A DNA stretch of 64,000 nucleotides, taken from assembly GCF_034670125.1 (NCBI RefSeq), contig NZ_JAXMOC010000002.1, positions 385,768-449,767 on the forward strand, given 5' to 3'. This document shows, piece by piece, positions 1 through 64,000 of this stretch. The stretch is from Maricaulis sp. (GTDB lineage Bacteria > Pseudomonadota > Alphaproteobacteria > Caulobacterales > Maricaulaceae). The notes under the pieces were generated by a model. It did no database searches, had not been told where the DNA came from, and saw only the letters and a list, made by a program, of their open reading frames with translations. The position numbers and the translations under genes were made by a program. Every line of letters starts with the position of its first letter. Positions within the stretch are counted from its first letter, which is position 1.

Positions 1-655
1 GCTCGATCGGACGTGAGGCTGGCGCGACAGAGACTTCCTTGGGGTCTTCCAGCATTTCCTGCGCCAGGGCGCGAATCGGCTTGGGCATGGTGGCCGACAG
101 GAGGGCTGTCTGACGCTTGTTCGGCAGGAAGCTGACAATCTTGCGAATGGCCGGGAAGAAGCCGAGGTCCAGCATCTGGTCGGCTTCATCCAGGATCAGG
201 ACCTTCGTCTCGCTCAGCTTGACGGCGCCGGACTGCATCAGGTCGAGCAGGCGTCCCGGCGTGGCGACCAGCACGTCGACGCCCTTCGCCAGAGCACGGA
301 TTTGCGGGCCAGGCTTTACGCCGCCAACAACCAGTGTCGAGGACACCCGCATGTGACGGCTATAACCGCGGACATTCTCGAGGATCTGGGCCGACAGCTC
401 GCGGGTCGGCGACAGGATCAGCGCCCGGCAGGTTTTCGGATGGGTGGGCCGGCTCTCCTCGATCAAGCGATTGAGGATCGGCAGGACGAAGGATGCGGTC
501 TTGCCGGTGCCGGTCTGGGCGATGCCGACGATGTCCCGGCCGGCAATCATCGCCGGAATGACTTCGCGCTGAATCGGGGTCGGGGTCTCATAACCTTCAT
601 CGGTCAAGGCGCGCAAAATAGGCTCGGCCAGGCCGAGATCAGTAAACTGGGTCAA
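1..655 (-). CDS. DEAD-box RNA helicase (RhlE-like), N-terminal part; runs off the window start
   Basis: Manual translation gives TQFTDLGLAEPILRAL..GYETPTPIQ (Q motif), AQTGTGKT (motif I), SPTRELS (Ia), ATPGRLLD (Ib) and DEADQMLDLGF (II). Start is TTG 655; an in-frame ATG lies at 673. Confidence 0.92.
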   Translation of the reverse strand, partial: MTQFTDLGLAEPILRALTDEGYETPTPIQREVIPAMIAGRDIVGIAQTGTGKTASFVLPILNRLIEESRPTHPKTCRALILSPTRELSAQILENVRGYSRHMRVSSTLVVGGVKPGPQIRALAKGVDVLVATPGRLLDLMQSGAVKLSETKVLILDEADQMLDLGFFPAIRKIVSFLPNKRQTALLSATMPKPIRALAQEMLEDPKEVSVAPASRPIE

Positions 656-1009
656 AAATAATATCTTTCTCATGGACCGGGCGCAGACAGCCGCGCGACG
701 CGATCCTCGGGGTTTTCGTTGCGGAAGCTTGCGTAGATCAGCTGCCAGTATCTGGCGCCGGACCTGGCGCCGCGGTGGCAATGATCAATACGGGCCGTCA
801 AACGGCTGACTGTCTCGCCAACGACCACCGTTCGCAGCCTGCTGGCTGCCTACACACGGTGGAACGTGAGCCGCATGTCACATGTTTCGGTTCAGATAGC
901 AAATCATTTCGCTGTCGCAGCAAACAGGCGGAATTGACACGACCGCAGCATCAGGCAACGGTAAACACCGTTCACTCGCACCATCAGGCACCTCTTTCTG
1001 GAGCAGACC

Positions 1010-1861
1010 ATGGCCCGGACCGCCACGCCCGACGACCTGAAAATCACCCCGCGCAATCGCAAATTCACCGATGATGCGACGCGGAAACGCTGGTGGCTTG
1101 GCGGCGATCCCTTTGCAACGGCGTGGCACAATGCGCTCTCGGTTACTTTTCCGGCCGGAGAGACTTTCTTCATCGAGAGTGTCAAACGGTTCCAGAAAGA
1201 CGTACCGCCCGCCCTCGCCGCACAGATCAAGGACTTCGTCCGCCAGGAAGCGTTTCACACCCGGGAGCACAACGGTTTCAATGTCCGGGTCATCGAGGCC
1301 GGATATGATGTCAGCGCGGCCCTGCAACAGGTCGAAGACAGCCTGGCCGAGGCTCGGCAGGGACATCCGGTCGCCCAGCTCAGCATCACCGTGTCGCTGG
1401 AGCATTTCACCGCCATTTTTGCCCACCTCGCCCTGAAGGACCTGTCATTGTACGACGGTACCGATCGGGAATCGCAACGCATGTGGCTGTGGCATGCAAT
1501 CGAGGAGATCGAGCACAAGAGCGTCGCTTTCGACACCTACGCTTATGTCATGCGGGATGTGTCGCCGCTCAAGCGCTGGGGCATCCGTTGCGCGGTGTTT
1601 GCCCGGGTCTCGAAGGATTTCATTGTGAAGCGCTGGACCGAGGCCCTTCACCTGCTCGCGCAGGATGGGATCACAGGCTTCAAGGCCCGGTTCGGCCTCG
1701 CCGCGTATCTCTGGGGGCGCCCTGGCGTCATCCGGCGTGTAATCCTGCCCTGGCTCGCCTATTTCCAGCCCGGTTTTCACCCTTGGCAGGTGGATGATCG
1801 CCATCTGATCGCCGACGTCGAAGCGCAATATGATCTGGCCGAGCCAATCGCCGCCGAATAG
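1010..1861 (+). CDS. Predicted metal-dependent hydrolase (helical, EAFHTREH / EEIEHKSVAFD family)
   Basis: 283 aa ORF with GGAG RBS and the motifs FPAGETFFI, QEAFHTREH and WHAIEEIEHKSVAFD. Confidence 0.8.
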   Translation: MARTATPDDLKITPRNRKFTDDATRKRWWLGGDPFATAWHNALSVTFPAGETFFIESVKRFQKDVPPALAAQIKDFVRQEAFHTREHNGFNVRVIEAGYDVSAALQQVEDSLAEARQGHPVAQLSITVSLEHFTAIFAHLALKDLSLYDGTDRESQRMWLWHAIEEIEHKSVAFDTYAYVMRDVSPLKRWGIRCAVFARVSKDFIVKRWTEALHLLAQDGITGFKARFGLAAYLWGRPGVIRRVILPWLAYFQPGFHPWQVDDRHLIADVEAQYDLAEPIAAE

Positions 1862-1887
1862 CCCGGTTTCCAAAGACTGACCAAACG

Positions 1888-1917
1888 CAAACGGCCGCCC
1901 CGAGGGGCGGCCGTTTT
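1888..1917. terminator. Bidirectional intrinsic terminator between the hydrolase and tRNA-Asp
   Basis: aaacggccgccc-cgag-gggcggccgttt inverted repeat with A/T flanks. Confidence 0.8.
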
Positions 1918-1951
1918 GGCGTCTGACCATCTCTTCCGATCCGGAAAGAAA

Positions 1952-2028
<77 letters not shown>

Positions 2029-2131
2029 TTGAGGCGTCTCGCCGAAGCGAGGTGCGTTGTTTATGAGCAGAGCGCGGTGCGGTCAAGCGGGTTTCAACAC
2101 GCTTTGCAGGCCGAACGCAGGTCGAGCGCAG

Positions 2132-2536
2132 TCAGCCCGCCCGTGACCCGATTTGCGGACCGTCACCGCGCTCCTCGGTCTGGTGCTGCGTGTGAAACGC
2201 CTCCCACATCACGCCATCAGGATCTGCGGTCCAGCTCTTTTCTGATTTGTGGTAGCAGCACGTTGTCACTCCTTCCGGCAAATAGGGGGCCTCCGCAGAC
2301 TTCATCCGCTCGAAAACGCCATGCAGTTCCTCCGGATTGTCCGATTGCAGACCGGCATGACTGAAACCGGGCACGCCTTCGCCGGATTCGATGACGAAAT
2401 TCATGCGCGGGTCTTCGATCAACCATTTCGCGTAGCGGTCCCTGACCAGCGTGGGCTCACTGCCAAACAAGCGGGTATAAAAACCGATCGATGCATCAAG
2501 ATCGCGCACCTTGAAGCTGACATGCAGACGTTTCAT
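2132..2536 (-). CDS. arsI: ArsI/CadI-family VOC metalloenzyme (C-As lyase-like)
   Basis: MKRLHV (His), FSHAG (His), WEAF (Glu) and the vicinal Cys pair TTCCY; start 2536 overlaps the arsR stop (ATGA). Confidence 0.8.
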   Translation of the reverse strand: MKRLHVSFKVRDLDASIGFYTRLFGSEPTLVRDRYAKWLIEDPRMNFVIESGEGVPGFSHAGLQSDNPEELHGVFERMKSAEAPYLPEGVTTCCYHKSEKSWTADPDGVMWEAFHTQHQTEERGDGPQIGSRAG

Positions 2537-2877
2537 GATCCTGTTTCCTTGGCTTTTCTGGCGACGGATACTGTCGGCAGACCTTTGCAACAATCCTCAA
2601 GAAGGAATCCGGCAACCGCCTGCAGCCGGGAAATGCGCGGTGAATAAATCAATGACCGCCCGCGCCGCTCGAACTGGATCAGACCGGCCCGCGACAATTC
2701 CTTCAGATGAAAAGACAGTGTTGGAGCCGGCAACCCGAGCGCCTCGGCGATGGTGCCGGGCGTCAGTCCCCCGTCACCCTCACAGGGCGTTGCCGCCGTC
2801 ACCAGCAGACGGAATACATCCATCCGGACTTCATGGGCGAGAGCCGCAAGCGCGGCGATGGCGTCTGTCTTTTCCAT
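2533..2877 (-). CDS. arsR: ArsR/SmtB-family repressor with a C-terminal CC pair
   Basis: LAALAHEVRMDVFRLLV, wHTH TLSFHLKELSRAGLI, RRGRSLIY, C-terminal FLLEDCCKG. Confidence 0.9.
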   Translation of the reverse strand: MEKTDAIAALAALAHEVRMDVFRLLVTAATPCEGDGGLTPGTIAEALGLPAPTLSFHLKELSRAGLIQFERRGRSLIYSPRISRLQAVAGFLLEDCCKGLPTVSVARKAKETGS

Positions 2878-2911
2878 AATTCCAATTTAGTGAAAATAAT
2901 TACTCGTGCAA
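2878..2911 (-). promoter_or_regulatory. Candidate sigma70 promoter and AT-rich ArsR operator; leaderless arsR mRNA predicted
   Basis: TTGCAC (2911-2906), N16, TAAATT (2889-2884), ending 6 nt before the ATG; imperfect inverted repeat ATTTTC-N9-GAATTA; no SD. Confidence 0.5.
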
Positions 2912-2934
2912 GGATCATTTTGAAAATACTGAAA

Positions 2935-4224
2935 TTAAATGAAGTGCCGCCGGGCCCACGCTTCCGTGACGCGCAAGGTGGTACCGATCAATATCTGCAG
3001 ATCCTCGGCACTGATCACATAGGGAGGCATGAGATAAATGATATTGTTGAACGGTCGCACCCACACACCGGCATCGACGAATTCGGCCTTCAGGATATCC
3101 AGCTCGGGCAGACTCGCCATCTCGATCACCCCGATCGCGCCCTGCCAGCGCACATCCACCACGCCCGGGATGTGACGCGCTGCCGGCAACAACGCCGCAA
3201 ACATTGATTCGATGGCGTGAACCTGATCCAGGCGCGGCTCGCGTTCGAACAGATCGAGCGAGGCATTGGCGGCGGCGCAGGCGGCCGGATTGCCCATATA
3301 AGTCGGCCCGTGCATCAGCGCCTTGCCCGGGTCCTCGTCCCAGAAGAGTTCGAACAAGCGGGTAGTAACCAGCGTCGCCGCCAGTGGCAGCGTACCGCCG
3401 GTCAATGCTTTGGAGACGGTCATGATGTCAGGCGTGACACCAGCCTTTTCTGCGGCAAACAGTGTGCCCAGGCGACCAAAACCGGTCATGATCTCGTCGA
3501 ATATCAAAGGCAGCCCATGACGGTCACAAAGGTTGCGTAGCACTCGCAGCGTCGCGGCATCATGAAAGCGCATGCCACCTGCGCCTTGGACGAGAGGCTC
3601 GACAACCACACCGGCCAGTGTGTCCGCATGGTGCGACACCAAAGCGTCAAGACTGTCGGCGCGATCTGCGTCGATCGGCAGGTCAGCGATCAATTGCCGG
3701 GCGATCGCACCAGCGAAAAGGGCGTGCATACCCTCTTCCGGATCACACACCGACATCGTCGCAAGCGTGTCACCATGGTACCCGCCGCGAAAGGCGAGAA
3801 ACCGCGTGCGGCCCCGCTGCCCCCGATTGATGAAGGACTGGACGGCAACCTTCATCGCGATTTCGACCGATACCGATCCGGACTCGCAGAAGAAAACATG
3901 ATTGAGCTCACCCGGGGCCTTGGCCGCGAGGCGCCGCGCCAGCCGCTCCGCCGGGTCATGGGTCAACCCGCCCAGCATCACATGCGGGACGGCATCAAGC
4001 TGGCGCTTTACGGCGTCGATGATGTGGGGATGGCGATAGCCGTGGCAGACCGTCCACCAGGACGAGACACCGTCGATCAGCTCGCGGCCGTCCGCGAGCG
4101 TCAGGCGGACGCCCTCCGCGCTGGCAACCGGAAGGGCGGGCGGTGTTGTTTTCATCTGGGCGTAGGGTCGCCACAGCGCATGATCAGCCGGATCGAAATT
4201 CATCTTGTCTGCATCCCGAAACAT
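2935..4224 (-). CDS. bioA: Adenosylmethionine-8-amino-7-oxononanoate (DAPA) aminotransferase
   Basis: LWRPYAQM, DGVSSWW, YHGDT, IFDEIMTGFGR, VSKALTGG (PLP Lys), HGPTYMGN; alternative start 4203. Confidence 0.95.
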   Translation of the reverse strand: MFRDADKMNFDPADHALWRPYAQMKTTPPALPVASAEGVRLTLADGRELIDGVSSWWTVCHGYRHPHIIDAVKRQLDAVPHVMLGGLTHDPAERLARRLAAKAPGELNHVFFCESGSVSVEIAMKVAVQSFINRGQRGRTRFLAFRGGYHGDTLATMSVCDPEEGMHALFAGAIARQLIADLPIDADRADSLDALVSHHADTLAGVVVEPLVQGAGGMRFHDAATLRVLRNLCDRHGLPLIFDEIMTGFGRLGTLFAAEKAGVTPDIMTVSKALTGGTLPLAATLVTTRLFELFWDEDPGKALMHGPTYMGNPAACAAANASLDLFEREPRLDQVHAIESMFAALLPAARHIPGVVDVRWQGAIGVIEMASLPELDILKAEFVDAGVWVRPFNNIIYLMPPYVISAEDLQILIGTTLRVTEAWARRHFI

Positions 4225-4267
4225 GTGGAGGCTTTAGCAGGCCACAATTCTGTGCGACAGGCATTGT

Positions 4268-5449
4268 ATGACAACTGCCAGTGCTTCCCTCGAGCGTTTC
4301 GCAGCCAGCAAGCTGGCCGGGCTCGACCGGCGCAACCTGCGTCGCCGGACCCGCGAGACCCTGCCGCTGGGCGGCGCCTTGGTCGAACGCGATGGTCGCC
4401 AGCTGATCAATGCCTGCTCGAACGACTATCTCGGCCTCAGCCAGCATCCCGATGTCACCGCGGCAGCGGCAGCGGCAGCGTGCCGCTACGGCGCGGGGGC
4501 CGGGGCGTCACGCCTGGTAACGGGCGGTCACCCCCTGCTGTTCGACCTGGAAGCGCGACTGGCAACCTTCAAGGGAACCGAGGACTGTCTTGTGTTCGGG
4601 TCCGGCTATCTGGCGAATCTGGCGATCACGCCCGCCCTGGTCGGAAAGGGCGATATCGTGTTCGTGGACTCCCTCGCGCACGCCTGCCTTCATGCCGGTG
4701 CGCGCCTGTCTGGCGCACGCGTGGAAACCTTCCCCCACAATGATATGGCGGCACTCGCCTCCCGGCTGACCGAGCTGAGGGGCGACCACCGTCATGCGAT
4801 GATCCTGACCGACGGCGTTTTCTCCATGGATGGTGATCTCGCGCCCCTGCCCGACCTCTTGGCCCTGGCAGACAGGCACAACGCCTGGACGCTGGTCGAT
4901 GACGCACATGGGATCGGCGTGATCGGTAACGGCCATGGCAGCACGCATGCCTTCCAGCCGCCGGTAACGCCGCCACTGCAGATGGGCACGCTGTCCAAAG
5001 CTCTCGGCAGCTATGGCGGCTATGTGTGCGCGTCGAAAGATGTCTGCGACCTGCTCCGGACGCGGGCCCGCCCCCTTGTTTTCACCACCGCCCTGCCGCC
5101 GGCCAGCATCGCGGCGGCACTGACTGCGCTGGACCTGATTGCCCGAGACCCGGTGCTTCGCGACCGCCCCATGAGGCTGGCCCGCCGTTTCTGCCGGGCG
5201 CTGGGGCTGGCCGAACCCGCCTCACCCATCGTCCCGATCATCATCGGAAAAGAGGCGGACGCCCTCGCCGCGTCCGCCACCCTCGAGACGGCCGGGTTTC
5301 TGGTCACAGCAATACGTCCGCCGACGGTCCCGCGCGGCACGGCTCGCCTGAGGGTGACGTTCAATGCGGCGCACAGCGAGGCCGACATTGACCGGCTCGC
5401 CTCCACCCTGAAGTCGATCCTGCAACCCGCCGAGGCCGCCGAGTCATGA
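4268..5449 (+). CDS. bioF: 8-amino-7-oxononanoate synthase
   Basis: CSNDYLGL, GAGASRLVTG, DGVFSMDGD, VDDAHG, GTLSKALG, IRPPTVP. Confidence 0.95.
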   Translation: MTTASASLERFAASKLAGLDRRNLRRRTRETLPLGGALVERDGRQLINACSNDYLGLSQHPDVTAAAAAAACRYGAGAGASRLVTGGHPLLFDLEARLATFKGTEDCLVFGSGYLANLAITPALVGKGDIVFVDSLAHACLHAGARLSGARVETFPHNDMAALASRLTELRGDHRHAMILTDGVFSMDGDLAPLPDLLALADRHNAWTLVDDAHGIGVIGNGHGSTHAFQPPVTPPLQMGTLSKALGSYGGYVCASKDVCDLLRTRARPLVFTTALPPASIAAALTALDLIARDPVLRDRPMRLARRFCRALGLAEPASPIVPIIIGKEADALAASATLETAGFLVTAIRPPTVPRGTARLRVTFNAAHSEADIDRLASTLKSILQPAEAAES

Positions 5450-6111
5450 GACCGCTTTTTTTCACCGGAACCGGCACGGATATCGGAAAGACCCATGTGC
5501 TGTGCGAAATGATCCGGGCCTGGCGAGCGGGCGGCAAGGCCATGCGCGTCCTCAAGCCGGTGATTTCCGGGTTCAACCCGTCCGCTCTCAACGAGACCGA
5601 CACCATCCGCCTGATGCGGGCCAACGGAGAGGCGTTGACCGGAGAAGGCGTGCAGGCTGTCTCCCCCTGGCGGTTCAGGGCGCCACTTTCGCCCGATCTC
5701 GCCGCCCGCAAGGAACGGCGCGACCTGCCACTCGAGACAGTCGTCAGCTGGTGCCTCGACCATGTCAGCCGTGACATGCCCACAGTCATCGAGGGCGCTG
5801 GCGGTGTCATGTCTCCGATCGCCTCTGACGGACTCAATCTTGACCTGATCCGTGAACTCGACGCTCATCCGGTGCTGGTCGCCGGCAGTTATCTTGGAAC
5901 CATTTCTCACACGCTGACGGCACTGAGAGTGCTCGATGGGCGCTGCACGGTCATCCTCAATGATCATCCCCGTGGCGAGACACCGGTAGCGGAGATCGTC
6001 CGCACTTTGAGCCGGTTCGCGCCGCGTGCCGATATACGCATTTATGAGCCGGCGGCCCCGGAGGCACTGCTCGACCTGTTCAAACGGGCGACAGCAACAT
6101 CGCTCGACTGA
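5446..6111 (+). CDS. bioD: Dethiobiotin synthase
   Basis: FTGTGTDIGKT P-loop, LKPVISG, IEGAGG, LGTISHT; ATGA overlap with bioF. Confidence 0.93.
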   Translation: MRPLFFTGTGTDIGKTHVLCEMIRAWRAGGKAMRVLKPVISGFNPSALNETDTIRLMRANGEALTGEGVQAVSPWRFRAPLSPDLAARKERRDLPLETVVSWCLDHVSRDMPTVIEGAGGVMSPIASDGLNLDLIRELDAHPVLVAGSYLGTISHTLTALRVLDGRCTVILNDHPRGETPVAEIVRTLSRFAPRADIRIYEPAAPEALLDLFKRATATSLD

Positions 6112-6179
6112 CCGATCCGTCGGTGCTGTCCGGTTTGGGGGGGCGGCCGTCATGCCACTCGGGTCACAACCGGCCGGTA

Positions 6180-6255
6180 TGGTGGGCGGTGAGGGGCTCG
6201 AACCCCCGACCCTCTCGGTGTAAACGAGATGCTCTCCCAACTGAGCTAACCGCCC
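6180..6255 (-). tRNA. tRNA-Val(TAC)
   Basis: Reverse complement GGGCGGTTAGCTCAGTTGGGAGAGCATCTCGTTTACACCGAGAGGGTCGGGGGTTCGAGCCCCTCACCGCCCACCA. Confidence 0.98.
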
Positions 6256-6325
6256 GGGTATCGGTGCCCGTCTGCGGGGCAGGACGCGCTTGTAATGCCT
6301 TCCACCCGGGTGGCGCAAGCCCGCT

Positions 6326-6967
6326 TCAACGGCTCTGTGCAGCGTCCCGGATATAGGCGCCCACCACCATCTCGATCTGGTTCATCGCCGTCGCGACCGG
6401 GTTGTCATAGCTGGCATTGGGCAGCACGACGACAATGATGCCATGAACCGCCGCCCAGAGTGCGCGTGCCGACGTCTCGCGCAAGGCGACATCTTCAAGC
6501 CCCGGGGCTGGTTCCAGGACATCGATGACCAGCTGAAACAACTCGTCTTCGACATCTGTATAGTATTGCGGCGCTGCCCCGCCCTGGCGCCGATTGAACG
6601 CCAACAGGGCTCGCCACCGGGCATTCTCGGTGGTGACGAAATCCACATAGGCTTTCGCAAGCACCATAACGCGGCCGTGCACCTTGGAGCGATCGAGCCC
6701 CGCGCGCTCCAGCGCCTGACGATGGTGTTCGGCAAAATCACGATAGGTGATCATGTTGAGTTCACGGATCAAATCGTCGATATCGCCGAATAGCTTGTAG
6801 ATCGATCCGACGCTGAGGCCGGCCCGCGCCGCAATGGTCCGGGCCTTCATGCCGTTCAGCCCCTGCTCCGCCAACAGGGCTCCGGCCGCCGCCAAGGCCT
6901 GGTCGCGCACTTCCGGCGCCAACGCTGGGCGGCCACGGGCCCGGTGTTTGTCCTGAACATCTGTCAT
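6326..6967 (-). CDS. TetR/AcrR-family regulator with a WHG C-terminal domain
   Basis: HTH LNGMKARTIAARAGLSVGSIYKLFGDIDDL and C-terminal LWAAVHG; start chosen at ATG 6967 (GGAG upstream), alternative 7009. Confidence 0.88.
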   Translation of the reverse strand: MTDVQDKHRARGRPALAPEVRDQALAAAGALLAEQGLNGMKARTIAARAGLSVGSIYKLFGDIDDLIRELNMITYRDFAEHHRQALERAGLDRSKVHGRVMVLAKAYVDFVTTENARWRALLAFNRRQGGAAPQYYTDVEDELFQLVIDVLEPAPGLEDVALRETSARALWAAVHGIIVVVLPNASYDNPVATAMNQIEMVVGAYIRDAAQSR

Positions 6968-6996
6968 GACCCACTGATACTCCGGGGACGCCTGTC

Positions 6997-7065
6997 GAAC
7001 AACGTTCATTATTCGGCTTGCGTGAACGGGATTCCCACCTAGCCTTATTAAATGAACACAGTTCA
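6997..7065. promoter_or_regulatory. Two candidate TetR operators, (T)GAAC-N3-GTTC(A)
   Basis: GAAC-AAC-GTTC at 6997-7007 and TGAAC-ACA-GTTCA at 7053-7065 in the divergent intergenic region; extra TGAAC half-site at 7023. Confidence 0.6.
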
Positions 7066-7079
7066 CAAAGGAGAATGAC

Positions 7080-7787
7080 ATGTTCACTACCCTTGTCTCC
7101 CTGTTCAGGGCCCGGTCGGAATCAAGCCGCCAGTCCCTGGAAACCGAGAACGCTGCCCTGCTCATCGAGCAAAACATCCGGGATGCCGAAAAGGGTCACG
7201 ACGCAGCCAAGCGCTCGTTGGCGCAACTCATTCTGCGGGAGCGCCAGGAAGACACGGCGCTGCAGGCACTCACCGCAAGGCGCCAGGACATGGAAGCGCG
7301 AACCCGCGACGCCCTGAAGGCGGGGATGGAAGCGCTGGCGGGTGATGGAGCCAACGCCCTCGCCGACCTGGACAATGAAAACACCGCACGCACCAACGCC
7401 CTCACCCGGACCCGGTCGAGCGCCAGGCGGCTGCGTTTGCTGCTCGAAAAAACCGACCGCCGCCTGACAGATCTCAGACAAGGCCTTGTCACGGCGCAAG
7501 CGCTTGAAGACGAGCGCCGTGGTGGAACCGCCCTGCAGGGAAGCCTCAGCGGGCTCGGCGCCTTGATGGAGGGAGAGGCCGTCCTGAAGCGCGCACTTGC
7601 CGCCCTGGATGCCGGTGGCTTCGCCGACATTCTTGATGACATCAACGCGGACCTGTCAGGCGATGGCCTGATCGAGCGCATGGCAGACCAAGGGTTCGGT
7701 GCCTCGGTAAAAGCGCGTGGAGACGACATTCTCAATCGGATCAGGGCGGGGCTGGACACCGCGCCGACTGATGCTCAGCCGGTCTAG
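7080..7787 (+). CDS. PspA/IM30-family coiled-coil protein
   Basis: AAGGAG RBS; ENAALLIEQNIRDAE..AKRSLAQL and AREALKAG-type PspA heptad pattern; no TM segment. Confidence 0.8.
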   Translation: MFTTLVSLFRARSESSRQSLETENAALLIEQNIRDAEKGHDAAKRSLAQLILRERQEDTALQALTARRQDMEARTRDALKAGMEALAGDGANALADLDNENTARTNALTRTRSSARRLRLLLEKTDRRLTDLRQGLVTAQALEDERRGGTALQGSLSGLGALMEGEAVLKRALAALDAGGFADILDDINADLSGDGLIERMADQGFGASVKARGDDILNRIRAGLDTAPTDAQPV

Positions 7788-7799
7788 GGAGGACGTGCC

Positions 7800-8063
7800 A
7801 TGCTTGGACAGTCAAAGCTCTGGATCAGTTTCAATTATGCCTGCGTCGCCATCGCCTACGCCATGTTGGGTCTGTCATTGCTCCTGGTGCCCGTCGACCT
7901 CTCGACCAAGGGCTATGTCGGGATGGGGATCCTGTTTCTGACCGGCTCCCTCATCACCTTGGTCAAAACGCTGCAGGAGCAGCGTATCAACGATCAGTTT
8001 TCATCCAAACTGGAACGGGCCAAACACGAAAAAATCCTGGAAGACTACGTCACCAGAACCTGA
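7800..8063 (+). CDS. YiaA/YiaB-like two-helix membrane protein with a charged C-terminal tail
   Basis: GGAGG RBS; two hydrophobic helices, TKGYVGMGILFLTGSLITLVKT pattern. Confidence 0.7.
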   Translation: MLGQSKLWISFNYACVAIAYAMLGLSLLLVPVDLSTKGYVGMGILFLTGSLITLVKTLQEQRINDQFSSKLERAKHEKILEDYVTRT

Positions 8064-8071
8064 CCGGCGAA

Positions 8072-8096
8072 CGGCGCCCGCCAAGAACGGGCGCCG
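8072..8096. terminator. GC hairpin between convergent yiaAB-like and pheA genes
   Basis: cggcgcccg-ccaagaa-cgggcgccg perfect 9-bp stem with no U-tract. Confidence 0.4.
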
Positions 8097-8122
8097 CCAG
8101 CTGGCCGGGACCGGCCCTGAAA

Positions 8123-9277
8123 TCAACTGCTAACAGACACCTTGTCGATCGCGTCCATTGCATAGCAGCCGAGCAGTTTGATCTCTCGGGTATGCTCTTC
8201 CAGCACCGACATGGACTGGCGGATCTTGCCATCCTCCATATGCCCCTCGACATCCATGATAAACATCTCTTCCCAGGGATTGCCGGCAATCGGTCGCGAT
8301 TCGAGCTTCACCAGATTGATGCCGTTGTCCCGGAAGCCGATCAGTGCATTGACCAGCGAGCCCGGCGTGTCGCGGGTGGTGAACATCATTGATGTCTTGC
8401 ACTCGACCTCGCGGGTCGGGAGCTTGGATTTGCGTCCGATGACGATGAACCGGGTAATGTTCTGCTCGTGATCGCCGACATTGCGCTCGAGAATATCCAT
8501 GCCGAACAGGCGTGCCGCATCCTCGCCGGCGACGGCCACGGCCGTGTCATCATCCTCCAACAGGCGCTCCAGGGCCCGCGTGGTTGACGCCGCCATATGA
8601 GTTTCGAGCTCTGGATGGGAACTGATATAGCGACGGCATTGGGCCAGCGCCTGCGGGTGTCCGAACACCCGGCTGACTCGTCCCTGCCCGCTCGCCCGAC
8701 CGACCAGACAATGATCGACCCGCAGCAGGAATTCGCCGATGATCTGCGTGTGCGAATTGATCAGGATGTCATAGACCTCATTGATCGATCCAGTCGTCGT
8801 GTTTTCGATCGGGATCACACCATAATCGACCTCGGCGTTCTCGACGGCGCGAAAGATCGATACGAAGTCACGCTTGGGGGACGGCACGACTGTCGCATTG
8901 CGACGCTGGAAGACTTTCTGGGCCGCAATGTGACTGTAGCTGCCAGGCCCCCCAAGATAGGCTACCGACGCTTCGTTCAGCTCGTCATTGCGCATTGAAT
9001 CGAACTGCTGGCGCTGCCGTCGGACCGAGGCCTCGAACAAGGCGTGAAACAGGGTTTCAACCAGCTCCGCCGGGACGCCTTTTTCGGCGCCTTGCCGGAC
9101 AGCCGCCCGCAACACATCGCGCTCACGCTCCCTGTCCCGCACCGGGCTACCGGATCGCGCCTTGGCCTTGAGGATGTCCTCCACGAGGCCGGCACGACGT
9201 GCGATGGCATCAATCAATTCCTGATCGATCTCGCTGATTGCCGAGCGGATTTCATCCCGCGTCATGTCCGTTGCCAT
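8123..9277 (-). CDS. pheA: Bifunctional chorismate mutase/prephenate dehydratase (P-protein) with an ACT domain
   Basis: AroQ CM domain (IRSAISEIDQEL, VRDRERE), PDT motifs AYLGGPGSYSH, PIENTT and NITRF, ACT motif LESRPIAGNPWEEMF; start ATG 9277 with an AAGGGA SD. Confidence 0.93.
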   Translation of the reverse strand: MATDMTRDEIRSAISEIDQELIDAIARRAGLVEDILKAKARSGSPVRDRERERDVLRAAVRQGAEKGVPAELVETLFHALFEASVRRQRQQFDSMRNDELNEASVAYLGGPGSYSHIAAQKVFQRRNATVVPSPKRDFVSIFRAVENAEVDYGVIPIENTTTGSINEVYDILINSHTQIIGEFLLRVDHCLVGRASGQGRVSRVFGHPQALAQCRRYISSHPELETHMAASTTRALERLLEDDDTAVAVAGEDAARLFGMDILERNVGDHEQNITRFIVIGRKSKLPTREVECKTSMMFTTRDTPGSLVNALIGFRDNGINLVKLESRPIAGNPWEEMFIMDVEGHMEDGKIRQSMSVLEEHTREIKLLGCYAMDAIDKVSVSS

Positions 9278-9296
9278 GTGTTTGATCCCTTCAGAC

Positions 9297-9330
9297 AAAA
9301 GAAAAGGGCCTCCCCGGTGAGGGAGGCCCT
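9297..9330 (-). terminator. Attenuator terminator upstream of pheA
   Basis: Minus strand AGGGCCTCCC-TCACCG-GGGAGGCCCT (perfect 10-bp stem) followed by TTTCTTTT, ending about 20 nt before the pheA ATG. Confidence 0.9.
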
Positions 9331-9354
9331 GGTTTCGTTGCGCCGTCGCACAAG

Positions 9355-9426
9355 CTAGCCGGTCACCGCCCCCAATTGGGTTGCGTTGCTAAAATAGGCC
9401 GCAAAAAAGTACGATGCATTGTTCAT
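9355..9426 (-). CDS. Phe/Tyr-rich attenuator leader peptide MNNASYFFAAYFSNATQLGAVTG
   Basis: Manual translation of ATG 9426 to TAG 9355; codons 6-12 are TAC TTT TTT GCG GCC TAT TTT; lies between a promoter-like element and the terminator preceding pheA. Confidence 0.8.
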   Translation of the reverse strand: MNNASYFFAAYFSNATQLGAVTG

Positions 9427-9433
9427 GGCCTGC

Positions 9434-9462
9434 AGAGTGGCGGGCCCGACTTGCACGGTCAA
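9434..9462 (-). promoter_or_regulatory. Candidate sigma70 promoter for the pheA leader; predicted TSS at the leader ATG
   Basis: TTGACC (9462-9457), N17, CACTCT (9439-9434), then 7 nt to ATG 9426. Confidence 0.5.
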
Positions 9463-9497
9463 TCCATTTTCTGCGCTTCACCGCGAGCCTTGCGCAC

Positions 9498-9527
9498 AAA
9501 AATGGCCGGAGACGACGCCTCCGGCCA
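9498..9527 (-). terminator. lon terminator
   Basis: tggccggag-N7-ctccggcca stem followed by TTTTT on the minus strand. Confidence 0.8.
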
Positions 9528-9558
9528 ATATTGTTTCAAATGAAACCGGTTTCAGACG

Positions 9559-11967
9559 CTAGTGTGCAATCGGCTGTCCGGCATCGCCTTCACCACCCGG
9601 CTGCGACGCGATCGCGGCCAGGGCCGCCTCGTCCGCTTCGGTCCACTCGACCGGCTCGACAGCCTCGACCAACGCCCGCATCAGGACTTCATCCGCCGTC
9701 TCGACCGGAATGATCTCCATACCCTCTTTGACATTGTCCGGGATCTCGGCGAGGTCCTTTTCATTGTCCTTGGGGATGAGGACCGTCTTCACGCCACCGC
9801 GCAGGGCGGCCAGCAGCTTCTCCTTGAGGCCGCCGATCGGCAGCACCCGGCCACGCAGGGTGATCTCCCCGGTCATGGCGATGTCCTTGCGGACCGGAAT
9901 ACCGGTCAGAACAGAGACGATCGCGGTCATCATGCCAACGCCCGCAGACGGCCCATCCTTGGGGGTCGCACCTTCGGGCATGTGGACATGGATGTCCGCC
10001 GCCCGGAAAATGGTCGGCTTGATACCCAGCGACGGGGCCCGCGACTGGACGAAGGAATTGGCCGCAGAAATCGACTCCTTCATCACGTCACGCAGATTGC
10101 CGGTCACCATCATCTTGCCACGGCCGGGCATGCGGACCGCTTCGATGGTGAGGAGGTCGCCGCCGACTTCGGTCCAGGCCAGACCGGTGACGATACCGAT
10201 CTGGTCGTGGTCTTCGGTCTCGCCGAAGCGGAATTTCCGAACACCGGCAAACTCGCCGAGATTCTCGGCCGACACGGTGATCGAGCTGACCTTGCCACGT
10301 TCGATCTGGACGACGGATTTGCGGGCCAGATTGGCGATCTCACGCTCGAGGCTACGGACACCGGCCTCGCGGGTGTAATAGCGGATCAGGTCGCGCAGAC
10401 CGTCCTCGGTCAGCGACCACTCGCTGTCCTTGAGCGCATGGTTTTTCATCTGCTTGGGGATCAGGTGGCGACGCGCGATTTCGACCTTTTCATCCTCGGT
10501 GTAGCCAGCGATACGGATGATCTCCATCCGGTCCAGCAGCGGCTGAGGCAGGTTGAGCGTGTTGGCCGTGGTTACGAACATGATGTCAGAGAGGTCGTAA
10601 TCGACCTCCAGATAGTGATCATTGAAATTGGCGTTCTGTTCCGGATCGAGCACTTCAAGCAGGGCCGAAGCGGGATCGCCGCGATAATCGGCACCCAGCT
10701 TGTCGATCTCGTCGAGCAGGAATAGCGGATTGGAAGAATTCACCTTCTTCATCGACTGAATGATCCGGCCCGGCATGGAGCCGATATAGGTGCGGCGGTG
10801 GCCACGGATCTCGGCCTCGTCGCGCACGCCGCCCAGCGACATGCGCACGAAGTCACGACCCGTCGCCTTGGCGATCGAGCGACCAAGCGAGGTCTTGCCG
10901 ACGCCGGGCGGGCCAACGAGACACAGGATCGGGCCCTTGAGCTTCTTGGTGCGGGCCTGGACCGCGAGATGCTCGAGGATGCGCTCCTTGACCTTGTCGA
11001 GGCCATAGTGATCCGTCTCGAGCACGCCTTCGGCGCGTTCCAGATCGTTTTTCAGGCGTTTGCGCTTGCCCCACGGGACCGACAGGATCCAGTCGAGATA
11101 ATTGCGAACGACAGTAGCCTCGGCCGACATCGGGCTCATATTGCGAAGCTTCTTGAATTCGGCATCGGCCTTGGTGCGGGCTTCCTTGGAGAGCTTGGCT
11201 TCGGCCAGCTTTTCTTCCAGCTCGGCCAGCTCCTCACGGCTGTCATCACCCTCACCCAGCTCGCGCTGGATCGCCTTCATCTGCTCATTGAGATAGTATT
11301 CCCGCTGGGTCTTCTCCATCTGGCGCTTGACGCGCGAACGGATTTTCTTCTCGACCTGCAGGACGCCGATCTCGCCTTCCATCATGCCAAGGATGCGCTC
11401 GAGCCGACGGTTGACGTCCGGCTCCTCCAGCAGCGACTGTTTTTCCTCGATCTTGACGGCCAGGTGGGCGGCGATGCTGTCCGAAAGCTTACCCGGCTCG
11501 CGGATCTGCGACAGCGACGCCAGCGCTTCAGGCGGAACCTTCTTGTTGAGTTTGACGTAGTCATCGAACTTGGCCGACACAGTCCGCATCAGGGCTTCCA
11601 GCTCCGACACGTCACCTGGATCTTCATCCAGGACCTCGCAGACAGCTTCGTAGAAATCACTGCGCTCGGTAAAGGCGCTGATTTCCACGCGAACACCACC
11701 CTCAACGAGTACCTTAACGGTCCCGTCGGGAAGCTTCAGCAATTGCAGGACAGACGCGATGACGCCGGTTTTGTGGATGGCATCAGCCCCCGGTTCGTCA
11801 TCGGCGGCCGTACGTTGGGTTGCGAGCAGGATTTGCTTGTCGGCCTTCATCACCTCTTCCAGGGCACGGACCGATTTGTCCCGGCCCACGAAGAGCGGCA
11901 CGATCATGTGCGGAAATACGACGATATCGCGCAGCGGAAGAAGAGGAAGCGTCTTCGTAGTGGACAT
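9559..11967 (-). CDS. lon: ATP-dependent protease La
   Basis: [34 protein letters not shown] (catalytic Ser), GGLKEK; start MSTTKT behind GGAGA. Confidence 0.98.
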
Positions 11968-12122
11968 GTTTTCTCCATTCGCGCTCACACGGGGGAGCGC
12001 GGGCAGACCTGTTGCTAGTTTGGTCTACAGATCGTGACTGAACGGCTCACCGGACCGTCGCGTCGACCGCGAGGCCCGGAAGTCCGGCTTGCTTCAGGAG
12101 GTGGCGATCCGACCTCGAAAGG

Positions 12123-13394
12123 TCAAGCGCCCTCCCGCTTGTCGTCCTTGCGCTCTGCATAAATGGACAGCGGCTTGGCATTGCCATCAACCACTTCCCC
12201 ATTGACGACGATCTCCTCCACGCCTTCCAGGCTTGGCAGATCGAACATGGTTTCAAGCAGGATGCCCTCCATGATCGATCGCAGCCCACGCGCACCGGTT
12301 TTCCGTGCGATGGCTCGATTGGCGATCGCCTTGAGCGCATCTTCGGTGAAGGTCAGGCCCACACCTTCCATCTCGAACAGGCGTTGATACTGCTTGACCA
12401 GCGCGTTCTTCGGTTCGGTCAGGATTTGAACCAGCGCACCGATGTCGAGATCTTCCAGGGTCGCAATGACCGGAAGACGACCAACAAACTCCGGGATGAG
12501 ACCGAAGCGGAGCAGGTCATCAGGCTCGACTTCACGCAGGATTTCGCCGGTACGACGGGCATCCGGCTCGCGCACATCGGCGCCGAAGCCAATCGACGAC
12601 CCCTGGCCACGCTGGGAGATGACCTTGTCGAGGCCGGCAAACGCCCCACCGACGACAAACAGGATATTGGTCGTGTCCACCTGCAGGAATTCCTGTTGGG
12701 GATGCTTGCGACCGCCCTGTGGCGGCACCGACGCGACTGTGCCTTCCATGATCTTCAAAAGCGCCTGCTGGACGCCCTCGCCCGACACGTCGCGGGTGAT
12801 GGACGGATTGTCCGACTTGCGGGAAATCTTGTCGATTTCATCGATATAGACAATGCCGCGCTGGGCCCGCTCGACATTGTAATCGGCGGCCTGCAGCAGT
12901 TTCAGGACGATGTTCTCGACATCCTCCCCGACATAACCGGCTTCGGTCAGCGTGGTGGCATCCGCCATCGTGAACGGCACGTCGAGGATGCGGGCAAGAG
13001 TCTGCGCGAGCAAGGTCTTGCCGCAACCGGTCGGTCCGATCAGCAGGATGTTGGACTTGGCGAGCTCCACATCGGAATTCTGGGATGCGTGATTGAGCCG
13101 CTTGTAGTGATTGTGGACCGCCACGGCGAGCACGCGCTTGGCATGCGCCTGGCCGATCACATAATCATTGAGGACGTTGAAAATCTCCTGTGGAGACGGC
13201 ACGCCTTCCTTGGATTTCACCAGCGAGGATTTGTTTTCCTCGCGGATGATGTCCATGCAGAGCTCGACGCATTCATCACAGATGAACACCGTGGGGCCGG
13301 CGATCAGTTTGCGAACCTCGTGCTGGCTCTTTCCGCAAAAAGAGCAGTAGAGGGTGTTCTTCGACTCGCTGTCTCCGCCCGTCGTCTTACTCAT
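12123..13394 (-). CDS. clpX: Clp protease ATP-binding subunit ClpX
   Basis: CSFCGKS..ICDECV zinc finger, [29 protein letters not shown] loop. Confidence 0.98.
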
Positions 13395-13556
13395 GACCGC
13401 TCCATTTCAACCCGCAAGCATCGCGATGATGCCTGCTTTCGCTTTCAGCCTCGTGCAAAATCAAGGCCGAACTTTAGCGAAAGGTTTCCGCCGCTGCTTA
13501 TTCGATCACATGGATGCAGTACCGATCAAGCACCATGCCTGCATCCAGAACCGTCG

Positions 13557-14192
13557 CTAGCTGTCGGAACCTTCCTTTTCGTCCGCGGCACGGCGCTCGA
13601 TCACCTTGTCGACAAGGCCGAAATCAAGCCCTTCCTGCGCCGACATGAAATTATCGCGGTCGAGGGCATTCTCGATCTCGTCATAGGTCCGACCGGTGTG
13701 GTGCACGTAAATCTCGTTCAAACGGCGCTTGATCTTCTGGATATCAGCCGCGTGGCGCTCGATATCAGAGGCCTGCCCCCGGAATCCACCCGATGGCTGG
13801 TGCACCATGATACGCGCGTTCGGCGAGGCAAACCGCAGATCCTTCTCGCCCGCCGTCAGCAACAGCGACCCCATCGACGCCGCCATACCCAGGCACATCG
13901 TCGACACCGGGGAGCGTATGTATTGCATCGTGTCATAGATTCCCAGACCGGCCGAGACGACGCCGCCGGGCGAGTTGATGTACATCGAGATCTCTTTTTT
14001 CGGGTTCTCGGACTCGAGGAAGAGAAGCTGGGCGATGATCAGGCTCGCCATGTGGTCCTCGATGGGACCGGTGATGAAGATGATGCGCTCTTTGAGAAGG
14101 CGCGAAAAAATGTCGAATGAGCGCTCGCCGCGGCTCGTCTGCTCGACGACGATCGGAACCAGATTCATCATTACGTCCTGGGGATCATGCAT
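13557..14192 (-). CDS. clpP: Clp protease proteolytic subunit
   Basis: [41 protein letters not shown]. Confidence 0.98.
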
Positions 14193-14324
14193 ATCGCGCT
14201 CCTTGGTGTGACGGCACCGGGTTCGGGCCGATTCTCATCAGACGGGATTGTGGAACTATCGCGGGCGTCGAAGTTTCAGGCAAGGCGCACGCTGCAGCGA
14301 TCTCTGCCAATTCGTCCGGAAATG

Positions 14325-14358
14325 AAAAGCGCCGGCGCTTCGGGGAAGCACCGGCGCT
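14325..14358 (-). terminator. tig terminator
   Basis: 14-bp stem AGCGCCGGTGCTTC/GAAGCGCCGGCGCT (one G-U pair on the minus strand) followed by a T-run. Confidence 0.75.
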
Positions 14359-14383
14359 GTATCAATGCGAAACGCGTCAGTGA

Positions 14384-14614
14384 TTACGCGTCTTTCTTGG
14401 CAGCGGCCTTCTTGGCCGGAGCCTTCTTCTTGGCAGCAGGCTTTTTGGCCGGGGCCTCGTCCTTGGTCGCGGCTTTCTTGGCGGGCGCCTTTTTGGCCGG
14501 AGCCTTCTTGGCGGCCGGCTTGTCGTCGGCCGTGGCTTCGGACTTCTTGGCGGCGGTCTTCTTGGCTGGCGCCTTTTTCTTGGCGGCGGCCTTCTTGGCC
14601 GGCTTGGCAGGCGC
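14384..14614 (-). repeat. (A)PAKK/AAKK low-complexity repeat region, histone-H1-like
   Basis: Last 76 aa of Tig contain 27 Lys and five APAKK copies; tandem gccttcttggc-type units in the DNA. Confidence 0.9.
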
Positions 14615-15955
14615 CTCATCCTCGTCCGCATACAGCGCGTCCTTGGAAACGGTGGTTTCCGTCACGTCTGCCAGTTCGAGGATGTAATCGACGACCTTTT
14701 CTTCATAGATCGGGGCGCGCATCTGGGCGACGGCGTTCGGATTCTTCTGGTAGAATTCGACAACCTGACGCTCCTGGCCCGGATACTTCACCGCTTCCTG
14801 GTTGATGGCACGGGACAGCTCTTCCTGAGTCACGTCGATATTGTTGCGCCGGCCAATCTCGGCCAGGACCAGACCCAGACGCACACGGCGCTCTGCAATG
14901 TCGCGATACTCGCCCTTGAGCTCGTCTTCCGACTTGTTCTTGTCTTCTTCCTCAAGGTGATCGTGCTCGATGGCGTGCGCTACTTCGCGCCAGATATTGT
15001 CGAACTCAGCCGCCACCATTTTCGGCGGCAGATCGAACTTGTGTTCGGCATCCAGCTTGTCAAGCAGGTCACGCTTGACCTTCATGCGCGACTGCTGAGC
15101 ATGCTCACCGGCGAAACGCTTCTTCAGCGCATCCTTCAGCCCGTCGAGATTTTCGAGACCGAGGCGCTTGGCCAGCTCGTCATCGACCTTGGCTTCCTGC
15201 GGCGCTTCCAGCCCTTTGACGGTGACGTCAAACACGGCGGCCTTACCAGCCAGCTGAGCGGCCTGGTAGTCTTCCGGGAAGGTGACGTTCAGCTCGCGCT
15301 CCTCGCCAACCTTGGCGCCGAGCAGCTGCTCTTCAAAGCCGGGGATGAAGGCACCGTCACCGATGGCGACACGGGCGTCCTCGGCCGAGCCACCTTCAAA
15401 GACTTCGCCGTCCAGCTTGCCGACAAAATCGATCACGACAACGTCGCCGTCTTCAGCCTTGGCGTTCTTGCCGCCTTTCTTGGCAGCAAATTCACGGCTC
15501 TCATTGGCCAGGCGCTCCAGCGCCTCATTGACTTCCGCGTCCTCGACCTCGGCGACCGGGCGCGTGACGGAAAGCTTGGCCGGATCGGCCGGCTCGAAAT
15601 CAGGCATGATCTCCAGGGCGATCTCGAAAACGAAATCGGCCTTGCCGGCAACCACGTCCTTGGCTTCGCTGGTGACCGAGATGTCCGGCTGCGAGGCTGG
15701 CCGCAATTTCTTGTCGTCCAGCGTTTTTTGGGTGGTCTCCGGGACCAGCTCGTTGAGCAGGTCACCCATGATGCTCTCGCCGAACATCTTGCGGATGTGG
15801 CTGGTCGGCACCTTGCCCGGGCGGAAACCCTTCAGGCGGACTTCGGGGCGGATCTCTTCGATCTTCGCCGCCAGGCGAGCTTGCAGGTCGTCAGCAGGGA
15901 TGACGATCTCATAGGTGCGGCTCAAGCCTTCGGAAGCTTTCTCGATGACGTTCAT
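14384..15955 (-). CDS. tig: Trigger factor with a long basic C-terminal tail
   Basis: GFRPGKVP signature, FKBP domain (IDFVGKLDGEVFEGG, FIPGFEEQL), RRVRLGLVL. Confidence 0.97.
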   Translation of the reverse strand: MNVIEKASEGLSRTYEIVIPADDLQARLAAKIEEIRPEVRLKGFRPGKVPTSHIRKMFGESIMGDLLNELVPETTQKTLDDKKLRPASQPDISVTSEAKDVVAGKADFVFEIALEIMPDFEPADPAKLSVTRPVAEVEDAEVNEALERLANESREFAAKKGGKNAKAEDGDVVVIDFVGKLDGEVFEGGSAEDARVAIGDGAFIPGFEEQLLGAKVGEERELNVTFPEDYQAAQLAGKAAVFDVTVKGLEAPQEAKVDDELAKRLGLENLDGLKDALKKRFAGEHAQQSRMKVKRDLLDKLDAEHKFDLPPKMVAAEFDNIWREVAHAIEHDHLEEEDKNKSEDELKGEYRDIAERRVRLGLVLAEIGRRNNIDVTQEELSRAINQEAVKYPGQERQVVEFYQKNPNAVAQMRAPIYEEKVVDYILELADVTETTVSKDALYADEDEAPAKPAKKAAAKKKAPAKKTAAKKSEATADDKPAAKKAPAKKAPAKKAATKDEAPAKKPAAKKKAPAKKAAAKKDA

Positions 15956-16160
15956 GGGTTAGCCTTAGATTTTCAAACAGACGGGCGGTCGAAACCGCGT
16001 GCAAAATCGAGCGCGCGTTATGTCACGCGGATTCGGAGCGTGCAACGCTGTGGAGCGGTTGGACCGCATCACAGCACACCATTCGGCACGTCGCGGGACC
16101 AACCGGCCCATCGCGCGCGCCGTCACAATACCCCGCAAACTGGTCGCATCGAGACCAAAA

Positions 16161-16245
16161 TGGTGCGGATGGAGGGACTCGAACCCCCACGCCTCTCGGC
16201 ACCAGAACCTAAATCTGGCGCGTCTGCCAGTTCCGCCACATCCGC
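16161..16245 (-). tRNA. tRNA-Leu(TAG)
   Basis: Reverse complement GCGGATGTGGCGGAACTGGCAGACGCGCCAGATTTAGGTTCTGGTGCCGAGAGGCGTGGGGGTTCGAGTCCCTCCATCCGCACCA; long variable arm. Confidence 0.98.
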
Positions 16246-16397
16246 ATGTCGGGCCGGCGTTATGGCGCGGCTTTCGAGACCGTGCAAGCTCGCCATGTGC
16301 CTGACAGGAAGGCCGGCCGCAGCCACATGTCGTGTGGTCAATCGAGCCTTAAGCATTGCGCGGCATGGTGAGGCCGACGCCTGCTGATCGAGTATTC

Positions 16398-17633
16398 ATG
16401 ACTGCCGACCTGAAAACCTTCATCCGCCGGGCCATGGCACGTGGCGAACGCATCGACGCCGGCCAGTTCCGGCTTCTCAACCTGACTGCCGTGCGCGAGC
16501 AGGCCGGCGAGGCGTGGCCGTCCGCCAAGAAGAAGATCATGACGGCAGGCCAGCAATTCCTGTCCAAGCGCCTGCACGAGGACGACGCGGTGATCCCCTG
16601 TGAAGAGGGATTTCTGGTCTTATTCGCCTGTCCGCCCGAAGATCCTGCCGCTTTCCTGGCCGAGTTGGGCGATGCGTTGATGGCCTTTTTCCTGGGCAGC
16701 CCGGAAACCCGCGCCCTGGCGGTGGAGACCCAGGCCAGCCGCGTTGACGCGAGCGAGATATCCCAACTCGCGGCAACCACGGCGGCGGCACCCAAAGCAC
16801 CGGCGACAGCCACACTCCGCAAGCCCGCCCCCGAGGAAGACAAACGCCCCCTGCCCCGCTCGCGCCCCGTATCGGAGTGCGAGGAAGACAGCGTGATTGC
16901 GCAGTATCGTCCGCTCTGGGACGCCCAGCGGCAATTGCTGGCCGCGAATGCCTGCCTCGCGAAAGTCGTTATCGGCGGCCGCGCGCTGGAAGGGCGACGC
17001 GCCATCGCGACGCGAATGTCCACCGCCAGCCAGTTTGATCTCGACCGGTGCGCCCTTGATGCCGCCGTGGAGATGATCACGGCCCTCGTCCGCAAGCAAA
17101 AGCGCATGACCCTGCGGGTCGCGCTTCATGCCGACAGCTGGGCGGATCGCGACCAGCGTGCCTCGCTCACCGAAGCCATTGAACGCCTGCCTGCTCCCCT
17201 GAGAAAGTCGCTCCTTGTGCGCCTTGACGGCGTGAGCGATCAGCCGGCAAGGCAGGCGGACGCCCTGTCAGGACTGGCCCATCTTGGAGTCGGCTTGATG
17301 GCGGAAATTCCGTTTGGAGAGTGTGAGCTGAACGACTTCGCCGACAAGGGCGTCAGCCTGTTCTCCTGCGCCTGTCCGCCGCCAACCAATGCCAATTCCG
17401 AGGGCATGATGGACCACGATGCCCGTGCCCTGAACCAGATGGTGAAAGCGGCTGCCGAACTGAAGGCCGCGACCTATCTCCATGACGTGCGTGACCTGCT
17501 TGTGCTCAAGGCGGCCATGGCCAGCGGCGTCCGCTTCTTCTCCGGGCAGGCCGTGGTCGCTGACCGAGCGACCCCGGCGCCGTCACAATCCCTGTCCATG
17601 GTCGACCTCTACCGAATGCACAAGGCGGCCTAG
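16398..17633 (+). CDS. Hypothetical protein, probably a degenerate GGDEF-like plus EAL-like tandem
   Basis: DAVIPCEEGFLVLF resembles the GGDEF loop; AQYRPLWD..AANAC resembles the start of EAL; an Ala/Pro linker separates them; C-terminal ASGVRFFSG resembles GVdylQG. Confidence 0.55.
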   Translation: MTADLKTFIRRAMARGERIDAGQFRLLNLTAVREQAGEAWPSAKKKIMTAGQQFLSKRLHEDDAVIPCEEGFLVLFACPPEDPAAFLAELGDALMAFFLGSPETRALAVETQASRVDASEISQLAATTAAAPKAPATATLRKPAPEEDKRPLPRSRPVSECEEDSVIAQYRPLWDAQRQLLAANACLAKVVIGGRALEGRRAIATRMSTASQFDLDRCALDAAVEMITALVRKQKRMTLRVALHADSWADRDQRASLTEAIERLPAPLRKSLLVRLDGVSDQPARQADALSGLAHLGVGLMAEIPFGECELNDFADKGVSLFSCACPPPTNANSEGMMDHDARALNQMVKAAAELKAATYLHDVRDLLVLKAAMASGVRFFSGQAVVADRATPAPSQSLSMVDLYRMHKAA

Positions 17634-17665
17634 ACGCGCCACCTGCCCCCCTCGATAGTGTCGTC

Positions 17666-18274
17666 ATGACAGACGAGGAAAACCGGTCAGCTTTTGACTG
17701 GGAAACACGGTTCATCGAAAACAATACGCCCTGGGAGCGTGGCGGGTTACATCCCGCCTTTGAGGCATGGCACCGGCAAGCCGCTTTCCGGGCCGGCGAG
17801 CGCGCGGCCATCCCGGGCTGCGGCCGGTCCCCGGAACTTCTGGCACTGGCGCAAGCCGGTCTGGCCGTTACCGGGGCAGATCTGTCGGCAACGGCCATGG
17901 CCTGGCAGCGACAGCAATCCGACATTGCGGCCCGGTCAGTAGAGCTGATCACCGGTGATGTCCTCGCCTGGCAACCGGAACAGGCGTTTGACCTGGTCTA
18001 CGAACAAACTTTCCTGTGCGCGATCCACCCGCGCTTGCGCGGCCGTTACGAGCAGTGCCTGACCCGATGGCTGGTGCCCGGCGGGCGGCTCTACGCCCTG
18101 TTCATGCAAAAGCCCGAGCGCGGCGGCCCGCCATTCGATTGCTCGCTTGAGGCCATGCGGACCCTTTTTCCGGCCGAACGCTGGATCTGGCCTGACGCGC
18201 GGCATATCCGTGCGTGGCCGCACCCCAAACTCAACGACAAAGCCGAACTCGGCGCTGTCCTGATCAAGCGCTAG
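17666..18274 (+). CDS. TPMT/thiol-halide-type class I SAM methyltransferase
   Basis: WETRF..TPWERG..HP, IPGCGRSPE, VTGADLS, DLVYEQTFLCAI, GGPPF. Confidence 0.8.
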   Translation: MTDEENRSAFDWETRFIENNTPWERGGLHPAFEAWHRQAAFRAGERAAIPGCGRSPELLALAQAGLAVTGADLSATAMAWQRQQSDIAARSVELITGDVLAWQPEQAFDLVYEQTFLCAIHPRLRGRYEQCLTRWLVPGGRLYALFMQKPERGGPPFDCSLEAMRTLFPAERWIWPDARHIRAWPHPKLNDKAELGAVLIKR

Positions 18275-19707
18275 GGGGTGTCCTGGGCCGCCGCGGGATC
18301 TGTCGGTGGTACGCTGCGACGCTTGCGCTGACGACCATGTTTGGCGGTCATTGGGGCCCGAACCAACACGAACAGTGCCGTCGCGGCACCCGCCAGGATG
18401 TTGGCGAAGGCGACACCCCAGATCACGCCAACGGGCGCGTCGAGATAGTGGGCGCCAATAATGACGGCCGGGATCATCAGGCCCAGGGCCCGGCTGGCGG
18501 TGATCACCATGCCGTGGGCCGGGCGGCCAAGCCCGTTGAAGCCGGCTGAGGCGGCAATCGTGATCCCGTAGCCGGCGATGGTCACCGGCACGATACGCCA
18601 ATAGGCGATCGCGGTAGACTGACCGGCCTCACTGGGCAGAAACAATTCCGCCAGCCAGGGCGCAGCCACCCAGAGCAGGGCCGCAATCGAAACGCTCCAG
18701 CCGATGCAGAACAGGAAGCTTGACCGGAAGGCTTCCCGGACCCGGTCTAGCCGGTCGGCACCGCCATTCTGTCCAGTAACAGCACCAATACAGGCCGACA
18801 GGGCAAACAGGGGCACGATCGCAAAAGCCTCGATCCGTCCCGCCACGCCAAGTCCGCCGACAGCCGCGTCACCGAAACGCGCCATGGCGAGCCCGGACAT
18901 GGCAATCGTCATCGCCAGGGGATTGAAGATATTGGACAGGCAGGCCGGCAGGCCGACCCGGGCAACATCCATCCAGTGGTGCCAGACTTCGCCAAGGTCT
19001 TCCGGCTTGAAGTCGATCAGCTTCTCCTTGACCACCAGGTACCAGGCAACCATCAAGAAGGTCATCGCGTTGGCGGCGACGGTTGCCAGGGCTGCTCCGG
19101 AGACCCCCCAGCCAAGGCCGGGGAACAGGCCGAAAACATCATCAAGAATGAAAATCGGGTCCAGGATCAGGTTCACCACTGCCGCCGCGATCATCATCAG
19201 GCTGGGGATGACTGCATTGCCGAGGGCACGAAGAATATTGCTGGCCACCATCGGCCCGACGATCAGCACGATCCCGGCGAACCACACGGTCATGTAGTCA
19301 ACGACATGCGGCAACATGGTGTCACTCGCGCCGAGCAGCGCAAATATCGGTTCGACAAAAATGACACCCAGCAGCGACACCGATCCGACGGAGATCAGGG
19401 CAAGGGTCATCGCGTCGGTGGAAATCCGGGCGATGGTCGAGCTGCCATCCTTGCGTCCGGCGGCACGAGAGACGGCCGAGACGGCGCCAGCGCCCAAACC
19501 GATGGAGACACTCATCACCAGCATGGTGACCGGGAAGCTCATCTGGACCGCCGCCTGCTGCGCCGTCCCGAGCGTGCCAACCCAATAGGTATCGACAATA
19601 CCCACCAGCATCATGGCGAGGATGCCGAAGCTCATCGGCAGAATCATTCGGACGATATGCCCGAAGACCGGACCTTCCGTCATGTCATGTGCAGACCGGC
19701 CGGCCAT
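18271..19707 (-). CDS. MATE-family efflux transporter
   Basis: DMTEGPV N-terminus, about 12 TM helices, NLILDPIFI and GVSGAALAT motifs. Confidence 0.9.
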   Translation of the reverse strand: MAGRSAHDMTEGPVFGHIVRMILPMSFGILAMMLVGIVDTYWVGTLGTAQQAAVQMSFPVTMLVMSVSIGLGAGAVSAVSRAAGRKDGSSTIARISTDAMTLALISVGSVSLLGVIFVEPIFALLGASDTMLPHVVDYMTVWFAGIVLIVGPMVASNILRALGNAVIPSLMMIAAAVVNLILDPIFILDDVFGLFPGLGWGVSGAALATVAANAMTFLMVAWYLVVKEKLIDFKPEDLGEVWHHWMDVARVGLPACLSNIFNPLAMTIAMSGLAMARFGDAAVGGLGVAGRIEAFAIVPLFALSACIGAVTGQNGGADRLDRVREAFRSSFLFCIGWSVSIAALLWVAAPWLAELFLPSEAGQSTAIAYWRIVPVTIAGYGITIAASAGFNGLGRPAHGMVITASRALGLMIPAVIIGAHYLDAPVGVIWGVAFANILAGAATALFVLVRAPMTAKHGRQRKRRSVPPTDPAAAQDTP

Positions 19708-19804
19708 GATGTCCCCTCTTCACTCACAGACGAGCATAGATAGGAAGTGTCGGGCCTGTCTGCACTGCCTCGCTGTCAAATGACTGTGATGGGCCGGACT
19801 TCGG

Positions 19805-20308
19805 TTATCGAGTCCGCGTGACCGTCCAGACGATTTCGGCCTGAACACCGTCCATCGGCGGCATCGCGCAGCTCGGCTCAGTGAGGTCCGCGCCGATCTC
19901 CGGCACCGAGAAGCCGGAACAGCGCGTGTCTCCGCTGGCACTGCCCCGCAAGCGCAAAAAGTCATTCCGCCCGGCAAAGTAGACAAAATCCTCATAGGAA
20001 AACACGATATCAGCGGTGGCGCTGCCGTCACTGCTCCGGTCGATTTCGGTCACCGCATACTGCAACGCGCAAGACTGGTGGACACCGGGCCCACCACCGA
20101 TCAGGGAAATATCAATGCAGCCATCGGGCTGAAACACAAATGTCCAGCTTCCACCGTCGCTCCAGTTATAACCAAGCAGAACCGACCATTCCTGACCAGC
20201 CAGCGGTGCGCCCTGCTCCTGACCCTGCGCCGGCGTCGCGCTCAAAAGCACGCACGCAACGGCAAGGCTGGCACGGCGGGACATTGTGATCAAACTGACC
20301 GAGCTCAT
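19805..20308 (-). CDS. Hypothetical secreted protein
   Basis: GGAAGGA RBS; signal-peptide-like N-terminus (RRASLAVACVLLSATPAQG); 4 Cys in the mature part. Confidence 0.6.
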   Translation of the reverse strand: MSSVSLITMSRRASLAVACVLLSATPAQGQEQGAPLAGQEWSVLLGYNWSDGGSWTFVFQPDGCIDISLIGGGPGVHQSCALQYAVTEIDRSSDGSATADIVFSYEDFVYFAGRNDFLRLRGSASGDTRCSGFSVPEIGADLTEPSCAMPPMDGVQAEIVWTVTRTR

Positions 20309-20393
20309 GGCTGTCCTTCCAGGTTCGCACCGTGCAACAGCCTATTCCGGCAATCCCTAAACTCGCACTTACAGCGATATGGGTGTCGCGCTT

Positions 20394-22670
20394 TCAGCCC
20401 GGGACCTTGTTCAGGTCAAAGGCCGCGATACCCGCCAGATTGACGATGTCCGTTACATTGGCACCGAGGCGCGCGATCTGGACCGGCTTTTCCAGGCCCA
20501 CCAGCATCGGGCCGATCACCGTCGCTCCGCCAGCGGCCTTGAGAAGGCGCACGGCAATCGAGGCCGAATGGATGGCCGGCATGATCAGCACATTGGCCGG
20601 TTGGGTCAGCCGCGAGAACGGGTAGAGCTTGTGGTGTTCCGGATCGAGGGCAACGTCAGCCGCCAACTCGCCTTCATATTCGAAGTCAGCGCCATTGGCG
20701 TCCAGGATCTCGACAGCCTGCTGGATCTTCGTGGTCCGTTCGCCCGGCGGATTTCCGAAGCTGGAATAGGACAGGAAGGCCAGATGAGGCGTGATACCGA
20801 ACCGACGCGCAGCATGGGCGGTGACGACCGCGATTTCGGCCAAGGCCTCGGCGTCGGGGAACTCGGTCACCGACGTATCCCCGATCACCAGGCTTCGACC
20901 ACGCGTCACTGCAATCGTGACACCAACGGGGCGGCTCCCGGCGATAGGTTCGAGAACAAGCTCGACCTCGTTCATCACGACATTGGAATGCCGGGTCACG
21001 CCCGTAACCATGCCATCGGCATGGCCCATTTTCAGCATGCAGGCGGAGAAGACATTGCGGTCGTTATTGACCCGGCGCTGAACGTCCCGTCGCAGATACC
21101 CCTTCCGCTGCAGGCGTTCATAGAGGTAATCAGCGTATTCGGAATTATGCTCCGACAGGCGCGCATTGCACACTTCCAGCGACCCGGCCGGGATTCCCAA
21201 TTCCTTCATGTTCGCGGCGACGACATCTTCACGCGCAACGAGGATGGCCTTGCCGAGCCCCTGGACCTGAAAGGCGTGCGCCGCCCGTATGACCGTCTGC
21301 TCCTCGCCCTCGGCAAAGACGATCGTTTTCTGTTCCGCCCGGATCGATGCCGTGATGCGTTGCTGGACTGCCGCGGTCGGGTCCAGCCGCCGCGCCAGGA
21401 CCTGCTTGTAAGCATCAACATCCTCCAGCGGCCGGCGAGCGACGCCGCTTTCGATTGCCGCCTGGGCGACAAAGGGCGGCACCCAGGAAATCAGGCGCGG
21501 GTCGAACGGTGTCGGGATGATGTAGTCCGGTCCGTATTGAAGCCGGTCAACCTTGTAGGCCTGAGCCACCTCGTCCGGCACGTCTTCCCGGGCCAGCGCT
21601 GCCAGCGCTTTCGCGGCCGCGATTTTCATCTCCTCATTGATCGTCCGGGCGCGGACATCCAGCGCCCCGCGGAAAATATAGGGAAAGCCGAGAACATTGT
21701 TGACCTGGTTGGGATAGTCAGACCGCCCCGTAGCCATGATGACGTCATCGCGCACCGACTTCACCTCTTCAGGCGTGATCTCCGGTGTCGGATTGGCCAT
21801 CGCGAAAATGATCGGATTGGGCGCCAGCGAGGCAACGATGTCCTTGGTGAAGACACCGGCCGCAGACAGGCCGAGCAATACGTCGGCGCCTGCCGCGGCG
21901 TCGGCCAATGTCCGCTTGTCGGTACGGATCGCATGCCGGTTCAGGCGTTCATGCCCGCCCGGGCGACCTTCGTAAACGACCCCATCAATGTCGACCACGA
22001 TGGTGTTCTCGGACTTGACGCCCATGGACTCGATCAATTCAAGCACCGTGAGGCCCGCCGCTCCGGCACCGCAAAGCACGACCTTGAGATCTTCCATCCG
22101 GCGGCCGGTCAGGTCACACGCATTGATCAGCCCTGCGGCGGCGATGATGGCGGTCCCGTGCTGGTCATCATGGAATACCGGAATGTTCAACTCGTCGCGC
22201 AGGCGCGTCTCGATCTCAAAGCATTCCGGCGACTTGATGTCCTCCAGATTGATCCCGCCAAACGTGTCACCGAACCCTCTCACGCAGGCGATGAACTTGT
22301 CCGGGTCGGTGTAGTCGACCTCGATGTCGACAGCGTCGATGTCGGCAAAGCGTTTGAACAGGACCGCCTTGCCTTCCATGACCGGCTTCGATGCGGCCGG
22401 GCCGAGATTGCCGAGGCCCAGAATGGCGGTCCCGTTGGAAACGACCGCGACCATATTCCCTTTGGAGGTGTAGTCGTAGACCGTGTCCGGGTCCGCCGCG
22501 ATGGCCCGAACCGGTGCGGCAACGCCAGGGCTGTAGGCCAACGCCAGATCTCGCTGGGTCGCCATCGGCTTGGTGGCGGCGACAGACAGCTTGCCGGGCG
22601 TCGGTTTCATGTGGAAGGCAAGGGCGTCCGCATCCAGTTGTGTGTCTGCGCGATAGGTCGATTCAGCCAT
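20394..22670 (-). CDS. maeB: NADP-dependent malic enzyme with a PTA-like domain
   Basis: [58 protein letters not shown]; true start MAESTY at 22670. Confidence 0.96.
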
Positions 22671-22741
22671 GATGTGTCCCGGGGAAAAGTGCAATGTCGA
22701 ACATGAACCGCTCCGGCGCGGGTGCCAAGTCCCGCTATCGC

Positions 22742-24268
22742 CTAGCTTCCATGCGCGAGGAGATGGCTGAGCGCCGCCCCCTGGCGCCGTCGCGCCGCCA
22801 GTCCTTGCAGCACAGCCGGCAGGGTCGCCGGCAAATCCTCCGCCACCAGGCCTTCTCCCAGTTTCAGTCCCGCATCTCCATGAATCCAGGCCGCACTGGC
22901 TGCCGCGTCGTGCGCCGTCATGCCGGCCGCGAGCCCGGACGCGATGATACCGGCCAACACATCGCCACTGCCGGCCGTGGCAAGCCATCGGCTTGCGTGT
23001 GGGTTGATCCACGGCGTCATGCCCGGGGTGGCAATCACCGTCGCGGGCCCTTTCAGCAACACCGTGCTACCACACCGGTCGGCCGCTGCCTGAACCCGTT
23101 CAACCTTGTTCCAATGCGCTTGGGCGGGCCCGAATACCCGCAGAAATTCACCGGCATGGGGTGTCAGCACGCATTGCCCGTTCAATTGCGAAAACAAGGC
23201 GTCCGGATCGTGCTCGAAACTGGTCAGCGCGTCCGCGTCCAATACCACTGGAATGCCGGTTTCCAGGGCCGCCAAAACGGCGTCCCGCGCGGGTTCGCCA
23301 ACACCCATTGAGGGCCCCATCACGACCGCATCAGCGCGCAGCCCGTCAAGCGTATCGCCCACATCAGCCGCGCCGTCCCAACGCGTCAGCATGACCGCGG
23401 TAAGGTGGGACGCATTGACCATCACGGCTGACGGCGGCGCGCATAGCGTTACCACGCCGGCGCCTGCTCTCAGCGCCGCCGCCGCGGCCAGCCGGGCCGC
23501 GCCGGAAGACCGGGCGCCGCCACTGAACACGGCAACCCGACCGCGGGCATGTTTGTGGAAAGGACGTCCGTCTGGCCGGGTATCCGGATGCCAAAGCGGC
23601 GTGTGAACCTCATGCGCCACCGGCGCCACATGTTCGGACCAGCCCGCCGGAATACCAATCTCCCGACGGACGACCTCACCACAACTTTGCGCATATGGTT
23701 CAATCAAATGCACAAGCTTTTTCCGGTGAAACGTCACCGTCAGTGTGGCCGCAAAATGGGGCCCGTCCACCGGCCTTGCATCACCGGACAGGCCACTCGG
23801 AATATCCACAGCGACTACCGGAACCTCGCTCTCCCGGACCCAATCGATCCAGCCCGCGGCCAGCCCCGTGATCGGTCGCGACAGGCCCGCCCCGAACAGG
23901 GCATCAACCACCAGTCCCGGCCTGCCGTCCGGCGTATCCGACAACGCGGTGTCCGGTGGATCGACCGGCCCGGCCCATCGCGCCAGCGCCCGTTCAGCCC
24001 CGGCGGCAAGGCGGTCCGGACTCGGCAGCAAAATGACCCGAACCGGCCAGCCTGCCTCGCGCAAGACACGCGCAGTGACCAGCCCGTCCGCGCCATTGTG
24101 GCCGGATCCGGCCAACACCCACACAAGACGGGGCGCCCATCGGGTCCGAATCGCGTCAGCAACCGCCGATCCGGCTGCCTCCACAAGGCTCTGGACCTCG
24201 ATCCCGCTATCGAGCGCGAACCGGTCACAAACGGCGGTGTCTGCGGTTGCGAGAATTTCCATCGTCAT
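22742..24268 (-). CDS. nnr: Bifunctional NAD(P)HX epimerase/dehydratase
   Basis: GSGHNGADG, VVDALFGAGL, VDIPSG, HKHARG, VLDADAL, LTPHAGEF, LLKG, ATAGSGDVLAG; start at MTMEIL 24268. Confidence 0.92.
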   Translation of the reverse strand: MTMEILATADTAVCDRFALDSGIEVQSLVEAAGSAVADAIRTRWAPRLVWVLAGSGHNGADGLVTARVLREAGWPVRVILLPSPDRLAAGAERALARWAGPVDPPDTALSDTPDGRPGLVVDALFGAGLSRPITGLAAGWIDWVRESEVPVVAVDIPSGLSGDARPVDGPHFAATLTVTFHRKKLVHLIEPYAQSCGEVVRREIGIPAGWSEHVAPVAHEVHTPLWHPDTRPDGRPFHKHARGRVAVFSGGARSSGAARLAAAAALRAGAGVVTLCAPPSAVMVNASHLTAVMLTRWDGAADVGDTLDGLRADAVVMGPSMGVGEPARDAVLAALETGIPVVLDADALTSFEHDPDALFSQLNGQCVLTPHAGEFLRVFGPAQAHWNKVERVQAAADRCGSTVLLKGPATVIATPGMTPWINPHASRWLATAGSGDVLAGIIASGLAAGMTAHDAAASAAWIHGDAGLKLGEGLVAEDLPATLPAVLQGLAARRRQGAALSHLLAHGS

Positions 24269-24271
24269 GAG

Positions 24272-24309
24272 CGCTCCATTGTGTGGCACCCCTGCCCCAT
24301 TGTGGGGCA
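24272..24309. promoter_or_regulatory. Tandem NtrC-type binding sites upstream of glnB
   Basis: CGCTCCA-TTG-TGTGGCA (24272-24288) and TGCCCCA-TTG-TGGGGCA (24293-24309), 21 bp apart; they resemble TGCACCA-N3-TGGTGCA. Confidence 0.7.
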
Positions 24310-24346
24310 TACCGGCTACCGGCTGTCGCGGAGTCCCGATTCCGAC

Positions 24347-24737
<391 letters not shown>

Positions 24738-24769
24738 TCCTATCTGATCAAATATCTGGAGCCTGGCCC

Positions 24770-26173
24770 ATGTCAGACGCAATTCTCAAAAAGCTCAAAG
24801 ACGAAGACATCAAGTATGTCGACCTGCGCTTCACCGACCCGCGCGGCAAGCTGCAGCACGTCACATTCGACCGGTCGGAGGTCAATGAGGACTTCTTCGA
24901 GGACGGGGTGATGTTCGACGGCTCCTCGATCGCCGGCTGGAAGGCGATCAACGAGTCCGACATGGTACTCAAGCCCGACGCCAGCTATTGCGAAGTCGAT
25001 CCGTTCTACCAGCAGCCAACCGCCGTCATCCTGGCCGATATCCTCGAGCCGGGAACGGGCGAAGCCTACAACCGTGATCCGCGCACGACCGCAAAGAAGG
25101 CCGAGGCATTCCTGAAATCCACCGGCATCGGTGACACGGCCTATTTTGGCCCGGAAGCCGAGTTTTTCGTGTTCGATGATGTTCGCTACTCAACGAGTCA
25201 GCAGGACACCGGGTACAAGCTCGACAGCGAGGAAATGCCGCACAATACCGGCTCGAAATTCGAAGGCGGCAATATGGGCCACCGGCCCGGTCCCAAAGGC
25301 GGATATTTCCCCGTCAATCCGGTCGACAGCGGCCAGGACATGCGCACCGAGATGCTCACCGTGCTCGAAGAGCTCGGTCTGCATCCGGAAAAGCATCACC
25401 ACGAGGTTGCCCCCGCCCAGCATGAGCTCGGCATGAAGTTCTCGTCGATGACGACGATGGCGGACCGCATGCAGCTTTACAAATACACCGTCCACATGGT
25501 CGCCCACGCCTACGGCAAGACCGCGACCTTCATGCCCAAGCCGGTTTGGAACGACAACGGCACCGGCATGCATGTGCACCAGTCGATCTGGAAAGACGGC
25601 AAGCCGATGTTCGCCGGCGACCGCTATGCGGACCTGTCGGAAACCTGCCTCCATTACATCGGCGGCGTCATCAAGCACGCCCGGGCCATCAATGCCTTCG
25701 CCAATGCCTCGACCAATTCCTACAAGCGCCTCGTGCCCGGCTTCGAAGCGCCGGTCCTGCTCGCCTACTCGGCCCGCAACCGGTCCGCATCGATCCGTAT
25801 CCCGTGGGTCGGCTCGCCGAACGCCAAGCGTCTCGAAACCCGTTTCCCGGATCCCGCCGGCAACCCCTATCTGACCTTCGCCGCACTTTTGATGGCCGGT
25901 CTTGACGGCATCGAAAACCGGATCGATCCGGGTGATCCGATGGACAAGGATCTCTACGATCTGCCGCCCGAGGAGCTCAAGGACATCCCGACCGTCTGCC
26001 GGTCGCTCCGCGAGGCGCTGGAATCGCTCGACGCCGACCGCGCCTTCCTCAAGAAGGGTGGCGTGATGGATGATGACCAGATCGATGCCTATATCGACCT
26101 CAAGATGGAAGAAGTGCTGCGCTATGAAATGCACCCGCACCCGGTTGAGTTCGACATGTATTACTCCTGCTAA
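24770..26173 (+). CDS. glnA: Glutamine synthetase type I
   Basis: [49 protein letters not shown] (adenylylated Tyr). Confidence 0.98.
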
Positions 26174-26208
26174 ATCAAGCAGTTTCGACTGAATTGTGGT
26201 TGAAAATG

Positions 26209-26240
26209 ACGGCCGGGCGCCTGCCCGGCCGTTTTCTTTT
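26209..26240 (+). terminator. glnA terminator
   Basis: acggccgggc-gcct-gcccggccgt followed by tttctttt. Confidence 0.85.
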
Positions 26241-26341
26241 GTCCGCAGAACACCTCACGAGGTCGACGAGCGCGCGGGCATTCGCTACAAATCGTGCTCC
26301 AATCGACCCAACCCCGTTGGGAAGTCCTGTCAGGAGTTCGT

Positions 26342-29300
26342 ATGCGTCGCCGTTTCTTGTTCGCCAGCGCCCTTGTTTCGCTGACCGTTACAGCTCCTGC
26401 CGCCTTTGCAGATCGCGAAATCACCGACGAAATCACCACGCCGGTGGCAACCTCAACTGCGGGTGATGGTGGCGTTCCGGACAATATCGTCATTTCCGTC
26501 GGCGGCCGCGTCACGCTCGTGCCGGGCGCGACCGGTGTGACGATCGACAGCGACAATGACGTCACCAATGGTGGCAGCATCATCATTGAGGGTGACGATG
26601 ACGGCGGCGTCGGCATCCACGCGGTTGGCGGCAACACCGGCACGATCACCCATACGGGCCTGATCCAGGTCATTGCGGAGACCCGCGCCAGCGATACCGA
26701 CGACCCCGCGGACGGACTGGTCGACGGCCCCATCGCCGTTGGTTCGAACCGCGTTGCCATTCTTGTCGACGGCGCCGCCGTTTTCACGGGCGACATCCTC
26801 GCCTCGGCCGGCAGCACGTTGACGGTGATCGGCAATGATTCGGCGGGCCTGCGTGTTCTGACCGGTCTCGACGGCGATATTGACCTGGCCGGCATTGTCC
26901 GGGCGATCGGCGACAACAGCTTCGGTGTCGAAATCCGCGGTGACGTATCCGGCGATGTGGACATCGACGGTCGGGTTGAAGTCCAGGGTGAAGGCAGCGG
27001 CGGCATCCTGATCGCAAGTGACGTCGATGGCGCCATCACCATCGGCGCAACCGTCAACGCGACGGCCTATCGCTTCCTCGGACGGCCGGTCGAAGAAACC
27101 CGCAACAACCTCGAGGCTGAAGACACAGCGGACAGTGCCTCGCCGGTCCTCATCAACGGCAACGCGGCCGGTGGCGTTTTCTTCAGTGGCTTTTCAGCAG
27201 ACCGGCCCGGTACGCCATCCGCCAATATCACGGTGCGGGGCTCAGCGCCCGCCGCCCATATCCTGGCCAATGCCAGCTCAGGCGACATTGTTCTCGGGGA
27301 AGTCGTTCTGGAAGCCATTCCTGACGATCCGGACACCGCTGACGTTGACGAAAGCGTCGCGGCCGAATTGATCGGCTACGCCTTGGTCAATCGCGGGACC
27401 CTGAGCTCCCAGGGCAATCTGGACGCCGTCAATACAGTTTCGCTCGAAGTCAGCGGAGCGGATGGTCATACCGTCTCCCTCACCGGCGGCTTCCTCAATG
27501 ACGGCACCATCAATGGCTCCGCCTGGCAGGCCACATCGACCGGCGTCCTGCTGGGTACAGGCGCGATCGTCCCGACCTTCGCCAATGCGGGCGACATCCT
27601 GATCCGGACCAATAACGAAGGGTCAACAGCTCGGGGCGTTTACATCGATACCGGGGCCAATGTCCCCATGCTGGTGAATTCCGGCACCATCGATGCCACG
27701 ACACTCAATGGCGGCGGCGCGGTCGCCGTCACCGACCTGTCCAACACCCTCACCCTGATCGAAAACACGGGTGAGATTGCCGCCTATCACCTGAACACCC
27801 TGGTTGGCACCGATCCCCAGGTCGACGATCTGGTTGCCATCGACCTGTCTGCAAACACGGTCGGCACGACCGTCCGGCAGTATCGTGCGACCGATGCCGC
27901 GGACGACCATGTCGAGGAATTGATCGGGCAAGTCCGGTTCGGATCGGGCGACGACGTGTTGCAGGTCGAGTCCGGCGTAGTGTCCGGCGACCTGTCATTC
28001 GGCGACGGTGCCGATCAATTGATGATCTCCGGCGGCAACGTCTCCGGCGCGCTTGTTGATTCCGACGGCAATCTCGCAATCGAAGTCGATGACGCCCAGC
28101 TGGCCCTCGCGGCCAACACCAGCGCCAATATCACGACCGCCCGTTTCGGCGATGGTTCGGTGATCCGGTTCCAGATCGATGACGAGGCCGGCACAGCCGC
28201 CAACATCACGGCATCAGGTGACATCACCTTCCAGTCCGGCTCGAGGGTGGCTGCAACGCTGGCCAATCTGATTGGCGACGGCGCAACATTTGTCGTCGTT
28301 TCCGCCAATAACCTCGTGATCGAGGAAAGCCTCGACATTCTTCAGGATACCGAAGCGCCTTGGCTTTATGAATCGAATCTCGAATTCGATCCGAACAATG
28401 CCAACGCGCTGATCCTGACGCTGCGCCGGCGCACGGCCGCCGAACTGGGCATGAACGCCAACCAGGGCGCCGCCTACACGGCGGCACTTGAAGGCTGGCA
28501 GACCAATGAAGAGCTGGGCCAGGCGATTGCATCGCTTTTGACCCAGGACGAATTCTTCGCGGCCTATGACCAGCTGCTGCCGGAATACTCTGCCAGCGCG
28601 ATCCAGTTCGCACTCGCTGCCAATGACAGTGCCGTTGGCGCCCTTGCCAACCGGCTTGAGGCCGTCCGCCGCAGCCCGGAAGAGTCGGGCGGACTTTGGG
28701 TCCAGGAATTCGGCTATTTCGCAGATCGCGCCGGCAGCGCCTTCGGTCCCGGGTATCGCGGACACGGCATCGGCGTCGCCGTCGGCTTCGATAGGCCGGT
28801 CGGTCCGTTCTACGCTGTCGGGCTGAATCTCGTCGGCGCGGCCAGCGAAGTCTCCGAGATCAACGGGGTCGACGATCCCATGAGCGCCATGACGGCGCAG
28901 GTCGGAACCTATGCCGGTGCCCGTTTTGGCGCCTTCGACCTGGATGCCTACGCTGCGGTTGGCTATGACAGGTTCGAGCACAATCGCCGCGTCCTGATCG
29001 GCGCATTCGACGCCTCTTCCACCGCTGACTGGAGCGGCTGGCACACCTCGGCTTCGGCCCGCATCTCGCGCGACCTCGCAATGGGCGATCGCTGGTATGT
29101 GCGGCCGGCTTTCTCGGTTGATTATCTGCGGTTGAGCGAAAGCGGCTACACCGAAACCGGCGGCGGCGTCGGGGTCGACCTGACCGTCGGCGACCGCGAG
29201 TCTTCGAGCTTCTCGGGAACCGGTCTGTTGACCCTGGGAGCCCGCTTCGAGAACACCAACAGCTGGTGGTCGCCAAGCGTTCGCGTCGGCTTCCGCAATG

Positions 29301-29518
29301 AATTCGGCGGTGGGGAAGCGGAGACAGCGGCCAGCTTCGCAGACTTTGACGACACCTTCACCTTGCGGTCCCAGTCGATGCCGGGAACAGGCGCCATATT
29401 CGGTTTCGGTGTCGCAGCCGGCTCCGGTTACTCGACCTTCTCCTTCGATTACGATGCGGATGTGCGGGAAGACTTCATCCGCCATACGGCCCGCCTCGTG
29501 ATGCGGATGGTGTTCTAG
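26342..29518 (+). CDS. Autotransporter-type outer-membrane protein (Gly/Asp-rich beta-helix passenger plus C-terminal barrel)
   Basis: Signal peptide MRRRFLFASALVSLTVTAPAAFA; repetitive G-x-I-x-x-x-G passenger; barrel motifs GGLWVQ and YLRLSESGYTETGGG; terminal Phe. Confidence 0.85.
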   Translation: MRRRFLFASALVSLTVTAPAAFADREITDEITTPVATSTAGDGGVPDNIVISVGGRVTLVPGATGVTIDSDNDVTNGGSIIIEGDDDGGVGIHAVGGNTGTITHTGLIQVIAETRASDTDDPADGLVDGPIAVGSNRVAILVDGAAVFTGDILASAGSTLTVIGNDSAGLRVLTGLDGDIDLAGIVRAIGDNSFGVEIRGDVSGDVDIDGRVEVQGEGSGGILIASDVDGAITIGATVNATAYRFLGRPVEETRNNLEAEDTADSASPVLINGNAAGGVFFSGFSADRPGTPSANITVRGSAPAAHILANASSGDIVLGEVVLEAIPDDPDTADVDESVAAELIGYALVNRGTLSSQGNLDAVNTVSLEVSGADGHTVSLTGGFLNDGTINGSAWQATSTGVLLGTGAIVPTFANAGDILIRTNNEGSTARGVYIDTGANVPMLVNSGTIDATTLNGGGAVAVTDLSNTLTLIENTGEIAAYHLNTLVGTDPQVDDLVAIDLSANTVGTTVRQYRATDAADDHVEELIGQVRFGSGDDVLQVESGVVSGDLSFGDGADQLMISGGNVSGALVDSDGNLAIEVDDAQLALAANTSANITTARFGDGSVIRFQIDDEAGTAANITASGDITFQSGSRVAATLANLIGDGATFVVVSANNLVIEESLDILQDTEAPWLYESNLEFDPNNANALILTLRRRTAAELGMNANQGAAYTAALEGWQTNEELGQAIASLLTQDEFFAAYDQLLPEYSASAIQFALAANDSAVGALANRLEAVRRSPEESGGLWVQEFGYFADRAGSAFGPGYRGHGIGVAVGFDRPVGPFYAVGLNLVGAASEVSEINGVDDPMSAMTAQVGTYAGARFGAFDLDAYAAVGYDRFEHNRRVLIGAFDASSTADWSGWHTSASARISRDLAMGDRWYVRPAFSVDYLRLSESGYTETGGGVGVDLTVGDRESSSFSGTGLLTLGARFENTNSWWSPSVRVGFRNEFGGGEAETAASFADFDDTFTLRSQSMPGTGAIFGFGVAAGSGYSTFSFDYDADVREDFIRHTARLVMRMVF

Positions 29519-29543
29519 ACCCGATTTCGGTCGCCACGGATAC

Positions 29544-29576
29544 AAATGCCCCGGCAGCCGCGCTGCCGGGGCATTT
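29544..29576. terminator. Bidirectional terminator after the autotransporter
   Basis: Perfect 15-bp stem aaatgccccggcagc-cgc-gctgccggggcattt. Confidence 0.88.
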
Positions 29577-29687
29577 TCCTGTGGAACATCACCTGCAGGA
29601 CCGCCCGAGGCTGCACTGACAAGCTGATCACACGGCAAACCCTGCGTAGACTTCACCCCTGACCGCCGACTCGTGCAAAGTGGATAC

Positions 29688-31706
29688 ATGTCGAACCAGA
29701 ACTCCGATTCCGACCTGTTTTCAGGCGCACCGGCGCCGACGCCTTCCAAGGCGCCGGCTCCCGGTTATTCCGCGGCTCATATTGAGGTTCTTGAAGGGCT
29801 GGAAGCGGTCCGACGCCGCCCCGGCATGTATATCGGCGGAACGGACGAGCGCGCCTATCATCACCTGTTTGCGGAAATCCTCGACAACTCGATGGATGAG
29901 GCGGTCGCCGGTTGGGCGGATCGGATCGAGGTTGCCGTCGACGAGGACGGCTATATTACCGTCACCGACAATGGCCGCGGAATTCCCGTCGATCCCCACC
30001 CCAAATACCCCGACAAGTCCGCGCTCGAGGTTGTTCTGACCATCCTTCATGCCGGCGGCAAGTTTTCCGATAGTGCCTACAAGACGTCCGGCGGACTGCA
30101 CGGTGTGGGCATTTCAGTGGTCAATGCCTTGTCCGAAGTGCTCGACGTTGAGGTCGCTCGCGAAAAGACCTTGTGGACCCAATCCTATTCACGCGGCCTG
30201 CCGCAGGGACCATTGGTCAAGGTCGGCCCCGCTCCAAACCGGCGCGGCACCAAGATCCGGTTCTTGCCTGACACCCAGATTTTCGGCGACCGGATGTCGG
30301 TCAAGCCCGCGCGCATCTACGCCATGGCGCGGTCAAAGGCGTTCCTGCGTCGCGGTGTGAAGATCCAATGGCGCTGTGCCCCCAGCCTGGTTGAGGGCAC
30401 CGATACACCGGCGGATGACATTCTGTGTTTCCCGGGCGGACTCGCTGACCGCATGGCCGAGCTGGCCGACAAGCGGGCCCTGGTGACGACCGAAACCTTC
30501 AGCGGCCGCGTCGAACGTGAGGACGGCGCCGGTGGCGTGGAATGGGCGATCACCTGGTCCGCCAATGGTTATGGCGGCGACGCTGACGGCTTTTGCCAGT
30601 CATATTGCAACACGGTTCCGACCCCGCAGGGCGGAACGCACGAGCAGGGTCTGCGGGCCGCCCTGTCCAAGGGCTTGCGTGCCTACGCCGAGCATACCCA
30701 TGCCAAAAAGGCGAGCCAGATCACGGCGGAAGACGTGCTGGGTGGTGCTGGTGCCCTGGTTTCGGTCTTCATTGGCGACCCTGAATTCCAGGGTCAGACG
30801 AAAGAACGCCTCGCGACCCCGGAAGCAACCAAACTCGTTGAGACGGCGGTTCGCGACCAATTTGACCATTGGCTTGCCGGCTCGCCCAAGGAGGCCGCCA
30901 AGCTGGTCGAGTTCGCCATCGAGCGCGCCGACGACCGCATGCGTCGCCGCAAGGAAAAGAACGTCAAGCGGCAGACCGCGTCACGGCGCCTTCGCCTGCC
31001 GGGAAAACTCGCCGACTGCTCTCGGGCGGATGCCGATGGTACCGAACTTTTCCTGGTCGAGGGGGACTCGGCTGGCGGCTCTGCCAAACAGGCCCGGTCG
31101 CGCCAGACCCAGGCAATCCTGCCCTTGCGCGGCAAAATCCTGAACGTGGCCTCCGCCACTGCCGACAAGATTTCGGCCAACCAGGAAATCAGCGATCTCC
31201 TGCTGGCACTGGGGTGTCTGACAGGCAGCAAGTTCAAACTGGAAGACCTGCGCTACGAACGCGTTGTCATCATGACGGATGCCGATGTTGACGGTGCGCA
31301 TATCGCGGCCCTGCTGATTACCTTCTTCTATCGTTCCATGCCGGAGCTCATCCATTCCGGACGGCTTTTCCTGGCCCAGCCGCCGCTCTACCGGCTGACC
31401 CAGGGCAGTCGCACGCTCTATGCGCGCGATGATGCCCATCGTGAGCAGTTGATCCGGGATGAATTCAAGGCCAACAGCAAGATCGAAGTCGGACGCTTCA
31501 AGGGCCTGGGCGAAATGACCCCGTCCCAACTCAAACAAACCACCATGGATCCGGCGGTCCGGACTCTCGCGCGTGTGGTCATCGACGAGAACGACATGCC
31601 CACCCTTGAGGCACTGGTCGAAACGCTGATGGGAAAAAAGCCGGAGGCGCGTTTCAAGTTCATCCAGGACAATGCCACCTTCGTGACGGAAGACCTCGAC
31701 CTGTAG
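29688..31706 (+). CDS. parE: DNA topoisomerase IV subunit B
   Basis: LEGLEAVRRRPGMYIG, DNSMDEA, GGLHGVG, VEGDSAGG, PLRGKILN, MTDADVDG, RFKGLGEM; about 670 aa with no GyrB insertion. Confidence 0.93.
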   Translation: MSNQNSDSDLFSGAPAPTPSKAPAPGYSAAHIEVLEGLEAVRRRPGMYIGGTDERAYHHLFAEILDNSMDEAVAGWADRIEVAVDEDGYITVTDNGRGIPVDPHPKYPDKSALEVVLTILHAGGKFSDSAYKTSGGLHGVGISVVNALSEVLDVEVAREKTLWTQSYSRGLPQGPLVKVGPAPNRRGTKIRFLPDTQIFGDRMSVKPARIYAMARSKAFLRRGVKIQWRCAPSLVEGTDTPADDILCFPGGLADRMAELADKRALVTTETFSGRVEREDGAGGVEWAITWSANGYGGDADGFCQSYCNTVPTPQGGTHEQGLRAALSKGLRAYAEHTHAKKASQITAEDVLGGAGALVSVFIGDPEFQGQTKERLATPEATKLVETAVRDQFDHWLAGSPKEAAKLVEFAIERADDRMRRRKEKNVKRQTASRRLRLPGKLADCSRADADGTELFLVEGDSAGGSAKQARSRQTQAILPLRGKILNVASATADKISANQEISDLLLALGCLTGSKFKLEDLRYERVVIMTDADVDGAHIAALLITFFYRSMPELIHSGRLFLAQPPLYRLTQGSRTLYARDDAHREQLIRDEFKANSKIEVGRFKGLGEMTPSQLKQTTMDPAVRTLARVVIDENDMPTLEALVETLMGKKPEARFKFIQDNATFVTEDLDL

Positions 31707-31823
31707 GACCGCGCAGCCCGGCCACCTCTGTTTCGTTTTCTGACTGTCCGGTGAGTGGACAAGTTCCATCATAACGCTAGCCTCCCTGTCCTGAGATGAT
31801 GATCAGAATCACGAGGGGATCCG

Positions 31824-34439
31824 ATGATGATGCGACGCTCTATTCGTTCAGGACTGGCTGGCTGCGCGCTTTTGGCCATGGCCGCGACCGGACTGGTCGG
31901 CCCCGCCAACGCCGAACCGATCGAGTTTTTCCAGGTTGAGGGTGTCGCCTATGATCCCGGGGTTGCCGCACCGGAGGATTCGATTGGCTGGGGCCTTGGC
32001 GACCGGCCGGTCCGTCACGACCAGCTGGTCACCTACCTCTCGGAAATCGCAAATGGATCAGACCGCATCTCGGTCGAAACCATCGGCTATACGCACGAAC
32101 GTCGGCCGATCCTGTTTTTTGTCGTTACCTCGCCCGAAAACCATGCGCGCATCGATGATATCCGCGCCGCCCACCTCGCCTCGCTCGAACCCGGCGCGGC
32201 GGCGACGGATGGACCGGCAATAGTCTGGTTGAACTACGGGGTCCACGGCGCCGAGTCGGCGGGTATGGATGCGTCGATCCCGACGCTCTACCACCTGGCC
32301 GCCGCACAGGGTGAGGAAATCGAGGCGACGCTGGACAATAGCGTCATCCTGATTACTGCAATCTTCAATCCGGACGGGCACTCGCGCCGCGTCAACCATG
32401 TCGAGACATTCGGCGGCGATGTCCGCACCACCGACCCGGACCATGAGCAGCACAATTTGTGGACCGCCGCCCGAACCAATCACTACTGGTTCGACCTCAA
32501 CCGGCAATGGTTGCTCCAGACCCAACCGGAATCCCGCGCGTGGCTTGAGCAATGGCACGAATGGAAGCCCCAGGTGTCAGCCGATTTCCATGAGATGGGG
32601 ACTGAAAGCACGTTCTACTTCCACCCTGGCGAGCCCCTGCGTCGTAATCCGCTCATTCCCGAGCAGGCCCGCGAACTGACCCTCGGGATCGCTCGCCACC
32701 ACATCAGTTTTCTGGACAGCGAAGCGCGGCTCTACACCTCGGAGGAAGGTTTTGACAATTTCTATGTCGGCAAGGGTTCGACCTATCCGCAGGTCAACGG
32801 GTCACTCGGCATCCTGTTCGAAATCGGCGCGGCGCGCGGCGGCCTGATCGAATCGGAACGCGGGCTTGTCAGCCACGCGGACAATGTTCGCACCCATTTC
32901 CGAACCTCACTGACCACCATTGCCGGTGGCTTGGCCGCTCGCGACCAGATTGCTGCCTATCAGCGCGATTTCTTCACCAGTTCCATGGAGGCGGCCGGCC
33001 GGGATCGTGACCGCGGCTTTGTGTTCACCGCCGAGGGCGATCCGGCCCGGGCCAACATGTTCATTGACCTGCTCAATCGTCACGATATTCGCGTCAATCG
33101 CCTCGCCCGCGATGTCCGCAGCAATGGACGCACCTATGCCGCCGGCGAGAGCTTCGTCGTTTCCCTGGCCCAACCGCAGTACACAATGATCCGGTCGGTG
33201 TTCGACCGGGTTACGACATTTGAGGAAAACGTCTTCTACGACGTGTCGGGCTGGACCCTTCCGCTTGCCTTTGACCTCGACTATTCCGCGCTGGGCCGAA
33301 ATTGGTCAGCCGACCTTGTCGGGGCAGAAACCGGGCCTGCGGCACTGGCCGTAGCCGCTCCGCCGCGGTCGAACTACGGCTATGTGCTGCGTTGGTCCGA
33401 CTATTACGCTCCCCGCGCCCTGTATCGCCTGCTGGACGCCGACATCCGCGTCCGGGTCGCAACAGAGCCGGCCACCATCGCAACCCACACGGGCTCAACC
33501 CCGTTCGGGCCGGGCGCCGTGTTCGTACCGCTGATCGGACAGGACACAGACAATGACACCATCCACCAGCTGATCGAGACCATCGCCCGTGAAGACGGGG
33601 TCGCCGTTTCTTCGGTGACGTCGGGGTCAACTGCGGCGGGAACACCGGATCTGGGTGACGGGAACGGCTTCCGGGCCGTCCGACGCCCGGAAGTCCTGGT
33701 CCTGTTCGACGATGGACTGACCAGCTATGACGCGGGCGAGGTCTGGCACCAGCTCGATCACCGCATGCATATCCCCGTCACCCTGCGGCGCAAGGATGAG
33801 CTGGGCGGTATGGACTGGTCACGTTACACCCATCTGGTCATCGTCGGCGGCGGCAATACCAGCCTGTCATCCCGCACGACCGAACGGGTGAACCAGTGGA
33901 TCCGCGAAGACGGCGGCATCCTGGTCACCATGCGCCAGGCATCCCGGATGGCGCAGTCGGCCTTCCTGGGAATGGAAGCGGCCGAAGACGACGCGGAAGA
34001 CGATGCGGACGCCACCACCGAGCGTCGTGACTATGCCGATATGGGCGTGGACGATGCGGAGCATGTCATTGGGGGGGCCATCTTCCAGACCGACCTCGAT
34101 CCGTCCAATCCGATCGGCTTTGGCTATGGCGACCGCAACCTTCCGGTTCACCGCAATACCAGCTTCACCCTGCAGCGGCCCGAGGACAATCCGTTTGCGG
34201 TCGTCGCGGAGTATACCAACACGCCATTGCTGTCCGGCTACGCGTCACAACGACGACAGGACGAAATCGCAGGAACGCCGGCGATCATCGCCCAGCGGCA
34301 TGGCCGCGGGACTGTCGTCATGTTCGCCGACAACCCGACCTTCCGCGCAACCTTCCGCGGCACCGAGCGGGCGTTCATGAATGCGATCTTTTTCGGCGGC
34401 CTGATCGACCGCCCCTTTGGCGACTACGAAGAGGAATAG
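31824..34439 (+). CDS. Secreted M14-family zinc carboxypeptidase with a C-terminal GATase-like domain
   Basis: Signal peptide; VHGAES, NPDG, RTNHYWFDLNR, DFHEM. Confidence 0.85.
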   Translation: MMMRRSIRSGLAGCALLAMAATGLVGPANAEPIEFFQVEGVAYDPGVAAPEDSIGWGLGDRPVRHDQLVTYLSEIANGSDRISVETIGYTHERRPILFFVVTSPENHARIDDIRAAHLASLEPGAAATDGPAIVWLNYGVHGAESAGMDASIPTLYHLAAAQGEEIEATLDNSVILITAIFNPDGHSRRVNHVETFGGDVRTTDPDHEQHNLWTAARTNHYWFDLNRQWLLQTQPESRAWLEQWHEWKPQVSADFHEMGTESTFYFHPGEPLRRNPLIPEQARELTLGIARHHISFLDSEARLYTSEEGFDNFYVGKGSTYPQVNGSLGILFEIGAARGGLIESERGLVSHADNVRTHFRTSLTTIAGGLAARDQIAAYQRDFFTSSMEAAGRDRDRGFVFTAEGDPARANMFIDLLNRHDIRVNRLARDVRSNGRTYAAGESFVVSLAQPQYTMIRSVFDRVTTFEENVFYDVSGWTLPLAFDLDYSALGRNWSADLVGAETGPAALAVAAPPRSNYGYVLRWSDYYAPRALYRLLDADIRVRVATEPATIATHTGSTPFGPGAVFVPLIGQDTDNDTIHQLIETIAREDGVAVSSVTSGSTAAGTPDLGDGNGFRAVRRPEVLVLFDDGLTSYDAGEVWHQLDHRMHIPVTLRRKDELGGMDWSRYTHLVIVGGGNTSLSSRTTERVNQWIREDGGILVTMRQASRMAQSAFLGMEAAEDDAEDDADATTERRDYADMGVDDAEHVIGGAIFQTDLDPSNPIGFGYGDRNLPVHRNTSFTLQRPEDNPFAVVAEYTNTPLLSGYASQRRQDEIAGTPAIIAQRHGRGTVVMFADNPTFRATFRGTERAFMNAIFFGGLIDRPFGDYEEE

Positions 34440-34599
34440 GCCGCCAGCTGGCCGTTCGCGGCCATTCGGGCTCCGCTCCGGCCTGGCGTCAGGACCGGGG
34501 CGAAAACTGACCGATCAGGGTTTGACGACCCGGTCCGGAAAGCGTTCAATCACTCATCTCTTCCGGCTGGTCACGCCGGACACAAAGTGGGGAATACCA

Positions 34600-36027
34600 A
34601 TGACTTTCAAGGCATGGATGCCAACCTTGGCGGCGACAGCTGCCCTGGGTCTGGCGGCGTGCAGCTCGGGTACCGAAAGCGATGGTACCGAAGCTGCATC
34701 ATCACAATCCGATATCGTTCGGCACAGTCTCGATCCATATCCATCAACCTACTCACCGCGACCCAGCGGCGTCACCCTCATCCAGGGAGGAACGATTTTT
34801 GATGGCTTGGGCGGTGAGATTGAAGGCGGCGATGTCCTGATCGAGAATGGCCGCATTGTTGCGGTCGGGACCGGCCTCGAGGCACCGGAAGGCGCGACCG
34901 TGGTGGACGCCACGGGACGCTATGTAACCCCGGGTGTAGTCGACATCCATTCCCATTTGGGCGCCTACCCCTCGCCCGGCGTCAGCGCCCACAGCGACGG
35001 CAATGAGGCGACCCAGCCAGTGACCTCCGAAGTTTGGGTCGAGCACAGCGTCTGGCCCCAGGATCCCGGGTTCGAGGCAGCCCTGGCCGGCGGCGTCACT
35101 ACGCTGCATGTGCTACCCGGTTCCGCCAATCTTTTTGGCGGTCGCGGTGTGACCTTGCGCAATGTGTCTGCCCGCACAGTCCAGGAAATGAAGTTCCCGG
35201 AGGCCCCCTACACGCTCAAGATGGCCTGTGGCGAAAACCCGTCCCGGGTCTACGGCAATCGGGGCCAGTCGCCGGCGACTGACATGGGCAACATGGCGGG
35301 CTACCGGACCGCCTGGATCCGGGCGTCGGAATATCGCGACAGCTGGCAGGAATACTGGGACGCCGCTGAAGCCGGTGACGACGCCTCGGCACCGACACGC
35401 GATCTTGAGCTGGAAACCCTGATGGGTGTCCTCGACGGCGAGATCCTGATCCAGATGCATTGCTACAGGGCCGACCAGATGGCCCAGATCATCGATCTCT
35501 CCCAAGAGTTTGGCTATCAGGTAACGACTTTCCACCACGCTGTGGAAGCCTATAAGATTCCTGACCTTCTGGCCGAGAACGGCACCTGTGCCGCAGTCTG
35601 GGCTGATTGGGGCGGATTCAAGATGGAGGCTTATGACGCCATCCGTGAGAACCTGGCCATGACGCATGCCAATGGCGCCTGCGCCATGATCCATTCGGAC
35701 AGCGACATGGGCATCCAGCGGCTCAACCAGGAAGTGGCCAAGGCCTTGGGCGATGGTCGCCGGGCCGGTCTGGACATCTCCGACGGCGAAGCCTGGCGCT
35801 GGCTGTCTTCCAATCCAGCCGAAGCACTCGGCATTGCCGATCAGACCGGCAGCCTGCAGGCCGGTTTGCGCGCCGATGTCGTGCTTTGGTCGGGCAATCC
35901 CTATTCAACTTACACACGTGCGGACCTAGTCTGGATCGACGGAGCCCTGAGCTTTGACCGCCGCGACGAAGACGACCAGCCGGTACGCGACTTCATGCTC
36001 GGCCAGCCGGGTGAAGGAGACCAATGA
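34600..36027 (+). CDS. Amidohydrolase-superfamily lipoprotein with an intact metal site
   Basis: Lipobox LAAC; DIHSH, LKMACGENP, QMHCY, FHHAVE, IHSDS. Confidence 0.88.
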   Translation: MTFKAWMPTLAATAALGLAACSSGTESDGTEAASSQSDIVRHSLDPYPSTYSPRPSGVTLIQGGTIFDGLGGEIEGGDVLIENGRIVAVGTGLEAPEGATVVDATGRYVTPGVVDIHSHLGAYPSPGVSAHSDGNEATQPVTSEVWVEHSVWPQDPGFEAALAGGVTTLHVLPGSANLFGGRGVTLRNVSARTVQEMKFPEAPYTLKMACGENPSRVYGNRGQSPATDMGNMAGYRTAWIRASEYRDSWQEYWDAAEAGDDASAPTRDLELETLMGVLDGEILIQMHCYRADQMAQIIDLSQEFGYQVTTFHHAVEAYKIPDLLAENGTCAAVWADWGGFKMEAYDAIRENLAMTHANGACAMIHSDSDMGIQRLNQEVAKALGDGRRAGLDISDGEAWRWLSSNPAEALGIADQTGSLQAGLRADVVLWSGNPYSTYTRADLVWIDGALSFDRRDEDDQPVRDFMLGQPGEGDQ

Positions 36028-37298
36028 TGAGAACCATCCTTCCAGCCCTCGCCCTGGCGCTTGCCAGCGCAGCGCCCGGCCTGGCGCAGTCCTATGCGGT
36101 CACAAATGGCCGCGTGGTCACCAACACCGAACAAGGCGTCATTGCCGACGGCACCGTCCTGGTCCGCGATGGCAACATCGTCGCGGTCGGTGCCGAGGTC
36201 AGCATACCTGACGGCACAGACATCATCGACGCCAATGGCGGGTGGATCACGCCCGGCCTGTTCGCGCCCTTTACACAGATCGGCCTCACCGAGGTGGCCT
36301 TGGAGGGCTCGACGACGGATTCCGGCGCCAACGATTCGCCGTATTCGGTCGCGCTGGATGTCAGCGACGGATTCAATCCGGGCGGAACGCATATCGCGGC
36401 CACCCGCATGCGAGGTGTGACCCGAGCCGCCATCTACCCGACAACCGGCCACAATATTTTTGCCGGCCAGGGCGCGCTGGTGGAAACAGGCGGCGAAGGC
36501 GACTCGCTGTTCCAGAGCAACAGTTTCGTGTTTGCCGACCTGAGCCAATCCGGCGCATCCACTGCTGGCGGGTCGAGACCCGCTGCTTGGGCCTTTTTGG
36601 AGGCCGCCTTCAACGATGCCCGCGGCTATCCAGGCCGTTTCTCGGCCGATCACGAGGGCGACGCACTCAATCGCTATGACGCCCAGGCCTTGTTGCCGGT
36701 GGTCCGCGGTCGCGTCCCTCTGGTCCTTAATATCGATCGCGCGGCAGACCTGCGCCGGGCGATCCGCTTCCAGGCTGACAATGCGCCGGTCCAGATCATC
36801 ATTGAGGGCGGTGCCGAAGCCTGGATGGTTGCCGACGAGCTGGCCGCGGCGGGTATTCCGGTCTTGCTGGATCCGCTTCGCAACCTGCCGGCCTCGTTTG
36901 ACGAGGTCGCCGCGACGCTGGATGGAGCCCAACGTCTCCATGCAGCGGGCGTGACGGTCGCTTACACCACGCAAACCTCGGACGGGTATTACAACGCCCG
37001 CCTGATCGCCCAACACGCCGGCAATGCCGTGGCCAATGGGGTTGCCTGGGATCAGGCCTTCCGGTCCATCACCCTGACACCGGCCGAGATCTATGGCGTC
37101 GGCGAGCGCTACGGTGCGCTGGCGACCGGCTATGCCGGCGATGTCGTTGTTTGGGACGGGGACCCGCTGGAGGTGATGAGTTCACCTGTCGCGGTTCTGA
37201 TCGATGGCGAGTTGACGGCCATGGATTCACGGCAATCGCGCCTGCGCGACCGTTACATCAATATCACGGACGAGACGCCATTCGCGTATCGGCGTTAG
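36024..37298 (+). CDS. Secreted amidohydrolase-fold protein lacking metal ligands
   Basis: Signal peptide; IDANGGWITPGLF followed by APFTQ in place of DxHxH; ITLTPAEIYG and DVVVWDGDPL; ATGA overlap with the upstream gene. Confidence 0.8.
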   Translation: MMRTILPALALALASAAPGLAQSYAVTNGRVVTNTEQGVIADGTVLVRDGNIVAVGAEVSIPDGTDIIDANGGWITPGLFAPFTQIGLTEVALEGSTTDSGANDSPYSVALDVSDGFNPGGTHIAATRMRGVTRAAIYPTTGHNIFAGQGALVETGGEGDSLFQSNSFVFADLSQSGASTAGGSRPAAWAFLEAAFNDARGYPGRFSADHEGDALNRYDAQALLPVVRGRVPLVLNIDRAADLRRAIRFQADNAPVQIIIEGGAEAWMVADELAAAGIPVLLDPLRNLPASFDEVAATLDGAQRLHAAGVTVAYTTQTSDGYYNARLIAQHAGNAVANGVAWDQAFRSITLTPAEIYGVGERYGALATGYAGDVVVWDGDPLEVMSSPVAVLIDGELTAMDSRQSRLRDRYINITDETPFAYRR

Positions 37299-37411
37299 CG
37301 GTTCAGCCTTGTTGCGTTGACTTGCAGCCGGGCCACCGTATTTTGCGCTCACCAAGCGGCCGCGCCCCTACGGCGCGGCCGTCCTGATTTCAGGTCAAGC
37401 CAAAGGATGCC

Positions 37412-38938
<1,527 letters not shown>

Positions 38939-39092
38939 AAACGCCGGCAGTCGGTCGCAGCCCTTGTTGGGGCCGACTTCAGTTTCGACTCATATGGCAT
39001 GAGTGATTTTTACCTCTTCTTTCCGTTTGCTGGTTAGTTTCAGGATTAACCGCAGGGCGAAGCCATTCGCCTCCGCAGGAAAGGACTTTCTG

Positions 39093-40145
39093 GTGAACGG
39101 TCGACTGCTTGGCAAAGAAGGACGTGAGTTCGCGCTCAAAGCGCTGGATCTCATGGATCAATTCGGCATAGCGCCGACCCCGGAAAACTATTCCGTCTGG
39201 ATCTGCTTCGCGAGCGACACCAATCCGGAACTCTGCGAATCGCTCAAGAGTCATATCGAGGCCGGCGGAAACTTTTCGGAATCCGTCAATAATGACCTGT
39301 TCGAACAGTATTTTCAGTGGAAAGCCATCCAGGACGCCGTCCTCGAAAGCGGCGGCGTCATGTGCCGCGAACTCGGCGTCGTCAAGGAATCCCTCGAAGC
39401 TGCCGAGCGCGACACCGCCGCTTACGGCGCGGCCCTGGAGGGCGCGAGCCACGAGCTGACCGCGACGCCGGACGCCCCGGGCATGAAAAAGCTGGTGGAA
39501 AGCCTCGTCTCGGCTACGGCCCGCATGCAACGTCGCAGCCAGGCGCTGGAAGACCGGCTGCAGGCGACGTCCAATGAAGTCACCCAGTTGCGGTCACATC
39601 TGGAAAAGGTTCGCGAAGAAGCCATGACCGATGCCCTCACCGGCATCGCCAACCGGAAACGCTTCGATGAGTCCCTGCGCCGTGCCCGCCGTGACGCCGA
39701 TACCAAGAAAGAGCCGCTGAGCCTGATTCTCTGCGACATCGACTTCTTCAAGCGCTTCAATGACACTTGGGGTCACCAGACCGGCGACCAGATCATCCGG
39801 TTCGTGGCAGGCTGCCTCACCCGGCATGCCGGCGAGTCCCATCTTGTCGCCCGCTATGGCGGTGAAGAGTTCGGGATCGTGATGCCGAACACGACGCCCG
39901 ACGTGGCTGAGCAGGTGGCCGAGAAAATCCGCAAAACCGTCGAATCAAAGAAACTGCTTCGTAAATCAACCAATGAAGACCTCGGCAATATCACGGTCTC
40001 ATTGGGCATCGCGAACTACCACGAAGGCGAGTCGATCGAGGAGTTGATCGAACGGTCCGATACCAACCTTTATCGGTCGAAAACCGAGGGCCGCAATCGG
40101 ACCACGACTGATGGCAGCCGCGAAAGATCTCGCAGCGCGGCCTGA
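39093..40145 (+). CDS. Diguanylate cyclase with coiled-coil plus GGEEF (DgcB-like architecture)
   Basis: PTPENYSVW N-domain, TDALTGIANR, DIDFFKRFNDTWGH, ARYGGEEF; GTG start behind AAGGA. Confidence 0.9.
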   Translation: MNGRLLGKEGREFALKALDLMDQFGIAPTPENYSVWICFASDTNPELCESLKSHIEAGGNFSESVNNDLFEQYFQWKAIQDAVLESGGVMCRELGVVKESLEAAERDTAAYGAALEGASHELTATPDAPGMKKLVESLVSATARMQRRSQALEDRLQATSNEVTQLRSHLEKVREEAMTDALTGIANRKRFDESLRRARRDADTKKEPLSLILCDIDFFKRFNDTWGHQTGDQIIRFVAGCLTRHAGESHLVARYGGEEFGIVMPNTTPDVAEQVAEKIRKTVESKKLLRKSTNEDLGNITVSLGIANYHEGESIEELIERSDTNLYRSKTEGRNRTTTDGSRERSRSAA

Positions 40146-40171
40146 CCGCAAGTGCCAATCGCCAGAAATCC

Positions 40172-40197
40172 GGCCACTCCAAAGGGGCGGCCTTTTT
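40172..40197 (+). terminator. Terminator after the DGC gene
   Basis: ggccactcc-aaa-ggggcggcc imperfect stem followed by ttttt. Confidence 0.55.
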
Positions 40198-40201
40198 CAT
40201 G

Positions 40202-40792
40202 TCAGGTGTCCGACGGTGGTCGCGTCGATTGGAAGCTCACCCGCTGTTGCCACGCGTCCAGCAGTGCCGCCAATTGCGGGCGCCCTGCACGCCAATCGCT
40301 CTCCGGGTACCGGAAATCCATATAGGCCAGAGCCACCGCCATGGTGAGCGGTCCCTGGGCCAGGACGCTTTCCAGCCCACCAACGGCGGTCTCCAGTTCA
40401 TCAATCGCGCGCATGATCCCGCGCTCGCGGCGCCCTATCCAATAGGCCGACTGGAGGCCTTCATCCCGCACCATCTCGACGCGGCGGGCCACTGTCAGGT
40501 CAAGCAGCCCATTTCCCAACGCCTCAAGTCGTCGGTCATTCCAGTCCTGCGGCCAGGACTGATCTGCCTGCTCGACGAGATAATCTGCAATCAGCGCACT
40601 TTCGGTGAAAGCCTGACCGTCATCGAGAACAAGGCAAGGTACACGGCCCAGCGGATTGGCCCGCAAGAGCTCGGGATCATCGTCGAACGGATGGGACTCC
40701 CATTCCTCGATCCGGTCTCCCAATCCAAGCTCACGGACCATCACCCGGCATTTTCTGGAATAGGGAGAAGTGGTTGAGATGATGAGCTTCAT
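40202..40792 (-). CDS. Glutathione S-transferase-family protein
   Basis: STTSPYSRK, NPLGRVPCL, TESALIADYL. Confidence 0.88.
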   Translation of the reverse strand: MKLIISTTSPYSRKCRVMVRELGLGDRIEEWESHPFDDDPELLRANPLGRVPCLVLDDGQAFTESALIADYLVEQADQSWPQDWNDRRLEALGNGLLDLTVARRVEMVRDEGLQSAYWIGRRERGIMRAIDELETAVGGLESVLAQGPLTMAVALAYMDFRYPESDWRAGRPQLAALLDAWQQRVSFQSTRPPSDT

Positions 40793-40798
40793 GGTTGG

Positions 40799-41158
40799 TC
40801 AGACCTCCTTGACAGGAACGATCGTCACGCTTTCCCCACAGCCACACGCGTCGGTCTGGTTGGGGTTGTTGAACACGAATTTCGCATGCAGCGGCGAAAT
40901 CTCATAATCAATCTGTGTTCCCAGCAGGAACAGAAGTGCTTTGGACTCGAGCACGATCTCGACGCCCTGGTCCTCGACGCGCTCGTCAAGCGGTTCCGGA
41001 GCCTCGACATAGGCCATCTCGTATTCCATGCCCGCGCAGCCACCATTCTTGACACCGACGCGCAAGAAACCAGCACCGCGCTGGGCCATCAGGTCCTTGA
41101 CCCGGGCAGCCGCAGCTTCAGTCAGGCTCACAGCCTTGGGACGTTCACGAACAGCCAA
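40799..41158 (-). CDS. A-type Fe-S carrier (HesB/IscA/SufA)
   Basis: GGCAGMEY, FNNPN..ACGCGES; TTG start behind GGAGG. Confidence 0.93.
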   Translation of the reverse strand: MAVRERPKAVSLTEAAAARVKDLMAQRGAGFLRVGVKNGGCAGMEYEMAYVEAPEPLDERVEDQGVEIVLESKALLFLLGTQIDYEISPLHAKFVFNNPNQTDACGCGESVTIVPVKEV

Positions 41159-41167
41159 GTCGGCCTC

Positions 41168-41584
41168 CTAAAACATGTTGAGCGCGAGACGCGCTTCATC
41201 CGACATCCGGTCCGGCGTCCAGGGAGGCTCGAACGTCAAATCAACCAGCGCCCTGTCGACGCCGTCGACCTTCTCGACCGCTTCCTGGACCCAGCCCGGC
41301 ATCTCGCCGGCTACCGGGCAGCCCGGTGCGGTCAAGGACATTTGCACCTTGAGGGTCCGGTCATCTTCCAGGTCGACCTTGTAGATCAAACCCAGCTCAT
41401 AGATGTCGACCGGAATCTCCGGATCATACACTGACTTCAACGCCTCCACGACAGCGTCGGTGATCCGCGCGAGCTCGTCAGCAGGAATCGCACCCGTTCC
41501 GTCCGCAGGGTTGGCGGGGCTGGCCCCGAGGGCATCAGCGGGCGTCGACAGGTCGATCACGTCACGGGAGGTTTGTTCGGTCAT
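41168..41584 (-). CDS. sufT: DUF59/SufT-type Fe-S assembly protein
   Basis: VYDPEIPVDIYELGLIY, LTAPGCPVAG, FEPPWTPDRMS. Confidence 0.88.
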   Translation of the reverse strand: MTEQTSRDVIDLSTPADALGASPANPADGTGAIPADELARITDAVVEALKSVYDPEIPVDIYELGLIYKVDLEDDRTLKVQMSLTAPGCPVAGEMPGWVQEAVEKVDGVDRALVDLTFEPPWTPDRMSDEARLALNMF

Positions 41585-41592
41585 GGTTTTAC

Positions 41593-42834
41593 CTAGATGA
41601 GGAAGTCGCGGGCCTTTTTCAATGCGTCGACAAACGCATCAGCCTCTTCGATTGTGTTGTAGATAGCGAAACTGGCTCGCGCCGTGGAACTGACACCCAT
41701 GCGCCGCATGAGCGGCTGGGCACAATGATGCCCGGCCCGCACGGCCACACCGTACTTGTCGAGGATCTGCGCCACATCATGGGGATGGGCGCCGTCGAGC
41801 GTGAATGAAATGATGGCGCCCTTGTCCTGGGCCGTGCCGACCACCCTCACACCGTCCATGTCGGCGATGCCCTGCATGGCCCGATCCAACAGCATACGTT
41901 CGTGCTCGAGAATCGCGATCCGGTCATGACGTTCCAGCCAGCGGATTGCAGCGCCCAGACCGATGGCATCGGCGATGGCCGGCGTACCGGCTTCGAATTT
42001 GTGCGGGACATCCGCAAAGGTCACCCGGTCCTCGAACACATCGGCGATCATCTCACCGCCGCCCATATAGGGTGGGAGCCGGTCGAGCCAGTCGCCCTTG
42101 GCATAAAGCGCGCCGATGCCGGACGGGCCGTAGAGTTTGTGTCCGGTGAAGACGAAGAAATCACAATCAAGCGCACGGACATCGACCGGCAGGTGAACCG
42201 CCGATTGGGAACCGTCGAGCAGGACCGGGATGCCGCGGGACTTGCCGATCTCGACGATCCGGGCCGCGTCATTCACCGTACCCAGGACATTCGACATATG
42301 CGTGATCGCGATCAGCTTCGTGTTCTCGTTCACCATGGCTGCCAGCTGTGGATAATCCAACTCGCCGGTGTCGGTCACGGGCGCCCACCGCAAGTTCAAG
42401 CCCCGGGAATCAGCCAGAAGCCGCCAGGGAACGATATTGGAGTGGTGCTCCATCTGGGAGATGATGATCTCGTCTCCCTCGCCCAGCATCTGGCCGAAAC
42501 TGTGGGCCACGAGATTGATCGCTTCGGTCGACCCGCGGGTGAAGACGATTTCCTCGGTTCGCTCGGCATTGAGAAAACGGCGTACATCCTCGCGTGATTT
42601 CTCGAATTCCTCAGTGGTCTCATTGGCCAGGGTATGGAGCCCGCGATGCACATTGGCGTAGGAAGCACGATAGACACCGGCGACGCTCTCAATCACGAAT
42701 TCCGGTTTCTGGGCCGAGGCCGCATTGTCGAGGTAACAAAGCGGATAGCCGTTGATTTCGCGCTGCAGAATCGGAAACTCGGCGCGAATTGCGTCGATGT
42801 TCAGCGGCGCCTTGATGGTCGATTGTGCGGTCAT
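41593..42834 (-). CDS. sufS: Cysteine desulfurase, group II
   Basis: YLDNAASAQK, EHHSNIVPW, TGHKLYGP, VRAGHHCA. Confidence 0.95.
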   Translation of the reverse strand: MTAQSTIKAPLNIDAIRAEFPILQREINGYPLCYLDNAASAQKPEFVIESVAGVYRASYANVHRGLHTLANETTEEFEKSREDVRRFLNAERTEEIVFTRGSTEAINLVAHSFGQMLGEGDEIIISQMEHHSNIVPWRLLADSRGLNLRWAPVTDTGELDYPQLAAMVNENTKLIAITHMSNVLGTVNDAARIVEIGKSRGIPVLLDGSQSAVHLPVDVRALDCDFFVFTGHKLYGPSGIGALYAKGDWLDRLPPYMGGGEMIADVFEDRVTFADVPHKFEAGTPAIADAIGLGAAIRWLERHDRIAILEHERMLLDRAMQGIADMDGVRVVGTAQDKGAIISFTLDGAHPHDVAQILDKYGVAVRAGHHCAQPLMRRMGVSSTARASFAIYNTIEEADAFVDALKKARDFLI

Positions 42835-43859
42835 GTCAGTGCTCCCAGGCGCGCGCGCAGGCTGGCCTTGAGCGTCTCTCGCAGGGCTTCGTCCCGGACC
42901 CGGTCCAGCGGTTCGGCCAGATAGCTTTCAATCAGAAGCGCGCGGGCCTTGGCTTCCGGCAAGCCCCGCTGGCGCATGTAGAAAAGCGCCGTTTCATCCA
43001 ACGTACCCAACGCATTGCCATGGGCACACTGGACGTCGTCGGCGTAGATCTCCAACTCCGGCTTGGCATCGATCTCGGCTTTCTCGCCCAGCATCAGCGC
43101 CCGGTGCGTCATCCGCGCATCGGTCTGCTGCGCCGCTCGGTCGACGACGAACTTGCCCTGGAACACGCCGTGTCCACCTGAGGCCACCGCTCCCTTCACC
43201 AGCTGCCTGGTCACGCCGCCCGGCCCTGTGTGGTGGACCAGATTGGTTGTGTCGGCATGGCGTCCGGCGGCCAGGATATAGGCACCGCCCATGTCAATGC
43301 TGGCGCCCTGGCCTGGATGCGTCACATGGGTCTCATTGCGCGAGAGACGTGCACCGGTATCAACCATGGTCTGGTTGAGTGTCGCTCCCTCCGCCAGCTC
43401 GATTTCGGCCGATCCGACAAAGACCGCATCTGCGTCATGTTCGGTGAGCACAATGCGATCAAGGCGGGCCCCGGCTTCAACACGAATGGACACATGCCAG
43501 TTGCCCAGGGAACCGGCGCCCCCCTTCAGCGTTTCAACCAGCAACACGGACGCGCCCGCCGGAACAATCAGTGATGCGTCTGCCGCACTGGCCCCTGCCG
43601 AGGCCGAGATGACCAGCTCCAGTCGGTCGCCGTCCTGAAGCGTGACCCGCCCGTTCAGGCCCGTTACATCGATCCGTCCGGCACCGCTGACATCATTGGC
43701 GGCGCGGCGCAGATCAGACCATTTCCAAAGCTCATTGCGGCGCGTCGGCAAGCCGTCCCGCTGTGTCGCCTCGCGCAATTGCGCGCGCCAGCCGGTCGCA
43801 CCGTCGAGTGCGTCGATCAGGGCCAGTTCGGCCGGTGTATGGGTCAGCGTTACGGTCAT
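42831..43859 (-). CDS. sufD: Fe-S cluster assembly protein SufD (short, 342 aa)
   Basis: LPTRRNELWKWSDL, GVFQGK, AQQTDA, KPELEIYADDVQCAHG, LFYMRQRG. Confidence 0.9.
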   Translation of the reverse strand: MTVTLTHTPAELALIDALDGATGWRAQLREATQRDGLPTRRNELWKWSDLRRAANDVSGAGRIDVTGLNGRVTLQDGDRLELVISASAGASAADASLIVPAGASVLLVETLKGGAGSLGNWHVSIRVEAGARLDRIVLTEHDADAVFVGSAEIELAEGATLNQTMVDTGARLSRNETHVTHPGQGASIDMGGAYILAAGRHADTTNLVHHTGPGGVTRQLVKGAVASGGHGVFQGKFVVDRAAQQTDARMTHRALMLGEKAEIDAKPELEIYADDVQCAHGNALGTLDETALFYMRQRGLPEAKARALLIESYLAEPLDRVRDEALRETLKASLRARLGALT

Positions 43860-43862
43860 GCC

Positions 43863-44627
43863 TCAGGCCGCCTCGCCGAGATACTTGTCATAGCCTTCGG
43901 CCTCGAGCTCACGCGCCAGTTCCGGGCCACCCGACTTGACGATACGGCCATTGGCCATGACGTGGACCACGTCCGGCGTGATGTGGTCGAGCAGGCGCTG
44001 ATAGTGGGTGATCACCAGCATGCCGCGCTCAGGCGAGCGCAGGGCGTTGACGCCGTCCGACACAACCTTCAGCGCGTCGATATCAAGGCCACTATCGGTT
44101 TCGTCGAGGATCAGGAATCTGGGCTCCAGCACCAGCGCCTGGAGGATTTCCATCCGCTTCTTCTCACCGCCGGAAAAGCCGACATTCACGGCCCGCTTGA
44201 GCATGTCCATGGAGACGTTGAGCTGCTTGGCCTTCTCGCGAATCAACTTCATGAACTCCGGTGCCGAGACCTCCTCTTCACCGCGCGTGATGCGCTGGGC
44301 ATTGAGGGCTTCCTTGAGAAAGGTGATGGTCGGAACACCGGGGATTTCAACGGGGTACTGGAAGGAGAGATAGAGACCCAGGGCAGCGCGCTCTTCCGGG
44401 GCCAAGTCAGCGAGGTCCTCGCCAGAAAAGCGCATCTCGCCGCCGGTGACCTCATAGCCATCGCGGCCGGTCAGCACATAGGACAGGGTCGACTTGCCAG
44501 AGCCGTTCGGCCCCATGATCGCGTGGACCTCGCCAGCCGGCACTTCGAGCGACAGCCCTTTCAGGATCGACTTTTCCTCGCCGTCCTGGGTTTCGACTTG
44601 GCACTGGAGGTCTTGGATTCTCAGCAT
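43863..44627 (-). CDS. sufC: Fe-S assembly ATPase SufC
   Basis: MGPNGSGKST, FQYPVEIPG, GFSGGEKKR, DETDSGLDID, ITHYQR; true start MLRIQD. Confidence 0.96.
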   Translation of the reverse strand: MLRIQDLQCQVETQDGEEKSILKGLSLEVPAGEVHAIMGPNGSGKSTLSYVLTGRDGYEVTGGEMRFSGEDLADLAPEERAALGLYLSFQYPVEIPGVPTITFLKEALNAQRITRGEEEVSAPEFMKLIREKAKQLNVSMDMLKRAVNVGFSGGEKKRMEILQALVLEPRFLILDETDSGLDIDALKVVSDGVNALRSPERGMLVITHYQRLLDHITPDVVHVMANGRIVKSGGPELARELEAEGYDKYLGEAA

Positions 44628-44664
44628 GGTCTCTCTCATTATCCTGTCGAACCGGCCGGGCCGG

Positions 44665-45345
44665 TTATTGCGTGTATTCAGCTTCGCATACGGCGATGAT
44701 GGCACTGGCATCGAGCCCGCGCGCCACAATCCCGGAACCGTCAGTGATGGTGCAGCGCCCGGCAGCGGCGTCGATCCGCATCTCGTAGATGTGGACGAAT
44801 CCATCCGCATCAAGCAGCTGCGCTGTTTCGTGATAGGTGGCCGCATTCTCGCGGGTCAACGTGATCACGAGGCCATTGCGGAGTTCGAAGGCGTCCACAC
44901 CGAAACCGCCGAGCTCGCCGGATGGGTAGTAGACACCGTCCTCATCGGCCTGCCAGACATAGTAGTAGGTGTTCACATTACCGGTGATGTAGGGGATGAA
45001 GAGCTCGGGCGTGCCATCCGCGTTGATATCGCGCAAGGCCGGTGCCGACACCACGCTTTCAATGGTCATCGGATCGGACGCATCGAGGATCTCGCCGCTC
45101 AGCGGATCATGCTGGGTGAAGGTCAGGACCGACTCCCAATCACCCGTTTCATAGACGAAATTCAACAGAACTTCGCCAGGCATCAGGGCGCAGTCGACGG
45201 TCCCGGCATAGCCGATTTCCAGCGTGTCACACCAGGGCATACCGTCTTCGGCATGGGTGAAATCCTGGGCCGACACCGACGCGCTCAGCGCTATCGCCGT
45301 GAGGGTCGCACCCGTCATCATCATGTGCTTCATCCTGGTCATCAT
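44665..45345 (-). CDS. Hypothetical acidic secreted protein with a DxNxDG Ca-loop
   Basis: Signal peptide ending SVSA; DINADGTPELF..GNVNTYYYVW; 4 Cys; ATGA overlap with the cupin gene. Confidence 0.7.
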   Translation of the reverse strand: MMTRMKHMMMTGATLTAIALSASVSAQDFTHAEDGMPWCDTLEIGYAGTVDCALMPGEVLLNFVYETGDWESVLTFTQHDPLSGEILDASDPMTIESVVSAPALRDINADGTPELFIPYITGNVNTYYYVWQADEDGVYYPSGELGGFGVDAFELRNGLVITLTRENAATYHETAQLLDADGFVHIYEMRIDAAAGRCTITDGSGIVARGLDASAIIAVCEAEYTQ

Positions 45346-45836
45346 CCTTCGCCCTCCCAGTAGTCCACCGGTTCGGCCGCATAGGCGCGGTGCCGGAAGG
45401 CCGGTTCGCCGCCATCAGTCTCGGACCAACGCACGGCGCCGACCTTGTTCGAGTCCGGATATTCCACCACATCGACCGGCTGCATCGTGGAGACGCAAAT
45501 ATATTTGAGATCTCCGGTGCCGGTATTGATCAGCTGGTGCGCGACATTCCGGCCGCCGGTCGGCGCGGCCAGGACATGTCCGGCGCGCACGGCATGGCGG
45601 GTCTCGCCAAAACGGTAGGTCCCCTCACCTTCCAAGATGATGATGGCTTCCTCGATGGCGTGGTGATTGTGATAGGGGAACGCCGTCTTGCCCGGCGGGA
45701 CGATGGCCAGCGAACAGCCCAGCTGCTGCAGACCGATCAATGGGCCAAGGCGCGCGAGGTCGGCCGAAAAGGTCTCGCCATGCGCCAGGTTTTCCAGCGG
45801 CACATCATTGATGTGGGTCACAGGCGTCCGCGTCAT
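45342..45836 (-). CDS. Cupin-domain protein (His-His-Glu-His metal site)
   Basis: VPPGKTAFPYHNHHAIEEAIIILEGEG and AHQLINTG, DVVEYPDS. Confidence 0.88.
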   Translation of the reverse strand: MTRTPVTHINDVPLENLAHGETFSADLARLGPLIGLQQLGCSLAIVPPGKTAFPYHNHHAIEEAIIILEGEGTYRFGETRHAVRAGHVLAAPTGGRNVAHQLINTGTGDLKYICVSTMQPVDVVEYPDSNKVGAVRWSETDGGEPAFRHRAYAAEPVDYWEGEG

Positions 45837-46153
45837 GGCCTGTCCTCCGACTCGTCGGCGGAGACCGAGAACAAAAAGCTGACCGCCAGCAATGCCAGGA
45901 AACCGAGCACAATCACCGTCCAGCGCGTCGAGACTTCATTAGTTCCAAGCTGGAAGGTTGATCCCACAAGCACCGGCAGGAGCCAGGCCAGAAGCGCGAA
46001 AACGGCCACCATCGCGACGCTGAGGCCCCATGCTTCGTGATTGGCCGGCATGAAGCTGACATGGAATCCCGACGGTCGCGAAACAAGCGGCGTTCTGTAG
46101 CCGAACATGCGATAACCCGCCTTTCGCGCGAAGATCGGTCGGTTGATTTTCAC
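45833..46153 (-). CDS. Small hypothetical two-TM membrane protein
   Basis: Two hydrophobic helices; GTGA overlap with the sufB stop and ATGA overlap with the cupin start; alternative start 46108. Confidence 0.6.
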
Positions 46154-47625
46154 CCGACACTCCCCTCAAGGCTGACCTTGAGCAGGGCTTGCGCTTCCAC
46201 CGCAAATTCCATCGGCAGTTCCTGCAGGACCTCCCGGACGAAACCATTGACCAGCAGGGCCGTCGCTGCCTCCTCGCCCAGCCCGCGCTGGCGGGCGTAG
46301 AAGAGCTGGTCTTCGGACAGCTTGGTCGTTGTCGCCTCGTGTTCGAGCACGGCCTTGGGCGTCTTGCACTCGACATAGGGCACGGTGTGGGCGCCGCACT
46401 GGTCACCGATCAGCAAGCTGTCGCACTGCGTGAAATTGCGGGCACCCTCGGCTTTGCCGTGCACCGAGACCAGGCCGCGATAGGTCTGGTCGGAGCGGCC
46501 GGCCGATATGCCCTTGGAGATGATACGACTGGTCGAGCCCTTGCCCAGATGGATCATCTTGGTGCCGGTATCGGCCTGTTGATGACCATTGGTCACCGCG
46601 ATCGAGTAGAACTCACCGCGCGAGTTTTCACCGCGCAGGATGCAAGACGGGTATTTCCAGGTAATCGCCGAACCCGTCTCGACCTGGGTCCAGGAAATCT
46701 TCGAATTCTTGCCGCGACAATCGCCGCGCTTGGTGACGAAGTTATAGACCCCGCCCTTGCCGTTCTCATCGCCCGGCCACCAGTTCTGGACGGTGGAGTA
46801 CTTGATCTCGGCATCGTCCAGCGCAACCAATTCAACCACGGCGGCGTGGAGCTGGTTTTCGTCGCGCATCGGCGCCGTACAGCCTTCCAGATAGGACACG
46901 TAAGCGCCCTTGTCGGCGATGATCAGCGTGCGCTCGAACTGGCCGGTGCCTTGCGCGTTCATCCGGAAATAGGTCGACAGCTCCATCGGGCAGCGAACGC
47001 CCGGCGGGACATAGACGAAGGACCCGTCCGAGAAGACGGCGGTGTTGAGCGTGGCAAAGAAATTGTCCGAAGCGGGCACGACCGAACCAAGGTACGTTTT
47101 TACCAGGTCTGGGTGTTCGCGCAGGGCTTCGGAGATTGAGCAGAAGATCACGCCCGCTTTGGCGAGTTCCGCCTTGAAGGTCGTGACGACAGACACTGAG
47201 TCAAACACCGCGTCGACCGCGACACGATTTTCCGAACCCTTTACACCCAGCAGGACTTCCTGCTCTTTCAGCGAAATCCCCAGCTTGGCGAAGTCAGCGA
47301 GGATTTCCTCGGGGACATCGTCAATGCTGTCATACTTCGCGCCGTCCTTGGGCTCGGCATAATAGTGAATGTCCTGATAGTCGATCTTGGGATAGTTGAC
47401 CTTGGCCCACTCAGGTTCCTTCATCGCCCTGAAGCGCTCGAGCGCCTCCAGACGCCAATCCAGCATCCAGCCCGGTTCACCCTTCTTGGCCGAGATGAGA
47501 CGCACGGTCTCCTCGTTCAGCCCCTTGGGTGCGAGATCCTGTTCGATGTCCGTGGTGAAGCCGTACTTGTACTTGTCGGCCTCCAGCTTGCGGACGTCTT
47601 CGATGGTTTCCTTGACTGCGGCCAT
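46150..47625 (-). CDS. sufB: Fe-S cluster assembly protein SufB
   Basis: [53 protein letters not shown]. Confidence 0.97.
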
Positions 47626-47626
47626 G

Positions 47627-48790
47627 TTATCCTACCACCTCTTCAGGCATCTGCTTTGATGGCAATTCGGCGCGCGCATACGCTGCCGTCCACGCCTTGA
47701 TGAAGGCGTCTGCATCATCCGGTTTTGAATTCCAACCCAGGCTTACACGCACAAAGCCCTGCGACGCGGCTTCGGGCAGGCCGAGCGCTGTTCCGACCTT
47801 TGACCCTTTTGACGATCCGGACGAGCAGGCCGAACCGGCGCTGATCGAGACACCGTCCAGATCGACCGCCATGACCTGGGTCGACCCGGGCCAACCTGGC
47901 AGGCTCATGCCAAGCGTATTGGGCAGGCGGGGTGCGTCTGCCCCGATTTCAATCATCTGGGGCGCCACCGCACGGATCGCGGCGGCCATCCGGTCGCGCT
48001 CCAAAGCCAAGGCGGCAAACCGCGCAAGCCCCGTGACAGCTTCCTCGAGTGCCGTGGCCAGCCCGACAATACCGGCCACGTTGAGTGTACCGGCCCGACG
48101 CCCCTTCTCCTGGCCACCACCGTGATGGTGTCTCGCCATTGGCGCATCGCAGGCCGCCAACAGGGCGCCGACACCTTGAGGGCCGCCGAACTTGTGGGCC
48201 GAGATCGCCAGATAGTCGCAACCCAGCTCTGCGAAATCGACTTCAATCTTGCCGGCAGCCTGGATCGCGTCGACCACCGTCAACCCGCCGGCTTCGCGCA
48301 CCAGCGTCGCGGCCTCCCGGACAGGCTGGATCGTGCCGGTCTCATTGCTCGCCAGCATCATCGCCACAAGCGTTCGGCCATCTTCCGGTGAAACGCGGGA
48401 CAGGCGTTCTGCGAGCCAGTCGACCCTGGCGACGCCCTTCGCATCGACAGGCCAGGTCTCAACCGGGAGCCCGCTGGCGATCGCAGTGGCAGCGACCGCT
48501 TCATGCTCCAGCGCGGTCACGACGATCCGGCCGACGCCTCCGGCACTGATCGCCGCGTGCAAAGCCAGGTTCAGCGCTTCGGTTCCACCGGATGTAAAAA
48601 TGATGTCTTCAGCCCGCGCGCAAAGCACCTTGCCGACCGCGCGCCGGGCCGTCTCGACCCGGGACAGCGCGGCCTGACCATGGGCGTGCACCGAGGACGG
48701 ATTGCCGACCTCGGCCATCACCTTGGACATGGCGGCAATCGCGCTCGGCCGGACCGGCGTGGTCGCATTGTGATCCAGATAGGTGCGCAT
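47627..48790 (-). CDS. iscS: Cysteine desulfurase, group I (IscS/NifS-like)
   Basis: [40 protein letters not shown]. Confidence 0.88.
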
Positions 48791-48796
48791 GGAGGG

Positions 48797-49273
48797 TTAT
48801 TCCGCCGCCTGGTTCGCGTCAGTACCCATCGGCTTGAGGCGCCCGGTGGCGCCATTCGCGGACCCGAACAGGCGTCGTTCCAGGACGTCATCCAGGGTCA
48901 CGGACGACAGATAGAGATAAATGTGCCGACCCAGCTCATCCCACAAATCATGGGTGATGCACCGACGGCCATCACTCAGACAACCTTTCGCCTGCGAGCA
49001 CCGCGTGGCGCGCAAGGGTTCGTCGACAGCCAGAATGATATCCGAAATGCGGATTTGGTCGGAAGACCGGCTGAGCTTGTAGCCTCCGCCCGGCCCCCTC
49101 ACCGAGGACACAATGTCCGCCCGGCGAAGCTTGGCGAACAATTGTTCAAGGTAGGACAGCGAGATGGACTGACGCGAAGCAATGTCACCCAAGGTCACCG
49201 GACCGGTGGATGCGGCATCTGCCAGGTCGGCCATGGCCATGACGGCATAGCGGCCTTTTGTGCTAAGCTTCAT
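48797..49273 (-). CDS. iscR: Rrf2-family regulator IscR
   Basis: MKLSTKGRYAV, SLSYLEQLF, SVRGPGGGY, C-x5-C-x6-C-x2-H ligand set (CSQAKGCLSDGRRCITH). Confidence 0.92.
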   Translation of the reverse strand: MKLSTKGRYAVMAMADLADAASTGPVTLGDIASRQSISLSYLEQLFAKLRRADIVSSVRGPGGGYKLSRSSDQIRISDIILAVDEPLRATRCSQAKGCLSDGRRCITHDLWDELGRHIYLYLSSVTLDDVLERRLFGSANGATGRLKPMGTDANQAAE

Positions 49274-49373
49274 GTGTTTACCTCCTTAAACACTCGCATC
49301 CAGCGGGCTGATCATGCTAAGACCCGCCTTTCCGGAGGGGGAGCCGATCTCTGTAAGAGTGACGCACGTCCAA

Positions 49374-49398
49374 TATCCGAGTGAATTAGTCAAGAATA
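49374..49398. promoter_or_regulatory. IscR type-1-like operator upstream of iscR
   Basis: TATCCGAGTGAATTAGTCAAGAATA resembles the recalled type-1 IscR site (ATACCCGACTAAATCAGTCAAG); contains TTGACT on the minus strand. Confidence 0.65.
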
Positions 49399-49483
49399 TG
49401 GGCGCACATCTGTGCACTTGCAACGGACGAAATGCCGCATATTCACGGGACCCAGACACAACGACCCAAAAAGGCGAGATTGA

Positions 49484-50167
49484 ATGCCTGACGTGATCAT
49501 CCCCGGCCCGGCCGGCCGGCTTGAAGGGCGCTACAGCCCGAGCGAAGACCCTACCGCACCGATCGCCCTGATCCTGCATGCCCATCCGCTCGGCGGCGGG
49601 CATATGGAAAACCCGTCCGTCGACATGATGTACGACGTGTTCCGCAAGCGCGGTTTTGCCACGCTGCGGTTCAATTTTCGGGGGGTCGGGCGATCACAGG
49701 GCAGCTACGACCAGGGCCTTGGAGAGCTCTCCGATGCCGCGACCGTTCTCGACTGGGTGCAGGGCTATAACCAAGGTGCACGCTTTTGCTGGGTCGCCGG
49801 GCACTCCTTCGGTGCCTGGGTCGGCATGCAATTGCTGATGCGCCGTCCCGAGATCGCCGGCTTCATTTCGGTGGCCCCACCGACCAACATGTATGACTTC
49901 ACCTTCTTGGCACCCTGCCCGGCATCGGGAATTATCGTGCATGGATCGGCCGACAAGATCGTACCTCCGGACGATGTCGAACGGGTGATGTCGAAGGTTC
50001 GCGTCCAGAAGGGTATCGAGATCACGACCGAGGTCGTGCCGGACGCCAATCACCTGTTCTCCGAACATCTCGACGTGCTGGAGAAGCATATCGAGACCTA
50101 TCTGGAAGGGCGTCTGCCGCTGGTCGAGAAAGAGCGCTCGGAGCGCACGATTACCGGCAAGCGCTGA
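49484..50167 (+). CDS. Alpha/beta-fold hydrolase (conserved neighbour of iscR in alphaproteobacteria)
   Basis: GPAGRLEG, HAHPLGGG, RFNFRGVGRS, GHSFG nucleophile elbow, NHLF. Confidence 0.88.
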   Translation: MPDVIIPGPAGRLEGRYSPSEDPTAPIALILHAHPLGGGHMENPSVDMMYDVFRKRGFATLRFNFRGVGRSQGSYDQGLGELSDAATVLDWVQGYNQGARFCWVAGHSFGAWVGMQLLMRRPEIAGFISVAPPTNMYDFTFLAPCPASGIIVHGSADKIVPPDDVERVMSKVRVQKGIEITTEVVPDANHLFSEHLDVLEKHIETYLEGRLPLVEKERSERTITGKR

Positions 50168-50191
50168 ACCGGCGCTTCAGGACGAAAGACC

Positions 50192-50220
50192 AAAGCCCCG
50201 GCCATCACGCCGGGGCTTTT
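50192..50220. terminator. Bidirectional terminator
   Basis: aaagccccggc-catcac-gccggggctttt. Confidence 0.85.
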
Positions 50221-50238
50221 TCGTGACGGTTCCCGGAT

Positions 50239-51345
50239 TCACTCAGGTCGGGACAGAACCCCGCCCGACACAGGCTGACTGGCTCCGGTGGTGGATGGCA
50301 GGCTCGTGGGCAAACCGGCAACCACACGGGCCGCCAGCCATGCAAAGGCTTCGGCCTCCAGCAAATCGCCGCGCCAACCCACGTTGTCTACCGGCTCGAA
50401 GGGCCGTCCAAGGCAGTCCGCGAGGACTGACATCATCGTCGGGTTATGCCGCCCACCGCCGGTCACCAGGACACGGGATGGCTGTCCCAAAGCCGCAATG
50501 GCATCGGCAACCGTCTGCGCCGTGAACTTCGTCAGAGTCGCGGCACCATCCCGTGCTGACAGGCCGGACACCGGCTCGAGGGAAAAATCCCAGCGATCCA
50601 GGGATTTTGGCGGCGAAAGCGCGAAAAAGGGATGGGCCATCAATGCATCAAGCGCGGCGTCGTCAACGGCGCCGCTGGCCGCGAGCAGCCCGCCCTCGTC
50701 ATAGGGGCGGCCGATCATTTTCTGGCACCAGGCATCAAGCAGTCCGTTTGCAGGACCGGTATCAAATGCGATCGGGTCCGTGTCCGGTCCGAGCCAGGTG
50801 ACATTGGCCACGCCCCCGAGATTGAGAACCGCGACCGGCCTGTCCAGACCGGATTGCCGGGCCAGAGCCTCATGATAGAGCGTCGCCAGCGGGGCGCCCT
50901 GCCCGCCCAGCTCCATGTCCGCCGAACGAAAATCATGGACCACCGGTATCCCGGTCGCACCGGCCAGCGCCCTGCCGTCACCGATTTGCAGGGTCTGGCC
51001 CTTGCGACCGCCGGACGGCGCCCTGTGCAGCACGGTCTGCCCGTGAAAAGCGATAAGATCGATATCGGACGCCGACAATCCGGCGGCGTCGAGAACCCGC
51101 TGGACCGCCAGGCTGTGCCGCACTGTCAGCACGTGCTCGGCCGCGGCGAAATCGGGCGGAGTGCCGACAAACGCCCAAGCCAGCGACCGGTCCACCGCAT
51201 CCTGAAGGACAGCGCGATCATCGTCGGAATAGGGCTGCGTCTCCCCAGGACCGAAGCGGCGGATCTCATTGCCATCGGTCTCCAGCAACGCGGCATCGAT
51301 TCCGTCGAGCGAGGTTCCGCTCATCAAGCCTATGATCCGCTTCAT
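50239..51345 (-). CDS. anmK: Anhydro-N-acetylmuramic acid kinase
   Basis: [64 protein letters not shown]. Confidence 0.95.
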
Positions 51346-51408
51346 GCAAGCCCCCTCTTTTCCCGGCGCGCCAGTCGACCTAGAAGCGTCCTATCAGGAG
51401 ACATCTTC

Positions 51409-52656
51409 ATGAGCGATTACAAGTCCCAGCTGGTCCGCGATCTCGTCGAACGCGGTTACCTCAATCAGGCTACCGACATAGAAGGCCTCGACCAGGCCGC
51501 AATGGATGGCGTGGTGACGGGCTATATCGGCTTTGACGCGACGGCGACGAGCCTGCACGTTGGATCGCTGGTTCAGATCATGATGCTGCGCCGGATGCAG
51601 CAGGCCGGTCACAAGCCGATCATCCTGATGGGTGGCGGAACCACCAAGATTGGCGACCCTTCCGGCAAGGACAAGTCGCGCTCCATGCTTACCGACGAGG
51701 CCATCGATGCGAATATCGACGGCATCCTGCAGGCCTTCCGTCCGCTTGTGCAGATCGGCGACGGCCCGACCGATGCCGTACTCGTCAACAATAACGAGTG
51801 GCTGTCAGAGTTTGGCTATATCGAATTCCTACGCAAATTCGGACCGCATTTCACCATCAACCGGATGATGACCTTCGACTCGGTGAAGCTGCGCCTGGAC
51901 CGCGAACAGCCGCTAACCTTCCTCGAGTTCAACTACATGCTTCTGCAAGCGGTCGACTTCCTGGAACTCAACCGGCGCTACGGCTGCACCCTGCAACTGG
52001 GTGGCGGCGACCAGTGGGGCAATATCATCAATGGCGTCGAGCTTTGTCGCCGTGTCGACCAGAAGGAAGTCTATGGCTTCACCACGCCGCTGATCACCAC
52101 CTCGTCGGGCGCAAAAATGGGCAAGACCGCCGAGGGCGCGGTCTGGCTCAATGCCGACATGCGCAGCCCCTACGAGTACTGGCAGTTCTGGCGCAACACG
52201 GAAGATGCCGATGTCGGGCGTTTCATGCGTCTGTTCACCGATCTCCCGCTGGACGAAATCGCACGGCTCGAAGCGCTGGAAGGCGCCGAGATCAATGAAG
52301 CCAAAATCCGCCTTGCCAATGAGGCGACAACCCTGCTGCACGGCGCCCAAGCGGCCAGTGCAGCAGAGGCCACCGCGCGTCAGACCTTCGCTCAGGGCGG
52401 CAGTGGGTCGGCCCTTCCGACGGTCGAATTCGAGAGCCTTGACGGCGGAGAGGTCACGTTGATGAGCTTGTTTGTCGCCGCCGAGCTGGCCGCCTCCAAT
52501 GGCGAGATGCGTCGACATATCAAGGCGGGGGCAGCGAAGGTGAATGATCAGGTCCTGACCGATCCCTTCGCCAAGGCAAGCATCGCAGATGTGGTCAACG
52601 GGACAATCAAGTTGTCGATCGGAAAAAAGCGGCACGCGCTCGCCAAGCCGGTCTGA
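51409..52656 (+). CDS. tyrS: Tyrosine--tRNA ligase
   Basis: [43 protein letters not shown]-terminal S4 domain; start at ATG 51409. Confidence 0.97.
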
Positions 52657-55600
52657 TCAATTGTTGTCAGGCGCGCGCTCGTTGTCATCCGGCACCGGGT
52701 CTGCCGGCCGGGGAGCGACGGGCTCCGCTTCGGGAGGCGCGGACTGGTCGGCTGGCGTCACCGACGGATCGGTGTTGTCCGGCACGTCGCTGGCGCGTTC
52801 CCGGGCCGCGCGCTCTGCAGCTGTCCCTTCAAACATGCGCCGAAACACGCCCGGCGCCAACGCCGACAGCGGATTGGCGAAAACGGTCAGGCTGTCGAAC
52901 GGTCCTTCCACCGAATAGGTGATGCCGATCACCCCTTCGCCCGGGCGGGAGACGAGCACCTCGCCAATCACCGGCAGGCCGCCCAACATCGAATTGATGA
53001 CGTATGAGGGCGCCAGGTTTCCGTCGATGGCGGCACGACTGCCGGCGAAGTCGACGGTACCCGAGGCGGTTACACCCAAAGCGCTGCCCTGGGCACGCCC
53101 GTCACCAATGGTGAGCAGGCCGTCTTCATAGGCGATATCCGCGTCGACTGCGTCAAAGCTGATACCCTCGCCGTTCAACAGGGCGCCCAGTCCCTGGAAG
53201 GAGCCTGCTGCCAGTATCCGCGCCAGAACCGGAACCCGGACAAGGGTCAGGTCCCGGATTTCGACCCGCGCGGTCAGGGGGCCATCCGTACCCAGTGGCG
53301 GCGCGCTTCCGAGGACCGAGACCTGGCCGCCCAGCGCATATCCCTCGATCCCGATCAGGGCGGAGATGCGCTGCAGGGACTGCGCTTCAATGTGAAAATC
53401 TCGCTGCTCGCCGGCTTCGCTGGCGCCGAAAAAGGCCTGGAAGGGCCCGTCGGTCGCATTGCCCGAGACCGACACGGCGCGAATGCCCGCTGTCTCGCTG
53501 TGCCAGATCAGATTGAAATGGTCGAGAACGCTCTGCTCGGACAGGATCAAGCGGCCGATATCGGCCCGCACCGACAATGGCAGCGTGATGCCGCCTTCTC
53601 CGCCCATGGACGTGAGCTGCGGGATGAAGCGGCTGACATCGGCATATTGGCCGGTCAGCTGCACCCTCAACGGATCACCCGGAGCGGCAGACGGCGATAT
53701 TTCGCCCGCCAGGTCAAACAAGCCTTCCACAAACAACCTGTCGATCACGATGTCCTCGAGCGCGCCGGACGCACTCAAGCCGGCTGCGGCCTGTAACCGG
53801 GCGCCGTCGGCGTCCATGCTGATCGAGTTCAGATCGAAGCCCCCGTCCTCGCGCTCCACGAGATTGAGCGCCGCCATGCCTGGCTCGCCTATCTCCTTGG
53901 CCCAGATCTCGCCGGGAATTTCCACCAGCGCGTCGAGCAGATCCGCCTCGATCTGCACCGACCGGAAATCGAGACCGTCAGACACTGCCTCGGCCGCAAT
54001 ACGAATGGATCCATCGAGGAAGCGGCGAGCCGGCATGTTGAAGCGGTCGAGTGTCCGTGCGCTGATGACAGTCTCCAGACCGATGCGGGTGGACGGGGCA
54101 TCATCGGGAAGTCCAAAGCTTTCACGCCAGTCGATCCTTACCGGGGCATCGAACAGGCGCGCCGTCCCCGTTGCCTGCAGCCCGGCCTGGCTGGCCTCCA
54201 ACGCCACATCGCCATCGCTCAGCGCGTATCCGGTTCCCGGGATGTCCAGCGAGGCGTCGTGAAACCGACCACTGATGAAGAAGGGTATGTCCTCCGGCTC
54301 AACCTCGGTCAGCATGGCGCGATGGATCTCGAATTGCATTTCGCCCTGACCGCCGACCAGGGCCGGGTCGAGGCCATAGTCGGACACCAGAAAGAGCGGA
54401 TCCTCGTCAATCAGGGCCAAAAGATCAGACGCGGCTCCACGCGCGACCCCGCCATATCGCGCCATGGCGCCTTTCGGGTTGAGACGCGGCAGATCGACGA
54501 AGGCCTCTGTCAGCTCGATATCGCCGACCCATCCGTGCTCCAGGGTTACTTCAAATGAATTCCCGTGCAGGACAGCAGCGCCGCGCCCGGCTGTCACCGG
54601 CGTCATCGTGGTGATGTACCGAACATGCGCGTCTTCGAAATCGAAGCTCAATTGCATCCGGTCATTGTCGAGCACGCCGGCTTCGATCGCCGAGCCCGGC
54701 AGGTCGAGGAAAAACCGGGCATTGTAGAAACGCCCGCCCAGAATGCCCTCACTGACCCATTCACGACCGCCGTCGGCCAGTTCAACCGGCCAGTAAGCCA
54801 GGACCGTTTCAGGCTGGATGTCACCGGCGATCGGACCTTCCAATTGCAAATTGGGTAGCCAGCTCCCGTCCGGCCGTTGCTCCAGTTGAAGGCCACCGGT
54901 CAGCTCCGCCCTGATGGTATCGATCTCGACGGCCAGTCGGTCCAGCGTCAAAGCAAATTCATCGAGCCGGATTTCCCCGGAGGCCGCCAGCAGACCCCAT
55001 TCCGGAGCGCGCTCGAAAACCGGGCCTACATCGACAAATCCGGGCCCGATCGCAAGATCGAACCGGGCTCGAGTGGGCAACGCCCCGTCATAGTTTCCGA
55101 TCTCGGTAAGCCGTCCTTCGATGGTCGCGGCAAACAGGTCGGATCGCGCCTGCCCGCCATGCAGTGTCATGACCCGCTCCACCGGATCAAAACTGGCGTA
55201 GAGATTGGCCCCGTCAAAGGCGTGGCTTGCCCCGTCAACAAGGATTTGCCCGGCGCCGACGTCCAATTGCAATGAGGCGGTGCGGATACCGTTTTCTCGC
55301 GTCGCATCGACAACGAGGTCAAGCGCGATGGGCGCATCCAGCGCGCGCAACGCTGATGCCGGGCCGGTGTCGGGCAGAATTCCGGCCGGCGACAGATCAC
55401 TGAAGCTCATTTCCAGCAGGAGACTTTCCAGCCCCGTGCCGGCCCGGAGTCTGAGATCAACGGGTGCGAAACCCGACGGTGTCGCCAGTCGACCCTCGAG
55501 TTCCGCCAGAATTCGCGAATCGTCCCGATCAAATGAGACGCCGGCCGAATCAATGAACCAGGCCAGTCCCGCGACATCGTCGACGAGACGGACAGCCGCA

Positions 55601-56160
55601 TTGGAAATCCGGACCCGGCGCAGGCGTTCCAGTTGGGCTGGCGCGTCGGGCGACGCCAGTATCTCGAACAGGGACACGCTGTCATCACCGCCGCGTTCTG
55701 GCAGGCGAGCCGTCGACGCAATTCGCTCGACACCGCCCAAGCCGGCCCCGACGGCTCCGTCTGCCCGCCGCACAATTGAAACCGAGCCGCCGTCAATGGT
55801 CAGCTCTACTGGCTCGATACGTCCGAAGATGAGCGCGTCGGCAGCGAGGCCTGCCTCTATGCGCGGCGCCCGGGTCACGACCTCACCGGACGCTTCGGCG
55901 ACCGTCACATCGGTCGCGACCAGCACAATCGCACGCGATGACGGTTCAAAACGCGCCTGCAAGGATCCAAGCGCGACGACCTCGCCTTCAAATGCCGTCG
56001 CCAGCATCGCCTGCGCATCTTCGCGCAGGAATTCCAGCTCCACCGGCCCGGATGACAGCCGCCAGAGGACAAACCCGATCGCAAAAATGGTCAACGCCAA
56101 CAGCGCCGCGACGGCTTCGAGCAGATAAATCAGGGTCCATTTGGCGGATTTACGCAGCAT
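52657..56160 (-). CDS. AsmA-like/YhdP (DUF3971) envelope protein
   Basis: Single N-terminal TM, long beta-rich body, C-terminal GDGRAQGSALGVTASG..P..G...TYSVEGP AsmA-C pattern. Confidence 0.75.
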   Translation of the reverse strand: MLRKSAKWTLIYLLEAVAALLALTIFAIGFVLWRLSSGPVELEFLREDAQAMLATAFEGEVVALGSLQARFEPSSRAIVLVATDVTVAEASGEVVTRAPRIEAGLAADALIFGRIEPVELTIDGGSVSIVRRADGAVGAGLGGVERIASTARLPERGGDDSVSLFEILASPDAPAQLERLRRVRISNAAVRLVDDVAGLAWFIDSAGVSFDRDDSRILAELEGRLATPSGFAPVDLRLRAGTGLESLLLEMSFSDLSPAGILPDTGPASALRALDAPIALDLVVDATRENGIRTASLQLDVGAGQILVDGASHAFDGANLYASFDPVERVMTLHGGQARSDLFAATIEGRLTEIGNYDGALPTRARFDLAIGPGFVDVGPVFERAPEWGLLAASGEIRLDEFALTLDRLAVEIDTIRAELTGGLQLEQRPDGSWLPNLQLEGPIAGDIQPETVLAYWPVELADGGREWVSEGILGGRFYNARFFLDLPGSAIEAGVLDNDRMQLSFDFEDAHVRYITTMTPVTAGRGAAVLHGNSFEVTLEHGWVGDIELTEAFVDLPRLNPKGAMARYGGVARGAASDLLALIDEDPLFLVSDYGLDPALVGGQGEMQFEIHRAMLTEVEPEDIPFFISGRFHDASLDIPGTGYALSDGDVALEASQAGLQATGTARLFDAPVRIDWRESFGLPDDAPSTRIGLETVISARTLDRFNMPARRFLDGSIRIAAEAVSDGLDFRSVQIEADLLDALVEIPGEIWAKEIGEPGMAALNLVEREDGGFDLNSISMDADGARLQAAAGLSASGALEDIVIDRLFVEGLFDLAGEISPSAAPGDPLRVQLTGQYADVSRFIPQLTSMGGEGGITLPLSVRADIGRLILSEQSVLDHFNLIWHSETAGIRAVSVSGNATDGPFQAFFGASEAGEQRDFHIEAQSLQRISALIGIEGYALGGQVSVLGSAPPLGTDGPLTARVEIRDLTLVRVPVLARILAAGSFQGLGALLNGEGISFDAVDADIAYEDGLLTIGDGRAQGSALGVTASGTVDFAGSRAAIDGNLAPSYVINSMLGGLPVIGEVLVSRPGEGVIGITYSVEGPFDSLTVFANPLSALAPGVFRRMFEGTAAERAARERASDVPDNTDPSVTPADQSAPPEAEPVAPRPADPVPDDNERAPDNN

Positions 56161-56263
56161 TCAGACCCGCCTTCCCGCAGTCCGCGCACTGGACGGAGCG
56201 GCCTGGAGCAGCACATTACTCGGGCCTGACGGCCTTGCAGGCGACACCAGACGGGGAAATGAC

Positions 56264-56734
56264 ATGAGTGAACTCAAAACCGGCGACCTTGCTCCGACTT
56301 TCAAACTGCCCGCCGACGGCGGCGGCATGATCGACCTCGCGGACCTGCGCGGCCAGATCGTCGTCCTTTACATGTACCCGAAAGACGACACTCCCGGCTG
56401 TACCACGCAGGCGCTCGATTTCACTGCAGCCAGTGCAGCTTTCGGCGACGCCGGAGCGGTCATCATCGGCCTGTCGAAGGATAGCGTCAAAAGACACGAC
56501 AATTTCAAGGCCAAACATGGGCTCGAGGTGAGTCTGGTTTCGGACCCAGAGGCATCCGTGATCGAAGCCTATGGCTCCTGGGTGCTGAAGAAACTGTACG
56601 GACGCGAATACATGGGCATCGACCGCTCGACTTTCCTGATCGATCGCGAAGGCCGCCTTGCGAGGATCTGGCACAAGGTAAAAGTAAAGGGCCATGTCGA
56701 CGACGTGCTCGAGGCGGTGCGGGCGCTTGGCTGA
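56264..56734 (+). CDS. bcp: Peroxiredoxin Bcp/PrxQ
   Basis: YMYPKDDTPGCTTQA, RSTFLID, GHVDDVL. Confidence 0.92.
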   Translation: MSELKTGDLAPTFKLPADGGGMIDLADLRGQIVVLYMYPKDDTPGCTTQALDFTAASAAFGDAGAVIIGLSKDSVKRHDNFKAKHGLEVSLVSDPEASVIEAYGSWVLKKLYGREYMGIDRSTFLIDREGRLARIWHKVKVKGHVDDVLEAVRALG

Positions 56735-57542
56735 TTCCACTGACATCACGGATCTCGCGCGAACCGTGCTGGATACGGCTGACCCACACGAAAAAGCGGC
56801 GCGAGCGCACACGGTTGCCCGGCTTTGGCGCGATGGATCCTGCAATGTCCCCGACACAGCCCAGCCGGTGGCAAATCGACCTGCCCGGCCTGACAGCCCA
56901 GAACTTGTTGCCCCGGGCGATGTGCCAAGACGGCGCCTGAACGGGCCCGCCGGGCGGACCGCCCTGTTGCACGCCGTCGCCCACATCGAACTCAACGCTA
57001 TCGATCTTGCCTTTGATCTTGTGGCCCGGTTCGCCACAGACACAGCCATCGCGGACGATCGCCGCCGTAACTTCATCAGCGACTGGATCACGGTCGGCGA
57101 TGACGAGGCCCGGCATTTCAACCTTCTCAGCGACCGGTTGTCCGAACTTGGGGCCGCTTATGGGGACATGCCGGCCCATGATGGTCTCTGGGATGCGGCA
57201 ACGGCCACCCGAGGGTCGCTCCCGGCACGCCTCGCGGTCGCACCAATGGTCCTTGAAGCGCGCGGACTGGACGTGACACCGGGCATGATCGACCGGCTCG
57301 TTTCGGCCGGCGACAAAGCCAGTGCCGATTGCCTGCGTATCATCTACACCGAAGAAGTCGCCCATGTCGCAGCCGGCGTGCGCTGGTTCAGGCATGTCGC
57401 GGAACGCGCCGGCAAAGACCCGGAGAACTGGTTCAAAGCCCTGGTTCGACAGCATTATGGTGGCTCTTTGAAACCACCCTTCAACGTGGAAGCGCGCGCG
57501 TCAGCCGAGCTTTTCCCTGAATTTTACCAAACTCTCACCTGA
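56727..57542 (+). CDS. DUF455 ferritin-like protein
   Basis: LLHAVAHIELNAIDLA, DEARHF, LEARGLD, EEVAHV..GVRWF; probable TTG start overlapping the bcp stop. Confidence 0.85.
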   Translation: MADSTDITDLARTVLDTADPHEKAARAHTVARLWRDGSCNVPDTAQPVANRPARPDSPELVAPGDVPRRRLNGPAGRTALLHAVAHIELNAIDLAFDLVARFATDTAIADDRRRNFISDWITVGDDEARHFNLLSDRLSELGAAYGDMPAHDGLWDAATATRGSLPARLAVAPMVLEARGLDVTPGMIDRLVSAGDKASADCLRIIYTEEVAHVAAGVRWFRHVAERAGKDPENWFKALVRQHYGGSLKPPFNVEARASAELFPEFYQTLT

Positions 57543-57643
57543 TCCGGCGCATCTCTTGCAACGGACTTGTTGATATTCGGGCCGGTTTTGTGTCACATGC
57601 ACGCCTTGGGGCCCGGGGCAAACGGAACAAAGCGGCGTACTGC

Positions 57644-58885
57644 ATGTTCACACGAGTGAAAGAAGCTGTTTGGGGAACGGCTCAACGCTGGTTTCCGGAC
57701 CGGCAAATCTACCATCGGTCCGATGGTCAGGTTCGCTATTTTGCGATCTCCACAACGGTACAGATTTCAGCCCTGCTCGGCGCGACCGTGCTGGCTGGCT
57801 GGCTGTGCTTTTCAACTGTTTCAGTCGCATTCCACGGCCAGGCCATGGCCGCCAAGGAGCATGAAATCGAGCTCGAGCGGGTCGAATCGCACCGCCTGGT
57901 CGCCGAAGCGCGGGCGACGGAAGCGACCGCCATCTCACTGATGGAATCGCGGATGGAGGAATTCGACCGGACCGCCTACGAATTCCAGATGCGCCACGAG
58001 ACACTTCGACAGCTGGTCGAATTTGCCGAACAATTGACCGGGCAGGAAATGGAACCGTCGCCGGCGCTGGCCGATGGTCGCATCCTGATGGCCGCGACGC
58101 CCGCCGACCCCACCCCGCGTGAGGCGCGCGACCCGCTTATCGCGATCGCCGCAACCGCATCGGGCGAGGCCGAGGATCAGATCACCTATCTCATGGGCGA
58201 ACAGGACAGCGTACTCGCGCAAGCAGAAGACGCGACCGAAGCGCGCTTGCAAAACCTGCGCGCTGTCCTCCGCCTGACCGGCCTCGACCTGGAAACCGTC
58301 ATCGCCGATAACCGCGACACAACGGAGACCGGCGGGCCGTTTATACCCATTTCTGAATCGGGAGCCTTCGCCTCGTCGTCGGTCAATCTGGACCAGGCCT
58401 TTTCCAGTCGGATCGCGCGCATTGCCTCGCGCCTGCTGGAAGTTGAAGAGCTGGAAGATTTTGTCGAAGCTGGCCCGCTCGGCGAGCCGGTTGGCGACAC
58501 CTACCGCCAGACCAGTGATTTCGGCGTTCGTATCGACCCGTTCAATGGCCGCCCGACCTCGCACCGGGGAATGGACTTCGCAGCCTACCGTCGTGCACCG
58601 ATCGAAGCGACCGGACCGGGCCGCGTCATTTACGCCGGCTGGCGGGGAGGCTATGGTCGTACCGTGGAGATTGACCATGGCTACGGGTTCGTAACCCGCT
58701 ATGGTCATCTGCACGAAATCGACGTGCGACGTGGTGATACTGTCGAACGCGGCCAGCGTATCGGGGGCATGGGGTCGACAGGACGCAGTACCGCCACACA
58801 CCTGCACTATGAAATCTGGTATAACGGATCGGCAATCGATCCTGAGCGTTTATTGAGAGCTGGCCAATATGTTCAACAAGGGTAA
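57644..58885 (+). CDS. Membrane-anchored coiled-coil M23 endopeptidase (LmdC-like)
   Basis: N-terminal FPDRQIYHRSDG plus TM, coiled coil, HRGMDFA (HxxxD), GYGRTVEIDHG, TRYGHL, HLHYE (HxH). Confidence 0.9.
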   Translation: MFTRVKEAVWGTAQRWFPDRQIYHRSDGQVRYFAISTTVQISALLGATVLAGWLCFSTVSVAFHGQAMAAKEHEIELERVESHRLVAEARATEATAISLMESRMEEFDRTAYEFQMRHETLRQLVEFAEQLTGQEMEPSPALADGRILMAATPADPTPREARDPLIAIAATASGEAEDQITYLMGEQDSVLAQAEDATEARLQNLRAVLRLTGLDLETVIADNRDTTETGGPFIPISESGAFASSSVNLDQAFSSRIARIASRLLEVEELEDFVEAGPLGEPVGDTYRQTSDFGVRIDPFNGRPTSHRGMDFAAYRRAPIEATGPGRVIYAGWRGGYGRTVEIDHGYGFVTRYGHLHEIDVRRGDTVERGQRIGGMGSTGRSTATHLHYEIWYNGSAIDPERLLRAGQYVQQG

Positions 58886-59423
58886 CAAAGACTCTTCGTC
58901 TCCCGAGACCGGTGCGTTCAGCGCCCCCCCGAAAAGGACTGCCATGAAATCGAAAGCCCCCTCCATTCTCTCCGGTGATCTGGTTCTGACCGGCACCATC
59001 GTGTCTGACGGTGAAATCCAGCTGGATGGCACGGTGGATGGCGATGTGCGTGCAGGCTCGCTGATCATTGGCGAAGACGCCACCGTTTCTGGCGAAGTCC
59101 AGGCTGAAACCGTCGTGATCCGCGGCCGCGTGACCGGCAGTGTGCGCGCCCGTCAGGTCCAGCTCGCCGCCACCGCCCGGATTGAAGGGGACATTGTCCA
59201 CGCGGCCCTGTCTGTTGAAAGCGGCGCTTTCTTCGACGGCCATTGCCGGCATTCCTCTGATCCGCTGAAAGACAGCGGTTCCGCCAACAAGCCCGCCGCC
59301 AAGGACAATGGTGTGAAGGCAGAGCCGTCCGCCAAGGCCGACAGCAAGCCGCCGGCACCGTCCAAAGGTCAGGACCCGCTGGGCTCGCTCGAGCCGCCCG
59401 TGGCATCGAAGTCGGGCTTCTAG
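58869..59423 (+). CDS. Bactofilin (polymer-forming cytoskeletal protein)
   Basis: MFNK N-terminal peptide; SILSGDLVLTGTI..EIQLDGTVDGDV..LIIGEDATVSGEV..VIRGRVTG beta-helix; 17-nt overlap with the M23 gene. Confidence 0.92.
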   Translation: MFNKGNKDSSSPETGAFSAPPKRTAMKSKAPSILSGDLVLTGTIVSDGEIQLDGTVDGDVRAGSLIIGEDATVSGEVQAETVVIRGRVTGSVRARQVQLAATARIEGDIVHAALSVESGAFFDGHCRHSSDPLKDSGSANKPAAKDNGVKAEPSAKADSKPPAPSKGQDPLGSLEPPVASKSGF

Positions 59424-59446
59424 GCTCGCGATCATCGCTGTTCAGG

Positions 59447-59479
59447 AAACCGGCGCTCACATCGAGCGCCGGTTTTTTT
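59447..59479. terminator. Bidirectional terminator between bactofilin and prfB
   Basis: aaaccggcgctc-acatc-gagcgccggttt followed by tttt. Confidence 0.88.
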
Positions 59480-59534
59480 GTGCCTCAAAACGGAAGTTGG
59501 TCCGATAATCGAGCCGCCCCGGGGTAGTGGAGGC

Positions 59535-60663
59535 TTAGGCCTCGTCCTCTTCGCCACCGACCCGAGCCGCCAGCGCGGCGGCCATGAAGTCGTCCAGATC
59601 ACCGTCGAGGACTCCGCCCGTGTTGGACGTTTCCACATTGGTCCGCAGGTCCTTGACCATCTGGTAGGGCTGCAGGACGTAGGAGCGGATCTGGTGCCCC
59701 CAGCCGATCTCGCTCTTGCTGTCCGCCTCGGCCTGGGCGGCGGCTTCGCGGCGCTGAAGCTCGATTTCATAGACCCGCGCGCGCAGCATTTCCCAAGCCT
59801 GGGACCGGTTCTTGTGCTGGGACCGGTCATTCTGACACTGCACAACGACGGGCTTTTCCTCGCCCGGCATGTCGTAGGTCAGTCGCACCGCAGAGTCGGT
59901 CTTGTTGATGTGCTGACCGCCTGCCCCTGACGCCCGATAGGTATCGGTCCGTACCTTGGAGACATCGATATCGACATCAATCGCATCATCGATCTGCGGA
60001 TAAACGCCGACCGAGGAGAAGCTGGTGTGACGGCGCGCACTGGAATCAAAGGGTGAAATTCTCACCAGCCGGTGGACGCCGGCCTCGGTCTTCAACCAGC
60101 CATAGGCATTCTCGCCCTTTACCAGGATTGTCGTCGACTTCAGGCCTGCCTCTTCGCCGGCCTGTTCTTCCATGGTGTCGACCTTGTAGCCATGGGCGTT
60201 GGCCCAGCGGGTATACATCCGCGCCAGCATGGCAGCCCAGTCCTGGCTCTCCGTGCCACCGGCACCGGAATGGATTTCAACGAACGCATCATTGCCGTCG
60301 GCCTCACCGGAAAGCAGTGTCTCGAGCTGGGCGCGGCGCATCCGCTCTGCCAGGGCGTTGAGACCGGCCACAGCCTCCTCGACCATCTCCGCATCGTCTT
60401 CCATCTCGGCGAGTTCGATGATCTCGAGACTGTCGGAATACTCCTGTTCGGCCTCGACCACGGTGGTGATCGCCGACTCCAACCGATTGCGCTCACGCAT
60501 CAGGGCCTGGGCCTGCTGTGGCTGGTTCCAGAAATCCGGCGCTTCGGATTTGGCGTTCAGTTCGTCGAGACGTTTTTGGGCGGTATCCCAGTCAAAGACG
60601 CCTCCTCAGCAGGCCAACTGCCTGCTGGATTTCGTCGGACAGGGTCTGGAGGTCTGCGCGCAT
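59535..60663 (-). CDS. prfB: Peptide chain release factor 2, programmed +1 frameshift (join 60663-60595 and 60593-59535; about 375 aa)
   Basis: ATG 60663 [23 protein letters not shown], then CTT TGA C; the +1 frame continues DWDTAQKRL; SPF and GGQ motifs. Confidence 0.96.
60591..60606 (-). promoter_or_regulatory. RF2 frameshift cassette
   Basis: AGGAGG-CGT-CTT-TGA-C: internal SD, slippery Leu codon, UGAC stop. Confidence 0.93.
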
Positions 60664-60764
60664 GGGCAATCAATCCTGCGATTCGTCAAAGGGATCAGTC
60701 ACAAGGAGATAATCAGAGCAATCTGCCGATACAAGCGGTTCCGCACAGGCCGACGGGCCTGGGC

Positions 60765-63266
60765 TCAGTAGAGTCCGCCCAGCTCATCTTCCTCTTCTTC
60801 CTCCTCGTCTTCCTGCTCATTCAGCAGAAAAGCGAGTGGATCGTCACTGACAGACGAGCGGGCAAAGCTCAGGCCGCTTTCTTCCTCATCGGTCTGACGC
60901 GACGGTTCCGTGCCTGGCCGGAAAGCCTCCAGGATCACGCCGGACTGTCCCAGCACGCCCGGTTCGCCGGTGACACGATGGATCGGCGCCAGACGAACGC
61001 CCGGCGGCACCCGGAATGGCGCGACGGGGTAGCCTTCCAGGGCGACCTCAAGGAAATCGCGAGCGATCGGCGCTGCTACACGACCTCCCGCCTCGCCGGA
61101 CCCGAGCTGGTAGGGGGTGTCAAAACCGACATAGACGCCGACGACGAGGTCCGGGCCGAACCCCATGAACCAGGCGTCACGGAAGTCATTGGTCGTGCCG
61201 GTCTTGCCGGCCAGGGTCCATGGCAGGGGACGCAGGGCCGTACCGGTACCGCTCTGGACGGCGCCTTCCAGCATGTGCACGACCTGATAGGCCGTCACCG
61301 GGTCGATCACCTCTTCACGGGTTTCCGGGAAGAGCGGTTCCAGCACATCCTGTTGGTTCCAGGCCTCCACATCGCAGGTTTCGCAAGGCAGGACTTCATG
61401 CGCGAAAATCGTCTGCCCATTACGGTCCTGGACCCGGTCAATAATGGTCGGTTCGACCCGGCGCCCGCCATTGACCATCGCGGCATAGGCCGAGACCAGG
61501 CGGTAGAGGGTCGTCTCACCGGCACCGAGCGACATCGCAAGCACCGGCTCCAACTCATCGTAAATGCCAAACCGCGTGCCGTATTCGACGACTGGCGCCA
61601 TGCCCATTTCCTGGGCGAGGCGGACCGTCATCACATTTCGCGAAAGCTCCAGTCCCAGCCGCAAGGTCGACATTCCATAATAGCGTTCGGAATAGTTGGA
61701 CGGCATGTAAAAACGTTCATCCGCGCCACCTGTGGCGATGAAGGGCGCATCAAGGATCAGGCTGGCCGGCGTATAACCATTGTCGAGCGCCGAGGCATAG
61801 ACGAATGGCTTGAACGCCGAGCCGGGCTGGCGGCGTGCCTGGGTCGCTCGGTTGAACTGGCTGTGCTGGAAGGAATAACCGCCCATCATGGCCAGCACAC
61901 GGCCGGTATGCGGATCCATCGCCATGATGCCGCCATTGATCGCGGGCACCTGACGCAGGCCATATTGGCCATCGGCGAAGCCTTCCTGATCGGAAATGCT
62001 CTCCACCAGGATCACATCCCCCGCTGTCAGGACTTCGGACGGGCTTGAGACCGGAGGCCCGATCTCGCCATCTGGCAGATTCTCGCGGGCCCACTCCAGC
62101 GCAGCCATCGGGATTACGCCCTCTTCGCCGTTCAGCAGCCCGATGCGAGCCTCTGCGGCGGTTGTCTCGAGCACAACGGCTTGCAGCCACCCCTCGTCGA
62201 GATCACGCGGGATTTCAGCCGCGGCAAGGCGTTCCATCCACCCCTCACCCAGTTCAATGGTTTCGAGGGCGCCGCGATAACCGTGCCGGCGATCATAGGT
62301 TTCCAACCCGTTGCGCAGGGCGCTTCGGGCTGCCAGTTGCATGCGCGTGTCCAGCGTGGTCCGGATCGACAGCCCGCCGTCATAGAGTTCGTCTTCTCCA
62401 TACAGCGAAAAGACCTCGCGACGGACATTCTCGACAAAATACTCGGCGGCTGTGTAGGTCGCGCCGGACAGTCGATCGACGGTTTCAAGCGGGCGCGCCA
62501 TGGCCTCGCGCGCCGCCTCCTCGGTCACATAACCATTGTCGGCCATGCGCGAGAGGACCCAGTTGCGGCGTTCCACCGCCGCCTGGTGATGACGGTCCGG
62601 ATGGTAGTTGGCAGGACCTTTCGGCAGGGCCGCCAGATAAGCGATCTCGTGCAATTCAAGCTCGTCCAGCGAGCGGCCGAAATAATTCAAAGCCGCTGCG
62701 GCGACGCCATAGGCGCGATTGCCGAGATAAATTTCATTCAGATAGAGTTCGAGGATCTGATCCTTGGTGAAGGCACGCTCGATCCGGCGCGACAGCACCA
62801 TCTCACGCACCTTGCGCTCCAGTCGTTGCTCACTGGACAGCAGGAAGTTCTTGGCCACCTGCTGGGTGATTGTGGACGCCCCCTCAAGGCGGCGCCCCTG
62901 CAACACATTGGAAATATTGGACAGGCCGGCGCGAATGATGCCGCGGAAGTCCAAGCCTCCATGCTCGTAGAAATTCTTGTCTTCCGCCGAAATGAAAGCA
63001 TGCACAACATTCTGGGGAATGTTGGCGATCGGCACGAACACGCGATGTTCGCGCGCATATTCGGCAATCAGCAGACCGTCCCCGGCATGGACGCGACTCA
63101 TGATCGGCGGCTCGTACTCCGCCAATTGTTGGTAGTCGGGCAGATCGTCAGTCACACGGACGACGTAGACCGCGACCGCAATGAAGCCGATGACGGCCAG
63201 AACGGCAGCTGCGACGCTCCCCCAAAGGGCAACCCGCAAAACATTACGCAAGGTGAAGAGTTTCAT
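60765..63266 (-). CDS. mrcA: Penicillin-binding protein 1A (class A PBP)
   Basis: TM, GT motifs SAEDKNFYEH, GASTITQQVAKN, RKVRE and YLNEIY; TP motifs GSAFK, SRN and KTG. Confidence 0.95.
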   Translation of the reverse strand: MKLFTLRNVLRVALWGSVAAAVLAVIGFIAVAVYVVRVTDDLPDYQQLAEYEPPIMSRVHAGDGLLIAEYAREHRVFVPIANIPQNVVHAFISAEDKNFYEHGGLDFRGIIRAGLSNISNVLQGRRLEGASTITQQVAKNFLLSSEQRLERKVREMVLSRRIERAFTKDQILELYLNEIYLGNRAYGVAAAALNYFGRSLDELELHEIAYLAALPKGPANYHPDRHHQAAVERRNWVLSRMADNGYVTEEAAREAMARPLETVDRLSGATYTAAEYFVENVRREVFSLYGEDELYDGGLSIRTTLDTRMQLAARSALRNGLETYDRRHGYRGALETIELGEGWMERLAAAEIPRDLDEGWLQAVVLETTAAEARIGLLNGEEGVIPMAALEWARENLPDGEIGPPVSSPSEVLTAGDVILVESISDQEGFADGQYGLRQVPAINGGIMAMDPHTGRVLAMMGGYSFQHSQFNRATQARRQPGSAFKPFVYASALDNGYTPASLILDAPFIATGGADERFYMPSNYSERYYGMSTLRLGLELSRNVMTVRLAQEMGMAPVVEYGTRFGIYDELEPVLAMSLGAGETTLYRLVSAYAAMVNGGRRVEPTIIDRVQDRNGQTIFAHEVLPCETCDVEAWNQQDVLEPLFPETREEVIDPVTAYQVVHMLEGAVQSGTGTALRPLPWTLAGKTGTTNDFRDAWFMGFGPDLVVGVYVGFDTPYQLGSGEAGGRVAAPIARDFLEVALEGYPVAPFRVPPGVRLAPIHRVTGEPGVLGQSGVILEAFRPGTEPSRQTDEEESGLSFARSSVSDDPLAFLLNEQEDEEEEEEDELGGLY

Positions 63267-63363
63267 TTTGCCCTCTGGCCGCTCTACCCGCTGGTCAGCG
63301 TTGTCGTTTGACCATGACTACACGGCGGCATTATGGCCGCGCTTGCCGGGAGTTTAAAGGGAG

Positions 63364-64000
63364 TCAGCGGGCTGGAAGTGCAATCGCTGTCTGGTCCAGC
63401 AGCTCGCCGTCATCGCCACGGCGCGCGAAATAGCTGTCGATGCCACGGGTCACCGCCTCCATCTGGCGGCGGCGGGCCGACGCCGAGTTGAGATTGTTCT
63501 CGTCAGTCCGGTTGGTCACGAAGCCCATCTCGAGCAGGACAGCCGGCACGCGTGGATCAAGCAGGACAAACAGGTTGGCCTGGCGGTGAGGATTGGCCAG
63601 AAGCGGACCGGCATCGTCGAGATGCTCCAGCAGGACTTCGGCAAAGGCCGAGGACTGGTTCCGCTTTTCACGCAGTTCAAGCTCGACAAGGATGTTGTTC
63701 ACGTCGGCTTGCTGCGTATGGCTGGAGTCTTCCCGAGCGCGGGCACGAGCCCGGTTCTCGGCCCGGTCATTGAGCGTGTAGACAGCCGCGCCGCGAACAT
63801 CGGCATTGCTCGAACTGTCAGCATGGATGGAGAGAAACAGGTCGGCGCGGGCATCTTCCATCACCCCGACACGCTCTTCCCATGACGGGTAGATGTCGCG
63901 ATCCCGGGTCATCAGGACTTCATACCGCCCCGTCGCCTCCAGCTGCCGGCGCAGTTCCCGCGCCGCTTCCAGATTGACCTGGCTTTCATGGGTTCCGCTG
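63364..64000 (-). CDS. amiC: N-acetylmuramoyl-L-alanine amidase (Amidase_3), C-terminal part; runs off the window end
   Basis: GTHESQVNL, YEVLMTRD, LFLSIHADS, HRQANLFVL, VLLEMGFVTN. Confidence 0.85.
   Translation of the reverse strand, partial: SGTHESQVNLEAARELRRQLEATGRYEVLMTRDRDIYPSWEERVGVMEDARADLFLSIHADSSSNADVRGAAVYTLNDRAENRARARAREDSSHTQQADVNNILVELELREKRNQSSAFAEVLLEHLDDAGPLLANPHRQANLFVLLDPRVPAVLLEMGFVTNRTDENNLNSASARRRQMEAVTRGIDSYFARRGDDGELLDQTAIALPAR

What the first reader, a model, noticed from the sequence alone, without database searches (positions are those of the whole stretch)
9297..9462. Hidden Phe+Tyr-sensing transcription attenuator with a leaderless leader peptide upstream of pheA
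Seen (absent from the ORF track), in order on the minus strand: a promoter-like TTGACC-N17-CACTCT; 7 nt later an ATG with no SD; a 23-codon ORF MNNASYFFAAYFSNATQLGAVTG with Y-F-F-A-A-Y-F at codons 6-12; stop at 9355; a perfect 10-bp terminator with U-tract ending about 20 nt before the pheA ATG. The distal leader segment GGGGGCGGUGA (codons 18-22) can pair with the terminator 5' arm (GGGGGC with GCCUCC, one G-U) or its loop (CGGUGA with UCACCG). It would be free when a ribosome stalls at codons 6-12 and covered when it reaches the stop. Known: E. coli pheL is Phe-only; the S. meliloti trpL attenuator is leaderless and its RNA and peptide have roles in trans. Inference: a dual-amino-acid attenuator suited to the chorismate mutase step shared by Phe and Tyr, possibly undescribed in this lineage. 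The released RNA of about 130 nt and the peptide could have second functions.
Basis: partly seen in the sequence, partly recalled or inferred. Interest (0 to 1): 0.85.

Follow-up and report, generated by a model that had tools for sequence, protein, structure and literature searches.

The report
Phe/Tyr leader-peptide attenuator of pheA
A never-annotated 23-codon mini-gene rich in phenylalanine and tyrosine codons, followed by a terminator hairpin, sits just before the pheA gene of a marine Maricaulis bacterium and is conserved across its family, so it is almost certainly a classical amino-acid-sensing transcription switch in a new lineage and with a twist (mixed Phe/Tyr codons, no 5' leader), not a new kind of mechanism.

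Summary
The element is real. The same promoter, short ORF, alternative hairpins and terminator precede the bifunctional chorismate mutase/prephenate dehydratase gene in 32 Maricaulis loci and in seven loci of other Maricaulaceae, including Oceanicaulis, Marinicauda, Glycocaulis and Alkalicaulis. All 39 leaders carry 2-5 Phe and 1-3 Tyr codons. The -35 box lies 35-37 nt before the ATG in every locus, and no Shine-Dalgarno sequence is present, which predicts a leaderless mRNA. Folding and pair counts support a four-segment attenuator: 1:2 hairpin, 2:3 antiterminator enclosing a small hairpin, and 3:4 terminator. There are compensatory changes in the terminator and one in the antiterminator. The element scores below Rfam's Phe_leader threshold, is missed by NCBIfam leader_PheL, and its peptides are absent from a 15-billion-protein collection. 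A model built from Maricaulis nevertheless finds E. coli pheL. I conclude it is a divergent pheL-type attenuator, the first I could find outside Gammaproteobacteria. Dual Phe+Tyr sensing is plausible but untested. Trans roles for the RNA or peptide have no support. No usable transcript data exist. Interest is moderate.

The parts
9457..9462 (-). -35 box TTGACC
   Evidence: TTGAC[CG] is invariant and lies 35-37 nt upstream of the leader ATG in all 39 loci.
9434..9439 (-). Weak -10 box CACTCT (family pattern CAnnnT, preceded by GC)
   Evidence: Its position is conserved while its sequence varies. It lies 6-7 nt before the ATG. The simple sigma-70 scan does not call it.
9355..9426 (-). Leader ORF (pheL-like), 23 codons plus TAG, with a predicted leaderless start at A9426
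   Evidence: It is conserved in 39 loci, and the aromatic codons show synonymous TTT/TTC and TAT/TAC changes. The peptide is absent from protein databases.
9391..9411 (-). Regulatory codon block, codons 6-12 (Y F F A A Y F)
   Evidence: F8, Y11 and F12 are invariant in Maricaulis, and F and Y swap at codons 6/7. All 39 leaders have 2-5 Phe and 1-3 Tyr codons.
9378..9388 (-). Segment 1 (leader nt 39-49, codons 13-17)
   Evidence: It pairs with segment 2 in the RNAalifold consensus. 98.8% of cells are paired over 8 pairs. The computed energy is -9.4 kcal/mol.
9359..9374 (-). Segment 2 (leader nt 53-68, UGGGGGCGGUGACCGG, codons 18-23)
   Evidence: Nearly invariant. Third codon positions are more conserved than first positions. 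It pairs either with segment 1 or with segment 3.
9338..9353 (-). Small hairpin B (leader nt 74-89) directly after the stop codon, enclosed by the antiterminator
   Evidence: A hairpin is predicted at this place in every sequence whose output I could read; the output was cut, so folds for L012-L019 were not seen. Its sequence varies, often with a GNRA-like loop. Computed energy -7.3 kcal/mol.
9318..9332 (-). Segment 3 (leader nt 95-109), the partner of segment 2 in the antiterminator; it overlaps the terminator 5' arm and loop
   Evidence: Masked folds give this pairing in every sequence seen. 94.4% of cells are paired. Pair col53:col114 changes U-A to A-U in 7 sequences.
9305..9330 (-). Intrinsic terminator hairpin (segments 3:4)
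   Evidence: G-C to A-U compensatory changes occur at two pairs, in 7 and 3 sequences. 97.3% of cells are paired. Computed energy -23.2 kcal/mol.
9297..9304 (-). U-tract of the terminator (TTTCTTTT)
   Evidence: Conserved in all loci.
9286..9292 (-). Shine-Dalgarno-like GAAGGGA of pheA
   Evidence: It lies 8 nt before the pheA ATG.
8123..9277 (-). pheA, the bifunctional chorismate mutase/prephenate dehydratase; the only gene under the attenuator
   Evidence: 36% identical to E. coli PheA over its full length. The next gene (7080-7787, PspA family) is convergent on the + strand.
9503..9527 (-). Terminator of the upstream lon gene (boundary of the unit, not part of the attenuator)
   Evidence: lon is identified at 9559-11988.

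Best explanation
This is a classical ribosome-mediated transcription attenuator of pheA, a divergent pheL-type leader.

Proposed mechanism:
1. Transcription starts from a TTGAC-type promoter at, or within a nucleotide of, the A of the leader AUG. A 70S ribosome therefore loads directly on a leaderless 5' end (inferred).
2. The ribosome translates a 23-codon ORF whose codons 6-12 are Tyr and Phe codons, mostly the U-ending TAT and TTT.
3. When Phe-tRNA, and probably Tyr-tRNA, is well charged, the ribosome runs to the stop codon. There it covers segment 2 (GGGGGCGGUGACCGG), or it is released and segment 2 pairs with segment 1. Segment 3 is then free to form the 3:4 terminator, and a transcript of about 130 nt ends at the U-tract, 20 nt before pheA.
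4. When charging is low, the ribosome stalls on the last aromatic codons (Tyr11-Phe12) and covers segment 1. Segment 2 pairs with segment 3 around the small hairpin B, the terminator cannot form, and RNA polymerase reads into pheA.

Shown here: the sequence features, their conservation, the mutually exclusive pairings, and some covariation.

Inferred: the transcription start, translation of the ORF, the response to Phe, and the contribution of Tyr.
For: Conservation:
- The same unit lies upstream of the CM/PDT gene in 32 Maricaulis sequences (PheA 70-100% identical) and in 7 loci of other Maricaulaceae (44-63% identical), whatever the upstream gene.
- A covariance model built only from Maricaulis finds those 7 loci full length, at 24-55 bits and E from 1e-3 to 4e-11. 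It finds one copy in the 64-kb window and none in the Hyphobacterium or Balneolaceae loci.

Coding signal:
- F8, Y11 and F12 are invariant, with synonymous TTT/TTC and TAT/TAC variants, and F and Y swap at codons 6/7.
- All 39 leaders have 2-5 Phe and 1-3 Tyr codons.
- U-ending codons dominate in the leaders (TTT:TTC 84:43, TAT:TAC 68:15). The neighbouring genes show 12:37 and 19:13.

Promoter:
- TTGAC[CG] lies 35-37 nt before the ATG in 39 of 39 loci, with unrelated sequence in between and no SD.

Structure:
- RNAalifold recovers the 1:2 hairpin and the terminator.
- The terminator has G-C to A-U double changes at two pairs.
- With nt 1-48 masked (ribosome at codon 12) and the 3' arm not yet made, every Maricaulis sequence in the part of the output I could read folds into the same 2:3 antiterminator, at about -19 to -36 kcal/mol. 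With the ribosome at the stop codon, all of them fold the terminator (its output was cut, so L012-L019 were not seen). L034-L036 behave the same way.
- The antiterminator helix is 94.4% paired. One U-A to A-U double change joins a wobble position of codon 18 to a terminator-loop base.
- Computed energies are 1:2 -9.4, 2:3+B -24.1 and 3:4 -23.2 kcal/mol.

Precedents:
- E. coli pheL-pheA (PMC3082878).
- Leaderless trpL in S. meliloti (PMC6614838).
- Abundant leaderless mRNAs in Caulobacter (PMC4117421).
- The F-Y-F leader aroR in C. glutamicum (PMC11802643).
Against: - There are no transcript or ribosome data. No RNA run holds the window's leader. RNA contigs of a related strain are too patchy to show ends.
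- The -10 box is weak, and a consensus sigma-70 scan finds no promoter here.
- Support for the 2:3 pairing is mostly sequence conservation: only 1 of 13 pairs covaries, and in 10 of 30 sequences that pair is not formed. A shifted 6-bp register is equally conserved.
- The naked 110-nt prefix already prefers the antiterminator thermodynamically. The basal termination level therefore depends on kinetics I cannot compute.
- In four distant genera, my automated masked folds did not give a clean antiterminator.
- Tyr codons in the only tested F/Y leader (aroR) reportedly had no regulatory effect (PMC11802643).
Confidence: 0.85

Rival explanations
1. The mechanism is the same attenuator, but it senses phenylalanine only. 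The Tyr codons would be tolerated one-base neighbours of Phe codons (TAT/TTT), or would merely slow the ribosome, without giving a physiological response to tyrosine.
For: F and Y swap freely at codons 6/7 by single second-position changes. One leader (L002) keeps only one Tyr. C. glutamicum aroR (F-Y-F) is reported to respond to Phe limitation but not to Tyr availability (PMC11802643). The regulated enzyme commits prephenate to Phe, and its homologues carry an ACT domain typical of Phe feedback control.
Against: Tyr11 is invariant in 32 of 32 Maricaulis leaders, with both TAT and TAC used. 38 of 39 leaders across at least five named genera keep 2 or more Tyr codons. In every genus a Tyr codon lies among the last aromatic codons, the ones closest to segment 1. 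E. coli pheL shows that a Phe-only leader is workable (7 Phe, 0 Tyr).
Confidence: 0.35
2. The promoter, ORF and terminator form an independent small gene (an sRNA or a small protein) that simply ends before pheA. pheA would have its own promoter and would not be controlled by read-through.
For: The predicted terminated transcript of about 130 nt would resemble attenuator-derived sRNAs such as rnTrpL (PMC6614838). No transcript data exclude a second promoter.
Against: Only about 20 nt separate the U-tract from the pheA ATG. The stretch between the leader stop and the terminator varies in sequence and holds no conserved -35/-10 boxes. No promoter-like site was found. The unit always accompanies pheA even where the upstream genes differ. 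The conserved, mutually exclusive pairings of segment 2 would have no purpose in a plain sRNA. The distal peptide sequence changes by frameshift in L028 while the RNA sequence is kept.
Confidence: 0.05
3. A translation-independent riboregulator. A protein, tRNA or metabolite would bind the leader RNA and choose between terminator and antiterminator, and the ORF would be incidental.
For: Segments 1 and 2 are conserved at the nucleotide level, including third codon positions.
Against: The 5' half is conserved as codons and not as RNA, with synonymous changes in the Phe/Tyr codons. Aromatic-rich ORFs are retained in distant genera with a different nucleotide sequence. The ATG keeps a fixed distance from the promoter. 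The stop codon always falls within or just after segment 2. No riboswitch or T-box family matches.
Confidence: 0.03

Closest known systems
E. coli / gammaproteobacterial pheL-pheA attenuator (Rfam RF01859 Phe_leader; NCBIfam NF038149 leader_PheL)
   Same: A short ORF with clustered Phe codons, then alternative hairpins and a GGCCUCCC...GGGnGGCC-UUUU terminator, immediately upstream of a bifunctional chorismate mutase/prephenate dehydratase gene. PheA is 36% identical over its full length. RNA-model similarity is reciprocal: Phe_leader scores 24-32 bits, full length, on 6 of the 11 Maricaulaceae leaders searched. The Maricaulis model scores 40.9 bits (E 6e-9) exactly on annotated E. coli pheL.
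   Different: It occurs in Alphaproteobacteria (Maricaulaceae) rather than the gamma subdivision, the only group where pheL genes are described (PMC3082878). The ORF has 19-23 codons against 15. Tyr codons are interleaved, whereas E. coli has 7 Phe and 0 Tyr. It is predicted to be leaderless and has no Shine-Dalgarno sequence. It scores below Rfam's gathering score of 55. The peptide is not recognised by leader_PheL, although the E. coli control is. Whether the likeness reflects common descent (co-transfer with pheA) or convergence cannot be decided here.
Corynebacterium glutamicum aroR leader upstream of aroF (Neshat et al. 2014, as summarised in PMC11802643 and PMC3890552)
   Same: A ribosome-mediated attenuator in aromatic amino acid biosynthesis whose leader peptide mixes Phe and Tyr codons (F-Y-F).
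   Different: It controls DAHP synthase, not pheA, and belongs to an actinobacterium with an unrelated sequence. There, Tyr availability reportedly had no effect. Here, Tyr codons are more numerous and strictly conserved, but they are untested.
Sinorhizobium meliloti trpL / rnTrpL attenuator of trpE(G)
   Same: An alphaproteobacterial attenuator whose leader ORF begins at the transcription start (leaderless), with a terminated leader RNA of about 110 nt (PMC6614838).
   Different: It has Trp codons and a different regulated gene. Trans-acting functions of the RNA and peptide are demonstrated there (PMC6614838, PMC7298713). Nothing here suggests them, and the distal peptide is not conserved as a peptide.
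Multi-amino-acid attenuators (E. coli thr: Thr+Ile; ilvGMEDA: Leu/Val/Ile, from textbook knowledge; Caulobacter ilvBN leader with Ile and Val codons, PMC4117421)
   Same: One leader peptide carries regulatory codons for more than one end product of a branched pathway.
   Different: The amino acids and pathways differ. A Phe+Tyr combination on pheA is not described in the papers I could search.
Leaderless cysteine-responsive short-ORF attenuators of mycobacteria (bioRxiv 10.1101/834739)
   Same: A leaderless short ORF rich in one amino acid's codons controls downstream genes.
   Different: The phylum and amino acid differ. No relation in sequence or terminator-based architecture was examined.

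Membership tests
Rfam RF01859 Phe_leader | Covariance-model score at or above the curated gathering score (55 bits) | tested here: not met
   The window scores 27.5 bits (E 0.015), full-length match at 9299-9427. Five related loci score 24-32 bits.
Rfam RF01859 Phe_leader | Short ORF with clustered Phe codons directly upstream of pheA | tested here: met
   The window leader has 3 Phe codons, and the family has 2-5, within codons 3-14. The gene downstream is CM/PDT.
Rfam RF01859 Phe_leader | Recognisable relation to bona fide pheL leaders | tested here: inconclusive
   Model R1, built from Maricaulis only, hits E. coli K-12 pheL over the full length at 40.9 bits, E 6e-9, starting at the annotated pheL ATG. 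The score may come largely from the U-rich codons plus a similar GC-rich terminator, so homology and convergence cannot be separated.
NCBIfam NF038149 leader_PheL | Peptide matches the 15-residue PheL profile (cut-off 24 bits) | tested here: not met
   Three Maricaulaceae leader peptides give no hit at E up to 10. The E. coli PheL control scores 34.4 bits.
Classical ribosome-mediated transcription attenuator (trp/phe/his type) | Leader ORF with regulatory codons for the pathway's end product | tested here: met
Classical ribosome-mediated transcription attenuator (trp/phe/his type) | Intrinsic terminator between the leader ORF and the structural gene | tested here: met
   with compensatory changes at two pairs.
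Classical ribosome-mediated transcription attenuator (trp/phe/his type) | Mutually exclusive 1:2, 2:3 and 3:4 pairings, placed so that a ribosome on the regulatory codons frees segment 2 and a ribosome at the stop codon covers it | tested here: met
   Constrained folds of the Maricaulis sequences and of L034-L036. The stop codon lies within or 3-15 nt after segment 2 in all loci. These are predictions, not probing data.
Classical ribosome-mediated transcription attenuator (trp/phe/his type) | Read-through increases when the cognate tRNA is poorly charged | not testable with these tools
   This needs starvation or reporter experiments.
Leaderless mRNA | [quoted passage not shown] | tested here: inconclusive
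   Promoter geometry predicts it: the -35 box is 35-37 nt from the ATG in 39 of 39 loci, the -10 box is 6-7 nt from the ATG, and there is no SD. No 5'-end data are available.
Dual-function attenuator RNA/peptide (rnTrpL/peTrpL type) | The terminated leader RNA or the peptide acts on other targets | not tested
   No data. L028 changes the peptide's C-terminus by frameshift while keeping the RNA sequence, and C-termini differ between genera. Both points argue against a conserved peptide function.

The most novel reading that the evidence does not exclude
In Maricaulaceae the pheL-type attenuator has been rebuilt into a true two-signal sensor. Interleaved Tyr and Phe codons, one of each directly in front of segment 1, would make expression of the chorismate mutase/prephenate dehydratase respond to shortage of either aromatic amino acid. 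This would fit if the enzyme's mutase domain is the cell's only source of prephenate. Ribosome loading would occur on a leaderless 5' AUG. The pheL-pheA cassette may have been acquired from a gammaproteobacterium next to tRNA-Val and then rewired, from Phe-only to Phe+Tyr and from SD-led to leaderless.
Probability: 0.35. Interest if true: 0.55.

Novelty: new variant of a known kind. Interest (0 to 1): 0.4.

Why it matters
- It adds a well-supported regulatory element that is invisible to annotation. It is missed by Rfam's threshold, by NCBIfam and by gene callers, yet it is present in a whole family of marine alphaproteobacteria.
- It extends pheA attenuation beyond the Gammaproteobacteria.
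- It offers a clean natural system for testing whether mixed Phe/Tyr leaders really integrate two amino-acid signals. The only tested case, aroR, reportedly did not.
- It also allows a test of how leaderless initiation is coupled to attenuation.
- In practical terms, it shows that family-specific covariance models are needed to find attenuators in under-studied lineages. The alignment and model made here could seed such a family.
- It does not reveal a new mechanism.

Tried and rejected
- RNA evidence. No RNA-seq run holds the window's leader. RNA contigs from a related strain (L032) cover pheA only in patches at depth 2-7 and miss the leader, so they say nothing about 5' or 3' ends.
- Other Rfam hits. 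Matches to ctRNA_p42d, Cupriavidus-1, suhB and others cover only the terminator hairpin and fall far below their thresholds, so I rejected them.
It is not conserved.
- Pair counts for hairpin B. The alignment-based figure is poor (57.8% paired) because the region carries indels. I rely on the per-sequence folds instead.
- Masked folds for Oceanicaulis, Marinicauda, Glycocaulis and Alkalicaulis. The fixed masks did not give a clean antiterminator. I treat this as inconclusive rather than negative.
- Second Phe/Tyr-rich short ORF in the window (38999-39037, + strand). It precedes a GGDEF gene and has no terminator, so I judged it unrelated.
- Other chorismate mutases.
- Vitreschak et al. 2004 (FEMS Microbiol Lett), on proteobacterial attenuators, is not in the library. 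An earlier mention of this element there cannot be excluded. Maricaulis does not occur in any of the 15 listed hits of a search for attenuation and leader peptide.
Full report
**What is in the window.**

- TTGACC at 9462-9457, a 17-nt spacer, and CACTCT at 9439-9434.
- Seven bases without any Shine-Dalgarno-like motif, then ATG at 9426-9424.
- A 23-codon ORF, MNNASYFFAAYFSNATQLGAVTG, ending in TAG at 9357-9355.
- A GC-rich hairpin at 9330-9305 (11 pairs, 8 of them G-C, 4-nt loop), followed by TTTCTTTT.
- GAAGGGA, and the ATG of a 384-residue protein at 9277.

That protein is a bifunctional chorismate mutase/prephenate dehydratase (NF007910 at 320 bits; CM_2, PDT and ACT domains in its homologues). 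It is 36% identical to E. coli PheA from end to end.

Upstream lie tig, clpP, clpX and lon. lon has its own terminator at 9527-9503. The next gene downstream of pheA is a convergent PspA-family gene on the other strand. pheA is therefore the only gene behind the hairpin.

Among the 736 ATG-started ORFs of 10-45 codons in the window, only two have five or more Phe/Tyr residues within seven codons.

**Organism and conservation.**

The PheA protein places the window in Maricaulis, a marine stalked alphaproteobacterium. The best match is a MAG at 97% identity.

In the window and 31 further Maricaulis loci (PheA 70-97% identical to the window's), the 330 nt upstream of pheA contain the same unit. 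This holds where lon is not the upstream neighbour.

I then fetched more distant homologues (44-63% identical). The unit is also present in two unnamed lineages, in a Maricaulaceae MAG, and in Oceanicaulis, Marinicauda, Glycocaulis and Alkalicaulis. It is absent in Hyphobacterium and in the Balneolaceae loci.

A covariance model built only from the Maricaulis alignment finds all seven distant leaders full length (24-55 bits, E from 1e-3 to 4e-11). It finds a single copy in the 64-kb window, and nothing in the loci that lack the ORF. This is one coherent RNA family.

**The ORF behaves as a translated regulatory ORF.**

- In Maricaulis, codons 8 (Phe), 11 (Tyr) and 12 (Phe) never change amino acid, but they use both synonymous codons. 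Codons 6 and 7 swap between Phe and Tyr. Codons 2-5 are free.
- Across all 39 leaders there are 2-5 Phe and 1-3 Tyr codons. 38 of the 39 have at least two Tyr codons. Only one leader has a Trp codon.
- In the distant genera the nucleotide sequence is different, but the peptides remain aromatic-rich: FFGFYFY, YFGFYF, FFYGFFY, FFFGGYFY, FFYGFYF, YVYGFAY..F and FYRLFSYF.
- U-ending codons, which need wobble decoding, dominate in the leaders (TTT:TTC 84:43, TAT:TAC 68:15). In pheA, lon, clpX and clpP the preference is weaker or reversed (12:37, 19:13). These counts are not phylogenetically independent.
- The distal half of the ORF (codons 13-23) is constrained as RNA, because third positions are as conserved as or more conserved than first positions. 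In L028 a one-base deletion changes the frame and the stop codon while the RNA motif GGGGGCGGUGA is kept.

**Promoter and the leaderless prediction.**

TTGAC[CG] lies 35 or 36 nt before the ATG in all 32 Maricaulis sequences and 35-37 nt before it in the other seven. The spacer and the 6-7 nt between the -10 element and the ATG are not conserved in sequence, and they never contain an SD.

The -10 element is weak (CAnnnT preceded by GC), and the consensus sigma-70 scan does not call the promoter.

The geometry puts the start of transcription on the A of the AUG, or one base before it. This is an inference. Its plausibility rests on two things: leaderless mRNAs are frequent in alphaproteobacteria (375 in Caulobacter, 171 in S. 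meliloti; PMC4117421), and the S. meliloti trpL leader is itself leaderless (PMC6614838).

**RNA structures.**

1. RNAalifold on 30 distinct Maricaulis leaders predicts three elements:
   - a hairpin between leader nt 39-49 (segment 1, codons 13-17) and nt 54-63 (segment 2);
   - a small hairpin after the stop codon;
   - the terminator.
2. The terminator shows G-C to A-U double changes at two pairs, in 7 and 3 sequences, and is 97% paired. The 1:2 hairpin is 99% paired, with only one-sided changes.
3. I masked nt 1-48 to mimic a ribosome with codon 12 in the A site, and truncated the RNA before the terminator's 3' arm. Every Maricaulis sequence in the part of the output I could read then folds into the same antiterminator, at about -19 to -36 kcal/mol. 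The output was cut, so L012-L019 were not seen. In this fold nt 53-68 (UGGGGG.GGU..CCGG) pair with nt 95-109, which include the whole 5' arm of the terminator, and the helix encloses the small hairpin B.
4. With a ribosome on the stop codon, the terminator forms in every sequence seen.
5. The three closest outgroups give the same picture. The four most distant gave unclear results with my fixed masks.
6. The antiterminator helix is 94% paired. One pair joins the wobble base of codon 18 to a base of the terminator loop. It switches from U-A to A-U in seven sequences, including between close relatives (L006 versus L007). It is unpaired in ten other sequences.
7. For the window, the computed energies are -9.4 (1:2), -24.1 (2:3 with hairpin B) and -23.2 kcal/mol (3:4).
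8. The pairing with the terminator loop is specific to this strain.

**Mechanism.**

The anatomy is that of a classical four-segment attenuator.
- A ribosome stalled on the last aromatic codons (Tyr11, Phe12) covers segment 1. Segment 2 then captures segment 3, and transcription continues into pheA.
- A ribosome that reaches the stop codon covers segment 2, or it releases and allows 1:2 to form. The terminator then forms, and an RNA of about 130 nt ends 20 nt before pheA.
- Stalls at codons 6-8 would not reach segment 1. Those codons probably act by delaying the ribosome (inference).
- The naked 110-nt prefix already prefers the antiterminator thermodynamically. Basal termination must therefore be set kinetically, which I cannot compute.

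**Relation to known families.**

- Rfam's Phe_leader matches the window over its full length, but at 27.5 bits against a gathering score of 55. It matches five related loci at 24-32 bits.
- NCBIfam's leader_PheL does not recognise the peptides, although it does recognise the E. coli control.
- The peptides are absent from a collection of about 15 billion predicted proteins. The element is therefore truly unannotated.
- In the other direction, the Maricaulis model hits E. coli K-12 pheL from its annotated ATG to its terminator at 40.9 bits. The two terminators are alike: GGCCUCCC...GGGGGGCC in E. coli and GGGCCUCCC...GGGGAGGCCC in the window.
- The element is thus a pheL-type attenuator in how it works. 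Formal membership of RF01859 or NF038149 is not met. Common descent, for example by co-transfer with pheA, cannot be told apart from convergence.
- pheL genes are described only from the gamma subdivision (PMC3082878). Maricaulis does not occur in any of the 15 listed hits of my search on attenuation and leader peptides.

**Phe plus Tyr.**

The strict conservation of Tyr codons, and their position among the critical last aromatic codons in every genus, argue that they are selected. E. coli pheL has none.

A rationale exists if the P-protein's mutase domain also feeds tyrosine synthesis. I could not check whether these genomes have another chorismate mutase.

The only tested mixed leader, C. 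glutamicum aroR (F-Y-F), is reported to respond to Phe but not to Tyr (PMC11802643). I therefore put the attenuator itself at 0.85, the leaderless start at about 0.75, and a real tyrosine response at roughly 0.5.

**Trans functions.**

Nothing supports a second role for the RNA or the peptide. The peptide's C-terminal half is not conserved as a peptide.

**Verdict.**

The element is a new lineage-specific variant of a textbook mechanism, and it deserves moderate rather than high interest.

Noticed in passing
window 38999-39037 (+): A 12-codon ORF, MSDFYLFFPFAG. It is the only other short ORF in the window with 5 or more Phe/Tyr residues in 7 codons. It lies between a DEAD-box helicase gene and a GGDEF diguanylate cyclase gene (39093-40145), about 55 nt before the latter. 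No terminator-like site follows it.
   Followed up: partly
window 6180-6255 (-); L034, L036, L037, L038, L039, L041 just after pheA: tRNA-Val(TAC) follows the pheA stop codon within about 14-50 nt in most other Maricaulaceae. In the window it lies 1.9 kb further on, with a PspA-family gene and a TetR-family gene in between. The order lon-[leader]-pheA-tRNA-Val looks ancestral and would fit insertion of pheA next to a tRNA gene.
   Followed up: partly
window 5020-6318 (-): This mechanically listed 432-codon ORF overlaps the tRNA-Val gene and has no NCBIfam or Pfam hit. It is probably over-called or not a gene.
   Followed up: no
window about 9463-9505 (-), and the same place in L001-L033: Conserved motifs upstream of the -35 box. 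A T-run followed by TGCA/TGCGC sits about 40 nt upstream, and GCA or GGA sits directly before TTGAC, even in loci where the upstream gene is not lon. A subgroup has GTTAACC 16 nt upstream of TTGACG. This could be a protein-binding site or an UP-like element giving a second layer of control.
   Followed up: no
L038 (Hyphobacterium), 1200-1500: This member of the same family has the bifunctional pheA and the tRNA-Val after it. It has no aromatic leader ORF and no terminator before pheA, and the covariance model finds nothing. The attenuator was either lost there or gained after that lineage split off.
   Followed up: partly
L028 (Maricaulis MAG), leader region: A one-base deletion in codon 15/16 shifts the leader frame, so that it ends at a TGA inside the conserved GGUGAC, three codons early. 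The RNA motifs stay intact. This is a natural test showing that the distal leader is constrained as RNA.
   Followed up: yes
window 2935-5449: The biotin genes bioA (2935-4224, -) and bioF (4268-5449, +) lie downstream of the tRNA-Val. They are unrelated to aromatic amino acid synthesis.
   Followed up: no
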